From positions 3,618-67,617 of the forward strand of contig JAFGXV010000035.1 in NCBI GenBank assembly GCA_016936455.1: 64,000 nt of DNA, read 5' to 3'. This stretch comes from Desulfuromonadaceae bacterium (GTDB taxonomy: Bacteria; Desulfobacterota; Desulfuromonadia; Desulfuromonadales; Desulfuromonadaceae). This document shows, one piece after another, positions 1 to 64,000 of this stretch; position 1 is the first letter of the stretch; the number at the start of each line of letters is the position of its first letter. The notes beneath the pieces were generated by a model, which was not told where the DNA came from, ran no database searches, and saw only the letters and a list, made by a program, of their open reading frames with translations. The translations under genes were made by a program, and so were the position numbers.

Positions 1-165
1 GACCCGGCAGGCACCTGTTGTTGACACCTTCTTCAGGTAGCACATGGTCGGGATCTTAATGCCGAGTTTTTCTGCCGCCGTGATGATGGTAGAACCGGCC
101 TCAACCTCAACTTCCTGCCCGTCGATGGTCAGACGGATCATTTCTTTTTCCGCTTTATGACTCAT
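1..165 (-). CDS. sfrA: NADPH oxidoreductase alpha subunit SfrA, N-terminal 2Fe-2S region (partial, runs off window start)
   Basis: Manual translation MSHKAEKEMIRLTIDGQEVEVEAGSTIITAAEKLGIKIPTMCYLKKVSTTGACRV, a NuoG/FdhF-type ferredoxin start; AGGA RBS; directly downstream of sfrB. Confidence 0.85.
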   Translation of the reverse strand, partial: MSHKAEKEMIRLTIDGQEVEVEAGSTIITAAEKLGIKIPTMCYLKKVSTTGACRV

Positions 166-204
166 ATCGAAAATCCTAAATTCGTTTCAGTGTCGTGCCA
201 GTCC

Positions 205-2160
205 CTAACCCAGAGCCACCATCGCAACGCGGTAGCAGCGCAGACAACGATCGGCTTCCACAACGGCCTGACTTTCAGGCATGGCCAGCTCGATTTCCTC
301 GTAATTCGTCGCACGCTCCGCACCATTGATCTTGGGCTGGTGCTCACGGTGCAGGCCACCAAGGACCGGTACTTTCTCGTTGGAATCAAAGACGCCCAGG
401 CGGTTAACGATATCCTCCATGGCCTCTTCGTCATCCAGCACGGCCTTGCCATCGGTCAACCAGCGATTCATCACACTGGCGGCACGCTTGCCGTGGCTGA
501 CGGCCAAAACAACGGTCATGGCGCCATATTCGCAGTCACCACCGGCGAAGACGCCTTCGTTATCGGTCATCATGGTCCCACCATGGGTCAGGATGCTGCT
601 CCAGCGGGTTTGCTTGACGCCAGACTTGTCGCCTTCCAGATAGCTCAGATCCGGATCCTGACCGATCGCCGGAATGACCAGATCACAGGGAATCACATAT
701 TCGGAACCCGGCACCGGAGCCGGCCGGCGGCGTCCCGACTCGTCGGGCTCCCCCAGAGCCATCTTGATCACCTCGACCCCGGTCACCTTGTTGTTTTCGG
801 TGATCAGTCGGGTCGGATTGACCAGGAACTCAAACCGGACATTTTCCTCTTCGGCATCATCGACCTCGTAGGATTCGGCCGGCATCTCCTTGCGGGTACG
901 GCGATAGACCAGAATCGACTCTTCCGCCCCCTCACGCAGGGCCACGCGCACGCAGTCGATGGCCGTATTACCGCCGCCGACGACAACAACGCGCTTCGGT
1001 GTTTTAATCCCTTCGCCCAGAGCCACTGCGCGCAGGTAGTGGATACCACCGGGAGAGAAGCCCTCGTAGCCGGCATCCTCGCCCTCGACGCCCATGGGTT
1101 TGGATTTGAAGCAGCCAGTGCCGAGGAAAATGGCATCATAATCCTTCTTCAGCTGCTCAAACGTCACATCGCGGCCCAGCTTGACACCGTACTCGATCTC
1201 GACACCCAAGGCGGCGATATTGTCGGCCTCACGCCGCAGCAGATGACGCGGCATACGGTAATCGGGAATCCCGACAGCAACGGTCCCGCCGGGCTCGGAC
1301 AACATCTCGATGATCTTGACCTTGTGACCTTCCAGCGCCAGATAATAGGCACAGGTCAGACCAGCAGGGCCGGCACCGACGACAATGACCTTCTTGCCGG
1401 TAGATGCTTTGGGCACCATGGGCGGCTGCTTGTGATGCATCCACTCGTGGTCGGAGGCCACGCGCTTCATCACCATGATGCTGACCGGCTCATCGACCAG
1501 GGCACGACGACAGGCGGTCTCGCAGGGATGGGGGCAGACGCGGCCGCAGACAGCTGCAATCGGCATCCGCTCACGCACCTTGGCCAGCGAATCGTCGAAG
1601 CGGTAGTTCTTGATTTCCTCGATGTACGCCGGGATATCAATATGCGCCGGACACTTGTCCATACAGGGCGCCGTCAGCTTGTCCACATAGCTCTCTGCCG
1701 GCTTCGGCTGACGCTTACCCGCAATGTAGGCCAGGTAATCGTCGCGGAAATACTTGACCGTGTCCTGTACCGGAATCACGGAAGTCATACACAGGGTGCA
1801 TTTGCAGTTTTCCAGCAGACCGGAGAGGTTCTCGATCACGCCCAGATCACTTTCCTGTCCCTTGCCGTCCAGGATGCGCGCCAGGGTGTCCTGCAAAACC
1901 CGTGTCCCCTTCTTACCCGGCGTACATTTACCGCAGCAGTGCTTTTCCTGCACCCGCTTCATGTACTCGGCGGCCATCGCCACGACATCGGTTTGCGGAT
2001 CAAGAACAACAACACCATCCCAACCCATGAACGCACCAACTTTTTTGTCGCCCAGATACCCTGTGGGAATTTTCAGCTTCAATGAAGCCAGATCCGCTTG
2101 ACCACCCTGACGGGTGTCAACAATCTCTCTTCCCCAGCTGGAAAAAACGATTTCAGACAA
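205..2160 (-). CDS. sfrB: NADPH oxidoreductase beta subunit SfrB (GltD-like FAD/Fe-S protein)
   Basis: IVFSSWGR N-terminus, CCGKCTPG, CPAHIDIP, GAGPAG and GGGNTA nucleotide-binding motifs, C-terminal RCLRCYR, as in Geobacter SfrB; TTG start at 2160 preceded by AGGAGG. Confidence 0.92.
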   Translation of the reverse strand: MSEIVFSSWGREIVDTRQGGQADLASLKLKIPTGYLGDKKVGAFMGWDGVVVLDPQTDVVAMAAEYMKRVQEKHCCGKCTPGKKGTRVLQDTLARILDGKGQESDLGVIENLSGLLENCKCTLCMTSVIPVQDTVKYFRDDYLAYIAGKRQPKPAESYVDKLTAPCMDKCPAHIDIPAYIEEIKNYRFDDSLAKVRERMPIAAVCGRVCPHPCETACRRALVDEPVSIMVMKRVASDHEWMHHKQPPMVPKASTGKKVIVVGAGPAGLTCAYYLALEGHKVKIIEMLSEPGGTVAVGIPDYRMPRHLLRREADNIAALGVEIEYGVKLGRDVTFEQLKKDYDAIFLGTGCFKSKPMGVEGEDAGYEGFSPGGIHYLRAVALGEGIKTPKRVVVVGGGNTAIDCVRVALREGAEESILVYRRTRKEMPAESYEVDDAEEENVRFEFLVNPTRLITENNKVTGVEVIKMALGEPDESGRRRPAPVPGSEYVIPCDLVIPAIGQDPDLSYLEGDKSGVKQTRWSSILTHGGTMMTDNEGVFAGGDCEYGAMTVVLAVSHGKRAASVMNRWLTDGKAVLDDEEAMEDIVNRLGVFDSNEKVPVLGGLHREHQPKINGAERATNYEEIELAMPESQAVVEADRCLRCYRVAMVALG

Positions 2161-2265
2161 TATGACCTCCTGTAAAACCCGCGCTCTCGCCAGCAAGAGA
2201 GCCCTTATTTTTCCGCAAAAAAGAGCGACTCATCGCTCTTTTTTCCATAAAATGCCTCGAGACTA

Positions 2266-2282
2266 TTTGTATACAGTATGCA
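2266..2282. promoter_or_regulatory. Putative HgtR-like (GntR family) operator upstream of sfrB
   Basis: TTTGTATACAGTATGCA, with a TGTATACA palindrome plus a GTATGC half-site, about 105 bp upstream of sfrB; sfrB is, as recalled, an HgtR target in Geobacter. Confidence 0.5.
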
Positions 2283-2418
2283 GCTAAATACCACAGATCG
2301 CTCATTCAGATCAAGGATATATTTTCGCCCGCCGACCCAGCCAAAACCATAAAGGGCACAGCGCGCCTTTATCAGGGAAATGGTATCCGGCGATCGAACA
2401 CAGCCCGCCATCAACAGA

Positions 2419-4263
2419 TCAGCGACGGATCCGTTTCACCAGTTCGAGTGCCAGTTCGACACGACCAAAGGGCGGCATGATGTAATAGCCATCCGCCCAG
2501 CCCCGGGAGGCCTCAATCAACTCCTCCATCACCGCCATGCCCGCAGCCACACCCACCGCCCCACTGGTGCCACGCATGCGCTGTCGCACCCCATCGGGCA
2601 GCTCGATCCCCGGCACCTCGTTATGCAGAAACTCGGCGTTTCGTTCGCTGACCAGGGGCAACAGGCCGATCAGCACCGGAATCGGGCAATCCTGCAATGC
2701 GCTGCGCATGCGCTCAAGAATGGCCCCACTGTAAACGGGCTGGGTCTGGATAAAGCGCGCACCGGCCGCGATTTTCTTCTCCAGCTTGCGTAACTGGCCC
2801 GACAGGGAGCGCGGATTGGGATTAAAGGCCGCACCAAGACAGAAGCGGGTTACCCCGCCGAGATCGCCCCCCAGCGACGTCCGTCCATGGTTGAGGTCGT
2901 TGAGCAGGGAGAGCAGACCAACGGAATTGAGATCGAACACGTTGCTTGAGCCGGCCTCGCCTCCAACCGCGACAGGATCACCGGTGACCGCCAGCACGTG
3001 ACGGATACCGAGCAGATGCGCTCCCATCAGTTCAGAGTGCAGGCCGATCAGACTGCGGTCGCGGCAGGTGACATGGGCAATGACCGGAATCCCCACCTCA
3101 TCCTGGATACGGGCGGCCAGCGCCAGATTACCCATGCGGATACGCGCCAGGGGATTTTCGGCCAGACTGATGGCATCGACGCCACAATCGGCCAGCTGCC
3201 GGGCGCCCTCGACCACCGCGCGGCAGTCGAGACCACGTGGGGGGTCGAGCTCGACCGTGACGGGAAGATGTCCGTCTGCGCGATTCAGCAGTGGCGAATC
3301 GATGGGCGCAGCGACGACGGTTTCGACAGGGGGAGCATCCCTTTCCGCGACACGGGCCAGCGGCACCGCCACCCGCAACGATCTGTCCGCGGCAACCCGA
3401 TCAGCCAGCGCCCGGATATGATCAGGCGTGGTACCACAGCAGCCACCGACCAAGGCGGCTCCGGCCGTCATCATTTCATGACCACGGTCGGCAAAATAGG
3501 CCGGCGTCGCCAGATAAAGATGACGACCATTGACATACTGGGGGAAACCGGAGTTGGCAAAGGCAGACAGAGGACCGAGATCGACGCGGGCCATCTCGCG
3601 CACCCGCTGCAACATGTCATGGGGGCCACAGCCACAGTTGCATCCCACCACATCGGCCAGGGGTCGCAGCGCCCGCACCAGCTGAGCCGCATCCAGGCCA
3701 TCGGCCGTGCGGCCATCGGCGATAAAGGTCATCTGCGCCACCAGCGGCAACGCGAACTCGCGCCCGACGGCCAACGCCAGCTGCAGCTCGTGCAGCCGGG
3801 GAAAAGTCTCGAACAGCAGCAGGTCAACCCCACCGTCTACCAGCGCTGAGATCTGCTCCCGAAACAGCGCCTGGCGCTGTACATCACTCAGGTCTTCGTC
3901 CGCAGAAAGGGGTGCCGGGCCGCGCCCCAGCGGACCGACGGCGCCGGCGACGAACACGTCGCCGCGTCCTGCCGCCTCACGCGCCAGCCGCGCGCCCTGG
4001 CGGTTGACCTCAGCTACCCGGCCAGCCAGACCCGCCGCGGCCAGTTGCAGGCCGTTGGCAGCAAAGGTATTGGTTTCCAGCAGTCGTGCCCCGGCCCGGC
4101 GGTAAGCTTCATGAACATCCCGCACCTGATCCGGCCGCGACAGATTGAGGGCCTCGAAACAGCTGTCGGCGGCAATGCCGCGGGCATGCAGCAGGGTTCC
4201 CATGGCGCCGTCGGCGACAACGATCCGCTCCTGCAGATAACTCAGAAAAGAGGAATCAGCCAC
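2419..4263 (-). CDS. yitJ: Bifunctional homocysteine S-methyltransferase / methylenetetrahydrofolate reductase (YitJ-type)
   Basis: DGAMGT, ETNTF and GGCCGTTP Zn motifs, then an MTHFR domain ([22 protein letters not shown]); GTG start overlapping the rpe stop. Confidence 0.9.
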
Positions 4264-4921
4264 GGGCCGACAAAGCATTGGTCCGCAACAGGGCAATTTC
4301 CGCCGCGTAGTCGGCGGCACCAAACACCGCGCTGCCAGCGACAAACACATCGGCTCCGGCCGCACAGATCTCGGCGATATTGTCGGCTTTCACCCCGCCG
4401 TCCACCTCCAGCTCAATCCTGCGGCCGCAACGTTCGATCATCTCGCGCACACGGCGGATTTTGTCCAGAGTCAGTGGAATAAAGCTCTGGCCGCCAAAGC
4501 CGGGGTTCACCGTCATCAGCAGCACCAGATCCACCTCGGGCAGAATCACGTCCAGAGTGGACACCGGGGTCGCTGGGTTGATGGACACCCCGGCCTTTTT
4601 ACCCAGACTGTGAATCAGCTGGATCGTACGGTGCAGATGCGGTACCGCCTCCTGATGCACGGTGATAATATCGGAACCCGCCGCGGCGAAATCGGGGATA
4701 TAGCGATCAGGGTGCTCAATCATCAGGTGGACGTCCAGCGGCTTGTCCGTGACACGGCGCAGGGCCTTGACCACCGGAGGGCCGATGGTGATGTTGGGCA
4801 CGAAATGGCCGTCCATGACATCGACGTGGATGTAGTCGGCGCCACCCTGGTCGATGGCGCGCACTTCATCACCCAGACGCGAAAAATCCGCGGAAAGAAT
4901 CGAGGGGGAAATCTTGATCAT
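4256..4921 (-). CDS. rpe: Ribulose-phosphate 3-epimerase
   Basis: [36 protein letters not shown]; GGAGG RBS. Confidence 0.97.
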
Positions 4922-4941
4922 GTAACCTCCGGGAAAACCCG

Positions 4942-6324
4942 TCACCGGCGGCGCAGCCGGGCGGCAAAAAAGCAGTCCATGCCGGCATGGCGATCGGTTC
5001 GGGTACGCAGACAGCCGCGTGCATCGAACAGCTCCAACCAGGTGGCAGGCACCCCGCAACGGGCGTCCTCCAGGCTGAACTGCTCGTGACGGGCAAGAAA
5101 ATCGTCCACCACGCCATCCGACTCCTCGGGGGTGGTGGTGCACAGAGAATAAAGCAAGCGCCCTCCCGGGGCAACACATTCCGCCGCGTGGTCGAGGATG
5201 CGCTTCTGGGTTTCGACCAGAGCCGCGATATCCGCGGGCTGACGCCGCCAACGCAGTTCCGGATTGCGCCGCAGCACGCCCAATCCGGAGCAGGGTGCGT
5301 CCACCAGCACCGCATCGAAGCACGCCCGCTCCGGCGCTGTCGCTCCGAACAGGGTACAGGGGGTGGTCAGGTTCCAGCAGTGGGTTTCGATGCGGGTACA
5401 GCCCAGCCGCCGGGCGCCCTGCTCCAACAGACGCAGACGGTGCTCATGCAGATCGAGCGCGACAATGGGCGAGCGGTTCTGTGTCAGTGCCGCCAGGTGG
5501 GTGGTTTTGCCGCCGGGCGCAGCACAGACATCGAGAATGCGCTCACCCGGCTTGACCTGCAGCAGATGGCTGACCAGCATGCTGGCTTCATCCTGCGGCT
5601 GACATAACCCCTCAGCCAGCCCCGGCAGCTGCGGCAGGGAGCCCGTCGAGACTGTCAGCCCTTCGGCCGCATAACAACAGGGTTGCGCCGCCACCCCGGC
5701 CTGCTGCCAGCGCTGCAGCAAATCCGCTGGCTCCACACGCAACACATTGACCCGCAGGGTAACCGGTGCCGGCTCAAGCTGCGTCTCTGCCAGCGAAAGG
5801 GCGTCGTGCGGGCCGAACTGATCGATCCAGCGCTGCGCCAGCCAGCCAGGCATTGACAGGGTTGTCGTCAGGCGCAGCAAGGGATCTTCATCGTCGGGCC
5901 AGGGAATTTCGGCGAGCCCCCGCCCCAGCGCACGCAGGATGCCATTGACAAAACCCGTCACCCGCTGCAGTCGCAACAACCGGGTCAGTTCCACCGTTTC
6001 ATGCACCGCGGCCCGCGCCGGAATCCGGTCGAGAAACAGCAGCTGATAGGCACCAAGTCGCAGCAGATCGCACACGCCAGGCTCCAGTTTGGCCAGGGGC
6101 TGGCGACAAAAACGGGCCAAGGCAAAATCCAGCGCGCCGCGCCGACGCAGTACACCATATACCAGTTCCGTGGCCAGGGCGCGGTCGCGGGGTTCCATGC
6201 GGGTCTGGCTCAGGGCACTATCCAGCACCAGATCCGCATACCCGCCCTCATCGACACGACGCAGCACCTGCCACGCCAGCGCCCGGGCATTGTCACGACA
6301 ATAACGTTCGTCAGTTCGGGACAT
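4942..6324 (-). CDS. rsmB: 16S rRNA m5C967 methyltransferase RsmB/Sun
   Basis: NusB-like N-terminal domain, [27 protein letters not shown]. Confidence 0.93.
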
Positions 6325-6342
6325 GGACAGGCTCCAAAGAAT

Positions 6343-6374
6343 AAAAGCAGGGGCGTGATTTATCACGCCCCTGC
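6343..6374 (-). terminator. Rho-independent terminator after htpX
   Basis: Minus-strand hairpin GCAGGGGCGTGAT-AA-ATCACGCCCCTGC followed by TTTT. Confidence 0.75.
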
Positions 6375-6430
6375 CTACAGTGAAAAAAGTTAGCACCATC
6401 CACCCGCAGAAAGCGCGGCGGATCCGCCCA

Positions 6431-7273
6431 TCAAACCGTCATTGCCTCCAGGCGACGAATCCGCTCCGCCACCGGCGGATGGGTCGAAAACAGGCTTTGC
6501 AGCCCTTCCCCCTTCAGCGGATTGACGATAAACATGTGGGCCGTGGCATTATTGACCTGGGGCATGGGCATACGACGATTGGCCTGCTCCAGCTTGGCCA
6601 GGGCACTGGCCAGATAGTGCGGATTACCGCACAGCTGGGCGCCACCGGCATCGGCCAGATACTCGCGTGAACGGGACACGGCCATCTGCACCAGCATCGC
6701 TGCCATGGGCGCAAAAATCATGGTGACGATCGCCACCAGCATATTGCCGCCACCTTCCTCGTCGTCACTGCCCAGGCCGCCGAACAGCATGGCCCACTGC
6801 CCCATTTGGGCCAGATAGGAAATGGCCCCGGCAATGGTGGCCGCAATGGAACCGATCAGGATGTCGCGATGGCGAACATGGCTGAGTTCATGGGCCATCA
6901 CCCCCATCAGCTCTTCGCGGCTCAGCAGCTGCAAAATCCCCTGGGTCGCGGCCACCACAGCATGCTGCGGGTTACGGCCGGTGGCGAAGGCATTGGGGGT
7001 ATCCTGTGGCAAGACGTACACTTTTGGCATCACCAGCTGATTGCGCTGACACAGGTCGCGCACCACCTCGTACAGCACGCCACTGGTGACTTCCTGTCCC
7101 CGGTACATGCGGATAACGATCTTGTCGGAGAACCAGTAGGAACCAAGATTCATCGCACCAGCCAGCACCAGCGCCACCAGAGCGCCGCCCTTACCACCAA
7201 TGGCGCCACCGATAATCATCAACAACAGGGTGAGAACAGCCATCAAGGCCACGGTCTTCAGATTGTTCAACAT
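6431..7273 (-). CDS. htpX: Zinc metalloprotease HtpX (M48 family)
   Basis: [15 protein letters not shown] (HEXXH), [16 protein letters not shown]. Confidence 0.95.
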
Positions 7274-7346
7274 GACTTTTTTCCTTTTCAGATTTCTGAG
7301 GTTCCACGCCGCTCTAAGGACTTAGATGGGATTTCCTGCCGTTACG

Positions 7347-7373
7347 ATAGGAACGCCGGAACTCTTTTACAAG
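7347..7373 (-). promoter_or_regulatory. Putative RpoH- or sigma70-type promoter of htpX
   Basis: Minus strand CTTG-N18-CCTAT (CTTGTAAAAGAGTTCCGGCGTTCCTAT). Confidence 0.55.
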
Positions 7374-7427
7374 GGCGCTAGCCCCTTTTTCAGACTGTGC
7401 AAATACGCGACCGTCTTTGCTGCCAAC

Positions 7428-8375
7428 CTACTCCGCCAGCCGACTGCCAGCACGCAGAGCGCAACCCCGCAGGAACTCGCCGGCCCCCAGGCGCTTTTTG
7501 CCCGGCAACTGCAACTGATGCAGGCACAACGCCCCTTCGCCGCAGGCCACCAGCACCCCGGCCTCCGAGGCTTCGAGCACCAGCCCTGGATCACCGCTGC
7601 GATCCGTCACCAGGCGACTTTCGGCGATCTTGAGCAGCTGTCCATCCCAGAAGCTGTACGCGCCCGGCCAGGGATCAAGACCACGCACCTGGTTGTGAAG
7701 ACGTGTCGCCGGCTGCGTCCAGTCGATAAGGCCATCCTCTTTTTTCAGCAAGGGGGCATAGGTGCTGTAACTATCCTCCTGCTTCTGCGGCGAAAGCGTG
7801 CCCATGCACAGGCGCGCCAGAGTCTCCTCCATGGCTTCGCGCCCCAGTCGCGACAGCCGGTCATGCAACTGGCCGGCGGTCTCGTTGGGCAGAATCGGCA
7901 AAGACTTCTTGACCAGCATGTCGCCAGTATCCAGACCGACATCCATCAGCATGGTCGTCACACCCGTCGTCGGATCACCGTCGAGAATCGCCTTGTTGAT
8001 CGGCGAGGCGCCGCGGTGGCGCGGCAACAGGGAGGCGTGCACATTGATGCAGCCATAACGCGGAATATCCAGCACCTCTTTGGGCAGGATCTGCCCATAG
8101 GCGACCACCACAATCAGCTCCGGCGACAGCCGTTTCAGCTGTTCGACAGCCTCTGGCCGGCGCAGGCGCTCGGGCTGGAACACCGGAATGCCGTGCTCGG
8201 CCGCCAACTCCTTAACCGGTGGCGGCGTCAGTTTATTGCCACGCCCCTTGGGACGATCCGGCTGGGTAAACACGCCGACCAGCCGCACTTGGGCATCGAT
8301 CAGCCCCTGCAGGGTCGGCAGGGCAAACTCCGGGGTCCCCATAAAAACCGTGCGCAGTGTTTTTTTATCGATCAC
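7428..8375 (-). CDS. fmt: Methionyl-tRNA formyltransferase
   Basis: FMGTPEFA, TQPDRPKGRG, NVHASLLP, GLDTGD. Confidence 0.97.
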   Translation of the reverse strand: MIDKKTLRTVFMGTPEFALPTLQGLIDAQVRLVGVFTQPDRPKGRGNKLTPPPVKELAAEHGIPVFQPERLRRPEAVEQLKRLSPELIVVVAYGQILPKEVLDIPRYGCINVHASLLPRHRGASPINKAILDGDPTTGVTTMLMDVGLDTGDMLVKKSLPILPNETAGQLHDRLSRLGREAMEETLARLCMGTLSPQKQEDSYSTYAPLLKKEDGLIDWTQPATRLHNQVRGLDPWPGAYSFWDGQLLKIAESRLVTDRSGDPGLVLEASEAGVLVACGEGALCLHQLQLPGKKRLGAGEFLRGCALRAGSRLAE

Positions 8376-8887
8376 AGCTGCTCCTGTTGCTGCTCAAGGA
8401 TCCGTTGATATTTTTTGCGGAAGATGCTCTTCTTCAGCGACGACAGCCGGTCAACAAACAGATGACCATCCAGATGGTCAATTTCATGCTGAAAAGCCAC
8501 CGCCAGCAGACCATCGGCCTCACGCTCGACCCACTCGCCTTCCGGGGTCTGGTAGCGGGCTCGCACCCAGGCACTGCGCTTGACACAGGAGTAATAACCG
8601 GGGACGGACAGGCAGCCCTCCTCCTCGTTCGACTCCCCACGCGCCTCAAGTATCTCCGGATTGATGGCCCGGATCAGTTCCGGCTGTTCCTTGCTACCAC
8701 AGTCGATGACGACCACACGCTCGAGTACCCCGATCTGCGGCGCGGCCAGTCCCACTCCCGGCGCAGCATACATGGTTTCGACCATATCATCGACCAGGGT
8801 ACGGATCTGGTCGTTAATCTCGGCAACCGGCTGCGCTTTTTTAGTCAGCACCGGATCCGGATAATGGCAAATAGCACGAATCGACAT
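8372..8887 (-). CDS. def: Peptide deformylase
   Basis: GVGLAAPQIG, EGCLS, QHEIDHLDG; 4-bp overlap with fmt. Confidence 0.97.
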   Translation of the reverse strand: MSIRAICHYPDPVLTKKAQPVAEINDQIRTLVDDMVETMYAAPGVGLAAPQIGVLERVVVIDCGSKEQPELIRAINPEILEARGESNEEEGCLSVPGYYSCVKRSAWVRARYQTPEGEWVEREADGLLAVAFQHEIDHLDGHLFVDRLSSLKKSIFRKKYQRILEQQQEQL

Positions 8888-8920
8888 CGTCCTGTCCTCT
8901 CTTTATCGTGTTGTGCTCAG

Positions 8921-9889
8921 TCAGACCACCTGCACCCGCAGGCTATCGCCAAGTCTGGTCTGCAGGCTATGCTGAACAAAGCTCAGGGTTCCAGCCACAC
9001 TGCCGGCGCAGCCTTTACAGGCGCCCTTGTACTGGATAGCAATATGGGTAATCCCATCGGCATCCACCGTCAGATCATCCAGCTCAATACCGCCGCCGTC
9101 ACGGGCCAGCACGGGACGAATATCGCTATCCAGCACCGCCTCAATAGCCCTGAGCTTCTTGATAATCGAAAGCTGGGCAAAATCATCCTCGGTCTTGGCC
9201 TGCGGATTGCGTTCCAGCTCAATCTCCTCGCGCACCCGCGCCAGGATATCGACCAGATACAGCTCACGTTTCTCGTGGCCGCCCGGCCGGATACAGGATT
9301 TGCAAAACGCCCCGGCCTTGGTGTAATCGACGATCTCCTCCACACTGGTCAGATCATTGATGCGGATGGCATCCTCGATGGTCTGCAGACTCACCCGGGC
9401 ACACTCACAGACGATGTCCTTGTCCGCCAGGGTGGAGACATCCACATTGCGGTAGATCGCCGCAGCCTGCTTGATCACTTCATAGGCCATGACGCTGCAG
9501 TGCATTTTCTGTGGCGGCACCGCGGCCTGATCCTCGGTGTCGCGCAGCGCCCGCTCGACATCGAGGTTGGTGATCTTGGTCGCTTCATCGACGGTCTTGC
9601 CGATACACATCTCCGCCATCATATCCGTCGAAGCGATGGCCGTGCCACAGCCGAAGGACTTAAAGGTCGCCGCACGGATAACTTCACTGTCATCCTCGAC
9701 AATCCAGTACAGGCGCACCGTATCACCGCACGACTCAGCCCCTTCGTTGGCAATCACCAGCCGACCGCCCATCAGTTCGGCCTCGGCTTCGGTCAGCTCG
9801 CCAAAATGCTGCGGATTATTCATCCGCTCAGAAACTTTTTTTGAATACTGCTCCCACAGGGAGCCGCCAATCAGATCGTTCTTAGCCAT
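8921..9889 (-). CDS. nifU: Fe-S scaffold NifU (three-domain, Campylobacterota-type)
   Basis: IscU domain (ESCGD, FGCGTA, KMHCS), BFD-like CECARV...CKSC, Nfu domain GACKGC; AAGGAG RBS. Confidence 0.92.
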   Translation of the reverse strand: MAKNDLIGGSLWEQYSKKVSERMNNPQHFGELTEAEAELMGGRLVIANEGAESCGDTVRLYWIVEDDSEVIRAATFKSFGCGTAIASTDMMAEMCIGKTVDEATKITNLDVERALRDTEDQAAVPPQKMHCSVMAYEVIKQAAAIYRNVDVSTLADKDIVCECARVSLQTIEDAIRINDLTSVEEIVDYTKAGAFCKSCIRPGGHEKRELYLVDILARVREEIELERNPQAKTEDDFAQLSIIKKLRAIEAVLDSDIRPVLARDGGGIELDDLTVDADGITHIAIQYKGACKGCAGSVAGTLSFVQHSLQTRLGDSLRVQVV

Positions 9890-9932
9890 AATTACGTATC
9901 TCCTTCGGCACCGCCAGCGACGCCGGAAAAAA

Positions 9933-11195
<1,263 letters not shown>

Positions 11196-11212
11196 TCATG
11201 CCCCCTTTGCGA

Positions 11213-11237
11213 ATTATAACCAAGAAAGTCGTACTTA
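11213..11237 (-). promoter_or_regulatory. Putative Rrf2/IscR-like operator overlapping a TATAAT -10 of the nifS promoter
   Basis: Minus strand TAAGTACGACTTTCTTGGTTATAAT; GACT-N5-GGTT resembles the IscR type-1 dyad. Confidence 0.4.
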
Positions 11238-11276
11238 AACAAGCAAAATGCAAAACGCGGCGGACAGGCGGCGCAG

Positions 11277-13025
11277 CTACAGCACCAGATCCTGAGACAG
11301 GCCCTTGCACGACGGAAAATCGACCGACCGTCCGTCTACAACCAGCCGTGCCTGCCCGGGCGTCACCTGCAAGGCCAGATCCGCATGCGGATGGCGCCGT
11401 CGCCAGATGGCAGCCAGACACAGGGCGCGCTCCAGCCCGTCCCCACGCTGAAAGTTCCACACCTCGTCCGGCTGGGCCAGTCGCGCATCCGAATAAATCG
11501 ACTCGCCCGTCAGGCCCTGCAGCGTCTCGATCAACGTATCATCGCAGAGCCCCTCCGTGCCCACCGCACAGACCGGATTGCGGGTCAGGGCCGCGTGAAC
11601 AAACGGCCGCCAGTCGCAACGCCCCAGATCGCGATAGGCATAAAAGGCCAGATCGGCGACAGGATGGTGACGACGTAACGTCTCTAGCTGCTCGATGATC
11701 TCATCGCGCTCCATGTCCACACCCAGCGCCAGCGGCTCGGCCGTCGGCACCGGTTCCTTAGCCTGCAGATCAGGCAAGCGCGGCTGTACCCGGATAAAGC
11801 TGCGCAAATCCTCGATCAGCTTGCAGGCGGCCGCCTGATCACAGTCAAACTCCTGCAACAGCGCGGTCTGCACAGACTCCCGCTCCAGATCCACCTGAGG
11901 ATGACGCTTGAAAAAGTCCTCCAGTCGTTCGAGGGCAATCCGGCCTGCCAGCGGCTGGGGCTGAAAATCATATTCATCCACTTCATCCAGCAACTTGTCG
12001 CGTGTGGTCCGATCCCCCACCTTGAAAGCACTGCCACGCTCATGGCGATAGACGTTTTCCGCCCCGACCCAATAGGTTTTGCCGTGGCGGACATGCTGCA
12101 GCTGGAAACAGCTCTGCAATGCCGTGTGCTGACGCAGAAAGTTGCACAGGATCTCCTCGCTCAGCTCCGTGCGCATGAAATCCGTCAACTGATGACGGAA
12201 CCGCTGATACGCTCCGCTGTCGATGGTCGCCTGCGGATAAACCACATGCACGTGACCGCTGCAGTGAGCCACCAGCGTCACCTGCTCATTGCGCAATGCC
12301 CGCTGGGCCCGGGCAGTCAGCGCCGTACCGTTGAACCACATGTTCTTGGTCACGATCCGCCGATTGTTGGTCATAATACCATCATTGACCGTGACAAAAT
12401 TCTGCGAATGCAGCGGCGTCGCCATCAGAAAGATCTGCTCCAGCGGGATACGGCACACCACGAACAGAGCAGCAGCGTAGAGGGTGGAAAGGGACACGCA
12501 TTCGCCGGCCCCTTTCTGGTAGCCCTCGCGATAGCAGAAGGCATCCATGGCCTCGACGGTTTCCGTCTTCCAGTAGGGAATAATCTCGCTGTCATACTTG
12601 TCGAGACCGAAATGGCGCCGGATATCGATATCGAAATAATACTTGTCGCCGGTGTAGCCAAACAGGGCATTACTGCGAGCGATCACCTCGGGATCCATCA
12701 CCGGGCGAAAGCGTTCGAGTTCCACGTCCTTGCGCGTCAGCCCCCAGGAATCGAGATCGAGATTAAAATCGTAGCGATCCATGATAAACTGCTTCAGCCG
12801 CAAAATCCGCCTGTAGGGATTGAGCTTGTCAATCTTGGCAAACCAGGGATCATCGCGCCAGCTCCACACCACCGGCGACATGATGTTGGCCAGCACCAGG
12901 CTGTAGAGCAGCTCCGGGTAGACAAAAATCTCCATATCGGAGAGGGTAATGGCGCAGGAATAACGATCGACCAGATTGTCGGGGAGGGCGTCTTGCGAGG
13001 CCACAGCAGAGGCTGGATAAGTCAT
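11277..13025 (-). CDS. Hypothetical protein with transglutaminase-like motifs
   Basis: 582-aa ORF with normal codon pattern; GECVSLSTLYAAAL...PLHSQNF and C-terminal QPDEVWNFQRGDGLERALCLAA. Confidence 0.75.
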   Translation of the reverse strand: MTYPASAVASQDALPDNLVDRYSCAITLSDMEIFVYPELLYSLVLANIMSPVVWSWRDDPWFAKIDKLNPYRRILRLKQFIMDRYDFNLDLDSWGLTRKDVELERFRPVMDPEVIARSNALFGYTGDKYYFDIDIRRHFGLDKYDSEIIPYWKTETVEAMDAFCYREGYQKGAGECVSLSTLYAAALFVVCRIPLEQIFLMATPLHSQNFVTVNDGIMTNNRRIVTKNMWFNGTALTARAQRALRNEQVTLVAHCSGHVHVVYPQATIDSGAYQRFRHQLTDFMRTELSEEILCNFLRQHTALQSCFQLQHVRHGKTYWVGAENVYRHERGSAFKVGDRTTRDKLLDEVDEYDFQPQPLAGRIALERLEDFFKRHPQVDLERESVQTALLQEFDCDQAAACKLIEDLRSFIRVQPRLPDLQAKEPVPTAEPLALGVDMERDEIIEQLETLRRHHPVADLAFYAYRDLGRCDWRPFVHAALTRNPVCAVGTEGLCDDTLIETLQGLTGESIYSDARLAQPDEVWNFQRGDGLERALCLAAIWRRRHPHADLALQVTPGQARLVVDGRSVDFPSCKGLSQDLVL

Positions 13026-13122
13026 GGGCTCACTGTAACCTCATCGCCAAAACCTGGCAACACCCGATTAGATATAAACGATCAGACCTGTCTGCACAGA
13101 CACTACATAAAGGAAACACATC

Positions 13123-13776
13123 ATGAGTCGCTGCGAATCTTTCTCCGATCTGATTTTCTGGTCCCATCGACTGGCACAGGAAACCCTGCAGCCGGGTGAT
13201 CTGGCTGTCGATCTCACCGTTGGGCACGGCCGTGACAGCCTCCATCTGGCACAATGTGTCGACAGCCGGCATCAGGGCACGGTACTCGGTTTTGACATTC
13301 AATCCCAGGCGATTGAAAACAGCCTGGCACAGCTAGAAAATGAAGGCATTCCCGCCTGCCGCATCAGCCGCCCTCAGCAGGTGCAGGCAGCCGGTGTTTT
13401 TCTCACTGAGACCTGCCACGCCCGACTGTCCCTGTTCCTGCCGCGCGCTCCCAAAGTGGTCATGGCCAACCTCGGCTACCTGCCTGGCGGCGACCACCGA
13501 CTGGTCACCCGCGCAGAGACCACCTGTGCAGCGCTTGAACAGGCGCTCGAAGAACTGGTTGCTGGAGGCCGGCTGATTCTGGTCGTCTATCGCCGTCATG
13601 AGGGAGGGAAGGAGGAAAGTCAGGCCGTTGATCGCCTGCTGCAGGGGCTCAACCCCAATCAATGGGATGTGCTGCGACTCGACCCGTTCAATCGCCAGCA
13701 GGCACCTTACCTGCTGGTGGCCGAGAAAAAACAAACGTCGCCAAAAGGCGCTGCGAAATTCTTCCTGAAAAAATGA
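13123..13776 (+). CDS. SAM-dependent methyltransferase, YtqB/MnmM family (likely tRNA mnm5(s2)U34 methylase)
   Basis: VDLTVGHGRD, GFDIQ, NLGYLPGGD, H-EGG-EE family motifs. Confidence 0.8.
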   Translation: MSRCESFSDLIFWSHRLAQETLQPGDLAVDLTVGHGRDSLHLAQCVDSRHQGTVLGFDIQSQAIENSLAQLENEGIPACRISRPQQVQAAGVFLTETCHARLSLFLPRAPKVVMANLGYLPGGDHRLVTRAETTCAALEQALEELVAGGRLILVVYRRHEGGKEESQAVDRLLQGLNPNQWDVLRLDPFNRQQAPYLLVAEKKQTSPKGAAKFFLKK

Positions 13777-13789
13777 GGCCGCCACCCCC

Positions 13790-14701
13790 TCAGCGTCGCC
13801 GCGCCAGTCGTTGCTCCAACATCTCCAGTTCGCTCAGGGTCTCCAGATAGCGCTGATAACGCTCAGCACTCATCTGCCCCTGCGCTACCGCAGCCGTGAT
13901 GGCACAACCCGGTTCCTGGCGGTGGCGGCAGTTGCGAAAACGACAGCTCGCCTGCTCCAGAATCGGCAGAAACCCCGGGAAGAAATGACTTAAATCCTCG
14001 CTGCTGACATCCACCGGGGCGAAATCGCGAAAGCCTGGCGTATCCACCAGTTCCCCGCCATCGGGCAGCGACATCAGCATGGAAACACTGGAGGTATGGG
14101 CCCCCTGCAGATCCTCGTTCAGGTCCCCGACGGGCAGCGCCAGCCCCGGACACAGAGCATTGAGCAGCGAGCTTTTGCCCACCCCGGACACGCCAACCAG
14201 GGCAGCGCGGCCACATTCGGCCAGAAAACGGCGCAGCGCCAGCAGGCTGCCGGGCTGCTTGGCACTGACGATCAGGCAGGGCTCGATGGTGTCGAACAAC
14301 TGCCGCAGCGCCGCGGAGAGCTCAGCGGCCTCGGCGAAATCGGCCTTGTTCACCAGCAGAAACGGCCGGATTCCCGCCGCCCGCGCTGCCACCACCGCAC
14401 GCTCGATAAAACCGTGGGGCGTTTCCGGCTGCGGCGCCACCACAATCCCCAGCACGTCCAGATTCGCCGCCACCGGCTTGACCTTGTTGAAGACATCGCG
14501 CCGCTGCAACACCGTGCGGCGGTCCAAGCGCGTCAGCACCTCGCCCTGAACGGTCACCCGGTCGCCCACCACATGGCCGGAATTGCGTTTGACCTTGACC
14601 GTCACCACCGAGCCATCGGCCCGACACACAGCCACTTCGACCCCAAAATGCTGAATAATGATGCCGTCGTCCGCACCGGCGGTGTTCACGGGGAATGTCA
14701 T
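13790..14701 (-). CDS. rsgA: Ribosome small subunit-dependent GTPase RsgA
   Basis: Circularly permuted GTPase NKAD, GVSGVGKSS, DTPG; Zn finger CRFRNCRHRQEPGC. Confidence 0.92.
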   Translation of the reverse strand: MTFPVNTAGADDGIIIQHFGVEVAVCRADGSVVTVKVKRNSGHVVGDRVTVQGEVLTRLDRRTVLQRRDVFNKVKPVAANLDVLGIVVAPQPETPHGFIERAVVAARAAGIRPFLLVNKADFAEAAELSAALRQLFDTIEPCLIVSAKQPGSLLALRRFLAECGRAALVGVSGVGKSSLLNALCPGLALPVGDLNEDLQGAHTSSVSMLMSLPDGGELVDTPGFRDFAPVDVSSEDLSHFFPGFLPILEQASCRFRNCRHRQEPGCAITAAVAQGQMSAERYQRYLETLSELEMLEQRLARRR

Positions 14702-16473
14702 GCGTTTCCTTTCTCACGATCCTGCTGCAACGTCTGGATCGCCCACAGCCGGGCATAACGGCCGCCCTGCGCCAGCAACTGCTGGTGGCTGCCCTGCTCA
14801 CACAGCTGGCCGCGGTGCAGCACCAGGATGCGATCGGCAAGTCTGGCGGCCAGCGCAAGGTGATGAATGATCAGCAGCCGCGTACACTGGCCGGACAGCC
14901 CCTGCAGGGCCTGGTAGATGCGCCGCTCGCTGTCGCTGTCGAGATGGCTGGTGGCCTCGTCGAGAATCAGCACCTGCGGCTGCTTGACCAGCGCCCGCGC
15001 CAACGACAGCAACTGGCGTTCACCACTGGACAGATTACGCCCGCGGCTGTCGATGGCGGCGACATCGAGTCCGCCGAGCCGCTCGACCAGAGTCCGTGCG
15101 CCACTGCGTTCCAGCGCCGCCCACAGCTGGTCGTTCCTGTAGCGCCCGTCGGCGTCGAGATTCTGCCGAATGCTCCCATGGAACAGAAAGGGCTCCTGCG
15201 CCACCCAGCCCAGCTGGGCCGACAGGCTTTCCCGCGTCAGCTGCTGAACCTCAATCCCATTCACCAGCACCCGGCCCGAATCCGGGCGGTAAAAACCGAG
15301 CAGCAGCTGGGCCAGAGTCGTCTTGCCGCAGCCGGTCTCGCCGACTAGCGCCACACATTCCCCGCCCGCCACCTCCAGGCTCAGCCCGCGCACCACCGGC
15401 TCGGAAGGCTGATAGGCGAAATGAACCGCTTCAAACGCCACCCGACCGGGACCCGAGGGCAGGGAAAGCATCCCCGCGGCCTCCTCGCGTTCGTCGAGCA
15501 GGGCAAAAATACGTTCCAGCGCGGCGTTGCTGGTCTGGAGTACGGAAAATTTCGCCGCCAGTTCCGTCAGTGGCATGAAAAACTTGCGCGCATACTCAAT
15601 GAACGCCACCAGGGTGCCAAAACTGATGTGACTGCCCAGCACCTGCGCCCCACCCTGCCAGATAATCGCCGCCACGGCAAGACTGCCGAAAAGGTGAACA
15701 CTGGCATAAAAAAGAGTCTCCCAGCGCACCCAGGACAGCGCCGCGCTCAGGTAGTCCTGCTGCAGGGCTTCAAACTGTTCGGCACTGGATTGCTCCTGAC
15801 CGAAAATCTGAACCTCGGCCATACCATTGACCCGCTCGCCGACAAAGCCATTGAGACCCGCCGTCTGGGCACGCAGCCGCCGCATCAGCGAGCGCATGGG
15901 CCGACGCAACAGCAGCAACACCCCGAGCAGCAGCGGTGCCACGGCAAAAGCCACCAGCGTCAGACCGACATGCAACGACAGCATCACCGACAACACCAGC
16001 ACCATGGTCAGCACATCGCCAAACGCGGAAACAATCCCGGAGCCAAACAGGTCCCCGACCTGCTCCACATCGTTGGTCAGGCGGGTGACCAGACGGCCGG
16101 ACGGCTGCCAGTCGAACCAGCGCTGCGGCAGGCGGGAAAGTTTGGCAAAACTGTCGCGGCGCAGGTCCGCCATCACCCGCTGGCCGACCACCTGCACACA
16201 CCAGGACTGGCTGAACACCAGCACGGCTTCGGCCAGCAGCAGGGCGATCAACAGCGCGGCAATGGGCCACAGCAGGTCAAGCCGTCCGGGCAGGAGACTG
16301 TTATCAATAGCCCGCTGTAGGCAGAGCGGCTCCAGGGTGCGCACCAGGGAAATGGCGGGCAGCAGGGCGAAACCGGTGATGGCCCCGCGCCGGTAAGGCC
16401 GCAGCAACGGGACAAAGCGCCGCAATAGCGCGAGATCGAGAAAGCGGCCGCGGATTTCGTCGTCGTGCTTCAC
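14698..16473 (-). CDS. ABC exporter ATP-binding/permease subunit (MdlB-like)
   Basis: TM domain, GETGCGKT, LSSGERQ, LILDEATS; GTG start overlapping the upstream stop. Confidence 0.88.
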   Translation of the reverse strand: MKHDDEIRGRFLDLALLRRFVPLLRPYRRGAITGFALLPAISLVRTLEPLCLQRAIDNSLLPGRLDLLWPIAALLIALLLAEAVLVFSQSWCVQVVGQRVMADLRRDSFAKLSRLPQRWFDWQPSGRLVTRLTNDVEQVGDLFGSGIVSAFGDVLTMVLVLSVMLSLHVGLTLVAFAVAPLLLGVLLLLRRPMRSLMRRLRAQTAGLNGFVGERVNGMAEVQIFGQEQSSAEQFEALQQDYLSAALSWVRWETLFYASVHLFGSLAVAAIIWQGGAQVLGSHISFGTLVAFIEYARKFFMPLTELAAKFSVLQTSNAALERIFALLDEREEAAGMLSLPSGPGRVAFEAVHFAYQPSEPVVRGLSLEVAGGECVALVGETGCGKTTLAQLLLGFYRPDSGRVLVNGIEVQQLTRESLSAQLGWVAQEPFLFHGSIRQNLDADGRYRNDQLWAALERSGARTLVERLGGLDVAAIDSRGRNLSSGERQLLSLARALVKQPQVLILDEATSHLDSDSERRIYQALQGLSGQCTRLLIIHHLALAARLADRILVLHRGQLCEQGSHQQLLAQGGRYARLWAIQTLQQDREKGNA

Positions 16474-18221
16474 AGCGCCTCCAGTTCCTGCGCCAGCCGC
16501 TCCTGACGGAAACGGCGGGCATAATAGCCGTCCTGCTCCACCAGTCGGGCGTGCGTCCCCTGTTCCAGAATCTGTCCAGCCTCCAGACAAACAATCCAGT
16601 CCGCCTCCTGCAGTAACGCCAGCCGGCTGGCCGCAAACAGCACCGTCCGCCCCTGGAGCAGGGGTCGCAGCTGTTGCCAGAGGACGTGCGCCGTATGGAC
16701 ATCGAGATGGCTGAACGGATCGTCGAGCAACCACAGGCCGCCATTTCGCGCCAGCGCCCGGCCGATAGCGGTGCGCTGGCGCTGACCGCCGGACAGGGTC
16801 AATCCGCCCTCTCCGATGGGCGTCGCCAGCCCGGCAGTAAAGTGGCGCACCTCCTCGCTCAGGCACACCCGTTCCAGCAACTGCTCCAGCTCGGCGTCGG
16901 ACAGTTGCGGCGCGCCAAAGCGCAGATTGTCCACCAGCGGACCGCTGAACAGCCGGCCTTCCTGCAGCACCGCGGACAGCCGCTGGCGATAAAGCGCTGC
17001 CGCGATCTCGCTCAGGTCCAGACCGTCGATCTCCAGCTGGCCCGGCGACAGCGGATAGCGGCCGCTGAGCAGTTGAATCAGGGTGCTCTTGCCACTGGCC
17101 ACCGGGCCGACCAGGCCAATGAATCCTCCGGCGGCTATTTCGAGCGACAGCGGGCCGAGCACCACCTTGTCCGGCTGGCTCGGATAGGCGAAACGAAGCT
17201 GGCGCAGGCGGATGGCAGGCCCGCAGTGCGCGTTGTCCGGCGCCGGCAGCGCCACAGGCAGCGGCGGCAGTTCCAGCAGCAGGGACATACGCTCCATGGC
17301 CGCAATGGCGCGCTGAATCAGGGTCAGAATCCAGCCGAAAATCAGGGTGGGCATGGCCAGCTGGACCAGATAGGCATTGAACGCCACCAGATCGCCCAGC
17401 TGCAGGGTGCCGGCAACGATCTGTCGGCCCCCGAAATAGAGCACCAGCAGCATCCCGCTCGGTGTCACCACACTCATCACCGGCAGAATTAATGCCCGCA
17501 CCCGCGCCAGGGCCAGAGCGTCGTCGAGATAGGTGGCATTGAGGGCATCAAAGGCCTGCTGGCGAGCACTGTCAAAGCCTGCACTGCGCAAGCTGCGCTG
17601 TCCGCTCAGGGTTTCATCAATGTAGGCGCTCAGGGTGCCAAGCTGGTCCTGCACGCGCGCCGAATAGGCCAGCACATGCCGGCTGATGGCCTTGATGGCC
17701 AGCACCATCAGCGGGAACGGCAGCAGCGCAACCAGGGTCAGACGCGGGGACAGCCACAGCATCCAGCCCAGGGTCATACTGTATACCACCAGCGCATTGA
17801 CCAGCGACAGTACACCAAAACCGGCCACCATGCGTACATTGGTCAGATCATTGGTCAGGCGTGAGATCAGATCACCGGTGTGGTGGCGGTCAAAAAAAGG
17901 CGCGTCGCAACCGAGCAGACGCTCGAACATGGCACGACGCAAATCGACCTCGACGCGGCGGCCGGTGTGGAGAAAATAGAGCCGCGATCGCACACGGCTG
18001 GCACTGCCGGCCAGCGTCAGCACCACCATCAGCAGCGCATAAAAAATCAGGTCTTCGGCGTTGTGCGCCTCGATCGCCGCCACGGCCAGCCGCATCAGCT
18101 GCGGCAGCGCCAGAATAAAGCCATTGCTCAGCAGCAGCCACAGCGAGCCCCACAGCAGCGCCCGGCGGTAACGCTTCAGCCAAGGCCATAGCTGGTCAAA
18201 AAACGGGATGGGTGAGATCAT
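16470..18221 (-). CDS. ABC exporter ATP-binding/permease subunit (MdlA-like)
   Basis: TGDLISRLTNDL, GPVASGKS, LSGGQRQR, LLDD (degenerate site of a heterodimer). Confidence 0.88.
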   Translation of the reverse strand: MISPIPFFDQLWPWLKRYRRALLWGSLWLLLSNGFILALPQLMRLAVAAIEAHNAEDLIFYALLMVVLTLAGSASRVRSRLYFLHTGRRVEVDLRRAMFERLLGCDAPFFDRHHTGDLISRLTNDLTNVRMVAGFGVLSLVNALVVYSMTLGWMLWLSPRLTLVALLPFPLMVLAIKAISRHVLAYSARVQDQLGTLSAYIDETLSGQRSLRSAGFDSARQQAFDALNATYLDDALALARVRALILPVMSVVTPSGMLLVLYFGGRQIVAGTLQLGDLVAFNAYLVQLAMPTLIFGWILTLIQRAIAAMERMSLLLELPPLPVALPAPDNAHCGPAIRLRQLRFAYPSQPDKVVLGPLSLEIAAGGFIGLVGPVASGKSTLIQLLSGRYPLSPGQLEIDGLDLSEIAAALYRQRLSAVLQEGRLFSGPLVDNLRFGAPQLSDAELEQLLERVCLSEEVRHFTAGLATPIGEGGLTLSGGQRQRTAIGRALARNGGLWLLDDPFSHLDVHTAHVLWQQLRPLLQGRTVLFAASRLALLQEADWIVCLEAGQILEQGTHARLVEQDGYYARRFRQERLAQELEAL

Positions 18222-18241
18222 GGTCTCCGCGTTGGTAAATG

Positions 18242-18270
18242 AAAAAGCGCCGACCCGAAGGGCCGGCGCT
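18242..18270 (-). terminator. Terminator after sucD
   Basis: Minus strand AGCGCCGGCCC-TTC-GGGTCGGCGCT followed by TTTT. Confidence 0.75.
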
Positions 18271-18298
18271 CGCTGAACCGTCGTCAGGACAGGCTGAA

Positions 18299-19174
18299 TC
18301 AGGCCTGGCCCAGCGCCTTGAGCATGGCTTCTCCCATGGTGGTCGGACTGGTGGCAACCGTAATGCCGCAGGCGGTCATGGCCGCAATCTTGTCCTCGGC
18401 CCGCCCCTTGCCGCCACTGATGATGGCACCGGCGTGACCCATGCGTTTGCCCGGAGGGGCCGTGCGACCGGCAATGAAGCCGGCGACGGGCTTGGTCATG
18501 TTTTCCTTGACCCAGGCCGCAGCTTCCTCTTCGGCGCAACCGCCGATTTCGCCGATCATCAGCACGCCCTCGGTGTCTGGATCATCGTTGAACCGTTTTA
18601 GCACATCGACGAATTTCATGCCAATAATCGGATCACCACCAATACCGACACAGGTCGACTGACCGAGACCGACATCCGTCAGCTGCTTGACGGCCTCGTA
18701 GGTCAGGGTGCCACTGCGCGACACCACGCCGATCTTGCCAGGCTTGTGAATATAGCCAGGCATGATGCCGATTTTGCACTGTCCCGGCGTAATCAGTCCC
18801 GGGCAGTTGGGCCCGATGAGCAGGGTATTGCTGTCGGCCAGCACGCGACGGGTCAGCACCATGTCCTTGACCGGCACCCCCTCGGTGATGCAGACCACCA
18901 GATCGACCCCGGCATCGCAGGCTTCGAGAATGGCATCGGCTGCGCCCGGCGGCGGCACGAAAATCATGGAGACAGTGCCGCCGGTCACGCGCACCGCTTC
19001 TTCCATGGTATCGAATACCGGGATACCATCCACGTGGATGCCGCCCTTGCCCGGCGTCACGCCGCCGACGATGTTGGTCCCATAGGCGCGACACTCTCGG
19101 GTGTGGAACAGACCCGTTTTGCCGGTTATGCCCTGAACAATGACCTTGGTTTGCGAATTGATCAGTATCGACAT
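18299..19174 (-). CDS. sucD: Succinyl-CoA synthetase alpha subunit
   Basis: [31 protein letters not shown]. Confidence 0.97.
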
Positions 19175-19183
19175 CGGTTCCCC

Positions 19184-20359
19184 CTATTCCGCCTCTTCGA
19201 ATTCTTTCAACATGGCCACGATCCGCTCGGCACCTTCGCCGAGAAAATCGGCGCACTGCACATTCAGTCCCGAGTTGGCCAGCAGGCTCTTGCCTTCCTC
19301 GACCTGGGAGCCATCCATGCGCACCACGATGGGCAGCAGGCACTGGCTGTCGCCGGCCGCCTCGATGATCCCCTGGGCGATGACATCGCAGCGCATGATG
19401 CCGCCGAAAATGTTGACGAACACGCCCTTGACATCCTTGTCCTGCAAAATGATGCGAAAGGCTTCGGCCACCTTTTCGCGGGTGGCGCCGCCACCGACAT
19501 CAAGAAAGTTGGCCGGTTCACCGCCCTTTTCCTTCAGCACATCCAATGTTGCCATGGCCAGTCCGGCACCGTTGACCATGCAACCGATGTTGCCGTCGAG
19601 CTTGATGTAGGCCAGATCGAACTTGCCGGCACTGATCTCCAGCGGTTCCATCTGCGAATAATCCTGCATTTCATGGTATTCCCAGTGGCGGAACAAGGCA
19701 TTGTCATCGAAATTAATCTTGGCGTCGAGAGCCAGCAGCCAGCCGGCCTTGGTCACCACCAGCGGATTGATTTCGATCAGCGAGCAGTCCTTGTCGAGGC
19801 AGCAGCGGTACAGATTCAGGATCAGCTGTACACAATCCTCGGCCACGCTGCCCTCGAGACCAATGGCATGGGCCAGCCGGCGCGCCTGATAACCGCGCAG
19901 CCCGGTATAGGGATCGATAAACAGCTTGTGAATCTTTTCCGGCGTGGTGGCGGCCACTTCCTCGATGTTCACCCCGCCTTCCGCCGAGGCAATAAAGCAG
20001 TAGCGCGAGCTCTCGCGATCGAGGGCGATGGACAGGTAGTACTCGCGTCCGACCTCGACTGTTTCTTCCACCAGGATCCGCCGCACCTTGAGCCCCTCGG
20101 GACCGGTCTGCGGTGTCACCAGCCGCTTGCCGAACATCTCCTTGGCGATCTCATGGGCCTGCTCGGGATGGTAAGCCACCTGCACCCCCCCTGCCTTGCC
20201 GCGGCCACCGGCGTAAATCTGGGCCTTGACAACACAGCGACCGCCCAGCATTTTCGCCTTGCGTTCCACCTGATCCGCCGTCACCGCCACCCGGCCACGC
20301 GGAACCGGGATGTCGTAGGCACTCAGAATTTCCTTAGCCTGGTATTCATGGATATTCAT
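19184..20359 (-). CDS. sucC: Succinyl-CoA synthetase beta subunit
   Basis: MNIHEYQAKE, GGRGKAGG, NGAGLAMAT, NIFGGI. Confidence 0.97.
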   Translation of the reverse strand: MNIHEYQAKEILSAYDIPVPRGRVAVTADQVERKAKMLGGRCVVKAQIYAGGRGKAGGVQVAYHPEQAHEIAKEMFGKRLVTPQTGPEGLKVRRILVEETVEVGREYYLSIALDRESSRYCFIASAEGGVNIEEVAATTPEKIHKLFIDPYTGLRGYQARRLAHAIGLEGSVAEDCVQLILNLYRCCLDKDCSLIEINPLVVTKAGWLLALDAKINFDDNALFRHWEYHEMQDYSQMEPLEISAGKFDLAYIKLDGNIGCMVNGAGLAMATLDVLKEKGGEPANFLDVGGGATREKVAEAFRIILQDKDVKGVFVNIFGGIMRCDVIAQGIIEAAGDSQCLLPIVVRMDGSQVEEGKSLLANSGLNVQCADFLGEGAERIVAMLKEFEEAE

Positions 20360-20435
20360 ACAACCCCCCACTCAATAAAACGTTTCAGCCCGGCACCGCT
20401 GCCGCGACCGCTCACAGCACATCATTCGTGCGTTT

Positions 20436-20451
20436 AGCATCAACCATGCCA
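20436..20451 (-). promoter_or_regulatory. sigma54 -24/-12 promoter of sucCD
   Basis: Minus strand TGGCATGGTTGATGCT (GG-N10-GC); IHF-like AATCAGTTGGTTA near 20535-20547; palindrome GGCCGA-N6-TCGGCC at 20647-20664. Confidence 0.65.
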
Positions 20452-20835
20452 GATCGGCTTACTCCCTGGTCCACCAGCACCGATCAGCACTTCCGCTCGT
20501 CAACTTGAAAAAACCTTCGATGGCATCCGGTGTCTAACCAACTGATTTTTGATGATATTTTAAAATCCTGTTCTAGCGGAATGCCTCCTCGGCCCTGACC
20601 GCTGGTCGCAGCAGTCATCCTGTGAACCCCGCGACAAGGCCCCCCCGGCCGAAAAAAGTCGGCCGATTCCGGCCCGGTTGGGAACAGGGTGCCGAAGGCT
20701 CGCCACCCTGCCGCCAGCACGATTCGAAAAAAATTCTTTCCAGTATGACAAATAAAACTGGCTTTTCCAGCGCTGCACGGGCATACTTCCTCATTTTTCT
20801 CCCCCCTTTTGCACCATAACAACAGGCAGGACTCC

Positions 20836-22635
20836 ATGTTTTCTCCCGAATTCGGCGCCCTCGGTCTTCAATCCGAACTGCTGGCCGCTTTGTATGAACT
20901 TGACTACCACCATCCCTCGCCGATCCAGCAACAGAGCATTCCGCTGCTGCTGGAAGGACGCAATCTGCTGGGAACCGCCCAGACCGGAACCGGGAAAACC
21001 GCGGCCTACGCCCTGCCCTTGCTGCAACGCCTGACACCGGCGCAACCGACGCCCCAGGTCCTGGTCCTCACGCCGACGCGCGAACTGGCCATTCAGGTCG
21101 CCCAGGCGATCGAAAGCTTTGCCCGCCACCTGAAACGCGTCCGCATTCTCGCCGTCTACGGTGGCAGTTCCTACGGCCCACAGTTGAAAGGACTGACCTC
21201 CGGTGTCGATATCGTTGTCGGCACTCCCGGGCGTCTCATCGACCATCTGGAACGCGGCACACTGAAGTTAGGCCAGCTGCAGGCTCTGGTTCTTGACGAA
21301 GCGGACGAGATGCTGCGCATGGGCTTTATCGAGGACGTCGAGCGCCTGCTCGCCGCCGCACCGGAAAGCTGCCAGCGGGTGCTGTTCTCGGCCACCATGC
21401 CGCCGGCGATCCGCCGCGTGGCCGGAACCTATCTTAACGATGCGGAGCAGGTGCAGATTGCCAGCCCCACCACCACCCTGGACCAGATCGAACAGCGCTA
21501 CCTGCTGCTCTACGGCCGCCAGAAGACCGAAGCCCTGTCTCGACTGCTGGAAACGGAACCCATTGATGGCGCCATGGTCTTCGTGCGCACCAAGGAAGCC
21601 ACCAGCGAAGTGGCCAGCCAGCTCCGCGCGAACGGGTTCAAGGCCGCAGCCCTCAACGGCGATCTCAGCCAGGCCCAGCGCGAGGAATGCGTGGCCCAGC
21701 TGCGCCAGGGCCAGATCGATATCGTCGTCGCCACCGATGTCGCCGCGCGCGGGCTGGACGTCGAGCGCATCAGCCATGTCTTCAACTACGATATTCCCTT
21801 TGATACCGAGGCCTACATCCACCGCATCGGCCGTACCGGTCGCGCCGGTCGCAGCGGACGCGCCATTCTGTTCGTCACGCCACAGGAACGCCGGCTGCTG
21901 CGCGGCATCGAGCAGGTGACTCGCCAGACCATCGCCCTGCAGACGCTTCCGGACGCGCAACAGATCAGTGAACAGCGTGTTGCCACCTTCTCCCGTCGTC
22001 TGCAGGAACTGCTCGGAACGGTACCGGCAATGGAAAAGGAACGTCTGCAGTCGCTGGTGGAAAATTTCTGCCAGCAGCATCAGATCGGGCTCGGGGAACT
22101 GAGCGCCGCTCTCGCCTGGGCCATGCAGCGCGAAAAGCCGCTGTTTGCCGCACACGACAAGCTGGTGCTGCCGGCAACAGAATCCGAACGCGCCAAGCGC
22201 ACCCGGCCCGAGCGAAAAGCTCCTGAGGAGCCCGCCGGGCCCATGGTCAGCTACCGCCTGTCACTGGGACGCCAGCACAAGATCTCGCCCAAAGACATCG
22301 TCGGGGCCCTGGCCAATGAAGGGCAATTGCCGTTCGCGGCCATCGGCCGCATCCGCATCCATGAGCAGTTCTGCGAAATCGAACTGGCCGCCAGCGTCTC
22401 ACCGACCCAGGTCCGCCAGCTGAAGAAAATCAGAATCCGCCAGCATGCCATCGAACTGGAGCCCCTGCGCCAGGAACGGCGGGGGAAAGCAGCCCCGCAC
22501 AAGACCGCCTCACGGCCTGTCGGGAAAAACGCCACACCGGGCAAGCCTCCTCGAGGATCAAAGGGAGAGAAGGGCGCCAGCGGAAAAAAAATGCCAGCAA
22601 AACCACGCCCTGACGGTGGCAAAAAAAGCCACTAA
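20836..22635 (+). CDS. deaD: DEAD-box RNA helicase DeaD/CsdA
   Basis: AQTGTGKT, PTRELA, DEAD, SAT, HRIGRTGRAG, DbpA-type RNA-binding C-domain and basic tail. Confidence 0.93.
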   Translation: MFSPEFGALGLQSELLAALYELDYHHPSPIQQQSIPLLLEGRNLLGTAQTGTGKTAAYALPLLQRLTPAQPTPQVLVLTPTRELAIQVAQAIESFARHLKRVRILAVYGGSSYGPQLKGLTSGVDIVVGTPGRLIDHLERGTLKLGQLQALVLDEADEMLRMGFIEDVERLLAAAPESCQRVLFSATMPPAIRRVAGTYLNDAEQVQIASPTTTLDQIEQRYLLLYGRQKTEALSRLLETEPIDGAMVFVRTKEATSEVASQLRANGFKAAALNGDLSQAQREECVAQLRQGQIDIVVATDVAARGLDVERISHVFNYDIPFDTEAYIHRIGRTGRAGRSGRAILFVTPQERRLLRGIEQVTRQTIALQTLPDAQQISEQRVATFSRRLQELLGTVPAMEKERLQSLVENFCQQHQIGLGELSAALAWAMQREKPLFAAHDKLVLPATESERAKRTRPERKAPEEPAGPMVSYRLSLGRQHKISPKDIVGALANEGQLPFAAIGRIRIHEQFCEIELAASVSPTQVRQLKKIRIRQHAIELEPLRQERRGKAAPHKTASRPVGKNATPGKPPRGSKGEKGASGKKMPAKPRPDGGKKSH

Positions 22636-25127
22636 TTGGCGGAGGGCGCCACGGTAGCAGCGTTGCAGGGCAGGGCATCAAAGGGCGCGGGCTGATGGAA
22701 GTGGTAGCCCTGGGAAAAATCGATCCCGATCTGTTTCACGGTTTCATAGACATCGCGGCTGGAAACAAACTCGGCGATGGTCTGCATGTTGAGATCCTTC
22801 GCCAGGCTGTGGATATGCCGGACCAGAATCTGGGCATGCCGGTCATGGACGATGTTCTGAATCAAGCTGCTGTCGATTTTAAGAAAATCGATGTTGAGAT
22901 TGAGCAAATGCTCGAAATTGGAATAGCCGGAGCCAAAATCATCGATGGCAATCCGGCACCCCAGGGCCTTGAACTCCTCGATAAAAGACGACACCTTATC
23001 GTAGTTTTCAATACCCTCACTCTCGAGAATTTCAAAAATGAGCCGTTCGCCCATGCCTGACCGGGCAATGGTCTGACGCAGGGTAGCGATCACCTGCTCA
23101 TTGAGCATGTCTTCCCGCGACAGGTTGATGCTCAACGGCAGGGACAGGTCCTGGAAAAAGCCGACCGCCTTCTCCACCATCATCACCGTCAATTCCGGGT
23201 AGAGGCGAGTTTTTTTGGCAATATTCAAAAACTGGCCCGGCATCGCCAGTTTGCCATCCGCCGTTTTCAGCCGCATCAGGGTCTCATATTTGACGATCTG
23301 ACCGCTGCGGTTGTCGACAATGCCCTGAAAATAGGGCACGATACGGCCGTCGGCGATGGCTTCACGCACCACATTGTACCAGAGCATGTTCTGCTGGTGC
23401 TGCTCAACCAGCAGCAGGCTGGGATCGAAATGCCCCACCTTCTGCTTGTCTTCGCGGGCTCGCTTGAGCGCCAGTTCCGCCTTCTCGACCACCAGCTCAT
23501 TTGAAGAGGCATAGCCAGCCGTAATCAGAGGTGAAACAAGAATGCCTTCACACTGATAGGTGTTGTTTTCCAGATCGGTCACCAGCTGCTCGATAAAGGA
23601 AGCCAGGGGCTTTGGATGTCCAGGCCGCACCAGCAGAGCAAAGGAATCACCCCCAAGGCTGTACAGCACCAGACCCTGATGTCCAGCAATCAGCTGCTGC
23701 AAGGCCGTGGCAAAGGTCCGAATCAGGGCATCACCCACCCGGAAACCATAGACTTCGTTCACCTCTTTGAAATCATTGATATTGAGCACAATGACCTGGG
23801 ATTCGTCGTAATGGGTCAACGTCTCCAGCAGGGCCGAACGATTGGGCAGGCGGGTGAGCTGTTCGGTGGAGAGAAACTGCCTCAGCTGCCGCTCGCGACG
23901 GAAGGCATGACAGGCGAATCCGATATCCCCGGCCAGCTCCTCCAACATTTCCACTTCGCGTGGGACAAAGCCCTCGGCGTTGTCCGTGAACAGCACCAGC
24001 ACACCAAAGGGCGTACTGTAGTCATCCTTGCGCAGCGGCAGCGCCATCTCAGCCTTGAAGCCGGCGGCAGTGGCACGCGGACGCCAGCGCTTGAAACTTT
24101 CCTCCCGTTCAAAATCATTCAGCACGATGCTGCGGCCCTGAAGAATACTCTGGGCGGCCGGCCCCTGCGAGGTCGGATCGGAGGCTTCAAGGCTCAAACC
24201 GAAGCCATCCCCCAGGAAATCGGTGGGATCCTCGGAATGGACGACCACCTCAATGCGCGCCTGTTTTACCAGGCCAATCCAGGCGAGTCGATAATCGCCA
24301 TGCGCAGCCAGCCGGTCGCAGCTTTTCTGCAGCAGTTCCTCGTCATCGTGGCAAACCACCAGCAGTTTGTTGATATCCGCCACCGTCTGCAGGATCTGCT
24401 CCAGATGGCATTCGCTGGCCAGTGTCCGCTGCAGCTGTTCTTTCTGCTGGCGCAACATTGCAAAGCTCTGCCGCACCCGGGCAGAGAGAAAAGTGAAATC
24501 CGTGATGAAATAGCTACGCTCCACCCCCTGGCCCGTCGTGACATAATGGAGGACATCATCCAGAGGCGTTATCAGAAAACGGTAGAAATACAGCAGCGCC
24601 AGGCCAAGAATGACCGCTGTCACCAGCAGCACACGCAGAGTCGTATTGACCGCATGAGCCCAGACACGGCCATGAACATAATGCGCATCAAGGGTCAACA
24701 GCAGATAAGCCGTACGCGACTGCCCGTTATGGTAGTAATTGATTGGAAATTTGAATCGGGTCGTACCGGAGAAAACCGCTTCGGCCAACGGCCCCTGAAC
24801 AAAATAGAATTCGTCCTCAATCAGCTTTCCCTCCAGGGAGCGGTTGGAGGATTGACTGTAGTGACGGCCATCAAAAGACACCGACAGGCACGCAATAAAC
24901 GGACGCGTAGCGATGCCCTTATCCAGGACTTTCTGAATCGGTGCCATCTGCGCCTGGCTCAGATAGCCGGCCAAGGCATGATCGGACTGCAACAGCGCAC
25001 TGCTGCTCCAGTCGCTGATAAAGCTGAAGACAATCTGGCGCGTGCCATAATAGATCGAGTAGTTGGCGACGGCGGTCACGAACAGACTGATCAGAAACAG
25101 GCTGATGAGAAAAGTCCGCAGTCTCAT
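22632..25127 (-). CDS. Membrane-anchored GAF-GGDEF(degenerate)-EAL protein, likely c-di-GMP phosphodiesterase
   Basis: Two TM segments around a periplasmic domain, GAF, GGDSF instead of GGDEF, ETL, DDFGSGYS, IAEFV, QGY. Confidence 0.88.
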   Translation of the reverse strand: MRLRTFLISLFLISLFVTAVANYSIYYGTRQIVFSFISDWSSSALLQSDHALAGYLSQAQMAPIQKVLDKGIATRPFIACLSVSFDGRHYSQSSNRSLEGKLIEDEFYFVQGPLAEAVFSGTTRFKFPINYYHNGQSRTAYLLLTLDAHYVHGRVWAHAVNTTLRVLLVTAVILGLALLYFYRFLITPLDDVLHYVTTGQGVERSYFITDFTFLSARVRQSFAMLRQQKEQLQRTLASECHLEQILQTVADINKLLVVCHDDEELLQKSCDRLAAHGDYRLAWIGLVKQARIEVVVHSEDPTDFLGDGFGLSLEASDPTSQGPAAQSILQGRSIVLNDFEREESFKRWRPRATAAGFKAEMALPLRKDDYSTPFGVLVLFTDNAEGFVPREVEMLEELAGDIGFACHAFRRERQLRQFLSTEQLTRLPNRSALLETLTHYDESQVIVLNINDFKEVNEVYGFRVGDALIRTFATALQQLIAGHQGLVLYSLGGDSFALLVRPGHPKPLASFIEQLVTDLENNTYQCEGILVSPLITAGYASSNELVVEKAELALKRAREDKQKVGHFDPSLLLVEQHQQNMLWYNVVREAIADGRIVPYFQGIVDNRSGQIVKYETLMRLKTADGKLAMPGQFLNIAKKTRLYPELTVMMVEKAVGFFQDLSLPLSINLSREDMLNEQVIATLRQTIARSGMGERLIFEILESEGIENYDKVSSFIEEFKALGCRIAIDDFGSGYSNFEHLLNLNIDFLKIDSSLIQNIVHDRHAQILVRHIHSLAKDLNMQTIAEFVSSRDVYETVKQIGIDFSQGYHFHQPAPFDALPCNAATVAPSAN

Positions 25128-26032
25128 TGCTCAATGGCACCCGTCGGAATCTGCTGCTGGTTCAGGTACGATAACACCGGAGGCCAGGACTGCGGGGCCA
25201 GCCATTCGATGCCGCTCAAGCTCCGCTCAAAATCGGCAAAGGTCTGGCCCTCGAGATAGCCGCGCACCGTTTCGTAATACTCCTGCGGATTCTGTTGCAG
25301 CTGGGCGACGGCGCGGTGGAAAACGTCTTTCAACGTGGCCACGGTCTGCGGGTATTTTTCAGCTCGCGGCCCGATCCACAGCGCATCAACCACCATCAAT
25401 TCGTTCAGCTCCCGGGTTGAAGCCAACCGCTGAAAGCCCATTCTTCCCAGCCGAGTCGCGTACGGCTCATAGCTGATCAACAGGCTGGGTTGCGCACAAT
25501 CCGACAGACTGGTCATGCTTTCCGGGTCGGAGGGAGAAAACACCCGTGGGATCTCCGACAGACCGTACTGACGAACAAAGGCGTCCAGGATGTCCTGATT
25601 GACACTCGTCGGCTCCAGATACACGGTAAGCTGTGTCGCAGCGCGCAGCTCGGCGAGAGTGCGGTTGGCCAGAATCACGTCCGCGCCGCAGGAGCGGTCG
25701 ATCAGCAGCACGGGCTTGACCGTCGCTGGAGCACCGAGGGCAAAATACTCATACTGGGTGGCCAGAAAGCCGTCCGACAGATTCTGACGATACAGCTTGA
25801 GGCTTTCTTCCAGCCCGACCACCCACAGCAGCTTGACCTCGCTTGGCTTCAGCCAGCCTTTCTGCTGGGCATAGGCAAAGGGCGTAAAACCGAGCCAGGG
25901 ATTGATCGAAATGCGCAGCGGATCCTGAACCTGGTTCTGGCATCCGCCCAGCAACAACAGCAGTAACAGGGCGATAACGCCACCGCGCACGCAGCCATCA
26001 CACCAGCGGCCATTCTCACGTTCACCCGTCAT
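25124..26032 (-). CDS. SsuA/NMT1-like solute-binding lipoprotein
   Basis: Lipobox LLLLLGGC, INPWLGF, DRSCGAD, SYEPY; 4-bp overlap with the EAL gene; no permease or ATPase nearby. Confidence 0.75.
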   Translation of the reverse strand: MTGERENGRWCDGCVRGGVIALLLLLLLGGCQNQVQDPLRISINPWLGFTPFAYAQQKGWLKPSEVKLLWVVGLEESLKLYRQNLSDGFLATQYEYFALGAPATVKPVLLIDRSCGADVILANRTLAELRAATQLTVYLEPTSVNQDILDAFVRQYGLSEIPRVFSPSDPESMTSLSDCAQPSLLISYEPYATRLGRMGFQRLASTRELNELMVVDALWIGPRAEKYPQTVATLKDVFHRAVAQLQQNPQEYYETVRGYLEGQTFADFERSLSGIEWLAPQSWPPVLSYLNQQQIPTGAIEQ

Positions 26033-26113
26033 GAAATAACACTCCCCGGCAGAAAGGTTATCCGTGCGCACATTCCGCAAGCCCCCGGCGCACTGCCACG
26101 GGCTATGTCTAAA

Positions 26114-26141
26114 ACCATACCCCTCCCAACAGGGGTGTCAA
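26114..26141 (-). promoter_or_regulatory. sigma70-type promoter for the binding protein-EAL operon
   Basis: Minus strand TTGACA-N16-TATGGT. Confidence 0.55.
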
Positions 26142-26202
26142 CCTGCGGTGTCCGTGATTTTTCCCCGAAAAAATCCCATGCGGTGAAAGCCAGGGAGCAA
26201 AC

Positions 26203-26244
26203 AAAAAGCAGGCGGCATCCACCTGGGGAAGCCGCCTGCTTTTT
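26203..26244. terminator. Bidirectional-type terminator
   Basis: AAAAAGCAGGCGGC...GCCGCCTGCTTTTT inverted repeat. Confidence 0.75.
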
Positions 26245-26266
26245 GTTTCGTTTTTCTCAGAATGTG

Positions 26267-27049
26267 TTACTCGACCGTCACGCTGGCGTTCTGGATGATC
26301 AGGTCATATTTGTAGCCATAGCCAAAGTCCTGATTGAGATCGAGAATCCCTTTAACCACCACCGTATCGCCCTGCTGCACCTCGACGGAGCTGGTGATCG
26401 TCAGGTCGTGGCTGGCCTCGTCACCGGTACCATCCTGCACATGCAGCCAGTTGGTTTTCATGATGCGCGGACTGAATTTAACCACTTTGCCGCGCAGACT
26501 GATCTCCTTGTTCGCCAGAGCGTCCTTCTGGGCGTAGATCTCGGCAACGGTATAACCGCCCACGGGTTTCTCCAGGCCGGAAAAATCGATTTCGACCGTC
26601 GGTGCCGCCGGACGGCCATGGGGCGAAGCCATGCCGCCCATGCCTCCGGCCGGGGTCTCGCTCAGGCTCATGTCGCAGCCGGCCACGGCCACGCCAGAAG
26701 CAAAATACACCAGATCAAAATCACGATTCAGGGTTTTGCTGTGGTAATTGGGCATCGGCATGGCATCGGCCACGATGACCGGATCACCCACCTTGACGCT
26801 GAACTCCGGTGCCGCAACCCACACCGTCTTGTCGCCGGTCTGGATGCTGACATAGGTATAACCGGCCGTGTTCATGGTCTCAACGACGGTGCCGGACAGC
26901 TGCCCGGCATCAGCGGGCGGTTGAGCGGCAGCGGCTTCGACGGGAGGCGCCGCTTCGGGAGCGGCAGTCGTCGCTTTTTCCTCTTTGCAGGCGCCGAGTC
27001 CGAGGGCAAGCAGGGCAATTAAAAACCAGCTGGTTGTTGTTCTCTTCAT
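26267..27049 (-). CDS. Lipoprotein with two OB-fold domains (NrfJ-related)
   Basis: Lipobox LGLGAC, GTVVETMNTAGYTY, SKTLNRDFD, NWLHVQDGTG, DFGYGYKY. Confidence 0.7.
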   Translation of the reverse strand: MKRTTTSWFLIALLALGLGACKEEKATTAAPEAAPPVEAAAAQPPADAGQLSGTVVETMNTAGYTYVSIQTGDKTVWVAAPEFSVKVGDPVIVADAMPMPNYHSKTLNRDFDLVYFASGVAVAGCDMSLSETPAGGMGGMASPHGRPAAPTVEIDFSGLEKPVGGYTVAEIYAQKDALANKEISLRGKVVKFSPRIMKTNWLHVQDGTGDEASHDLTITSSVEVQQGDTVVVKGILDLNQDFGYGYKYDLIIQNASVTVE

Positions 27050-27190
27050 GGATTTATTTCCTCTCTTATTTTGCTTCAGGTTAAACAAGCCCGGCGATGA
27101 TAGCAGATTGCCGAGTGCGTTTGTCAAGTTTTTGCGCACCACAGCGGACGCGCTCCCGTCCTGTCTGCAATGCGAGCAAAGAGGGGCTGA

Positions 27191-27667
27191 TCAGCACCGC
27201 AGGGTCGCCGCCAGACGGCCGGGAATCAGCAGCAGATCCAGGGCGTCGCAGCAGCAGTGACAGACCAGGTCTGCTTCGCGCAGGGCCGCCATGGCCAATC
27301 CCTCCTGCTGCAGCAGGGCAATCCCCAGTGCCGCATCACGCAGCAGCAGGGCATCGTTACGACCATTGCCAAAGGCGGCACAGCGGCCCGCCCCGAGTTG
27401 ATGCAGATAGCGCTGCTTGGCCAGCGCCTGATCGGCGGGCGGAATAATGGCCAGCGCACAGGGCAGGTCGGCGATCTGCCGAGCTACACTGCCATGGGTG
27501 TCCGCCGTCACCACATGCAGGGCAAGCCGGTCGGCCAGACGCTGCAAACGTTCGGCCACACCCGCCAACAACTGGCCGTCACGCGCCAGGGTGCCATTAT
27601 AGTCGAGAACCAGATGCTCAAGCTTCAGGGTTTCTGCTCCGGGGACCGCCAGTTCAAGCATGAGCAC
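27191..27667 (-). CDS. Soluble P-type ATPase-like HAD hydrolase
   Basis: DYNGTLA, TADTHG, GNGRND. Confidence 0.85.
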   Translation of the reverse strand: MLMLELAVPGAETLKLEHLVLDYNGTLARDGQLLAGVAERLQRLADRLALHVVTADTHGSVARQIADLPCALAIIPPADQALAKQRYLHQLGAGRCAAFGNGRNDALLLRDAALGIALLQQEGLAMAALREADLVCHCCCDALDLLLIPGRLAATLRC

Positions 27668-28055
27668 TGTCCGCCGCAGCCGTTACCAAGGGCAGAACCT
27701 GCTCAACGCGAAACAGCACCAGGAACCGATCCTCCTTCGTCGACAGGCTTTTCCCGCGCTGCGCAAGCAGTTCCGCCAACAGCGGACTGTTGCATTCCTC
27801 CCTCACCTTGCGCAGGTGCAGACGCAGCCCGCGGTAACCTTCGCCCTGCTCCAGAAACAGATAGGCAGCCCAATCATTGCTCTGCAGATTGTGATGGCTG
27901 AGACGATCCAGCATGATCAGCCCGATCAGGCCATCTTCAAAAAAACGCGGGCGCGCGTAAAGAGCCGCATTCACCCGGCCGTCGGCATCCGCCGTCGACA
28001 GGATACCCGTTCCCTGACTTTGCTCGAAATAGCTCTGCAATTGCGCGGTATCCAT
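27654..28055 (-). CDS. Pyridoxamine 5'-phosphate oxidase-like FMN-binding protein
   Basis: LSTADADGRVNAALYARP, HHNLQSN, GLRLHL. Confidence 0.8.
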   Translation of the reverse strand: MDTAQLQSYFEQSQGTGILSTADADGRVNAALYARPRFFEDGLIGLIMLDRLSHHNLQSNDWAAYLFLEQGEGYRGLRLHLRKVREECNSPLLAELLAQRGKSLSTKEDRFLVLFRVEQVLPLVTAAADSAHA

Positions 28056-28117
28056 AACAGTTCCTTTTTGCTATTTTGGTGCGGTTAAAAAATAGAAAAA
28101 CCATACAGGAGAAGCCG

Positions 28118-28873
28118 GTGAAGTTAAACGTCCTTTTATGCCTTTTGTGGCTGTGCGCATGGACAGTCTGCGCCGAAGATTTTCCACATCAGGTTGAAGC
28201 CCCCCTGCAGCGGTCGCTCGCGCTCCAGCAGCAGACCCAGCAGCAGGCCGACAGCTGGGAACAGGAAAAACAGCAGCTGTTGCGGGAATATGAGCAACTC
28301 CAGCAGCAGCAGCGCCAGCTGGAACAACGGCGCGACAGCCTGCTGGGACAGACGCGCGAATGCACGGCGCAGATTGCCGAAGCCGAGCGGGCGATCCGCG
28401 AAGCCAAACGCCTGACCAGCGAGAGTCAGCCCTTTCTCGAACAGAGTGTGGTGCGGCTGCGCCAGGCCGTGGCCGAGGACCTGCCGTTTCTGACCCCGGA
28501 GCGCACGGAGCGGCTGGAACGGCTGCAACAGGCCATCGACGATCCGCAACTGGCGGCCGGGGAAAAGTATCGCCGCCTGATGGAGAGTCTCCAGATCGAG
28601 GCCGACTACGGCCGCAGCGTGGAAGTCAGCCAGCAGAACCTGTCGCTGGCGGGACAGAACGCCCTGATGAACGTACTGCGTGTCGGCCGGCTGGCGCTGT
28701 TCGCCCAGAGTCTCGACGGTCGGCGGGGCGCATTCTACGATGTCGCCCTGGCAAGATGGCAACCGCTGGATGAACGCTGGCAAAGCGAGCTGCAACGGGC
28801 TCTGGCCATGGGCAGCAAACAGCGGCCGGTGGATCTGACCACCCTGCCGCTGGGAAGGATGGCCAACCAATGA
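28118..28873 (+). CDS. DUF3450 family periplasmic protein (TonB2-system TtpB-like)
   Basis: Signal peptide, coiled coil, DLPF...ER..RL, EKYRRLME, EADYGR; AGGAG RBS before GTG. Confidence 0.82.
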   Translation: MKLNVLLCLLWLCAWTVCAEDFPHQVEAPLQRSLALQQQTQQQADSWEQEKQQLLREYEQLQQQQRQLEQRRDSLLGQTRECTAQIAEAERAIREAKRLTSESQPFLEQSVVRLRQAVAEDLPFLTPERTERLERLQQAIDDPQLAAGEKYRRLMESLQIEADYGRSVEVSQQNLSLAGQNALMNVLRVGRLALFAQSLDGRRGAFYDVALARWQPLDERWQSELQRALAMGSKQRPVDLTTLPLGRMANQ

Positions 28874-30342
28874 TCACACGGCGATCCACCACCCGACACA
28901 ACCGAAATTGGCGGCTGCCCGCGCTGCTGGCGCTGTGCGGTCTGTTCTTTACCACCCCCCTCTGGGCCGAGGACGCACGTCTGAGCGTGCGTCAGCAGCA
29001 GGAACAGATCATTGCCCGCGCCCGCGCCGACGAGCAGCGCGCCCAGCAACAGGCCGCCGCGCAACGCCAGCGTCTCAGCCAAGACCGGCAAACCCTGAAA
29101 CAACAGCTCAGCGAGCTGAAATCCAGCGTCAGCGCCCTGCAACAACAGACCGCCACCCTGGAAAGGGAGTTGTCCGGGCTCAACGCCCGCCGCCAGCAGC
29201 TGGAACAACAGCGCCAGGCCAGCCACCAGCAGCTGCAGGAGTTACTCGGCTTTATCCGCATGAGCGCCCGCGACCTGGCGGCACGTATTGACAACAGCCC
29301 CTTGACCGCCCTGCAGCCGCAGCGCGATGCCGAAACCCTGTTGTTGCGCCAGCCCGAACGCTTCCCGGCCATTGAGGATCTGCAGCAGCTGCGCGATTTG
29401 CTGCTGGCGGAGATGAAACAATCCGGCGAGGTTCAGCACCGCCAGCTGACCCTGCTCAACCGTCAGGGCGAAGAGGAAACAGCGGAGATCGTCATGCTGG
29501 GCCCGTTCAGCAGCGCCTACCGCAGTTCGGACGAAGTGGGTTTTGCCCTCTACTCACCGGCCAGCCGCCGCCTGTTCGCGCTGTCGCAGCTACCGGACTG
29601 GGGCACCCGCCGCGCTATCGCCGCTTATCTTGATGGGGACAGTGCGGGCGTGCCCATTGATCTCGGCCTCGGCGCTTCCCTCCGCCAGCTCACTTTTCGT
29701 CGCAGCCTGAGTGAACAGCTCGGCGAAGGCGGCTTTATCGTCTGGCCGTTACTGCTGCTGGGCCTCGTCGCCCTGGTGCTGATCTGCGAGCGGATGTGGT
29801 ATCTCTACCGCCACCGTCAGGATGGCACCGCCCTGCTGGAGCATTTGCAGCCGCGACTGGAGCAGCAGGACTGGATCGGCTGCGAGCAGCTGTGCCGGGC
29901 CGATAACAAGCCCCTCAACCGGGTGCTGCTAGCCGGACTGGCGTTCCGCGACCAGCCGCGTGAACAGCTGGAAACGGGCCTGCAGGAGGCAATTCTCGGC
30001 GAGATCCCGGGGCTGGAGCGTTTCCTCTCCACCCTGGCGGTGCTGGCCGCCATCGCCCCGCTCCTCGGCCTGCTCGGCACGGTGACCGGCATGATCCATA
30101 CCTTCCAGATCATCACCTTCCACGGCACCGGCGACCCGCGCCTGATGTCGGCGGGTATCTCCGAAGCCCTGGTCACCACCATGCTCGGCCTGTCCATCGC
30201 CATTCCCATCATGCTGATGCACAGCCTGCTCAGCCGACGGGTGGAAAACCGCATTGCCGAACTGGAGGAAAAGGCCATCAGCTTTGTCAACCGACTGGCC
30301 AAGATCCGGCTGCACGCCAAAACGGAGGCTCCGCGGTCATGA
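28870..30342 (+). CDS. Long MotA/TolQ/ExbB protein (TtpC-like)
   Basis: Periplasmic coiled-coil N-terminus, then APLLGLLGTVTGMI and GISEALVTT. Confidence 0.88.
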   Translation: MITRRSTTRHNRNWRLPALLALCGLFFTTPLWAEDARLSVRQQQEQIIARARADEQRAQQQAAAQRQRLSQDRQTLKQQLSELKSSVSALQQQTATLERELSGLNARRQQLEQQRQASHQQLQELLGFIRMSARDLAARIDNSPLTALQPQRDAETLLLRQPERFPAIEDLQQLRDLLLAEMKQSGEVQHRQLTLLNRQGEEETAEIVMLGPFSSAYRSSDEVGFALYSPASRRLFALSQLPDWGTRRAIAAYLDGDSAGVPIDLGLGASLRQLTFRRSLSEQLGEGGFIVWPLLLLGLVALVLICERMWYLYRHRQDGTALLEHLQPRLEQQDWIGCEQLCRADNKPLNRVLLAGLAFRDQPREQLETGLQEAILGEIPGLERFLSTLAVLAAIAPLLGLLGTVTGMIHTFQIITFHGTGDPRLMSAGISEALVTTMLGLSIAIPIMLMHSLLSRRVENRIAELEEKAISFVNRLAKIRLHAKTEAPRS

Positions 30343-30944
30343 GTGACAGCTGGCTGGCCCTCCTGCGCTACCTGCACACCGGCGGCATTGTCATGCTCCC
30401 GCTGCTGCTGCTGTCGCTGTTGCTGTGGGGACTGGTCTTTCAGCGACTGCTGGCCCTGCGCGAGCTGTTCCGCAACGATCTTGGCCCCGCCGAAACCCTC
30501 AGCGGTCTGAGCGGCACGCAACCGCCCGCACCCTGCACCGGGCTGGCCGCGGTGCTGCTGCGCGAGTTTCTGCTCCGGCGCAGCGGCAACAACGCCCTCG
30601 ACCGCTGCATCCTTGACGAAGTCCGCCACGCGCTGAACCAGCGCCTGCAGCAGGGGCTTGCCGCCATCGGCGTGCTGGCGGCCGTCGCGCCGCTGCTCGG
30701 CCTGCTCGGCACGGTGCTGGGCATGATCAGTACCTTCGATAGCATCGCCCTGTTCGGCAACGGCAACGCGCGCGCCATGGCCGGCGGCATCTCCGAGGCA
30801 CTGATCACGACGCAGACCGGGCTGATCATCGCCATCGCCGGGCTGTACATGCGCAATTTCATCCAACGCCGCACCCAGTCGCTACAGCAGCGCCTTGAAA
30901 CGCTAGTCATCGAGTTCAAGCGCCAGCTGGAGAACAGCCCATGA
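30339..30944 (+). CDS. exbB: ExbB proton channel
   Basis: APLLGLLGTVLGMI, GGISEALITTQ. Confidence 0.88.
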   Translation: MSDSWLALLRYLHTGGIVMLPLLLLSLLLWGLVFQRLLALRELFRNDLGPAETLSGLSGTQPPAPCTGLAAVLLREFLLRRSGNNALDRCILDEVRHALNQRLQQGLAAIGVLAAVAPLLGLLGTVLGMISTFDSIALFGNGNARAMAGGISEALITTQTGLIIAIAGLYMRNFIQRRTQSLQQRLETLVIEFKRQLENSP

Positions 30945-31360
30945 TCAACATCAGTCAAAACCGTCGCGCCCGCCGCCAGGGGCTGGAGATCAACATCGCG
31001 CCGCTGATCGACATGGTATTCATCCTGCTCATTTTCTTCCTGGTCACCACCAGCTTCGTGCGCGAAACCGGCGTCGAGGTGGAACGGCCGGCGGCCGCCA
31101 GTGCTGTCGCCCAGGAAAAAGCCAGCCTGCTCATCGCCGTCACCCGCGACAACCAGGTAGTGATCGAGGGCCGCCCGGTCGATGTCCGCGCCGTGCGGAT
31201 TCACGTGGAGCGGGCGCTGGCCGAGAATCCCGAAGGCGGCATCGTGATTGTCGCCGACCGCAGCAGCAACACCGGACGCGCTATTGCCGTGCTGGATGCC
31301 TGCCGCCTAGCCGGAGCACACGATATCGCCCTGGCCGCCGGCGAGGCCACCGCCGAATGA
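30941..31360 (+). CDS. exbD: Biopolymer transport protein ExbD
   Basis: INIAPLIDMVFILLIFFLVT, IVAD. Confidence 0.92.
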   Translation: MINISQNRRARRQGLEINIAPLIDMVFILLIFFLVTTSFVRETGVEVERPAAASAVAQEKASLLIAVTRDNQVVIEGRPVDVRAVRIHVERALAENPEGGIVIVADRSSNTGRAIAVLDACRLAGAHDIALAAGEATAE

Positions 31361-32013
31361 GACGCGTTGGACCCAGCCGTCACTGGCCGTTGGCCCTGGC
31401 CGCGACCCTCGGCCTGAACCTCGGCCTGTTCCTGCTGCTGCCGCAGCTGGTGCAGACCGGCACCCCACGCGCCCTGTCCTCGCCTGCGCTGCCGATCCAA
31501 ATCGTCTCCCGGCCCCGACAGGCTCCTCCGCCACCCCAGCAGGCGGCCAAGGAACCGCCGCCCCGGCCGCAACCGCCCCAGGCCCTGCATCAGATGCGTC
31601 CCGATCAACCCGTACCCCAGCTGCAACTTGACCTGCCACTGCAGCCCGAGTTGCCGAGCCTGAGTCAGGGTATTGTGCTGCCCGACATCCAGCGCACCGC
31701 CCTGGCCCCTCTGCCTTCGGTGTTTGACAGCAGCCAGCTCGATCAGCCCCTGCAGCCCCTGGCTCAATCCCCCTTTGTCTATCCCATGCGCGCCAAGCGG
31801 CTGGGCATCGAGGGCTCGGTGCGCGTCGAACTGCTGGTTGATAAACAGGGGCAGGTCGAACAGGTCAAAATCCTTGACGCCCAGCCGTCAGGCTTTTTCG
31901 AGCAGACGGTCGAGCGCGGCATCCGCCTGTGGCGTTTCAATCCCGGCACGGTGCAGGGAGAACCCGTGCGCAGCCGCGTGACCACCACCATCCGCTTCGA
32001 GCTGGAAGACTAG
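31357..32013 (+). CDS. tonB: Energy transducer TonB
   Basis: N-terminal TM, Pro-rich linker, YPMRAKRLGIEG, WRF.P. Confidence 0.9.
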   Translation: MRRVGPSRHWPLALAATLGLNLGLFLLLPQLVQTGTPRALSSPALPIQIVSRPRQAPPPPQQAAKEPPPRPQPPQALHQMRPDQPVPQLQLDLPLQPELPSLSQGIVLPDIQRTALAPLPSVFDSSQLDQPLQPLAQSPFVYPMRAKRLGIEGSVRVELLVDKQGQVEQVKILDAQPSGFFEQTVERGIRLWRFNPGTVQGEPVRSRVTTTIRFELED

Positions 32014-33282
32014 ATGCAACGGGTCCTCCTTTCCCTCGCGCTGCTGGTCAGTCTGGTCGGACTGGATACGTCAGCGGCCACGGCGCTCCAGCCCTTGACA
32101 CTGCGCGAGCAACAGGCGCTCATCACCGCCCAGAATCAGATGGCGGAACGCCACTTTGACGCGGCACTGAAAAGTCTGGCACCTTTCCTGGCACGCAGCC
32201 CCCATCACCCGCTATTCGACTTCAGCCGCGGCAGTCTGGATCTGCTGCAGGACCGGCCGGCCGAGGCGCTGCCCTGGTTTGTGCGCACCCTGGAACAGGA
32301 TCCCGACGCACTGTCCGCCTGGCTTAACCGCGCCCAGTGCCACTACCGTCTCGGGCAGTTCGGCGAGGCCGCCACGGCCTTCGAACGCTGCTTTGCCCTG
32401 CAGAGTCCGCCACAGCCCCAGTGGCGCTACAACGCCGCTCTGGCCTGGCTGCAAGCCGGCGACCACGGTCAGGCCGAGATACTGCTGGGCCAACTGCTTG
32501 ATGAGTTCGCCGACCAGATCAAACCGGACTGGCGCGCGGCACTGGTCCAGAGCTACCTGGCACGCGGCCGCGCCGATCTCGCCATCCCCCAGCTTGAAGC
32601 CCTGAGCGAAACCACGACGGATCAGACCCAGCGCCGCTGGCGCGAGATCCTGGTGCATCAGTATCTGCAGCTGGGACGCAAGGAAACGGCTCAACGGTAC
32701 CTTGAGCGTCTCGTCGCGGAAGATGGCCTGGAAGCGCGCTGGTGGCGGCTGCTGGCCCATCTCCATCTGGAAAGCCAGCAGTACCACGAGGGCTTCGTCA
32801 CCCTGCAGGTCGCCAACCTGCTGGTCGCGGGCGATGAGCGGGAACAGCAATTGATGGCCGATTTGTGCCTGCAGCTGGGCATCCCCCAGCAGGCCCTTGA
32901 GCGCCTCAAGGCGTTACAGGCAAGTGATCCGCAGGACAGCCGCCTGCTCAACCGGCTGGCCACAGCCAGCCTGCAGTGTCACCAGCCACAACAGGCTCTG
33001 GCCTGGCTGGAGCAGATTCCGGCACCGCAGCCGGATGCGGTGCGCGAACTGCGGGCCCAGCTGCTGTTTCTGCTGGAACGCTATGAGGAGGCCGGGCGGG
33101 CGTATCGTCAGCTCGCCGAAAGCCGCTCCGGCCCCAGCGCTGGCAGTGCCTGGCTTCTCGCCGGCTATGCCGCATGGAACCGCGAGGACTGGTCCGGGGC
33201 GCGTCAGGCTTTGCAGCGTGCGTCCCGCTATGGTAAACAGCAGGCCACGGCCCGACGCCTGCTTGAACAGCTGCCCCAATAG
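32014..33282 (+). CDS. Tetratricopeptide repeat protein (TtpD-like)
   Basis: Signal peptide and many TPR-like helical repeats; last gene of the TonB operon. Confidence 0.8.
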   Translation: MQRVLLSLALLVSLVGLDTSAATALQPLTLREQQALITAQNQMAERHFDAALKSLAPFLARSPHHPLFDFSRGSLDLLQDRPAEALPWFVRTLEQDPDALSAWLNRAQCHYRLGQFGEAATAFERCFALQSPPQPQWRYNAALAWLQAGDHGQAEILLGQLLDEFADQIKPDWRAALVQSYLARGRADLAIPQLEALSETTTDQTQRRWREILVHQYLQLGRKETAQRYLERLVAEDGLEARWWRLLAHLHLESQQYHEGFVTLQVANLLVAGDEREQQLMADLCLQLGIPQQALERLKALQASDPQDSRLLNRLATASLQCHQPQQALAWLEQIPAPQPDAVRELRAQLLFLLERYEEAGRAYRQLAESRSGPSAGSAWLLAGYAAWNREDWSGARQALQRASRYGKQQATARRLLEQLPQ

Positions 33283-33305
33283 CCGCTCCGGCATCTGCGA
33301 ATCAA

Positions 33306-33346
33306 TTTTGCAAAACTGCAAAAAAACTTTTTCCTGTTTTGCAAAA
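33306..33346. promoter_or_regulatory. Putative sigma54 enhancer (UAS) of satP1
   Basis: Two TTTTGCAAAA palindromes 31 bp apart plus a TGCAAAA half-site; near reverse complement of 35205-35244. Confidence 0.65.
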
Positions 33347-33493
33347 AAGAAAAATCAACAAAATCATATAGTTAGCGGCACACCCCAATAGGTTTAGCCC
33401 CTTCTCCCCTCATCAGCGGCAGAATCTTCCCTTTCGCAGCAATGCAAAAAACGCTCTTCCCGTCCAAGAAAAAATTGCAGCAGAAAAAAACTC

Positions 33494-33506
33494 TAACCAT
33501 TTGATT
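33494..33506 (-). promoter_or_regulatory. IHF site
   Basis: AATCAAATGGTTA matches WATCAANNNNTTR; lies between the UAS and the -24 element. Confidence 0.65.
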
Positions 33507-33536
33507 TAATAGAGATAAAATCTCTTCATTTCTTCT

Positions 33537-33552
33537 TGGCACAGCCAATGCA
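33537..33552 (+). promoter_or_regulatory. sigma54 promoter of satP1
   Basis: TGGCACAGCCAATGCA. Confidence 0.8.
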
Positions 33553-33593
33553 AAAGTGGATTAACAACACCAACCAAGGAATTGAAGACCACC

Positions 33594-34427
33594 ATGCGCG
33601 ATAAAATTGTCTGCCCTTTTTTTCGCAAAAACGAGGATCACTGCGATGTCGGTTGCGGCTACATCTCCAACCACGATGTCAAGATGATCATCAGTTACTG
33701 CGCCGATGATTACGGCCAGTGCATGAAATTCCGGGAACTGGCTGACCGTTATCCCACGATGTTGAATTACACGGCATCCCTTGATGCCACACTGCCTTCC
33801 AATCACATAACAAAGGAGAGAAAGACCATGGCCAACGAACTGAAAAACCTGTCCCTGCAAGACACCACTGCTAACCCCGCGCCGCTGGGCCTGCTCGGCT
33901 TCGGCATGACCACCGTGCTGCTCAACCTGCACAATGCCGGCTTCTTCCCCCTCGACGCCATGATCCTCGCCATGGGCGTCTTTTACGGCGGCATCGGCCA
34001 GATTATCGTCGGCATCATGGAGTGGAAAAAGAACAACACCTTCGGCGCTACCGCCTTTACCTCTTACGGGCTGTTCTGGCTGACCCTGGTCGCCCTGATC
34101 CTGCTGCCGAAAACCGGTATGGTTGCAGCCTCCTCGCCGTTCGCCATGGGCTTCTACCTCACGGTATGGGGCATGTTCACCGCCGTGCTGTTCCTCGGCA
34201 CCTTCCGCCTCAACCGCGCGCTGCAGGTCGTTTTCGGCTCGCTGACCATCCTGTTCTTCCTGCTGGCAGCCGGCGACTTCAGCGGCATCCACGGCGTCAA
34301 AGTGATTGCCGGCTATGAAGGCATCTTTTGTGGCCTGTCCGCTATCTACACCGGCCTGGCCCAGGTCATGAACGAAGTGTTCAACCGCCAGGTTGCTCCC
34401 CTCGGCGCAATTGCCGTCAAGAAGTAA
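33594..34427 (+). CDS. satP: SatP/YaaH acetate-succinate transporter, copy 1, with in-frame Cys-rich N-terminal extension (core starts at 33828)
   Basis: ANPAPLGLLGF signature, NNTFGATAFTSYG; internal AAGGAG RBS before ATG 33828. Confidence 0.88.
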   Translation: MRDKIVCPFFRKNEDHCDVGCGYISNHDVKMIISYCADDYGQCMKFRELADRYPTMLNYTASLDATLPSNHITKERKTMANELKNLSLQDTTANPAPLGLLGFGMTTVLLNLHNAGFFPLDAMILAMGVFYGGIGQIIVGIMEWKKNNTFGATAFTSYGLFWLTLVALILLPKTGMVAASSPFAMGFYLTVWGMFTAVLFLGTFRLNRALQVVFGSLTILFFLLAAGDFSGIHGVKVIAGYEGIFCGLSAIYTGLAQVMNEVFNRQVAPLGAIAVKK

Positions 34428-34441
34428 ATCGTTCTTTCACC

Positions 34442-34478
34442 AAGCCGGGCCTTCACGCCGTGAAGGCCCGGCTTTTTT
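34442..34478 (+). terminator. Terminator after satP1
   Basis: AAGCCGGGCCTTCAC-GCC-GTGAAGGCCCGGCTT followed by TTTT. Confidence 0.85.
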
Positions 34479-34498
34479 ATGTCAAGAAGTGTACGGAC

Positions 34499-35200
34499 AT
34501 GTCGACCAAACATCCGGTGAAACCGTTCAAGATCAAGTGGCCTGCGGCAACCCTGCTGCAACAGGTTCTGCAACAGCAGAACTTTTTTTCTGTCGCCAAA
34601 CCGGCGGCGGTCAGCGAGACGCAGAGAGCCTGCCAGCTGGTAGACACCACGGCCAATCCCGCGCCACTGGGTCTGCTCGGCTTCGGCATGACTACCGTGC
34701 TGCTCAACCTGCACAATGCCGGCTTCTTCCCCCTCGACGCCATGATCCTCGCCATGGGCGTGTTCTACGGCGGTATCGGCCAGATCCTGGTCGGGCTGAT
34801 GGAATGGAAGAAGAACAACACCTTCGGCGCCACTGCCTTTACGTCGTACGGACTGTTCTGGCTGAGTCTGGTCGCCCTGATCCTGCTGCCGAAAACCGGG
34901 CTGGTGACGGCCTCCTCTCCGGTGTCCATGGGTTTTTACCTGACGATCTGGGGATTGTTCACGGCGGTCCTATTCCTCGGCACCTTCCGCCTCAACCGCG
35001 CCCTGCAAGTGGTGTTCGGCTCGCTGATGTTGCTGTTCCTGCTGCTGGCAGCTGCGGACTTCAGCGGTAATGGCGCGCTCCAGATCTATGCCGGCTACGA
35101 AGGCATTTTCTGTGGCCTCTCAGCGATCTATGCCGGTCTGGCCCAGATGATGAACGAAGTGTTCCAACGCACGGTGCTGCCGATGGGGACGTTCCGTTAG
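34499..35200 (+). CDS. satP: SatP/YaaH transporter, copy 2, with a distinct ~45-aa N-terminus
   Basis: DTTANPAPLGLLGF; start codon uncertain. Confidence 0.82.
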   Translation: MSTKHPVKPFKIKWPAATLLQQVLQQQNFFSVAKPAAVSETQRACQLVDTTANPAPLGLLGFGMTTVLLNLHNAGFFPLDAMILAMGVFYGGIGQILVGLMEWKKNNTFGATAFTSYGLFWLSLVALILLPKTGLVTASSPVSMGFYLTIWGLFTAVLFLGTFRLNRALQVVFGSLMLLFLLLAAADFSGNGALQIYAGYEGIFCGLSAIYAGLAQMMNEVFQRTVLPMGTFR

Positions 35201-35204
35201 GCGG

Positions 35205-35244
35205 TTTTGCAAAACAGCCGAACCGTTTTTGCATTTTTGCAAAA
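35205..35244. promoter_or_regulatory. Putative sigma54 enhancer (UAS) of satP3
   Basis: TTTTGCAAAACAG-N8-TTTTTGCA-T-TTTTGCAAAA. Confidence 0.65.
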
Positions 35245-35427
35245 CAATCTAAACCGTTAAAAAAACGAATTTTTCAGACTTCGCGAAAATTCTTCAAGTA
35301 ACCAAACCATTTTTTTTTGCACAAACGCGAATTGAAAGAGCACTACAGCAAGACAAAAAAAACGCATAAAATAAAAAAACAAACAAATTCAATATATTGT
35401 ACGCAGAAAAGAAAACAGAACAGTTTT

Positions 35428-35443
35428 TGGCACAGCCCCTGCT
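35428..35443 (+). promoter_or_regulatory. sigma54 promoter of satP3
   Basis: TGGCACAGCCCCTGCT; IHF-like ATTCAATATATTG at 35387-35399. Confidence 0.78.
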
Positions 35444-35571
35444 ACAGAGACAACCATCCACGCGACGAACGGCTTGAACAACCCGCGCTGGAGAAAAAAT
35501 AAAACAGACGACAGCGTCTCAGACCCGACATAGAAACAACCCATTCACTCACTGAACAAGGAGAACAAACC

Positions 35572-36162
35572 ATGGCGAACGACACCCAAAACCTGTCCCT
35601 GCAAGACACCACTGCCAACCCCGCTCCGCTGGGCCTGCTCGGCTTCGGCATGACCACCGTACTGCTCAACCTGCACAATGCCGGCTTCTTCCCGCTGGAC
35701 GCCATGATCCTCGCCATGGGCGTCTTCTACGGCGGCATCGGCCAGATCATCGTCGGCGTCATGGAGTGGAAAAAGAACAACACCTTCGGCGCCACCGCCT
35801 TTACCTCTTACGGTCTGTTCTGGCTGACCCTGGTCGCTCTGATCCTGCTGCCGAAAACCGGCATGGTCGCGGCTTCCTCGCCGTTCGCCATGGGCTTCTA
35901 CCTGAGCACCTGGGGCCTGTTCTCCGCCGTGCTGTTCCTCGGCACCTTCCGCCTCAACCGCGCTCTGCAGGTCGTGTTCGGTCTGCTGGTGATCCTGTTC
36001 TTCCTGCTCGCAGCGGCAGACTTCTCCGGTAATCATGCTCTGAAAATCATCGCCGGCTACGAAGGCATTCTCTGCGGCCTGTCCGCCATCTACACCGGTC
36101 TGGCTCAGGTCATGAATGAAGTCTTCAACCGCGAAGTTGCACCCTTAGGCGTTATCAAATAA
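35572..36162 (+). CDS. satP: SatP/YaaH acetate transporter, copy 3
   Basis: Canonical 196-aa protein, NPAPLGL signature, AAGGAG RBS. Confidence 0.93.
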   Translation: MANDTQNLSLQDTTANPAPLGLLGFGMTTVLLNLHNAGFFPLDAMILAMGVFYGGIGQIIVGVMEWKKNNTFGATAFTSYGLFWLTLVALILLPKTGMVAASSPFAMGFYLSTWGLFSAVLFLGTFRLNRALQVVFGLLVILFFLLAAADFSGNHALKIIAGYEGILCGLSAIYTGLAQVMNEVFNREVAPLGVIK

Positions 36163-36201
36163 ACCATACCCATACCCAACCAAACCAATAACGCCCATCT
36201 G

Positions 36202-36234
36202 AAAAGCCACCTGCCCTGGTGGCTTTTCTTTTTT
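36202..36234 (+). terminator. Terminator after satP3
   Basis: AAAAGCCACC-TGCCCT-GGTGGCTTTT followed by a T run. Confidence 0.8.
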
Positions 36235-36354
36235 TACGCCATGCTTTTTCCATGACTTTTCGACGCTATTGTGCTTAAATTGCGCGTTTTTCAAGAAATT
36301 GAGACCAGTTCCGGGGTCTAAGGACTGGCCGATCTAAAAAGGGAGTAAAATTTT

Positions 36355-36918
36355 ATGTACAACTGTTCCGATCTGAAAAAAGGACTGAAAGTGATGATCG
36401 ACGGGGAACCGCACGTCATCGCCCAGTTTGACTTTTCCAAGCCGGGAAAGGGCCAGGCCCTGTATAAATGCAAACTGCGCAACATGATTACCGGCTCGCT
36501 GTTTGACCGCACCTATCGCAGCGGCGAGAGCTTTGAACCCGCGCCGCTGGAAGAGCGCGACATGCAGTACCTGTATCAGGATGAAACTGGCTACGTGTTC
36601 ATGGACACCAAAAGCTTCGAGCAGATTTCCCTGAGCGCCGACACGCTGGGCGATGACAAATACTTTCTGGTCGACAACATGGAAGTCAAGATTCTGATGT
36701 TCGGCGAGGTTGGCATCGGCATCACCCTGCCCAACTTCGTCACCCTGCGCGTTACCCAGGCCGATCCCTGGGTCAAGGGTGACACGGCGGCCGGCAACAA
36801 CAAGCCCGCAACGGTGGAAACTGGTTACACCCTGCAGGTTCCTTCCTTTGTGGATGAAGGCATCCTGATTCAGATCGACACCCGCACCGGCGAATATGTG
36901 ACCCGCGTCAAGGAATAA
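36355..36918 (+). CDS. efp: Elongation factor P
   Basis: KPGKGQA loop, KGDTA, DTRTGEY. Confidence 0.97.
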   Translation: MYNCSDLKKGLKVMIDGEPHVIAQFDFSKPGKGQALYKCKLRNMITGSLFDRTYRSGESFEPAPLEERDMQYLYQDETGYVFMDTKSFEQISLSADTLGDDKYFLVDNMEVKILMFGEVGIGITLPNFVTLRVTQADPWVKGDTAAGNNKPATVETGYTLQVPSFVDEGILIQIDTRTGEYVTRVKE

Positions 36919-36921
36919 ACC

Positions 36922-37833
36922 ATGTCCTTTTCCTGCGCGCTGGAGCAAAAACGGTCGCGCCTGCAAGCCCGAGCCCGGATTTTCAACGAAATCCGGGCTT
37001 TTTTTACCTGCCGGGACTTTCTCGAGGTCGAAACCCCCCACCGCATTCCGAGCAACGCCCCCGAGCTGCATATCGACGCCCAGCCCAGCGGCGAGCAGGT
37101 TCTGCATACCTCGCCGGAGCTGTGCATGAAACGGCTGCTGGCCGCCGGCTATCCGCGCCTGTTCCAGATCTGCCACTGCTGGCGCAGCGCCGAGCGCGGC
37201 GCGCGCCACCTGCCCGAGTTCACCCTGCTGGAATGGTACCGCGCCCACAGCGACTACCACAGCCTGATGGACGATTGCGAGCGGCTGCTGACCCGGCTGA
37301 TTCCCGACACCCAACTCCATTATCAGGGACAGACCATCGACCTCACCCCACCCTTCGAGCGACTGACCCTGGCTGAGGCCTTTGCACGCTACGCGCCGCT
37401 GTCGCTGGAGCAGGCTTTGGCCACGGATCAGTTCGAGGAACTCTACAGCGATCAGGTCGAGCCGGATCTGGGCCGGGGGAAACCGACAATCCTCTATGGC
37501 TTTCCGGCTTCCATGGCCGCGCTGGCGCGCTGCTGCCCAATCAACCCGCACCAAGCTGAGCGTTTCGAGCTCTATATCGCCGGACTGGAACTGGCCAATG
37601 CTTTCAGCGAGCTGACCGACGCGGCCGAACAACGGCAGCGTTTCGAAGCCGAAGAAGCCCTGCGCCGGGCGCAGGGCAAACCCGGCTACCCGCTGCCGGA
37701 AGCGTTTCTGCGCGACCTGGCTCACATGCCCCCCGCCGCCGGAATCGCCCTGGGCCTCGACCGCCTGGTGATGCTGCTGACCGATGCGACGACCATCGAC
37801 CAGGTGGTGGCCTTCACGCCCGAGGACCTGTAG
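36922..37833 (+). CDS. epmA: EF-P lysine aminoacylase EpmA/GenX
   Basis: LHTSPELCMKRLL, HLPEFTLLEWY, ELANAFSELTD, GIALGLDRL; adjacent to efp. Confidence 0.93.
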   Translation: MSFSCALEQKRSRLQARARIFNEIRAFFTCRDFLEVETPHRIPSNAPELHIDAQPSGEQVLHTSPELCMKRLLAAGYPRLFQICHCWRSAERGARHLPEFTLLEWYRAHSDYHSLMDDCERLLTRLIPDTQLHYQGQTIDLTPPFERLTLAEAFARYAPLSLEQALATDQFEELYSDQVEPDLGRGKPTILYGFPASMAALARCCPINPHQAERFELYIAGLELANAFSELTDAAEQRQRFEAEEALRRAQGKPGYPLPEAFLRDLAHMPPAAGIALGLDRLVMLLTDATTIDQVVAFTPEDL

Positions 37834-37977
37834 TTACCGAGCCTGTGACCAATCGCCATGCAGCACTCTGCCCCCTCTCAGGCTGCACAAAACCACAATC
37901 GTTTCTGCGCCAAACCGGCGCAAAAAATGCGCGAGTCCCCCTGTCCGCCAAAGACGGGTTTCGCTAGGATAACCCCC

Positions 37978-38072
37978 ATCAGCTCCTGTTGTGGCAGGCG
38001 GGAGTTGACTCCTTCTTCCTTGTTGTTCACACAAAAAGGCCGGATCGGTTGCCTCCCCGATCCGGCCTTTTT
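37978..38072 (+). ncRNA. Candidate trans-acting small RNA
   Basis: TAGGAT -10 at 37965, 5' hairpin, CU/GU-rich linker, strong terminator; no credible ORF. Confidence 0.5.
38033..38072. terminator. Bidirectional terminator
   Basis: AAAAAGGCCGGATCGG...CCGATCCGGCCTTTTT. Confidence 0.88.
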
Positions 38073-38091
38073 GCATCCTCTGTTTTGTTCC

Positions 38092-39141
38092 TCAGCGCGC
38101 ATCGGGCTGCTGTGGATAGTGGACCAGCGTTCCGTCCGCCGCGCGCAACCGAGCCTCATCGCCCAGACACTCGGTATAATCGGGCGTCAGGGGAATCTTG
38201 CCCAGGCCTCCGGGCAGATCGACGATATAATGGGGCATGGCCAGCCCGGACAGGCGACCTCGCAACCCGGCCATGATGGCAATACCGGTTTCCAGGCGGG
38301 TCCGAAAATGGGCGGTGCCGCGGGTCAGATCCATCTGGTGCAGATAATAGGGGCGCACGCGCAGGCGATAGAGACGATAAAACAGGTCATACAATACCTG
38401 CGGATCGTCATTGACCCCGCGCAGCAGCACCGTCTGGTTGATCAGCAAGATCCCTGCCGCCACCAGCTGCTCGCAGGCAGCCACGGCCTCGGGCGTCAGC
38501 TCTGCCGGGTGGTTGAAGTGGGTCAGCAGGTACAGGGGCTGACAGCGCCCGAGCAGCGCACACAGCTGCGGCGTAATACGTGAGGGCATCGCCATGGGAG
38601 CCCGGCTGCCGAGGCGCAGCACGTCGACGTGGGGGATACGACGCAACCGCTCGAGAATTTCCTTGAGCAGGCTGTCGGGCAGCGTCAGGGGATCGCCGCC
38701 GGAAAGAATTACCTCGTTCATCTCAGGATGTTCGGCGATATGGTCAATGGCCCGCATCACCTCGCCGAGACTGACGGCTTGATCACGGCAGCCGACGCGG
38801 CGCTTGCGGGTACAGAAACGGCAGTAGCTGAAACAGCTGGAGCAGACCAGCAGCAGCACGCGATGGGGATAGCGGTGAACCAGCTGCGGCACCGGAGACA
38901 GAGCTTCCTCATTGAGCGGATCAGAGGGTTGCAGACCGTCGGCCAGTTCCGCCGGATCCGGAACAAACTGTTGCCGAACGAGCTGTGGCGCACTTTCAGC
39001 CAGCTTCATCAGGTGCGGCGTCAGGCGCACGGGATAGCGCTCGGCCACAGGTTCCAGATCGGCTGCGTCCAGAGCAAAACGCTGCGCCAGCACCTGCACA
39101 TCCGAACAGGCCTGACGGAGTTCAACTTGCCAGAGCTCCAC
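38092..39141 (-). CDS. epmB: KamA-family radical SAM lysine 2,3-aminomutase, probably EF-P beta-lysylation protein EpmB
   Basis: HRYP, CFSYCRFC, SGGDPL, NQTVLLRGVND, PGGLGK; next to efp-epmA. Confidence 0.82.
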   Translation of the reverse strand: MELWQVELRQACSDVQVLAQRFALDAADLEPVAERYPVRLTPHLMKLAESAPQLVRQQFVPDPAELADGLQPSDPLNEEALSPVPQLVHRYPHRVLLLVCSSCFSYCRFCTRKRRVGCRDQAVSLGEVMRAIDHIAEHPEMNEVILSGGDPLTLPDSLLKEILERLRRIPHVDVLRLGSRAPMAMPSRITPQLCALLGRCQPLYLLTHFNHPAELTPEAVAACEQLVAAGILLINQTVLLRGVNDDPQVLYDLFYRLYRLRVRPYYLHQMDLTRGTAHFRTRLETGIAIMAGLRGRLSGLAMPHYIVDLPGGLGKIPLTPDYTECLGDEARLRAADGTLVHYPQQPDAR

Positions 39142-39144
39142 CTT

Positions 39145-39591
39145 TCACTCCCCCACTTTTTCTTTTTTGGCCTTATCGGCCGCAGACGGCATGGCAAACC
39201 ACAGAAAAACCGACAGCAACAGCAGCCCCGTCGACCGTAACAAGGCCACCCACAGGGAGGAAAGGCGCCCCCCTTCACTGCCGAAGCACCCGCAGTCAAT
39301 CGACAAACCACGCAGCAACGCCGAAGCCAACACCACGGAAAACACCAGTGACAGCAGAAAACTGATCGCCGTGGCCACCCGAACCCCTTTACCATGCAGC
39401 AGCAACAGGGCGGTATAGATTTCCAGCCACGGCAGCACCATGGCCACCAGCAACGGACCGGGGGCAGGCAACAGCTGGTAGCGGCTGATCGCCAGCTGAA
39501 ACCCATCCAGATCGACTACTTTCAGCAGGCCGGAGGCCAGAAACAGACCCGCAACCGCCAGCCGGGCGCACCAGACAACGGCCAGATTCAT
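39145..39591 (-). CDS. MauE/DoxX-family membrane protein
   Basis: LPWLE, IDCGCFG, four hydrophobic segments. Confidence 0.85.
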   Translation of the reverse strand: MNLAVVWCARLAVAGLFLASGLLKVVDLDGFQLAISRYQLLPAPGPLLVAMVLPWLEIYTALLLLHGKGVRVATAISFLLSLVFSVVLASALLRGLSIDCGCFGSEGGRLSSLWVALLRSTGLLLLSVFLWFAMPSAADKAKKEKVGE

Positions 39592-40085
39592 GGCCCCACC
39601 TCGATGCGCAGCCCAGCATCACGCCAATCCGAGAAGCCTGCCTCATACACCCGCACCTGGGAAAAACCGATCCCAAGCAGACTTTCCGCCAGCAGAAACG
39701 CCTCGTCGCACCCCCAGCCATCGCAGTAGACCAGCACCACTTGTTGAGCCAGGCAGCAGGCCCGTAAACGCGCCAGTGCCGCGCTGTCCCCGACAGGCAC
39801 GGAACGGGCCGTCGGCAGATGTCCCTGGCGAAAAAGGTCTTCCGTGCGAGCATCAACGATCAGCCGTTTCTGATACAGCCACTGCACCGCTCCGTCGCGC
39901 TCCACCGGCTGCAACCCGGCCTCGACAGAGCCGGTCTGCACCGCAGGAGACTGAGGGCAGAACAGTGTGACCACACGATCGACGTGCAAAACGGCACCAC
40001 TGACAACAGAGAGGCTCAGGACCACCAGCATCTGGGCCCACAAAGATAGACAACCAAAACGGTGCAAGGACTTCCCCTTCTTCAA
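39588..40085 (-). CDS. Membrane-anchored rhodanese-like protein
   Basis: VDAR, GHLPTA, VYCDGWGC, YEAGFSDW; start codon uncertain. Confidence 0.82.
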   Translation of the reverse strand: MKKGKSLHRFGCLSLWAQMLVVLSLSVVSGAVLHVDRVVTLFCPQSPAVQTGSVEAGLQPVERDGAVQWLYQKRLIVDARTEDLFRQGHLPTARSVPVGDSAALARLRACCLAQQVVLVYCDGWGCDEAFLLAESLLGIGFSQVRVYEAGFSDWRDAGLRIEVGP

Positions 40086-40211
40086 GCGTTATGCGTCATC
40101 GGCAAAAAAGGCCAATAACAAACCGGTCAAAACGTATCACGGCTTTGTTTCCCGGAACAAGGCGTGCTAGCATGGATAGATTGATCCAGAACTCTGCCCC
40201 AAGGAGGAACC

Positions 40212-40751
40212 ATGCACTTTTACGCTGTCACCATCATCGGCCGCGACCGGCCGGGCATCGTCTCCGAGACGGCCCGCATTCTCTTCGAACTCGGCTGCAA
40301 CGTGGCTGACTCGAGCAGTACCATTCTCGGCGGCCAGTTCGCCATGATTCTCATCGTCTCCCATCCGGACATGGCCCAGGCCGCGCCGCTGGAACAGGCC
40401 TTTTCGAACATTGAGCAGCAGGGTCTGTCCGTTTTTGTGCGCACCCTGAAACCCGGCGGCGAAAAACGCCCCGAGCTGCCCGGAGAGATCTGCATGATCT
40501 CGGTCTACGGCTCGGACAAGCCGGGCATCATCTACCGCGTCACTCGCCTGCTCAGTGAACGCCAGATCAACATCATCGACCTGCACACCAAGTTGATCGG
40601 CAGCGAAAAGCGCCCGGTCTATGTCATGGTGTGCGAAACCGTGTTGCCGCCGGATCTCACCACCGAGGATGTCCGCAACCTGCTCGACAGCGTCAAGCAG
40701 GAACTGCAGGTCGATATCACGGTGCGCAACGTCACGCCGGTGGAGCTGTAG
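40212..40751 (+). CDS. Double-ACT-domain protein (GcvR-like)
   Basis: GRDRPGIV and GSDKPGII ACT motifs; AGGAGG RBS. Confidence 0.85.
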   Translation: MHFYAVTIIGRDRPGIVSETARILFELGCNVADSSSTILGGQFAMILIVSHPDMAQAAPLEQAFSNIEQQGLSVFVRTLKPGGEKRPELPGEICMISVYGSDKPGIIYRVTRLLSERQINIIDLHTKLIGSEKRPVYVMVCETVLPPDLTTEDVRNLLDSVKQELQVDITVRNVTPVEL

Positions 40752-40752
40752 C

Positions 40753-41250
40753 ATGGCCGTACGCGAAATCCGCGTTTATCCCGACCCCTGCCTCAAGCAG
40801 GTCTGCGATGCAGCGGAACCCGGCACGGAAGAGACCCGCCAGCTGGTCGAGGACCTCATCGACACCATGTATGAAGCAGGCCACTCCGTCGGCGTCGCCG
40901 CCCCCCAGATCGGTGTCTGCAAACGGGTCGCCGTGGTGGACGTGTCCCACAGCAAGCTGGGTCAGAAACACAACCACGGTCTGCTGGTGCTGATCAACCC
41001 CGAAATTCTCGAACGCTCCGGCAGCAAGACCATGCGCGAAGGCTGCATGAGTGTGCCCGACTACACCGGCAACGTCGAGCGGGCACGGGAAATCGTTGTC
41101 CAGTTCACCGACCGCTCGGGCCAGGATCAGGTCATCCGCAGCAAGGGCTTCGAGGCCGTAGCCATTCAGCACGAATTGGACCACCTCGACGGCTTCCTCT
41201 TTCTCGACCGGGTGGACAACAAATCGGAAATATTCAAACGCAAACAGTAA
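40753..41250 (+). CDS. def: Second peptide deformylase
   Basis: SVGVAAPQIG, EGCMS, QHELDHLDG. Confidence 0.92.
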   Translation: MAVREIRVYPDPCLKQVCDAAEPGTEETRQLVEDLIDTMYEAGHSVGVAAPQIGVCKRVAVVDVSHSKLGQKHNHGLLVLINPEILERSGSKTMREGCMSVPDYTGNVERAREIVVQFTDRSGQDQVIRSKGFEAVAIQHELDHLDGFLFLDRVDNKSEIFKRKQ

Positions 41251-41313
41251 CAGACAATTTTTCAGCAGCTTGGTAAAGGGTGGTACAACTAACCGCGTGC
41301 GAGGGAGCCGGAA

Positions 41314-42792
41314 TCACCGGCTCGCCTGTTCGAGCAGATAGTCCACCAGCAGGCGGACACCAAATCCTGTGGCGCCAGCCGGCTGCCCCGGCTTGCCCTG
41401 TTCTTCCCAGGCTGTGCCCGCGATATCGAGGTGCGCCCATGGGCAGTCGGCAACAAAGTGGCTGAGGAAGGCCGCCGCCGTGATGGTGCCGGCCGCTTTG
41501 CCGCCGATATTCTTCAGATCCGCGACCTTGCTCTTGAGCTGTTCCCGATAGTCCTCGAACAGAGGCAACGGCCACAGGCGTTCGCCACAGCGCTCACCAG
41601 CCTCCTGCAACACCTTGAGCAGACCCTCATCGCTGCCGAGGACGGCGGCGGCATGATGACCCAGGGCAATGATACAGGCCCCGGTCAAGGTGGCCAGATC
41701 GATAATAGCCCGCGGCTTTTTCTGCGCCGCCCAGTGCAGGGCATCGGCCAGGATCAACCGTCCTTCGGCATCGGTATTGAGGATCTCGATACTGCGGCCG
41801 GAGAGGGCCATCACAATATCACCCGGACGCGTGGCCTGCCCGGACGGCATGTTCTCCACCGCCGGCACCACGCCGATCAGGTTCACCGGCAACTTCAGGC
41901 GTGCCGCGGTCTGCAGCACCGCCAACACCACTGCCCCGCCGGCCATGTCCATCTTCATCTGGTCCATGTTTTCGCCCGGTTTGAGGGAAATGCCGCCGCT
42001 GTCGAAGGTCACTCCCTTGCCAACCAAAGCCAGCGGCGCCTCGTCCTGCTCGCCACCGCCATACTCCAGCACAATCAGTCGCGGCGGCTGGGCGCTGCCC
42101 TGGGCCACCGCCAGCAGAGCACCAAAACCCTGCTCTTTCAAGGCGGCGGGGCCAAGGATTGTTGCTTTCAGCCCCAGTTCGGCCGCCAGATCCCACGCCT
42201 GTTGCGCCAGATAGGCTGGCGTTTTGACATTGCTCGGCTCATTGACCAGATCACGCGCCAGGGCGACGCCCTGGGCAATCACCAGGCGCTGGCGAGCCAT
42301 GGATTCCAGCTCATCCTCCGGCAGCGACGGACTCAGCAGATGAATGGTAACGGAGGCCGGCAATTTCTGCTCGACATCATGTCGATAGTGATCGAAACGA
42401 TAGAGTTCGAGCAGGCAACCATCGAGAATCCACGCCACACAGTCCGGCGCGGCGCCAGGGGCCAGCTCGAAACACCACTGTTTGCACTGCCGCTCGCGCA
42501 GGCAGGCAACCGCTTTGGCCGCCCCTTGGCGCCACTGGCGAGCCCTGGGAGCATCGCCAAGGCCAACCAGGAGCAGGTGCTCACCACCTTCGCGACAACC
42601 GTAAAGGGCCAGTACCTCGCCATCCTTGGCGCGAAACAGCTGCTGCTCACGTAAATCAGTGCAACGCCGCTCCGAAGCGGCATCGGGCAAGCCACGCCCG
42701 GCCTGCCAGTCATCCGACCCGATAAAAACTACCCGCCACAGCGCGGCCACGGCCCGCTGCGGATCAAAATCCCATCGAACTTCCGGCAACAT
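41314..42792 (-). CDS. pepA: Leucyl aminopeptidase (M17)
   Basis: VGKGVTFDSGG, MKMDMAG, NTDAEGRL, HLDIAG. Confidence 0.95.
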   Translation of the reverse strand: MLPEVRWDFDPQRAVAALWRVVFIGSDDWQAGRGLPDAASERRCTDLREQQLFRAKDGEVLALYGCREGGEHLLLVGLGDAPRARQWRQGAAKAVACLRERQCKQWCFELAPGAAPDCVAWILDGCLLELYRFDHYRHDVEQKLPASVTIHLLSPSLPEDELESMARQRLVIAQGVALARDLVNEPSNVKTPAYLAQQAWDLAAELGLKATILGPAALKEQGFGALLAVAQGSAQPPRLIVLEYGGGEQDEAPLALVGKGVTFDSGGISLKPGENMDQMKMDMAGGAVVLAVLQTAARLKLPVNLIGVVPAVENMPSGQATRPGDIVMALSGRSIEILNTDAEGRLILADALHWAAQKKPRAIIDLATLTGACIIALGHHAAAVLGSDEGLLKVLQEAGERCGERLWPLPLFEDYREQLKSKVADLKNIGGKAAGTITAAAFLSHFVADCPWAHLDIAGTAWEEQGKPGQPAGATGFGVRLLVDYLLEQASR

Positions 42793-43042
42793 CGAGTTTC
42801 TCCTCTTGAATGAAACGCATGATCTGCCCGCTAGCAACCGCAGCGCGAACCTCTTCTCGCGCCAGGATCTTCTTTCTGGTGATTGCAATGGGCTAATCAG
42901 CTGTTATGTTTTTACTTATGGGGTTTTTCGCCCCACGTCTTCGTCTCTGACCGCCACAGCATAGCACAAGCAGAGCGGATGCCGAAGCAGTCGCTATACA
43001 CCGCTCCCCCTTTTCTGCCGATACGGCGCTGGAACTACGCCC

Positions 43043-45169
43043 ATGCACGCATTGACCACCAGCCGGCTGCGCAAGCAACTGACCCTGTTCTTCATGGCCA
43101 GCATTCTGTTTCTCGGTGCCGTCATCACAGCCAGCACAGGCAGCCGACTGCTGGCCATCTTCAAGAGTTCGGTGCACAGCAATCTGATCAAGCAGGTTGA
43201 AAACAAGCAGCTTGCTATTGAAAACTACCTGCACCGCCTGGCGGACCTCAGTCTGCAATTGGGCTCGCGCTCCGGACTGCGCGATCTGCTGGCCAGTTAC
43301 GACCAGGGGCTGGTCCCACTGGAAACCCTGCAGCAGTTCAGCACACCACGCCTGCGCGACGCCACCCAGCGCCTGCACGAACTATCGGGGCTGATCCTGC
43401 TGACGGCTGACGGCCAGGAGGCCGCGCACATCGGCGTCATCCCCGATCGCGATCTCTGGCCGGCGATCCCGGGCCCGGAAGATCCGAAGCAGTATGGCCA
43501 TTACGGCGTTGTCTTCTCGCCTCCCTTTTATCTCGACGGCAAACTGTACCTGATCGTGATCAGCCCCATCTACCATCAGCAACGCCTGATCGGCCACGAT
43601 CTGCTCTGCTTCTGTCCAGAACATCTGCAGAGCGTCTTCGAAGAAAAGAGCGATCTCTACAGCGGAACACCGTTTCTGTTTCGAGGCGGCAGTACCACGC
43701 CAATCCTGATCAACGGGGCCGAGCTCAGTCCACCCGGTGGCCTAGACCCCAAATCCAACCCCCACTTGCTGGAATCATTGCACAGTCTTTCCGGCAGTGG
43801 TGGGATCTACCCGTATCCGGCCATGGATGGCCAGCCGCCAACCCTGCTCGCCTGCAGCCGTCTTTACGATCTTGGCTGGTATATCGGCGTACTCCACAAC
43901 CGGGCGGAACTCGATTCCTATCTGAAGAAAAAACTGCAGCCGGTCTTTCTGATCATCCTCGCCGTTACGGCTCTAGGTGGCATCATCTTCTACTTTCTGG
44001 CCCGCCCCCTGGCCCGGCAGGTACTGGTCCATGCCACCGATCTGGAACAGATGAATCAGGATCTGGCCAAGGAAGTCAGCGAACGTCGCCAGATTGAGCA
44101 ACACCTGCTTACCAGTGAACAGGAGTGGGCCAACACCTTCGAATCCATTGATGATGCCATCAGCATTCTTGACCGGGAGGGTCGCATTCACAAACAGAAC
44201 CGCGCCGCCCGCCAACTGAGCGGCAGCTACAGTGCCGTGCACAGAAAGCGTGCCGACCTGCGCAATCTGCTGCCAGAAGACGGTCAGCCATCAGAGCTGT
44301 TTCAGCAGCTGCTGGCCGAAGGTAAACCCGTTGAATCCATTTACAGTGACGAAATCACCGGCGCCTTTTTCCGGATCAGCCTGACACCGCTGTCCGTCCA
44401 CAACGCGTTGCGTGGAGTGGTGCAGATTGTTCAGGACATCACAGAGCAAAAACAGATTGAAAAAATGAAAAGTGAAATGATTTCAGCAGTTAGCCACGAA
44501 ATTCGCACCCCCCTGACCGCAATCACCGGCTTTGTCGAATTTATGCTGGAAAACGAAACCAGCGCGGATCAGCGACAGAATTACCTCGAAATCATCCACC
44601 GGGAGATGCGCCGACTGAACGAGCTGATGAATGACTTTCTCGATCTCCAGCGCCTTCAGCTGTCGCTGCACGCCTACCACTTTGCGCCAACGGACACTTT
44701 GGCACTGCTGAAAGAGACCCTCAGCCTGTTTGAAATGGCATCAGAAAAACACCAGCTGGTCTCACAGCTGCCGGACCAACTTCCGGAGCTGTCTCTCGAC
44801 GCCAACCGCATGCAGCAGGTTCTGAAGAACATTCTGGCCAATGCCATCAAGTACTCCCCGGCCGGAGGAACCATCAGGGTCAACGCCCGCAGTACCGATC
44901 AATCGGTCTTTATCTGGGTTCAGGATGAGGGAATCGGGATTCCGGTAAAAGACCAGCAGAAAATCTTCTCGCGCTTCTACCGGGTGGATGACAGCGACCG
45001 CCGGATTCCCGGCGGCCTGGGTCTGGGACTGGCGCTGGTGGATGAGATTGTCAAAGCCCATCAGGGACGGGTCTGGGTCGAAAGCACCCTGGAAAAGGGC
45101 AGCACTTTCTTCATCGAACTGCCACGCCATCCCGAGCGGGAACCACAAGACGCTGCACAGCGGATCTGA
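43043..45169 (+). CDS. Sensor histidine kinase (TM-periplasmic Cache-like-TM-PAS-HisKA-HATPase)
   Basis: SHEIRTPL, NAIKYS, DEGIGI, GLGLGL. Confidence 0.92.
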   Translation: MHALTTSRLRKQLTLFFMASILFLGAVITASTGSRLLAIFKSSVHSNLIKQVENKQLAIENYLHRLADLSLQLGSRSGLRDLLASYDQGLVPLETLQQFSTPRLRDATQRLHELSGLILLTADGQEAAHIGVIPDRDLWPAIPGPEDPKQYGHYGVVFSPPFYLDGKLYLIVISPIYHQQRLIGHDLLCFCPEHLQSVFEEKSDLYSGTPFLFRGGSTTPILINGAELSPPGGLDPKSNPHLLESLHSLSGSGGIYPYPAMDGQPPTLLACSRLYDLGWYIGVLHNRAELDSYLKKKLQPVFLIILAVTALGGIIFYFLARPLARQVLVHATDLEQMNQDLAKEVSERRQIEQHLLTSEQEWANTFESIDDAISILDREGRIHKQNRAARQLSGSYSAVHRKRADLRNLLPEDGQPSELFQQLLAEGKPVESIYSDEITGAFFRISLTPLSVHNALRGVVQIVQDITEQKQIEKMKSEMISAVSHEIRTPLTAITGFVEFMLENETSADQRQNYLEIIHREMRRLNELMNDFLDLQRLQLSLHAYHFAPTDTLALLKETLSLFEMASEKHQLVSQLPDQLPELSLDANRMQQVLKNILANAIKYSPAGGTIRVNARSTDQSVFIWVQDEGIGIPVKDQQKIFSRFYRVDDSDRRIPGGLGLGLALVDEIVKAHQGRVWVESTLEKGSTFFIELPRHPEREPQDAAQRI

Positions 45170-45189
45170 AAACGACCCGCGCCGTATGC

Positions 45190-46782
45190 TCAGTTATGCT
45201 CGCGGGTCTTATGGAAGGTAATGGCCGGCGACTGCTCGATGGTATGCTGCAACCGCCATTCGCTTGACGCCAGAAACGCCAGATTGCCTTCGGCATCGGT
45301 CGCGAGTTGAGCGCGGTTTTTCTTTTCGAACTCATCGAGCTTTTTCTTGTCCTCGGCGGTCACCCAGCGTGCCGTGGCATATTCGACACCTTCATACACC
45401 GCATCGACCCCGTACTCATCCCGCAGCCGCGCCATGATGACATCGAACTGCAGCACACCGACCGCACCGAGAATGTAGTCGCTGTTGATCAGTGGCCGGA
45501 ACAGCTGCACCGCCCCCTCCTCGGCCAGCTGGACCAAGCCCTTGTCCAGCTGTTTGGTTTTGAGGGGATTTTTCAGCCGCACGCGGCGAAAAAATTCCGG
45601 GGCAAAACTGGGAATCCCGACAAACTTGAGCGGCTCCTTGGTGGTGAAGGTATCACCGATCTTGATCGTCCCATGGTTGTGCAGACCGATAATGTCCCCG
45701 GCATAGGCCTCCTCCACATGGCTGCGATCCTGCGCCATGAAGATGGTGGCATTGGCCACGGCAATGTCCTTTCCGATCCGGTGATGACGCAGCTTCATGC
45801 CACGCTCGAACTTGCCGGAGCAGATGCGCAGAAAGGCGATACGGTCGCGGTGGGCCGGGTCCATGTTCGCCTGAATCTTGAACACAAAACCGCTGAAGGC
45901 CTCTTCGTAGGGGGACACCTCGCGCGTGGTCGTGGCCCGCGGCACCGGCGACGGGGCCAGTTCGACAAATGCATCGAGCATTTCCTGCACGCCGAAATTG
46001 TTAATGGCGCTGCCAAAAAACACCGGCGTCTGGTTACCTTTCAGATATTCCTCAAGACTGAACGGACTAGCCGCGCCTTCCAGCAGGTCAATATCATCGC
46101 GCAGCTCCTGGGCCTGATCCCCCAGCAGCTCATCGAGACGGGGATCACTCAGATCTTCAATCACCACCCCTTTGGTCACCCGGTCATTCTGTTGCGCCGA
46201 AAACAGGTGCAGACATTTTTTGTGCAGGTTGTAGGTCCCACGAAAGCGTTTGCCCATGCCGATGGGCCAGGTCAAAGGCGCGCATTCCACCTGCAGCGTC
46301 TCTTCGATATCACCGAGAAGATCCAGCGGAGCCAGGCCTTCGCGGTCGAGCTTGTTGATGAAGGTGATGATCGGCGTGTTGCGCATGCGGCAGACTTCCA
46401 TCAGCTTGCGCGTCTGGGTTTCGACGCCCTTGGCACTATCGATGACCATCAGGGCGCTGTCCACCGCCGTCAGCACGCGGTAGGTGTCCTCGGAAAAATC
46501 CTGGTGACCCGGCGTATCGAGCAGGTTGACCTCGTAATCACGGTAGTTGAACTTCATCACCGACGAGGTGACGGAGATGCCGCGCTCCTGCTCCATGGCC
46601 ATCCAGTCGCTGGTGGCATGGCGAGAAGCCTTGCGCGCCTTGACCGCACCGGCCATCTGGATGGCGCCGCCGAAGAGCAGCAGTTTTTCCGTCAACGTCG
46701 TCTTACCGGCATCCGGGTGACTGATAATGCCGAAAGTACGACGTTTTTCGACTTCTTTCTGGTAGAATTTCTTGGTCTGCAT
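45190..46782 (-). CDS. prfC: Peptide chain release factor 3
   Basis: [30 protein letters not shown]. Confidence 0.97.
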
Positions 46783-46940
46783 CCTGGTTTTTCATCCGCA
46801 AAAGAGAGCCGTGCCCCCGTCAGGGGGCACGGTGTATCCGTGAACGGGGCAAAATAGCGTAGAGGAGCGGCTGTGGTCAACAGCCGATCACACAAAAGCG
46901 GCAACGGATGGCCGACGCAGCCGCTACGAGAAACGAACCA

Positions 46941-48350
46941 TCAGCGCATCAGCCACAACGCCTGCTCTGCCGCCTTGCGGGCATTGGCCACACAATCATT
47001 CAAGCCGACGCCCCCATAGGCATTGCCCGTCAGGATCAGCCCTGACTGGCCTTCCAGGCCCCGATGAAGATCCGCCAGCCGCTGGGCATGGCCACGGACA
47101 TACTGGGGGATGGCGCGCTGATGGCGGAAAATCCGCAGAAACTCCGGCGCCACCCGAATGCCCATAATCCGTTCCAGATCGGCCTGAACCAGAATCGCCA
47201 CCTGCTCATCGGAAAGATCCGCGGCCTGAGGCCGGGTCGCGCCCCCCATCATGGAACGCAGCAATACCCGGCCGGCGGGAGCGCGGTGACGAAAGATACT
47301 CGAATCCCACAGCGTCCCGAGGATCGAACAGGACTCCTGTTTGGGGATCAGGTAACCAAAGCCATTCAGATCGCAGGGGATCTGCTGCGGATCATAACCG
47401 CAGCAGATCACGTTCATCGGCGCGTAGGGGATGTCCTTCAGCAGGCCCGCTACGTCTGGCACCAGATCCCTGAGCAGTTCGGCAGCGGCCCAGGCCGGTG
47501 CGGCACTGATGACAATCTGCGCCTCGAGGCTCCGGCCGTCCGCCAGCATCACCCGATACTGGCCGGGATCACCTTCCACGCTGCAGGCGGCAACCCCGGT
47601 GAGAAACTGCGCCCCCCGGGCCTCGACGGTCTGCCGCAAGGTATCGGTCAGCTGCTGGATGCCGCCGTCGAAGGAGGTCAACACTCCGCCGGGACCGGCA
47701 GCGGAAGCCACCGTCTGGCCTCTTTTGCGCTGCTGACGTTTCTGCCGCGCCAGACGAACCATGGCCCGCAACAGGCCACCGTACTGCTGCTCCAGCTCCA
47801 CAATGCGCGGAAAACAGCTTTTCACGCTCATGGTTTCGGCATCCCCGGCAAAGATCCCACCGGCCATGGGTGCGATCAGCTTATCCAGGGCTTCCGCACC
47901 GAGACGGCGACGTCCGAACTCGGCCAGGGTTTCATCCTCCCCATCCCGCCGCGTCGGCACCAGGGCTTCGCCCACCAGCCGGATCTTGCCCGGCCAGCTC
48001 AACAGCTGCGAGCGCAGGAACATGGGACCGTTTTCCGGCAGGCGATGGAGACGATTGCCGCTGAAGATGTAGCGTTTGCGCGCATTGTCGTTGGAACGCT
48101 GCAACACGTCATCCATCTGCAACGCACGACACAGCTCCAGCGTAGCCGGCTTGTTGTCCAGAAACCCGTTCGGTCCCCACTCGCACAGATACCCCTCTTC
48201 GCGGCGGCTCCAGATTTTGCCGCCGCAGCGATCATTTTTTTCCACCACCTGCAGTTGCAGCGGCTTGCCTTCGCTCTGAGCCAGCGTCTGCAAGGCATAA
48301 GCCGTTGCCAGGCCGGAAATTCCGGCACCGATTACCACAACCTGCGTCAT
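46941..48350 (-). CDS. hemY: Protoporphyrinogen/coproporphyrinogen oxidase HemY
   Basis: GAGISGL, EWGPNGF, GFGYLIP, IPQY, GVGLNDC. Confidence 0.9.
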   Translation of the reverse strand: MTQVVVIGAGISGLATAYALQTLAQSEGKPLQLQVVEKNDRCGGKIWSRREEGYLCEWGPNGFLDNKPATLELCRALQMDDVLQRSNDNARKRYIFSGNRLHRLPENGPMFLRSQLLSWPGKIRLVGEALVPTRRDGEDETLAEFGRRRLGAEALDKLIAPMAGGIFAGDAETMSVKSCFPRIVELEQQYGGLLRAMVRLARQKRQQRKRGQTVASAAGPGGVLTSFDGGIQQLTDTLRQTVEARGAQFLTGVAACSVEGDPGQYRVMLADGRSLEAQIVISAAPAWAAAELLRDLVPDVAGLLKDIPYAPMNVICCGYDPQQIPCDLNGFGYLIPKQESCSILGTLWDSSIFRHRAPAGRVLLRSMMGGATRPQAADLSDEQVAILVQADLERIMGIRVAPEFLRIFRHQRAIPQYVRGHAQRLADLHRGLEGQSGLILTGNAYGGVGLNDCVANARKAAEQALWLMR

Positions 48351-48529
48351 CGGTTTTCTCCCTCTTGAATAAAGCCTTTGGCTAAAAGGTTCGTAAAGCC
48401 CATGGATAGGCGCGCAAAAAGCCATGGAGGGCTTTTTGAAAAAAACCGCGCGCACCGTCAAAAAACGCCAGAAGCATAGCACAGTTTGACACGAAACACT
48501 TACAACGGATTCGCCCCTCCGCTCGCAGA

Positions 48530-48559
48530 CTTGACGCTGCACCAGGCCAGACCTATAGT
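48530..48559 (+). promoter_or_regulatory. Promoter of the dnaJ-like gene (RpoH- or sigma70-type)
   Basis: CTTGAC-N16-CCTATAGT, which also reads TTGACG-N17-TATAGT. Confidence 0.65.
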
Positions 48560-48595
48560 AACAGCGAAACTTAACCCAGCAGGAGAATCGTACCC

Positions 48596-49492
48596 ATGGC
48601 CGCGGACTACTACGCCACCCTCGGTGTGGCCAAAAACGCCACCGAACAGGAAATCAAGAAAGCCTACCGCAAGCTGGCAGTGAAATACCATCCGGACAAG
48701 AATCCCGGCGACAAACAGGCGGAAGAACGCTTCAAGGAGATCTCGGAAGCCTATGCCGTGTTGAGCGACAAGGAAAAACGCCAGCATTACGACCAGTTTG
48801 GCGACAGCGGCTTTCACCAGCGCTACAGCCGGGAAGACATTTTTCAGGGCACCAATTTCAACGACATTTTCCGCGAATTCGGCATGGGCGGCTCGGGTGA
48901 GGATCTGTTCAGCCAGCTGTTCGGCGGTGGCCGCACCTCCCGCCGCTCCCCGTTCCAGCAGCCACGTGCCGTCAAGGGACCGGATTACATCATGAAGCTG
49001 ACCCTGCCCTTCCGCCAGGCCGTGACCGGCGGGGAGCGCATGGTGCAACTGCGCCACGAGGGACGAGACGAACAGATTCAGGTACGCATCCCGCCCGGGG
49101 TGGAAAGTGGCCAAAAGCTGCGCATCAGTGGCAAGGGCGGGCCCTCACCCGGCGGAGGGCGTGCCGGCGATCTGCTGCTGGAGATTCAGGTCGGTAGCGA
49201 TCCGGTATTCAGCCGCGACGGCAATAACCTGCAACATCACATCAAAATTTCCTTCAGCGCCGCCTGCCTCGGCACCAGCGTCAGTGTGGAAACCCTTGAA
49301 GGGCACAAACGCATCAAGATACCGGCCGGAACCGGCAGCGGCAGCAAAATCCGCCTCAAGGGTTTTGGCGTCCCCGCCCACGGCCACCATCAGGCCGGCG
49401 ATCTCTATGTGCTGGTCGAGATTGAGGTGCCCAAGAACATGACGGACACACAGCGCAAGCTGATCGAGGAGCTAGCGCAAAACGGACTGTAG
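48596..49492 (+). CDS. DnaJ class II chaperone (CbpA-like)
   Basis: J domain with HPD, G/F region, C-terminal domain, no Zn finger. Confidence 0.9.
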
Positions 49493-49515
49493 ATTCTGAA
49501 GCGAATCGTCGCACA

Positions 49516-49546
49516 AAAAAGGCAGGCTTCTGGAGCCTGCCTTTTT
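49516..49546. terminator. Bidirectional terminator
   Basis: AAAAAGGCAGGCT-TCTGG-AGCCTGCCTTTTT between convergent genes. Confidence 0.85.
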
Positions 49547-49571
49547 GCGTTGTTAGCGCCGGGTCTGCAGG

Positions 49572-50627
49572 CTACGATTCCTTGGGAACAAAACGGTTCT
49601 TGTCCTGTGCCTTCAGATAAGCTTCCTCGGCACTGATCAGCTCCCTGGATCGATAATCCGCCAGCACGTCATCCATCAGCTGCATCCCCTGGGACTTGCC
49701 ACCCTGGATGATATTGCGGATATTGCTGATGTTGTTCTCACGGATGCTGGCCGAGAGCCCGGTGCCACCAAGCAGAATCTCGTTGGCAGCGATGCGCCCG
49801 CCCCCCTCTTTTTTCAGCAGCAACTGGGCAACGATGCCGCGCAGGGTATCGGCCAGCATGGTCCGCGCCGCGCCCTGCTGATCGGACGGGAACACGTCGA
49901 TAATACGGTCAATGGTCTTGACCGCGGAATTGGTATGCAGGGTGCCGAAGACCAGGGTGCCCATAGCCGCAGCCGACAGAGCCAGCGAGATCGTCTCATA
50001 ATCGCGCATCTCGCCCACCAGAATCACATCGCAATCCTGGCGGCAGGCCGTATGCAATCCGGCACCGAACGACGGCACGTCGCAGCCCACCTCACGCTGA
50101 CAGAAGGTGCTTTTGCGATTGGGATGCACGAACTCGATCGGCTCCTCGATGGTCAGGATATAGCGGGCATAGTGACTGTTGATATAGTCGATCATGGCGG
50201 CCAGCGTGGTCGACTTGCCGCTGCCCGTCGGCCCGGTGACCAGCACCAGGCCGCTGCGCAACGAAGCCAGCTCCTTGAGTACCGGCGGCAGGTGGAGATC
50301 CTCCAGCGTCAGGATTTTAGTGGGGATGACGCGGAATACCGCGGCGATACCATGCAGATGACCGTAGTAATTGGCGCGAAAACGCGCCTTTTCGTCCTTT
50401 TCATAAGCGAAGTCGAGGTCTTTGCTGTCCAGAAATTCCACCCAGCGTTCCGGCTCGCAGATCTCCTTGAGATAACCCACCATGGCCATCTCATCAATGG
50501 GAGGCTCCCCTTCCAGACAGACCATCGAGCCATGCTCGCGCACTTTGGGCGGCTGCCCCTGCAACAGATGCAGGTCCGACGCGCCACAGGCCAGCATTTT
50601 ATCAAACAGGCGATCAATTTTTGCCAT
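49572..50627 (-). CDS. PilT/PilU-family ATPase
   Basis: ASDLH, GPTGSGKSTT, EEPIE, VGEMRD, TLHT. Confidence 0.9.
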   Translation of the reverse strand: MAKIDRLFDKMLACGASDLHLLQGQPPKVREHGSMVCLEGEPPIDEMAMVGYLKEICEPERWVEFLDSKDLDFAYEKDEKARFRANYYGHLHGIAAVFRVIPTKILTLEDLHLPPVLKELASLRSGLVLVTGPTGSGKSTTLAAMIDYINSHYARYILTIEEPIEFVHPNRKSTFCQREVGCDVPSFGAGLHTACRQDCDVILVGEMRDYETISLALSAAAMGTLVFGTLHTNSAVKTIDRIIDVFPSDQQGAARTMLADTLRGIVAQLLLKKEGGGRIAANEILLGGTGLSASIRENNISNIRNIIQGGKSQGMQLMDDVLADYRSRELISAEEAYLKAQDKNRFVPKES

Positions 50628-50686
50628 CAGCGTTACTCCACAAACCCTTTTTCAGAATAGACAGCCCCATCAACAGGCGACCCGCA

Positions 50687-52108
50687 TCAATTTCCGGAAT
50701 CAGCAGCCGCGTCCGGGACCTTGGGCCGCCAGGCTTCAAAGGGCTTTTTGTTAATGGCGGCAAACCAGGCCTCCTCGCCCGGGATCAGGCCATCGTTCAC
50801 CAGCTTGAGCAGCGAATCCTCCAGCTGGCACATGCCCTTGTCGCGATTGATCTGCATCATGGTCGGCAACTGGAACATGCGATCATCGCGGATCAGGTTG
50901 CCGATGGCCGTGTTGTTGAGCATGATTTCGAGCGCCAGAGCCCGGCCCTGACCGTCGGCCTTCGGCAGCAGCCGCTGACAGACGATGCCGCGGATGGACT
51001 CGCTGATCATGGCCCGCACCTGCCCCTGCTGATCCGGCGGGAAAAAATCGAGAATCCGGCTGATGGTCTGGCCAGCACCGGTGGTATGCAATGACGCCAG
51101 CACCAGATGGCCGGTTTCAGCGGCGGAAATCGCCAGACTGGCGGTTTCCCGGTCACGCAGCTCACCGATCATGATCACATCGGGGTCCTCGCGCAGCGCT
51201 GCTCGCAGTGCCGCCGAAAAGCTACGGGTATGGCTGCCCACCTCGCGCTGGCTGATATGCGACTTCGCCGGGGTGAACACATACTCAATCGGGTCCTCCA
51301 TGGTGATGATGTGATCGTCGCGCTGGCGGTTGATCAGCTCGACCATCGCCGCCAGCGTTGTCGTCTTGCCACAGCCTCCGGGACCGGTGACCAGAATCAA
51401 CCCCTGATGATACTCCGTCAGCCCCTTCAGACTCGGCGGCAGCTGCAGTTCTTCAAAGGTGGAAATCCGGTTGTTGATAATCCGGAACGCCCCATCCCAG
51501 CCACGGCTCTGCTGGGCAAAACAGCTGCGGTAGCGCCCCTGCCCCGGCACCTCGCAACAAACATCGAGGGCTTTATGGTGACGCAGCTGTTCGCGTTGCG
51601 GGCCCTTGAGAATACTGAACAGCAGCTCCTCCGCCTCCGCCGCGGTCACGGGCGGCTGATCGAGACAGATCAGCTGGCCGTCTTTGCGCATCAGCGGCGG
51701 CGACCCGGCATTGACATGGAGATCCGAAGCGCCCTGCTCACGGGCCCAGCCCAGCAGCTGCGTCAGACTGCGTGCCGTTGCCGGCGACCTGACATCGAAG
51801 GGGGAAGGTGCCGCGGCCACCGCCGTCTCCGGAACCGGAGCAACCGCAGGCGACTGCGGCACCGGACTCGGCGCCGTCGCAGACTCACCTGCGACCGCTG
51901 CGGCGGCAGGTCGATCCTGCAACGCCATGAAGCGCTGCCGGATCTGTTCCACCTGGGGCGGTTTCAGGGCCCCGGCGCGCACCAGCAGCTCGGCCAATTC
52001 CAGTTCCGGGTGGCTCTGCAGGTAAGCCTTGGCTCGTTCCAGCAGCTCCGGCGCAGCAACCCTGTTGTGCAGCACCACTTTTTCGACATACTGGTCAAAT
52101 GCTGTCAT
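50687..52108 (-). CDS. PilT-family ATPase with an extra N-terminal domain
   Basis: ASDLH, GPGGCGKTTT, EDPIE, LREDPD, ETGHLVLASLHT. Confidence 0.9.
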   Translation of the reverse strand: MTAFDQYVEKVVLHNRVAAPELLERAKAYLQSHPELELAELLVRAGALKPPQVEQIRQRFMALQDRPAAAAVAGESATAPSPVPQSPAVAPVPETAVAAAPSPFDVRSPATARSLTQLLGWAREQGASDLHVNAGSPPLMRKDGQLICLDQPPVTAAEAEELLFSILKGPQREQLRHHKALDVCCEVPGQGRYRSCFAQQSRGWDGAFRIINNRISTFEELQLPPSLKGLTEYHQGLILVTGPGGCGKTTTLAAMVELINRQRDDHIITMEDPIEYVFTPAKSHISQREVGSHTRSFSAALRAALREDPDVIMIGELRDRETASLAISAAETGHLVLASLHTTGAGQTISRILDFFPPDQQGQVRAMISESIRGIVCQRLLPKADGQGRALALEIMLNNTAIGNLIRDDRMFQLPTMMQINRDKGMCQLEDSLLKLVNDGLIPGEEAWFAAINKKPFEAWRPKVPDAAADSGN

Positions 52109-52481
52109 AGGGCGTCCCTATTTCCACATCCAGATCCAGCTCACTCTGGGTTTCATCGCGCTCTTTTTCCTGGCGCCGCTGCTCCAGCAGCCAGGCCCCC
52201 AGGCTGCCGAGATCGGTGCCACCGCAATCCACCTCATCGGCCAGCAGAATGATCTCGATCTCATCGCGGCTGACGTTGATAAAACCGGCACTGAACAGGG
52301 AATTGCCACTCTGGCGCTCCCACACCTGGGCTTCGGTCACGGCAATAAACGGCCGCGCATCGCAGACCATGTCCGTAAGACGACAGCCCTTTTTAATATA
52401 AATACGCCCGACAACCCGGTAGTTATGGGTCAGGATCACCACCTTCGCCATAGAATTCGGTTCGCGACTGACCACGACCAT
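52095..52481 (-). CDS. Small conserved hypothetical protein (DUF6812-like)
   Basis: GGAGG RBS; RLTD...FIAVTEA...FINV pattern; overlaps the pilT start. Confidence 0.65.
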   Translation of the reverse strand: MVVVSREPNSMAKVVILTHNYRVVGRIYIKKGCRLTDMVCDARPFIAVTEAQVWERQSGNSLFSAGFINVSRDEIEIILLADEVDCGGTDLGSLGAWLLEQRRQEKERDETQSELDLDVEIGTPYDSI

Positions 52482-52605
52482 CTGTCTCCTCCCTGAAAGC
52501 CTGCATCGCCCGAAGAGCTGCGCGTTATTCCTCTGTTGAGGGTAACCGAAACCACGCCCCCGGCAAGGTTATCTGTGCCGTTTTAGACCGGACCCTACAC
52601 AATAA

Positions 52606-52632
52606 ATAGGCTGTCAGGGCGCGCGGGGCAAG
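52606..52632 (-). promoter_or_regulatory. Putative RpoH-like promoter of the pilT operon
   Basis: Minus strand CTTG-N18-CCTAT. Confidence 0.45.
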
Positions 52633-52655
52633 CAAAAAGCTTTCCCGGGCAACAG

Positions 52656-52683
52656 TTGCCCAAACCACTCTTCATGATAGAAT
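52656..52683 (+). promoter_or_regulatory. sigma70-type promoter of the diguanylate cyclase
   Basis: TTGCCC-N16-TAGAAT with an extended -10 TG. Confidence 0.5.
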
Positions 52684-52710
52684 CGTAGGACATAAACTAA
52701 GGAGACTGCG

Positions 52711-55194
52711 TTGAAAGCGAAATGCCTGTCCACATTGCTTGTCTTTCTTTTCTTGAGCGCATCCCCGCTTTGGGCCGGGCTGGAACCCGTCTCATTGCAG
52801 CTTCAATGGCTGCATCAGTTTCAGTTTGCCGGTTATTATGTCGCCCAGGAGCAGGGTTTCTATCAAGCGGCCGGCCTGGAGGTCACCCTCCGGGAATATC
52901 GGCCCAACCTCGATGTGGTCGAAGAGGTTCTGGCCCACCGCGCCCAGTTCGGAACCGGCAAATCCTCCCTGGCCCTCAATCGGCTCCAGGGCGATGCGGT
53001 GATCCTGCTTGGCGCCATCTTTCAACAGGCACCGGAAATCCTCATTGCCACCCGACCCGACATCCGTGCCCCGCAGGATCTGGCCGGGAAAAGAGTGATG
53101 ATGACGCCGGACCAGTCCACCGCCACCTGCCTCCTCTCGATGCTCATCTCCCAGGGCGTCAGCCTTGACAACCTGCAGGTGCAACCGCATTCCTCCAATC
53201 TGGCGGATCTCATCGAAGGCCGCACCGATGCCATGGCCTGCTACCTGTCCAACGAGCCCTACCAGCTTGAGCAGGCCGGAATCCCCTACCAGATCTTTAA
53301 CCCCGCCGATTACGGCTTTTCCTCCTACGGCGACCTGCTGTTTACCAGCGAAGAGCAGATCCGCAACCACCCCCAGCAGACGCGCGCCTTCTATGAAGCA
53401 TCCCTCAAGGGCTGGCAATGGGCCTTTGACCATATCGAAGAAACGGCGCAGCTGATCCTTCACCGCTACCATCCTGCGGGAAAAACCCTGGCCGGATTGA
53501 TCTTCGAGGGACAAGTGCTGAAAAAAATGGCTTTTTCTCACCACGCCCGGCTTGGCACCATCCACAGAAAAAAAATTGACCGAATGATGGAACTCTACCG
53601 GCTCAGCGGCCTGGTGCGGGGAAACCACCTCAGCCTGGAGGGCGCGATCGACCCCCTTGGCTTCAACCGGCAGGAAATCGAAATCGGTGTGCTGGCGGTG
53701 CGGGATACGGAAAAGGCGCGCCAGCGCTGGGTATCGCTGGCCAACTATCTCAACGCCGAGCTTGATGAGGTTCACTGCACGATCATCCCGGGTTCCTACG
53801 AGCAGCTCACCCGGCTGATTGACGAGAACACTATCGACTTTCTGCTGGTCAACCCGGTTCTTTATCTGGCGTACGAAAACCAATACGGCCTGTCGCGGAT
53901 CGCGACCCTGCTCAACCGGGGTTGGAATGGCAAGCAGGCCATCGACCGCTATGGCAGCGTCCTGTTCACCACGGCCCAGAACCCTGTTGAGTTGACCCCG
54001 GAGGCACTGGCCGGCCAACGGCTGGCAGCCGTTGATCCGCGATCCCTGGGTGGCTGGCTCATTGCGCTGGAAACCCTGCAGGAAAACGGCATCAGGCTTC
54101 GCGACATGAAGGTGTCTTTTCTGGGCAGCCAGGATGCCGTGGTGCAGGCCGTGCTGCAGGGCACAGCGGACATCGGCGTGGTCCGCACCGGAATTATTGA
54201 GCAGCTGGAAGCGGAAGACAGTCTCGATGGAAACGCGCTTCACATCGTCCATGAGCAGCAGCAGCCTGACTTTCCCTACCGGGTCAGCACCAAACTTTAT
54301 CCGGAGTGGTCCTTTGCCAAACTGAAGCATGTCCCCGTCGAGACCGCGAACCTGCTGGCCTCGGCCCTGCTCGGACTGACAGGACATCTGGAGGACAAGG
54401 AAACGGAGGATCTCGACGGCTGGACCGTCCCCATTGACTACTCCGAGGTCCACAGACTCCTCAAAAAACAGCATTTGCCGCCCTACGATCAGGTCAATTA
54501 CACCCTCTCGGAGTTCGTGGAACGCTATGCGCTCTGGGTCTACAGTGGTCTGACGCTACTGACCATTCTCCTGCTGCACGGTCTCTACAGCAACCGTCTA
54601 AACAAGCACCTGGCAGACGAAGTCCGTAAACACACCAAACAATTACGCAGCGCGAACAAAAACCTTCAGCAGCAGGCCCGTACCGATGCCCTGACCGGGT
54701 TGCACAACCGACGCTATTTCATGGAATTCGCCCAGCAGTATATCTCGCTGGCCCAACGGAACGAAACCCCGCTGCAACTGCTTTCACTTGATATCGATCA
54801 CTTTAAACAGGTCAACGACCAGTTCGGCCACCAGGTCGGCGATGAAATTCTCATCCGCTTTGCCCGCACCCTGGAGCCGCTGCTGCGCAGCAGCGACCTG
54901 ATGGCCCGCATCGGCGGCGAGGAGTTCGTTGTCTGCCTGCAAAACACCACCCCGGAAGGGGCCGTGGTTTTTGCCGAAAAGGTTCTTGCCGCAATCCGCG
55001 CCATGACCTACTACACCCGCGAGGGTGCAACGGTGACCATTACCGTGAGCATCGGAATTGCGGCGCTGCGCCCGGGGCAGGATCTCAGTGCCCTGCTGAG
55101 GCGCTCTGACCGCGCCCTTTACCGGGCCAAGGATGGGGGTCGCGATCAGTTTGTGCAGGATGAATCGGACGGCAACCCGGCCACGGCGCTCTGA
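52711..55194 (+). CDS. Diguanylate cyclase with NMT1/THI5-like and phosphonate-binding-like periplasmic domains
   Basis: Signal peptide, WLHQFQFAGYY, second binding-protein domain, TM, DALTGLHNRR, RSSD I-site, GGEEF. Confidence 0.9.
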   Translation: MKAKCLSTLLVFLFLSASPLWAGLEPVSLQLQWLHQFQFAGYYVAQEQGFYQAAGLEVTLREYRPNLDVVEEVLAHRAQFGTGKSSLALNRLQGDAVILLGAIFQQAPEILIATRPDIRAPQDLAGKRVMMTPDQSTATCLLSMLISQGVSLDNLQVQPHSSNLADLIEGRTDAMACYLSNEPYQLEQAGIPYQIFNPADYGFSSYGDLLFTSEEQIRNHPQQTRAFYEASLKGWQWAFDHIEETAQLILHRYHPAGKTLAGLIFEGQVLKKMAFSHHARLGTIHRKKIDRMMELYRLSGLVRGNHLSLEGAIDPLGFNRQEIEIGVLAVRDTEKARQRWVSLANYLNAELDEVHCTIIPGSYEQLTRLIDENTIDFLLVNPVLYLAYENQYGLSRIATLLNRGWNGKQAIDRYGSVLFTTAQNPVELTPEALAGQRLAAVDPRSLGGWLIALETLQENGIRLRDMKVSFLGSQDAVVQAVLQGTADIGVVRTGIIEQLEAEDSLDGNALHIVHEQQQPDFPYRVSTKLYPEWSFAKLKHVPVETANLLASALLGLTGHLEDKETEDLDGWTVPIDYSEVHRLLKKQHLPPYDQVNYTLSEFVERYALWVYSGLTLLTILLLHGLYSNRLNKHLADEVRKHTKQLRSANKNLQQQARTDALTGLHNRRYFMEFAQQYISLAQRNETPLQLLSLDIDHFKQVNDQFGHQVGDEILIRFARTLEPLLRSSDLMARIGGEEFVVCLQNTTPEGAVVFAEKVLAAIRAMTYYTREGATVTITVSIGIAALRPGQDLSALLRRSDRALYRAKDGGRDQFVQDESDGNPATAL

Positions 55195-55284
55195 AACAGG
55201 GAGACACCAGAGGAAAAGACGACTGCCAGCCGACCTGATACGGCAACGAATCGGCTGGCAACGATAAAGGCAGGACGGATCGGG

Positions 55285-55947
55285 TCAGCTTCCCCAGCCA
55301 TGGCGGACGATTTCGCCATCGATCATATAGACCACGTCCTCGGCGATATGGGCCGACAGATCGGCGATGCGCTCCAGATGCCGCGACACCGCCAGCCACA
55401 GCATCAGAGCGTTGAGATGAGCCGGCTGCTCAAGGATCTTGCTCTTCACCAGACCATAGGTGGCACGGTGGATGGCATCGACCTCGTCATCGGTGCGGAT
55501 AACCTTGCGCGCCAGCCGTGAATCCAGATCCACCAGCGCGTCGAGACTGCTGCGGAACATCCGCATCACCCGCTGGCCCATGACCTTGTAGTCGAAGGGT
55601 GGCTCCACCGCTTTTTCCTCGTCGAGCATCAGGATGCGCTTGGCGATATTGACCGCCACATCGGCAATGCGCTCCAGATCGCTGTTGATCTTGATCACCG
55701 AGATGATGAAACGCAGATCCGTCGCCACCGGCTGGTGCAACGCCAGCACCTTGAGACATTCCTCCTCCAGCGCCACCTCTGCGTGATTGATCTTGTCGTC
55801 CTGGCTGATCACGGCTCGGGCCAGATTGACGTCCCCGCGCTCCAGCGCCTGCACCGCCTTTTCGACACAGGCTTCCACCTGGGTACTCTGGGCCAGGATA
55901 TGCCGCTTCAGGCTGCTGATTTCTTCCTGTAAATGAATGGCCATCAT
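55285..55947 (-). CDS. phoU: Phosphate signalling protein PhoU
   Basis: QPVATDLR, DLERIAD, HLERIAD. Confidence 0.95.
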   Translation of the reverse strand: MMAIHLQEEISSLKRHILAQSTQVEACVEKAVQALERGDVNLARAVISQDDKINHAEVALEEECLKVLALHQPVATDLRFIISVIKINSDLERIADVAVNIAKRILMLDEEKAVEPPFDYKVMGQRVMRMFRSSLDALVDLDSRLARKVIRTDDEVDAIHRATYGLVKSKILEQPAHLNALMLWLAVSRHLERIADLSAHIAEDVVYMIDGEIVRHGWGS

Positions 55948-55960
55948 GCCGAGTCCTTTC

Positions 55961-56740
<780 letters not shown>

Positions 56741-56770
56741 ATCTCCTCACAGTCGGTGCGATGGACCTCG

Positions 56771-58375
56771 TCAGAAGGTGCCGAAGGTATATTTCTTCTT
56801 CATCCGGTTGCGCAGCCGGATCGCCACGCCGCTCATCAGCAGCACGATCAGCACCAGCAACAGGGTGGTGACAAACACCATGGGCCGCGCCGCCTCGACA
56901 TTGGGCGACTGAAAACCGATGTCGTAGATATGGAAGCCCAGATGCATGAACTTGCGCTCCAGATGAAAGAAGGGGAACTGGCCGTCCAGCGGCAGGGCCG
57001 GTGCCAGCTTGACCACGCCGGTGATCATCAGCGGCGCAACCTCGCCCGCGGCGCGGGCCATGGACAGGATCAGTCCGGTCATGATGCCCGGTGACGCCAT
57101 GGGCAGCAGGATACGCGTCAGGGTCTGAAAACGGGTCGAGCCCAGCGCCAGCGATCCTTCGCGGATGCCGCCGGGAATCGCACCCAACGCCTCCTCGGTG
57201 GTGACGATCACCACCGGCACCGTCAGCAGCGCCAGGGTCAGGCTGGCCCACAGCAACCCGCCGGTCCCGAAGGTCGGCGTCGGCAGCCGTTCCGGGAAAA
57301 ACAGCTGGTCAATGCCACTGCCGATCCCGTAGACGAAAAAGCCGAGGCCGAAAATACCGTAAACAATGGAGGGAATGCCGGCCAGGTTGTTGACGGCAAT
57401 GCGCACCAGCCGCACCATCAGGCCGTCCCCGGCGTATTCGCGCAGGTAGACGGCGGCAATGACGCCCAGCGGGAATGAAAACAGGCTCATGACGAACACC
57501 AGCAGCACGGTCCCGAAAATCGCCGGGAACAGCCCGCCCTCGGTGTTGGACTCGCGCGGCTCTCCGCTGAGCAGCTCCCACAGCTTCGACGCATAGATGC
57601 CGCAGCGGCCGACCAGCGACAGCTCGTTGGACGGGTAGCAACGCACGATGCCGTCCAGCTCAATGCGCTTGGTGCGGCCGTTCACATCCTCGAACTGCGC
57701 GTAGTAGCCCGTCAGCTGTCCCTGCTGCTGGCGCTGCTGCCGCACCAGCTGAGCGAATTCCGCTTTCAGACTTTCAATCTCGGCCTTCACAGCCAGGCGC
57801 TGCGGGTCCTCACCGGAAACACCCTGATAATCGAAGCGCAACAGACGATCCTGCTCTTTTTCCAGCGCGTAATTGACGCTGTTGATCTGGCTCATCACTT
57901 CATCGAGTTTGTCCTGCAGGGCCGCCACGGCCTTACGGGCGCTGGCCAGCTGCTGCCACGGGCTGTCGCCCGCATCAAAGACCTGTTCCGGCTGCGGCAC
58001 CACCACCTGCTTCAGAAAACCGAAGAAATGCCCGTACTCGCTACGCTCGACGGTAATGGCCTGCTGCGGCCACTGGCGACCAATGACCTGCTTCTCATCC
58101 ACCCAGCGAAAATCCATGCCGTAAAGATCACGGTTGCCGACCTTGAATTGCTGGCGCATGCCGCTGTGGTCCGGCAAGGGTTCGCGCCGCAGCAGTTCGC
58201 CCAGCACCTTCTGTCCGCCCTGCAGTTCCAGCTCCACCAATCGACTGGGCCAGAACGCGCCCAGACCGTTGATCATGACCACCACGATCAGGGTGAGACC
58301 CATCAGCAGGGTCGTGGTCAGGGCGGCGGCCGTCAGCCACACCTGCGGTTCACCGCGGGAAATAAATGTCTTCAT
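56771..58375 (-). CDS. pstA: Phosphate ABC permease PstA (long form)
   Basis: PRESNTEGG, LAGIPSIVYG, ARAAGEVAPL. Confidence 0.93.
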   Translation of the reverse strand: MKTFISRGEPQVWLTAAALTTTLLMGLTLIVVVMINGLGAFWPSRLVELELQGGQKVLGELLRREPLPDHSGMRQQFKVGNRDLYGMDFRWVDEKQVIGRQWPQQAITVERSEYGHFFGFLKQVVVPQPEQVFDAGDSPWQQLASARKAVAALQDKLDEVMSQINSVNYALEKEQDRLLRFDYQGVSGEDPQRLAVKAEIESLKAEFAQLVRQQRQQQGQLTGYYAQFEDVNGRTKRIELDGIVRCYPSNELSLVGRCGIYASKLWELLSGEPRESNTEGGLFPAIFGTVLLVFVMSLFSFPLGVIAAVYLREYAGDGLMVRLVRIAVNNLAGIPSIVYGIFGLGFFVYGIGSGIDQLFFPERLPTPTFGTGGLLWASLTLALLTVPVVIVTTEEALGAIPGGIREGSLALGSTRFQTLTRILLPMASPGIMTGLILSMARAAGEVAPLMITGVVKLAPALPLDGQFPFFHLERKFMHLGFHIYDIGFQSPNVEAARPMVFVTTLLLVLIVLLMSGVAIRLRNRMKKKYTFGTF

Positions 58376-58401
58376 CGTCTCCTCCCGACGCGCAGCCGCT
58401 G

Positions 58402-60624
58402 TTAAAACCGGCCGTATTTGCGCCGCAATCGCTGACGTACAATCTCGGCCACGGTGTTGAGGACAAAGGTCATCACAAACAGCAGCACCGCCGACAGAAA
58501 CAATACCCGGTAGAGGGTGTCGCCGTGGGGCGCTTCCGGAATCTCCACCGCAATATTGGCCGACAACGGCCGCATGCCGTTAAACATGCTCCAGTCCATG
58601 ATCGGCGTATTGCCCGTCGCCATCAGCACGATCATGGTCTCGCCGACCGCCCGGCCCAGGCCGATCATGATGGCGGCAAAGATGCCCGGACTGGCCGACG
58701 GCAACACCACCCGCCACACCGTCTGCCAGCGACTGGCCCCGAGGGCCAGCGAGGCGGCCTTGAGGCTGCCGGGCACGTTGGACAGGGCGTCCTCGGCCAT
58801 GGTGAAAATAATCGGAATCACGGCAAAACCGAGGGCAAAGGCGATGACGATGCTGTTACGCGCGTCGTAACGCACCCCGGCCTGCTGGAACAGCCACAGC
58901 TTGAAATCGCCGCCGAACAGCCCATTCTCCAGCCAGGGACCCAGCTGCAGGGCCATGGCCAGCGCCAGCACCAGCAGTGGCGCCAGCACCAGAAATTCAT
59001 GCCCGCGCTCGACATAACGCGCCCAGGGCCGCTGACGCAAGCTGCTCCAGACCAACAGCAGCAGCACGAACAGCAGCGGCACCAGCACCAGCGTCAGCAC
59101 AAAACCCGGGAACGAGCGCTCCAGCAGCGGCGCAAACCACAGGGCAGCGAGAAAGCCGATAATGACCGAAGGAACCGCAGCCATGATTTCCACGGCCGGC
59201 TTGACCACTTCGCGCAGCCGGACACTGCCGAACTGGCTGGTGTAGACCGCGCCGAGCAGGGCCAGCGGAATGGCAAAGATCATGGCGTAAAAGGTTCCCT
59301 TGAGGGTGCCGAAGATCAGGGGAACGAGACTGAGCTTGGCTTCGAACTCGTCGCTGGCCGCCGAGGATTGCCACACCCACTGCGGCTCCTGATAGCTTTC
59401 GTACCAGATCTTGCCGAACAGCGCCTTGAACCCGGCCTCGGGATGGGGGCAGTCAATGCGCCACAGGCCCACCGCGCCATCGCGCTGGAGGCCGAGCAGG
59501 GCATCCCCGCGCACGGACAGCGCGGCCAGGGTGAAGGGTTCTTTTTCGACCAGGGTAAGCAGATGGCGCTCGCTGGTCGAATAGTCGAGGTGAGCCACCC
59601 CGTTGTCATCCAGGCTGAGCACGGTGCGGTTGCGCGATGACGGCACCAGCTGCTCAACCGGCGCATCGTGCACGGACAGGGCATGGATCAAACCCAGACG
59701 CTTGCTCCCCGGACCCTCTTCCGTCGGTACCGGAAACCAGACACTGATCAACCCGGTCTCGTCGCCCACCGCCAGCGACTGGTCGCCGATCAACAGGGTC
59801 AGGGCGGTAATAGCGCGATGGTCGTCAAAGGCCTGGACCTTGTCGAGCAGACGGGGCACGCCCGGCTCACTCAAATCCCAGCGCAGCAATCCACCACTTC
59901 GGGTCGCCGCATAGAGGGTCCGCCCGCCGTGATCGAGCTTCAGCACCGTCAGCGCATCGGGATGCACCTGTTCCAGAACGCTGCGATACGACTGGGTTGT
60001 TTCATTGCCCAGAAAATCTTCTTCCGTCACCTGCTGTTCAATGTCAAGGGTCTGACCGGGCAACAGACTCACCCGCGTACTCCCCTGGTCGGACCGCGCC
60101 ACCACCGTCCGGTTTGGCAGCGCATCAACCGGGGCAAAAGAAGCCTCCTGATCGAGAAAAACGCTGCTGACGCGCTGTCCCTGCTCATTGTAATGCTGAA
60201 CAAAGCGCACCCGCTGCAGGCTGATGCGGCCGGAACGCCAGTGCAGCGCATAGCGATACTGGCTGACCGGCTCGACCTGCGTCAGCACATCATCGTCCAC
60301 CCCACTCTGAGCCGACAGACGGCTGACCACCTGCTGATCGGCAAGACGGAAAAAGATGAACCGGCCCTGGCGGTCGACCACGTAGGCCTGCTGCAGATAC
60401 TCATCCACACCGACCGCCAGCACTGCGTCGGCCGTCAGACCATCCGGCAGCGCAACACGCTGTTCCAACGTCGCCGTCGGCGAGGAAAACAGCGGCAAAG
60501 CTTCCCGGCCAATGAGCAGCAAGATCAGAATCACGCCAGCAATGACCAGAACGCCGGTCCCTCGAATACCGAAGGCGGCAATCCGGTCATGCCGTTTAAT
60601 TCTGCGTAGCGTTTTTTTCTCCAT
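58402..60624 (-). CDS. pstC: Phosphate ABC permease PstC with a beta-propeller-like N-terminal domain
   Basis: WYESY...WQSS, PSVIIGF, GRAVGETMIV. Confidence 0.9.
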   Translation of the reverse strand: MEKKTLRRIKRHDRIAAFGIRGTGVLVIAGVILILLLIGREALPLFSSPTATLEQRVALPDGLTADAVLAVGVDEYLQQAYVVDRQGRFIFFRLADQQVVSRLSAQSGVDDDVLTQVEPVSQYRYALHWRSGRISLQRVRFVQHYNEQGQRVSSVFLDQEASFAPVDALPNRTVVARSDQGSTRVSLLPGQTLDIEQQVTEEDFLGNETTQSYRSVLEQVHPDALTVLKLDHGGRTLYAATRSGGLLRWDLSEPGVPRLLDKVQAFDDHRAITALTLLIGDQSLAVGDETGLISVWFPVPTEEGPGSKRLGLIHALSVHDAPVEQLVPSSRNRTVLSLDDNGVAHLDYSTSERHLLTLVEKEPFTLAALSVRGDALLGLQRDGAVGLWRIDCPHPEAGFKALFGKIWYESYQEPQWVWQSSAASDEFEAKLSLVPLIFGTLKGTFYAMIFAIPLALLGAVYTSQFGSVRLREVVKPAVEIMAAVPSVIIGFLAALWFAPLLERSFPGFVLTLVLVPLLFVLLLLVWSSLRQRPWARYVERGHEFLVLAPLLVLALAMALQLGPWLENGLFGGDFKLWLFQQAGVRYDARNSIVIAFALGFAVIPIIFTMAEDALSNVPGSLKAASLALGASRWQTVWRVVLPSASPGIFAAIMIGLGRAVGETMIVLMATGNTPIMDWSMFNGMRPLSANIAVEIPEAPHGDTLYRVLFLSAVLLFVMTFVLNTVAEIVRQRLRRKYGRF

Positions 60625-60803
60625 GCCTACTGCCTCGCCAGCAGCCGGCGAACCGACTGCTGAGAATGAATGGGTAAACAATTTTTTTTACAGAAGGATC
60701 AACCTTCAAACACAAACCTAACACACGCAAGAGACGAACACGCCCAGCCCGTCATGAGCTGGACGTGTCAGGGGTCAGGCTGTTGCCAGCCGTCAGGAGA
60801 AGG

Positions 60804-61802
60804 TTATTTCAGCAATGCCAGCTGCTGTTCGGCCACCTGGGCCGGCAGGGGCAGATAGCCGTCCTTGACCACGATCTGCTGACCTTCCTTGGACAGGACG
60901 AAGCGGATGAACTCGGCGATCAGCACCGGCAATTCCTCGTTCGGCTTTTTGACCACATTGAGGTAAAGCATACGGCCCAGGGGATACTTGCCGTTGAGCA
61001 CGTTCTCATAGGTCGGCTCGTAAGCGGTTTCGCCATCCTTTTTCGCCAGGGCGATCGCCTTGACGCCGGAGGTGCGATAGCCGATGCCGGAGTAGCCGAT
61101 GGCACCAAGGTCTTCACTGACGGAGAGCACCACGGAAGCCGAACCCGGCTGTTCCTTGACGGTATCCTTGTAGTCACCCTTGAACAGAGCGTGATCCTTG
61201 AAGTAACCATAGGTACCCGAAGCCGAGTTACGGCCGTAGAGGCTGATCGGCATCTGGGCGAAGCGGCCATCAAGGCCGATCTGGCCCCAGGTCAGCAGTT
61301 CTTCCGCGGCACCGCCCTTGCGGTTTTTGGAGAACATGGCGTCGATCTGGGTCAGGGAGAGGGACTGGACGGGGTTATCCTTGTTGACAAACACGCCCAG
61401 GGAGTCCAGCGCCACGCCAATGGTGGTCGGTTTGAAGCCGTAGCGGCCTTCGAACTTCTCGATCTCGCTGGTCTTCATCTTGCGGGACATGGGACCGATC
61501 TGCGCAGTGCCCTCGATCAGTGCCGGCGGTGCGGTGCTGGAACCCTTGCCTTCGATCTGGATATTGACGTTGGGATACTTGGCGCGGAACGCCTCGGCCC
61601 AGAAGGTCATCAGGTTGTTCAGGGTATCGGAACCGACGCTGCTGAGGTTGCCACCAACGCCCTGAACCGACACATAGTCCGCGAGGTTGACATCCACCTC
61701 AACATTGGCTGCCAGCACCGGGGAACCAACGGCCGACGCCACCAGCAGCACCAGTGCCGCCATACTCCGTTTTGCCCATTTCATTGTCTTGCCTGTTGCC
61801 AT
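60804..61802 (-). CDS. pstS: Phosphate-binding protein PstS
   Basis: Signal peptide, GSDTL, GKGSS, SASGTY, YPLGR. Confidence 0.93.
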   Translation of the reverse strand: MATGKTMKWAKRSMAALVLLVASAVGSPVLAANVEVDVNLADYVSVQGVGGNLSSVGSDTLNNLMTFWAEAFRAKYPNVNIQIEGKGSSTAPPALIEGTAQIGPMSRKMKTSEIEKFEGRYGFKPTTIGVALDSLGVFVNKDNPVQSLSLTQIDAMFSKNRKGGAAEELLTWGQIGLDGRFAQMPISLYGRNSASGTYGYFKDHALFKGDYKDTVKEQPGSASVVLSVSEDLGAIGYSGIGYRTSGVKAIALAKKDGETAYEPTYENVLNGKYPLGRMLYLNVVKKPNEELPVLIAEFIRFVLSKEGQQIVVKDGYLPLPAQVAEQQLALLK

Positions 61803-61894
61803 CTCATTGTCTCCTTCGTGTTTTTCTGCAGGGTGTTGCGGAGCGCTGCGGCTGCGCACGCTCCGTTCTGTGTGACACAGGATGCAGAAACCTT

Positions 61895-61932
61895 GTTAGG
61901 AAACGGTTAGGTCTGTATGAGATGACGGCTAG
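61895..61932 (-). promoter_or_regulatory. Pho-box-like tandem direct repeats
   Basis: Minus strand CTAGC, CTCAT, CTAAC, CTAAC at exact 11-bp spacing upstream of pstS. Confidence 0.6.
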
Positions 61933-61956
61933 AAAACGGGCTGAAGCAGCCGCTGA

Positions 61957-62844
61957 TCAGCCCTGGCGCAGACGCCACTGTTCATACTGGCAGCGGATCA
62001 GGCCATCCACCAGGCCGAACTTGGGCACATGCATGGTCTCGATACCCGCCCACTGCAGAACCGCCAGGTAGATCTGACCCGCCGGAACAATGACATCCGC
62101 CCGGTCGGGTTTCAGGCCATAACGCGCCATGCGCTGGTCGACGCTCAGCTCCGCCAGCTGCTGATGGACCTGCTTGAGGCTCTCGGTACTGATCATTTTC
62201 TTGTCGTCTTTTTTCGCGATGCGGTTAAGGCGGTTGATATTGCCGCCGGAGCCGATGGCCAGAGGGTTCACCGGCCGCACCTGCTGTTCCAGCCAGTCCC
62301 GAAGCTGTTCCCAGACCTGGGCATCGAAGGCATTGTGCAGGATGCGCACGGTGCCGATGTTGAACGAACGGGAGCAGACTACCTTGCCCTGCTGGTAGAG
62401 CAGCAGTTCCGTGCTGCCGCCACCGACGTCGATAAACAGATACGACTGCTGCGGGTCCAGCGCATCCTGCACCTGGGAGGAAAACACCATCAGCGCCTCT
62501 TCGCTGCCATCGATGATCTCCAGATTGATGCCGCAGTGACGACTGATCATGTCCACGGTTTCCACACCGTTCTCGGCGTCACGCATGGCGCTGGTGGCAC
62601 AGGCCCGGTAGCTCAGGGGCTCAAACACATCCAGCAGGTGGCGAAAAGACTGCATCGTCTTCATCAGCTTGAACTGCAGCGGCTGCGACAGCCGGTTGTG
62701 CTGGAACACCTCGGCGCCCAGGCGCAACGGCACGCGCAGCAATGCCTCCTTCTGCACCGCCGGTGCGGCGCTGTCCTCATCAACCCGTCCGACCATCAGA
62801 CGCACCGCATTGGAACCCACGTCAATCGCAGCAAACCGTTTCAT
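61957..62844 (-). CDS. ppx: Exopolyphosphatase (short Ppx/GppA)
   Basis: IDVGSNAVR, ATSAMRDA, DVGGGSTE, RADVI. Confidence 0.92.
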   Translation of the reverse strand: MKRFAAIDVGSNAVRLMVGRVDEDSAAPAVQKEALLRVPLRLGAEVFQHNRLSQPLQFKLMKTMQSFRHLLDVFEPLSYRACATSAMRDAENGVETVDMISRHCGINLEIIDGSEEALMVFSSQVQDALDPQQSYLFIDVGGGSTELLLYQQGKVVCSRSFNIGTVRILHNAFDAQVWEQLRDWLEQQVRPVNPLAIGSGGNINRLNRIAKKDDKKMISTESLKQVHQQLAELSVDQRMARYGLKPDRADVIVPAGQIYLAVLQWAGIETMHVPKFGLVDGLIRCQYEQWRLRQG

Positions 62845-64000
62845 TGCCCGCCTTTCTCCCCGTCCTGCCGGGGTTCACCCTGAAGCACCGCCATCAGCGC
62901 CACCTGCGAGCGCAGCGGCAGTTCCGTTTCCGCCCGCGGACGATAGCCATTGCTCATGGCCTCATCCCACAACCGCGCCTTGCAGTTATCGCTCCACTGC
63001 ACATCAAAATACTGGCGCAACTGGTTCTGCACCTCTTTATCGTAGAGGGGAACCGCCACCTCGACCCGCCGATCAAAATTGCGCGGCAACCAGTCGCCCG
63101 AAGAAATAAAATAAAGCGGCGTACCCCGGTTATGAAAGATAAAAAAGCGGCTGTGTTCAAGCAGGCGGTCAACAATGCTGATCGCCTCGATGCGCTCGCT
63201 CAGGCCCTTGATGCCCGGCACCATGGAAAACATACTGCGGGCGACAATCCGCACTGCCACCCCGGCACGGCTGGCCCGGTACAGCAGTTCCGCCATCTCC
63301 GGATCGGCGAAGTTATTGATTTTGATATCGATGCCCGCGACTTCACCGGCCTTGGCGGCGCGGATTTCACTCTGGATCAGACGACGGTACTTGTTGCGCG
63401 CCTGGAACGGCGACACCACCAGGTGGCGAAACATGGGAATACGGTATTTGTTGTCGAACAGTTCAAAGACCTTGTGTACTTCCCCGGTAATGCGCTGATC
63501 CGCGGTCATCAGCAGGTGGTCGGTGTACAGCCGCGCCGTGCCCTCATGGAAATTGCCGGTGCCGACACAGGCATAACGGACCTTTTTCCCTCCTTTGCCG
63601 CCCTTACCAGCCTTGCCACCACTCTCATGGCGCGTAATCAGACACAGCTTGGCATGGACCTTGAGATCAGGCAGGCCATGCACCACCCGCACCCCGTTTT
63701 CACGTAACCGATCCGACCAGAACAGGTTGGCGGCCTCATCGAAACGGGCCTGCAGTTCCACCACCGCGAACACCTTCTTGCCGTTCTGGGCCGCATTGAC
63801 CAGGGCGTTGACGATCTGGCTGTCCTGCGCCAGCCGGTAAGCGGTGATGCGGATCGTAGTCACGCGCGGATCAATGGCCGCCTCCCGCAACAGGTCGATA
63901 AAATGCTCAAAGGTGTGATAGGGGAAATGGCACAGCAGATCGCGCTTGGCGATCTGATCCAGAATGGAGTGGCCGGCCTTTATCTGGGGGTGCGCGACCG
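62841..64000 (-). CDS. ppk1: Polyphosphate kinase 1, C-terminal part (partial, start outside window)
   Basis: HFPYHTF, ELQARFDE, KVHAK, TGNF, DRLLEHSR, RNFDRRVE. Confidence 0.95.
   Translation of the reverse strand, partial: VAHPQIKAGHSILDQIAKRDLLCHFPYHTFEHFIDLLREAAIDPRVTTIRITAYRLAQDSQIVNALVNAAQNGKKVFAVVELQARFDEAANLFWSDRLRENGVRVVHGLPDLKVHAKLCLITRHESGGKAGKGGKGGKKVRYACVGTGNFHEGTARLYTDHLLMTADQRITGEVHKVFELFDNKYRIPMFRHLVVSPFQARNKYRRLIQSEIRAAKAGEVAGIDIKINNFADPEMAELLYRASRAGVAVRIVARSMFSMVPGIKGLSERIEAISIVDRLLEHSRFFIFHNRGTPLYFISSGDWLPRNFDRRVEVAVPLYDKEVQNQLRQYFDVQWSDNCKARLWDEAMSNGYRPRAETELPLRSQVALMAVLQGEPRQDGEKGGQ

Follow-up and report, generated by a model that had tools for sequence, protein, structure and literature searches.

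A multicopy family of two-hairpin RNAs in the Desulfuromonadales, linked to a NarL-type two-component system and predicted to pair with a porin mRNA

Introduction

The intergenic region between epmA and an epmB-like gene in a Desulfuromonadaceae genome contains one copy of a multicopy family of small two-hairpin RNAs. A NarL-type response regulator probably switches on these sibling RNAs as a family, and they would repress translation of a porin by pairing with its ribosome binding site; from the comparisons described here we put the probability of this reading as a whole at roughly 0.6. We establish the structure, the transcribed strand, the copy number and the common promoter architecture of the family from alignments of its members, and the sequence patterns make it very likely that its members are transcribed and act as regulatory RNAs.

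The DNA analysed is a window of 64,000 nucleotides. A first-pass annotation of this window had placed an independent plus-strand base-pairing sRNA of ~95 nt in the gap, and the start region, stem, anti-SD linker and terminator all support such an RNA; the dyad, the TAGGAT hexamer, the stem, the linker and the terminator that it described lie exactly where it put them (Table 1). What it overlooked is the multicopy family, most members of which are not tied to epmA or epmB, and the covarying porin target.

Results

The gap of 258 bp separates the stop codon of epmA (37833), a gene named for its synteny with efp, from the end of the convergent epmB-like gene (38092). The predicted 96-nt RNA (37978-38073) folds with an energy of -48.6 kcal/mol (z -7.6), a value equalled by none of 200 shuffles, into two hairpins with an unpaired linker of 24 nt between them, the first hairpin having the loop GUGGCA (37991-37996). 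The window copy scores 96.7 bits against our covariance model R1, which had this copy in its training set. The terminator is symmetric and can therefore also stop transcription of the convergent epmB and read-through from efp-epmA. Three RNA runs from one study gave contigs over the window at a depth of only 2-6. One of these (37809-38054) spans epmA into the sRNA and is unbroken at the inferred start, at a depth so low that it may represent DNA, while a second low-depth contig covers 38056-38414; the same low-depth runs give zero cover over the sibling on contig C15. Elsewhere in the window, 33582-36162 contains a tandem array of three GPR1/FUN34/yaaH (satP) paralogues, and in the second of them no obvious ribosome site is seen at the place that corresponds to the start of the other two.

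Table 1. Coordinates of the sRNA locus, its flanking genes and the candidate regulator operon
Feature	Position	Strand	Remarks
sRNA gene, ~96 nt	37978..38073	+	start inferred from conserved -10 box and CCATC start motif
Hairpin 1	37979..38008	+	upper stem and loop nearly invariant across the order
Unpaired CU-rich linker	38009..38032	+	predicted seed over porin mRNA SD region, from complementarity and covariation
Intrinsic terminator, conserved C-rich loop	38033..38072	+	A and T runs on both sides
-10 hexamer TAGGAT	37965..37970	+	retains all three positions that hardly vary in the family
Promoter-proximal conserved box, about -51 to -34	37927..37944	+	column conservation; overlaps -35 region
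Degenerate family operator CTGCAC-N4-CCACAA	37883..37898	.	at the family position
Dyad of the first-pass annotation	37906..37922	.	left arm on the weak -73 half-site echo; full palindrome private to the window copy
epmA	36922..37833	+	ORF and Pfam tRNA-synt_2; flank, outside the system
efp	36355-36918		upstream of epmA; Pfam EF-P domains
epmB-like radical SAM gene	38092..39141	-	Radical_SAM and LAM_C; convergent flank, outside the system
Sensor kinase and response regulator operon	G000:C15:55542-57745		in the genome of the window (G000)

The gap sequence was used as a query against 61 genomes, and its RNA part was found in each of the 23 other members of the family, many of which gave several matches. 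Extraction by motif patterns gave 86 copies across 24 of 24 family genomes, with 1 to 8 copies each, although the sets for individual genomes may be incomplete. The genome of the window has three copies, the other two being siblings on contigs C1 and C15. Because the copies were extracted by motif patterns the motif frequencies are biased upward: GTTGTGGCAG of hairpin 1, a motif that itself helped to select the copies, is found in 84 of the 86, and GCCTCCCC of the terminator in 72. In an alignment of 46 copies 98.6% of the cells in a 27-pair structure are paired, and 13 of the 27 pairs show changes on both sides, a number that none of 500 shuffles reached, while sliding the structure along the alignment drops pairing to 28–57%. 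Compensatory changes affect 3 of the 11 pairs of hairpin 1, also 98.6% paired in the family alignment, and 10 of the 16 pairs of the terminator. Both hairpins and the CU-rich linker are found again across the order. G-U cells number 177 and A-C cells only 2, which indicates that the plus strand is the one transcribed.

The covariance model, which is biased toward its own family, gave hits in 49 of the order's 76 genomes; in the rest of the class it produced weak hits in 7 of 75 (E 8.7e-5 to 6e-3). A pattern search across the class was too loose, matching 44 of the 75 genomes outside the order, and was left unused for presence or absence. When each species was represented by a single genome, 89 stretches came up, and 80 were examined. 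These gave 73 matches in records titled Desulfuromonadales or related deltaproteobacteria, a few being titled Geobacteraceae, and the name of the order is taken from these titles; 56 of the 73 carry the operator, the -10 box and the terminator loop, whereas the 12 matches in other phyla have neither operator nor -10 box. Malonomonas rubra DSM 5091, a cultured member of the order, is among the strains with a copy. Operator scores are 8 or less in 13 of the 73 scored matches. An operator-less subclass with a different linker and upstream region (L320, L323, L325, L327, L339, L344, L364, L370, L376, L379, L385, L388) comes mainly from records that have Geopsychrobacteraceae, Desulfuromusa or Desulfuromonas in the title, and is probably under other control.

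The copies have varied neighbours in both orientations, with downstream genes often convergent. A copy lies close behind epmA in two other genomes (~120 bp in G007 and ~1.1 kb in G001) and 7–11 kb from it in three more (G009, G013, G019). The RNA as such belongs to neither epmA nor epmB. Complete siblings also occur in tandem arrays of two or three, ~230–260 bp apart (L316, L329, L343, L390, L089, L100, L303, L306), most of the siblings scored having their own operator. Four copies (L317, L335, L345, L366) have two hairpin 1 modules in tandem before a single linker and terminator, which suggests that the invariant hairpin is a separable module. In linkers from outside the family of the window (L084, L095, L100, L303-L306) the word CTTCAT occurs in 20 of 59 and is complementary to AUGAAG starts, which are typical of signal peptides. 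Together with the C-rich terminator loop it could form a two-site clamp on the SD and the start codon.

Promoter columns were derived from 68 other copies aligned on the start motif. The T, A and T of the -10 box are each 99% conserved, and the window copy differs from the family majority at two positions of the box. Nearly every copy has the palindrome CTGTGC-N4-GCACAG at about -88; for 64 of 69 copies the first base of the best operator is at -96 or -95. Half-site echoes are found at -73 (z 2.8) and -51 (z 2.5), and their spacing of 22–23 bp suggests that up to three regulator dimers could bind on one face of the helix; the promoter-proximal box of Table 1 is possibly a third, degenerate regulator site.

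The operator of the window copy has a position weight matrix score of 2.5–3.5, while 84 of the other 85 copies score 7.0–26.3. It is the second lowest of the 86, and 120 of 2054 upstream windows of its own genome reach the same score. The operators of the other two siblings in this genome score 19.8 and 22.6 and are the top two sites in the genome, one of them being shared with the kinase. Because the window operator is degenerate the control of this copy may differ. Activation through its own worn site is conceivable but on the doubtful side, and the copy may be expressed at a low level, answer to another factor or be reached by efp-epmA read-through to the same terminator. A weak operator-like site (12.5) was also seen at G000:C15:53752-53767, upstream of degP/htrA and beside the sibling and the two-component operon, and degP adjoins the kinase in most family genomes inspected.

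The C15 sibling faces a sensor kinase gene across ~130 bp, and a response regulator gene follows the kinase. Pfam identifies HAMP, HisKA_3 and HATPase_c in the kinase and Response_reg in the regulator. The C-terminal part of the regulator matches the ComA DNA-binding domain (E 0.0056) and NarL-type NCBIfam models cover its residues 5-195 at scores below their cutoffs; Pfam GerE is unmatched, so the DNA-binding domain is atypical. With a receiver, a LuxR-type helix-turn-helix and a HisKA_3 partner the regulator has the features expected of the NarL/FixJ family. In a structure prediction (pLDDT 79) the sensor half forms a bundle of helices that resembles NarQ best (E 0.005, TM about 0.4), a likeness too weak and generic to name a ligand from. 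The regulator is a single-copy gene, 70–89% identical, in 74 of 76 genomes of the order; it was found in none of 75 other genomes of the class and nowhere outside the order in a 301-genome sample of the phylum. The two genomes of the order that have no regulator (G032, G074) also gave no RNA model matches in the same sample; many genomes with the regulator gave none either, and the absence in these two goes no further than being consistent.

Kinase promoters were then scored with a matrix built from the sRNA promoters. The operator before the kinase scores 12.8 or more in 42 of 42 loci, with or without a sibling there, and in 39 of them its distance from the start codon is -50 to -52; a sibling faces the kinase in four of these loci and, judged by coordinates, in three more genomes. 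Only one of the 2054 upstream windows of the own genome reaches a score of 12, and that is the kinase's own. Autoregulation by the response regulator is the simplest reading of the palindrome in the kinase promoter, and in this genome, which is 79% complete, the regulon looks like the operon itself plus the siblings. It is quite likely, from this shared site, that the two-component system controls the sRNA family.

To find targets we matched the sibling linkers against the 2075 leaders predicted in the own genome. The leader of a porin-like gene of the MKRV/MKRI type (G000:C1:14228-15586) contains the longest exact linker complement of all 2075, at 12 nt, and ranks 6 by energy; it had ranked 3, 69 and 10 for the three siblings in an earlier scan, and the porin was chosen in this genome after that scan. 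The window linker pairs with this leader at -22.1, compared with -18.6 and -20.2 for the other siblings. The porin matches the DESULF_POR1 model below its cutoff (69 of 250 bits), which is the model of the Desulfovibrio major porin, a protein described in PMC5686591.

Across relatives, 15 of 27 porin-family leaders fall within the best 5% of a strong-SD background, which consisted of 150 of the 405 strong-SD leaders of the own genome and not of each relative's. The duplex model behind these figures ignores mRNA folding, and the sibling sets of relatives may be incomplete. All 15 are among the 20 leaders of the AGGAGGAA type, a split that was drawn after the result was seen, while eight porin-family leaders show no pairing (11–76% of background). 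A third porin paralogue in the own genome ranks 1629 of 2075, and in G011 a pairing porin leader was absent among the leaders examined. Six further leaders were fetched later: of five in the same class four are in the best 5% and the fifth is at 6%, a divergent porin paralogue among the six standing at 37% of background. These later successes include G007 and G017, whose first paralogue had failed, and with both rounds counted the best 5% contains at least one porin leader from 17 of the 21 genomes.

Native sets of sRNAs pair better with the porin leaders than foreign ones do, by a mean shift of -1.03 z that none of 5000 permutations matched. In the comparison with control families the porin leader is in the best 5% in 13 of 17 genomes, while none of nine control gene families (8–20 leaders each) is, their shifts being -0.24 to +0.11; one control family gave p 0.04, and two porin paralogue families were omitted from the control table. 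With one genome per clade in eight clades the median p is 0.001 and the worst 0.016, and the result holds without the own genome; with four coarse clades the median p for covariation is 0.083. The covariation can be followed in individual genomes. The end of the window linker, including a 3′ extension private to this copy, matches its own porin leader, whereas in G013 and G019 the duplex is extended to ~25 pairs with a different linker end, G003 and G015 use a third linker-end pairing, and one genus has a sibling whose anti-AUG word extends over the start codon of the porin. Of 37 genomes from outside the family only 9 yielded a member of the porin family, so the porin is not an order-wide target as detected. 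The own genome has hfq. Taken on its complementarity and covariation, the porin mRNA is a probable target of the sibling sRNAs.

Another candidate is a GSU2203-family decaheme cytochrome gene (467 bits, above cutoff), which is followed by a gene for a GSU2204-family outer-membrane protein. The word AGGAAG, complementary to the linker core, stands upstream of the SD in the cytochrome leader of 17 of 20 family genomes, and 12 of 20 cytochrome leaders are in the best 5%. Both leader and linker are nearly invariant, so that covariation cannot show here, and the same AGGAAG might instead reflect conservation of a strong ribosome site. This upstream element is mostly missing from the cytochrome leaders of eight genomes outside the family. 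We regard the decaheme cytochrome operon as a tentative target, somewhat more likely to fail than to hold.

Genes resembling those of outer-membrane proteins are modestly enriched among the top targets, 4 of 16 such genes, heuristically labelled, being in the top 100 (p 0.006). The leader of a TonB-dependent receptor gene (L244, G000:C7:6056-8893) is similar to that of the porin and takes rank 11 among the 2075. A TorF-like porin (C4:68081) was tried and rejected, being in the best 5% in only 1 of 11 genomes. The complement of the invariant loop, CTGCCAY, lies no more than 150 nt ahead of the start in 7 of 34 porin genes, five of them from one clade, and likewise upstream of 3 of the 16 genes for outer-membrane-like proteins in the own genome (p 0.014, post hoc, with 5 of 1039 comparable words doing equally well). 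A conserved word complementary to this loop was also seen ~60 nt upstream of a second class of porins (L174, L183, L184, L186, L188), which are paralogues without linker pairing; the loop complement ahead of such non-pairing porins is possibly a second pairing site.

A search of Rfam 15, the scan that the first-pass annotation had called for, found no family at the gathering threshold in the window and one weak match among 16 other loci. Weak matches to ar14 (RF02344, the 'cuckoo' RNAs) reached 33.5 and 29.6 bits against a gathering threshold of 58.8, and run through C-rich anti-SD words and the terminator loop. An ar14 RNA has three hairpins, each with a CCUCCUCCC loop, whereas here the loop of hairpin 1 is GUGGCA and the anti-SD word is in the linker. 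Membership was rejected, as only the terminator loop is C-rich and repeated CCUCCUCCC hairpins are absent.

In the portions of the full-text literature covered we found no description of the RNA, the site or the regulator, nor any sRNA family described for this group of bacteria; subscription journals, bioRxiv supplements and motif lists other than Rfam lie outside that scope, and an earlier mention of the RNA is possible. The palindrome is not shown in the 12 of 53 places available from a regulon survey of metal-reducing deltaproteobacteria (PMC545781), and a word search of text-extracted PDFs did not find the element listed in the multicopy-sequence supplement of PMC3543383. The sRNA candidates of Geobacter soli, which belongs to another order, are given by coordinates only in the available text of PMC6013743.

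Discussion

The results fit a circuit in which a periplasmic signal would activate the NarX/NarQ-shaped sensor kinase, and the kinase would phosphorylate the response regulator. The regulator would bind CTGTGC-N4-GCACAG at about -88, and more weakly the echoes at -73 and -51, and, to judge from the shared sites, would activate both its own operon and the siblings, which are likely transcribed from their own promoters. The covariation suggests that the CU-rich linker pairs with the porin leader and blocks ribosome loading, probably with Hfq. A weaker step would add the GSU2203-family decaheme cytochrome operon and other envelope genes as further targets. With its worn operator and intact RNA the window copy is probably under weak or different control, perhaps read-through from efp-epmA.

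The alternative that bears most closely on the window copy is that it is uncoupled or decaying, with little transcription from its own promoter, and now serves chiefly to stop transcription arriving from either side and to provide the 3′ ends of efp-epmA and epmB. The low score of its operator, which is within the range of chance, the two deviations in its -10 box, the symmetry of the terminator and the unbroken RNA-run contig, for what its depth is worth, all point this way, but the body of the RNA is intact, the invariant -10 positions and start motif are kept, and its linker not only pairs with the porin leader better than those of both siblings but matches it through the private 3′ extension; we think this reading improbable, although it deserves more weight than the others considered here. 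For the family as a whole the RNAs might mainly bind a protein through the invariant hairpin, with mRNA pairing secondary, as in the Csr/Rsm RNAs, which act as protein sponges. Such a role would suit the conservation of the upper stem and loop of hairpin 1, greater across the order than that of the linker, and the tandem hairpin 1 copies, and control of several copies by one two-component system is also a feature of Csr/Rsm RNAs, which the available text of PMC4211561 lists as siblings. However, the plus strand is C/U-rich, the loops are GUGGCA and C-rich with no repeated GGA loops, the linker covaries with an mRNA leader and most copies have a single hairpin 1, and we consider a mainly protein-binding role unlikely.

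Its many copies, varied neighbours and strong terminator, and a minus strand with an SD-like word, could also be explained without a trans-acting sRNA, if the element were a leader, a type I antitoxin, a dispersed repeat or a mobile cassette that carries a terminator. Every copy, however, brings a spaced promoter and operator, and the neighbours lie in both orientations with downstream genes often convergent. On the opposite strand an SD followed by a start codon occurs in just 22 of 86 copies, the codon always being TTG and the peptides non-hydrophobic and of unequal length, no type I toxin partner being apparent on that strand, and there was no phage match; the repeat, cassette, leader or antitoxin reading is largely refuted and very improbable. 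Least probable of all is the interpretation offered with the first-pass annotation, an NtrC-controlled GcvB- or AbcR-like sRNA that represses satP3. The dyad on which NtrC control was based exists, but when the 144-bp upstream part was shuffled 1000 times an equally perfect dyad with 6-bp arms appeared in 14% of cases, only 1 of 68 other copies has any perfect dyad at the same position, and the conserved operator is another palindrome ~23 bp further upstream. The G pair of a -24 element, at the spacing used by sigma-54-type promoters, is not conserved in the family, which has an invariant sigma-70-type -10 box and no conserved NtrC-type dyad. The proposed 9-nt complement AACAAGGAG is indeed present in the satP3 leader (35555-35563), yet it also occurs in 16 of the 2075 leaders, and satP3 ranks 1279 and 938 of 2075 in two scans, so that no preference of the seed for this transporter leader is seen.

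By sequence evidence the family resembles known sibling sRNAs in having several copies with conserved structure, terminator and promoter, in sharing a regulator site with the regulator operon (weak in the window copy), and in its computationally conserved complementarity to a translation initiation region. CiaR is an OmpR-type regulator with a direct-repeat site. The csRNAs of the Streptococcus CiaRH regulon, as far as the available text of PMC3091779 and PMC4211561 describes them, work in the way predicted for the siblings here, one sibling type of which has the anti-AUG word that pairs with the porin start. Unlike the csRNAs the present family has a Gram-negative host with hfq, a NarL/ComA-type regulator, a palindromic site and a predicted outer-membrane porin target, and no Rfam match joins the two. 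The LhrC1-5 RNAs of Listeria, controlled by LisRK, are likewise siblings activated by a two-component system, as is probable here, and share a CU-rich single-stranded linker and terminator loop directed at AG-rich SDs of envelope mRNAs; LhrC has three CU-rich sites including loop A where loop 1 here is GUGGCA (available text of PMC5880928). No Rfam match links our RNAs to LhrC either, and the phylum and regulator are different.

MicA, MicF and RybB are porin-repressing sRNAs of enterobacteria. Together with OmrA/OmrB they are alike in the repression of outer-membrane mRNAs downstream of sensing, which is predicted here; homology was undetected, and the present family differs in having up to eight dispersed copies, an internal linker seed and a candidate activator of NarL type instead of OmpR or sigma-E. 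The Qrr promoters of Vibrio depend on sigma-54 and LuxO. Here the -10 box is of the sigma-70 type and the regulator NarL-type, and there is no sequence match to Qrr. The available text of PMC4211561 lists OmrA/B among sibling sRNAs and describes four to five dispersed Qrr siblings under one response regulator.

The family is new to Rfam and its putative response-regulator site is supported by 42 genomes. The proposed circuit of sensor, regulator, operator, sibling RNAs and covarying target is complete and testable. That siblings under a two-component system repress envelope proteins is a logic already known from other phyla. At its most speculative, and with the odds against it, the system would be an order-wide module of the Desulfuromonadales, a two-component system with almost no protein-coding regulon that acts through up to eight siblings to lower the main porin and the decaheme cytochrome–outer-membrane protein operon, gating solute entry and extracellular electron transfer, with the invariant hairpin as a separate module (a second seed or protein site) recruiting a new factor. 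Members of the host group matter as reducers of sulfur and metals and as producers of current, and if the cytochrome target is true it would link RNA regulation to extracellular electron transfer.
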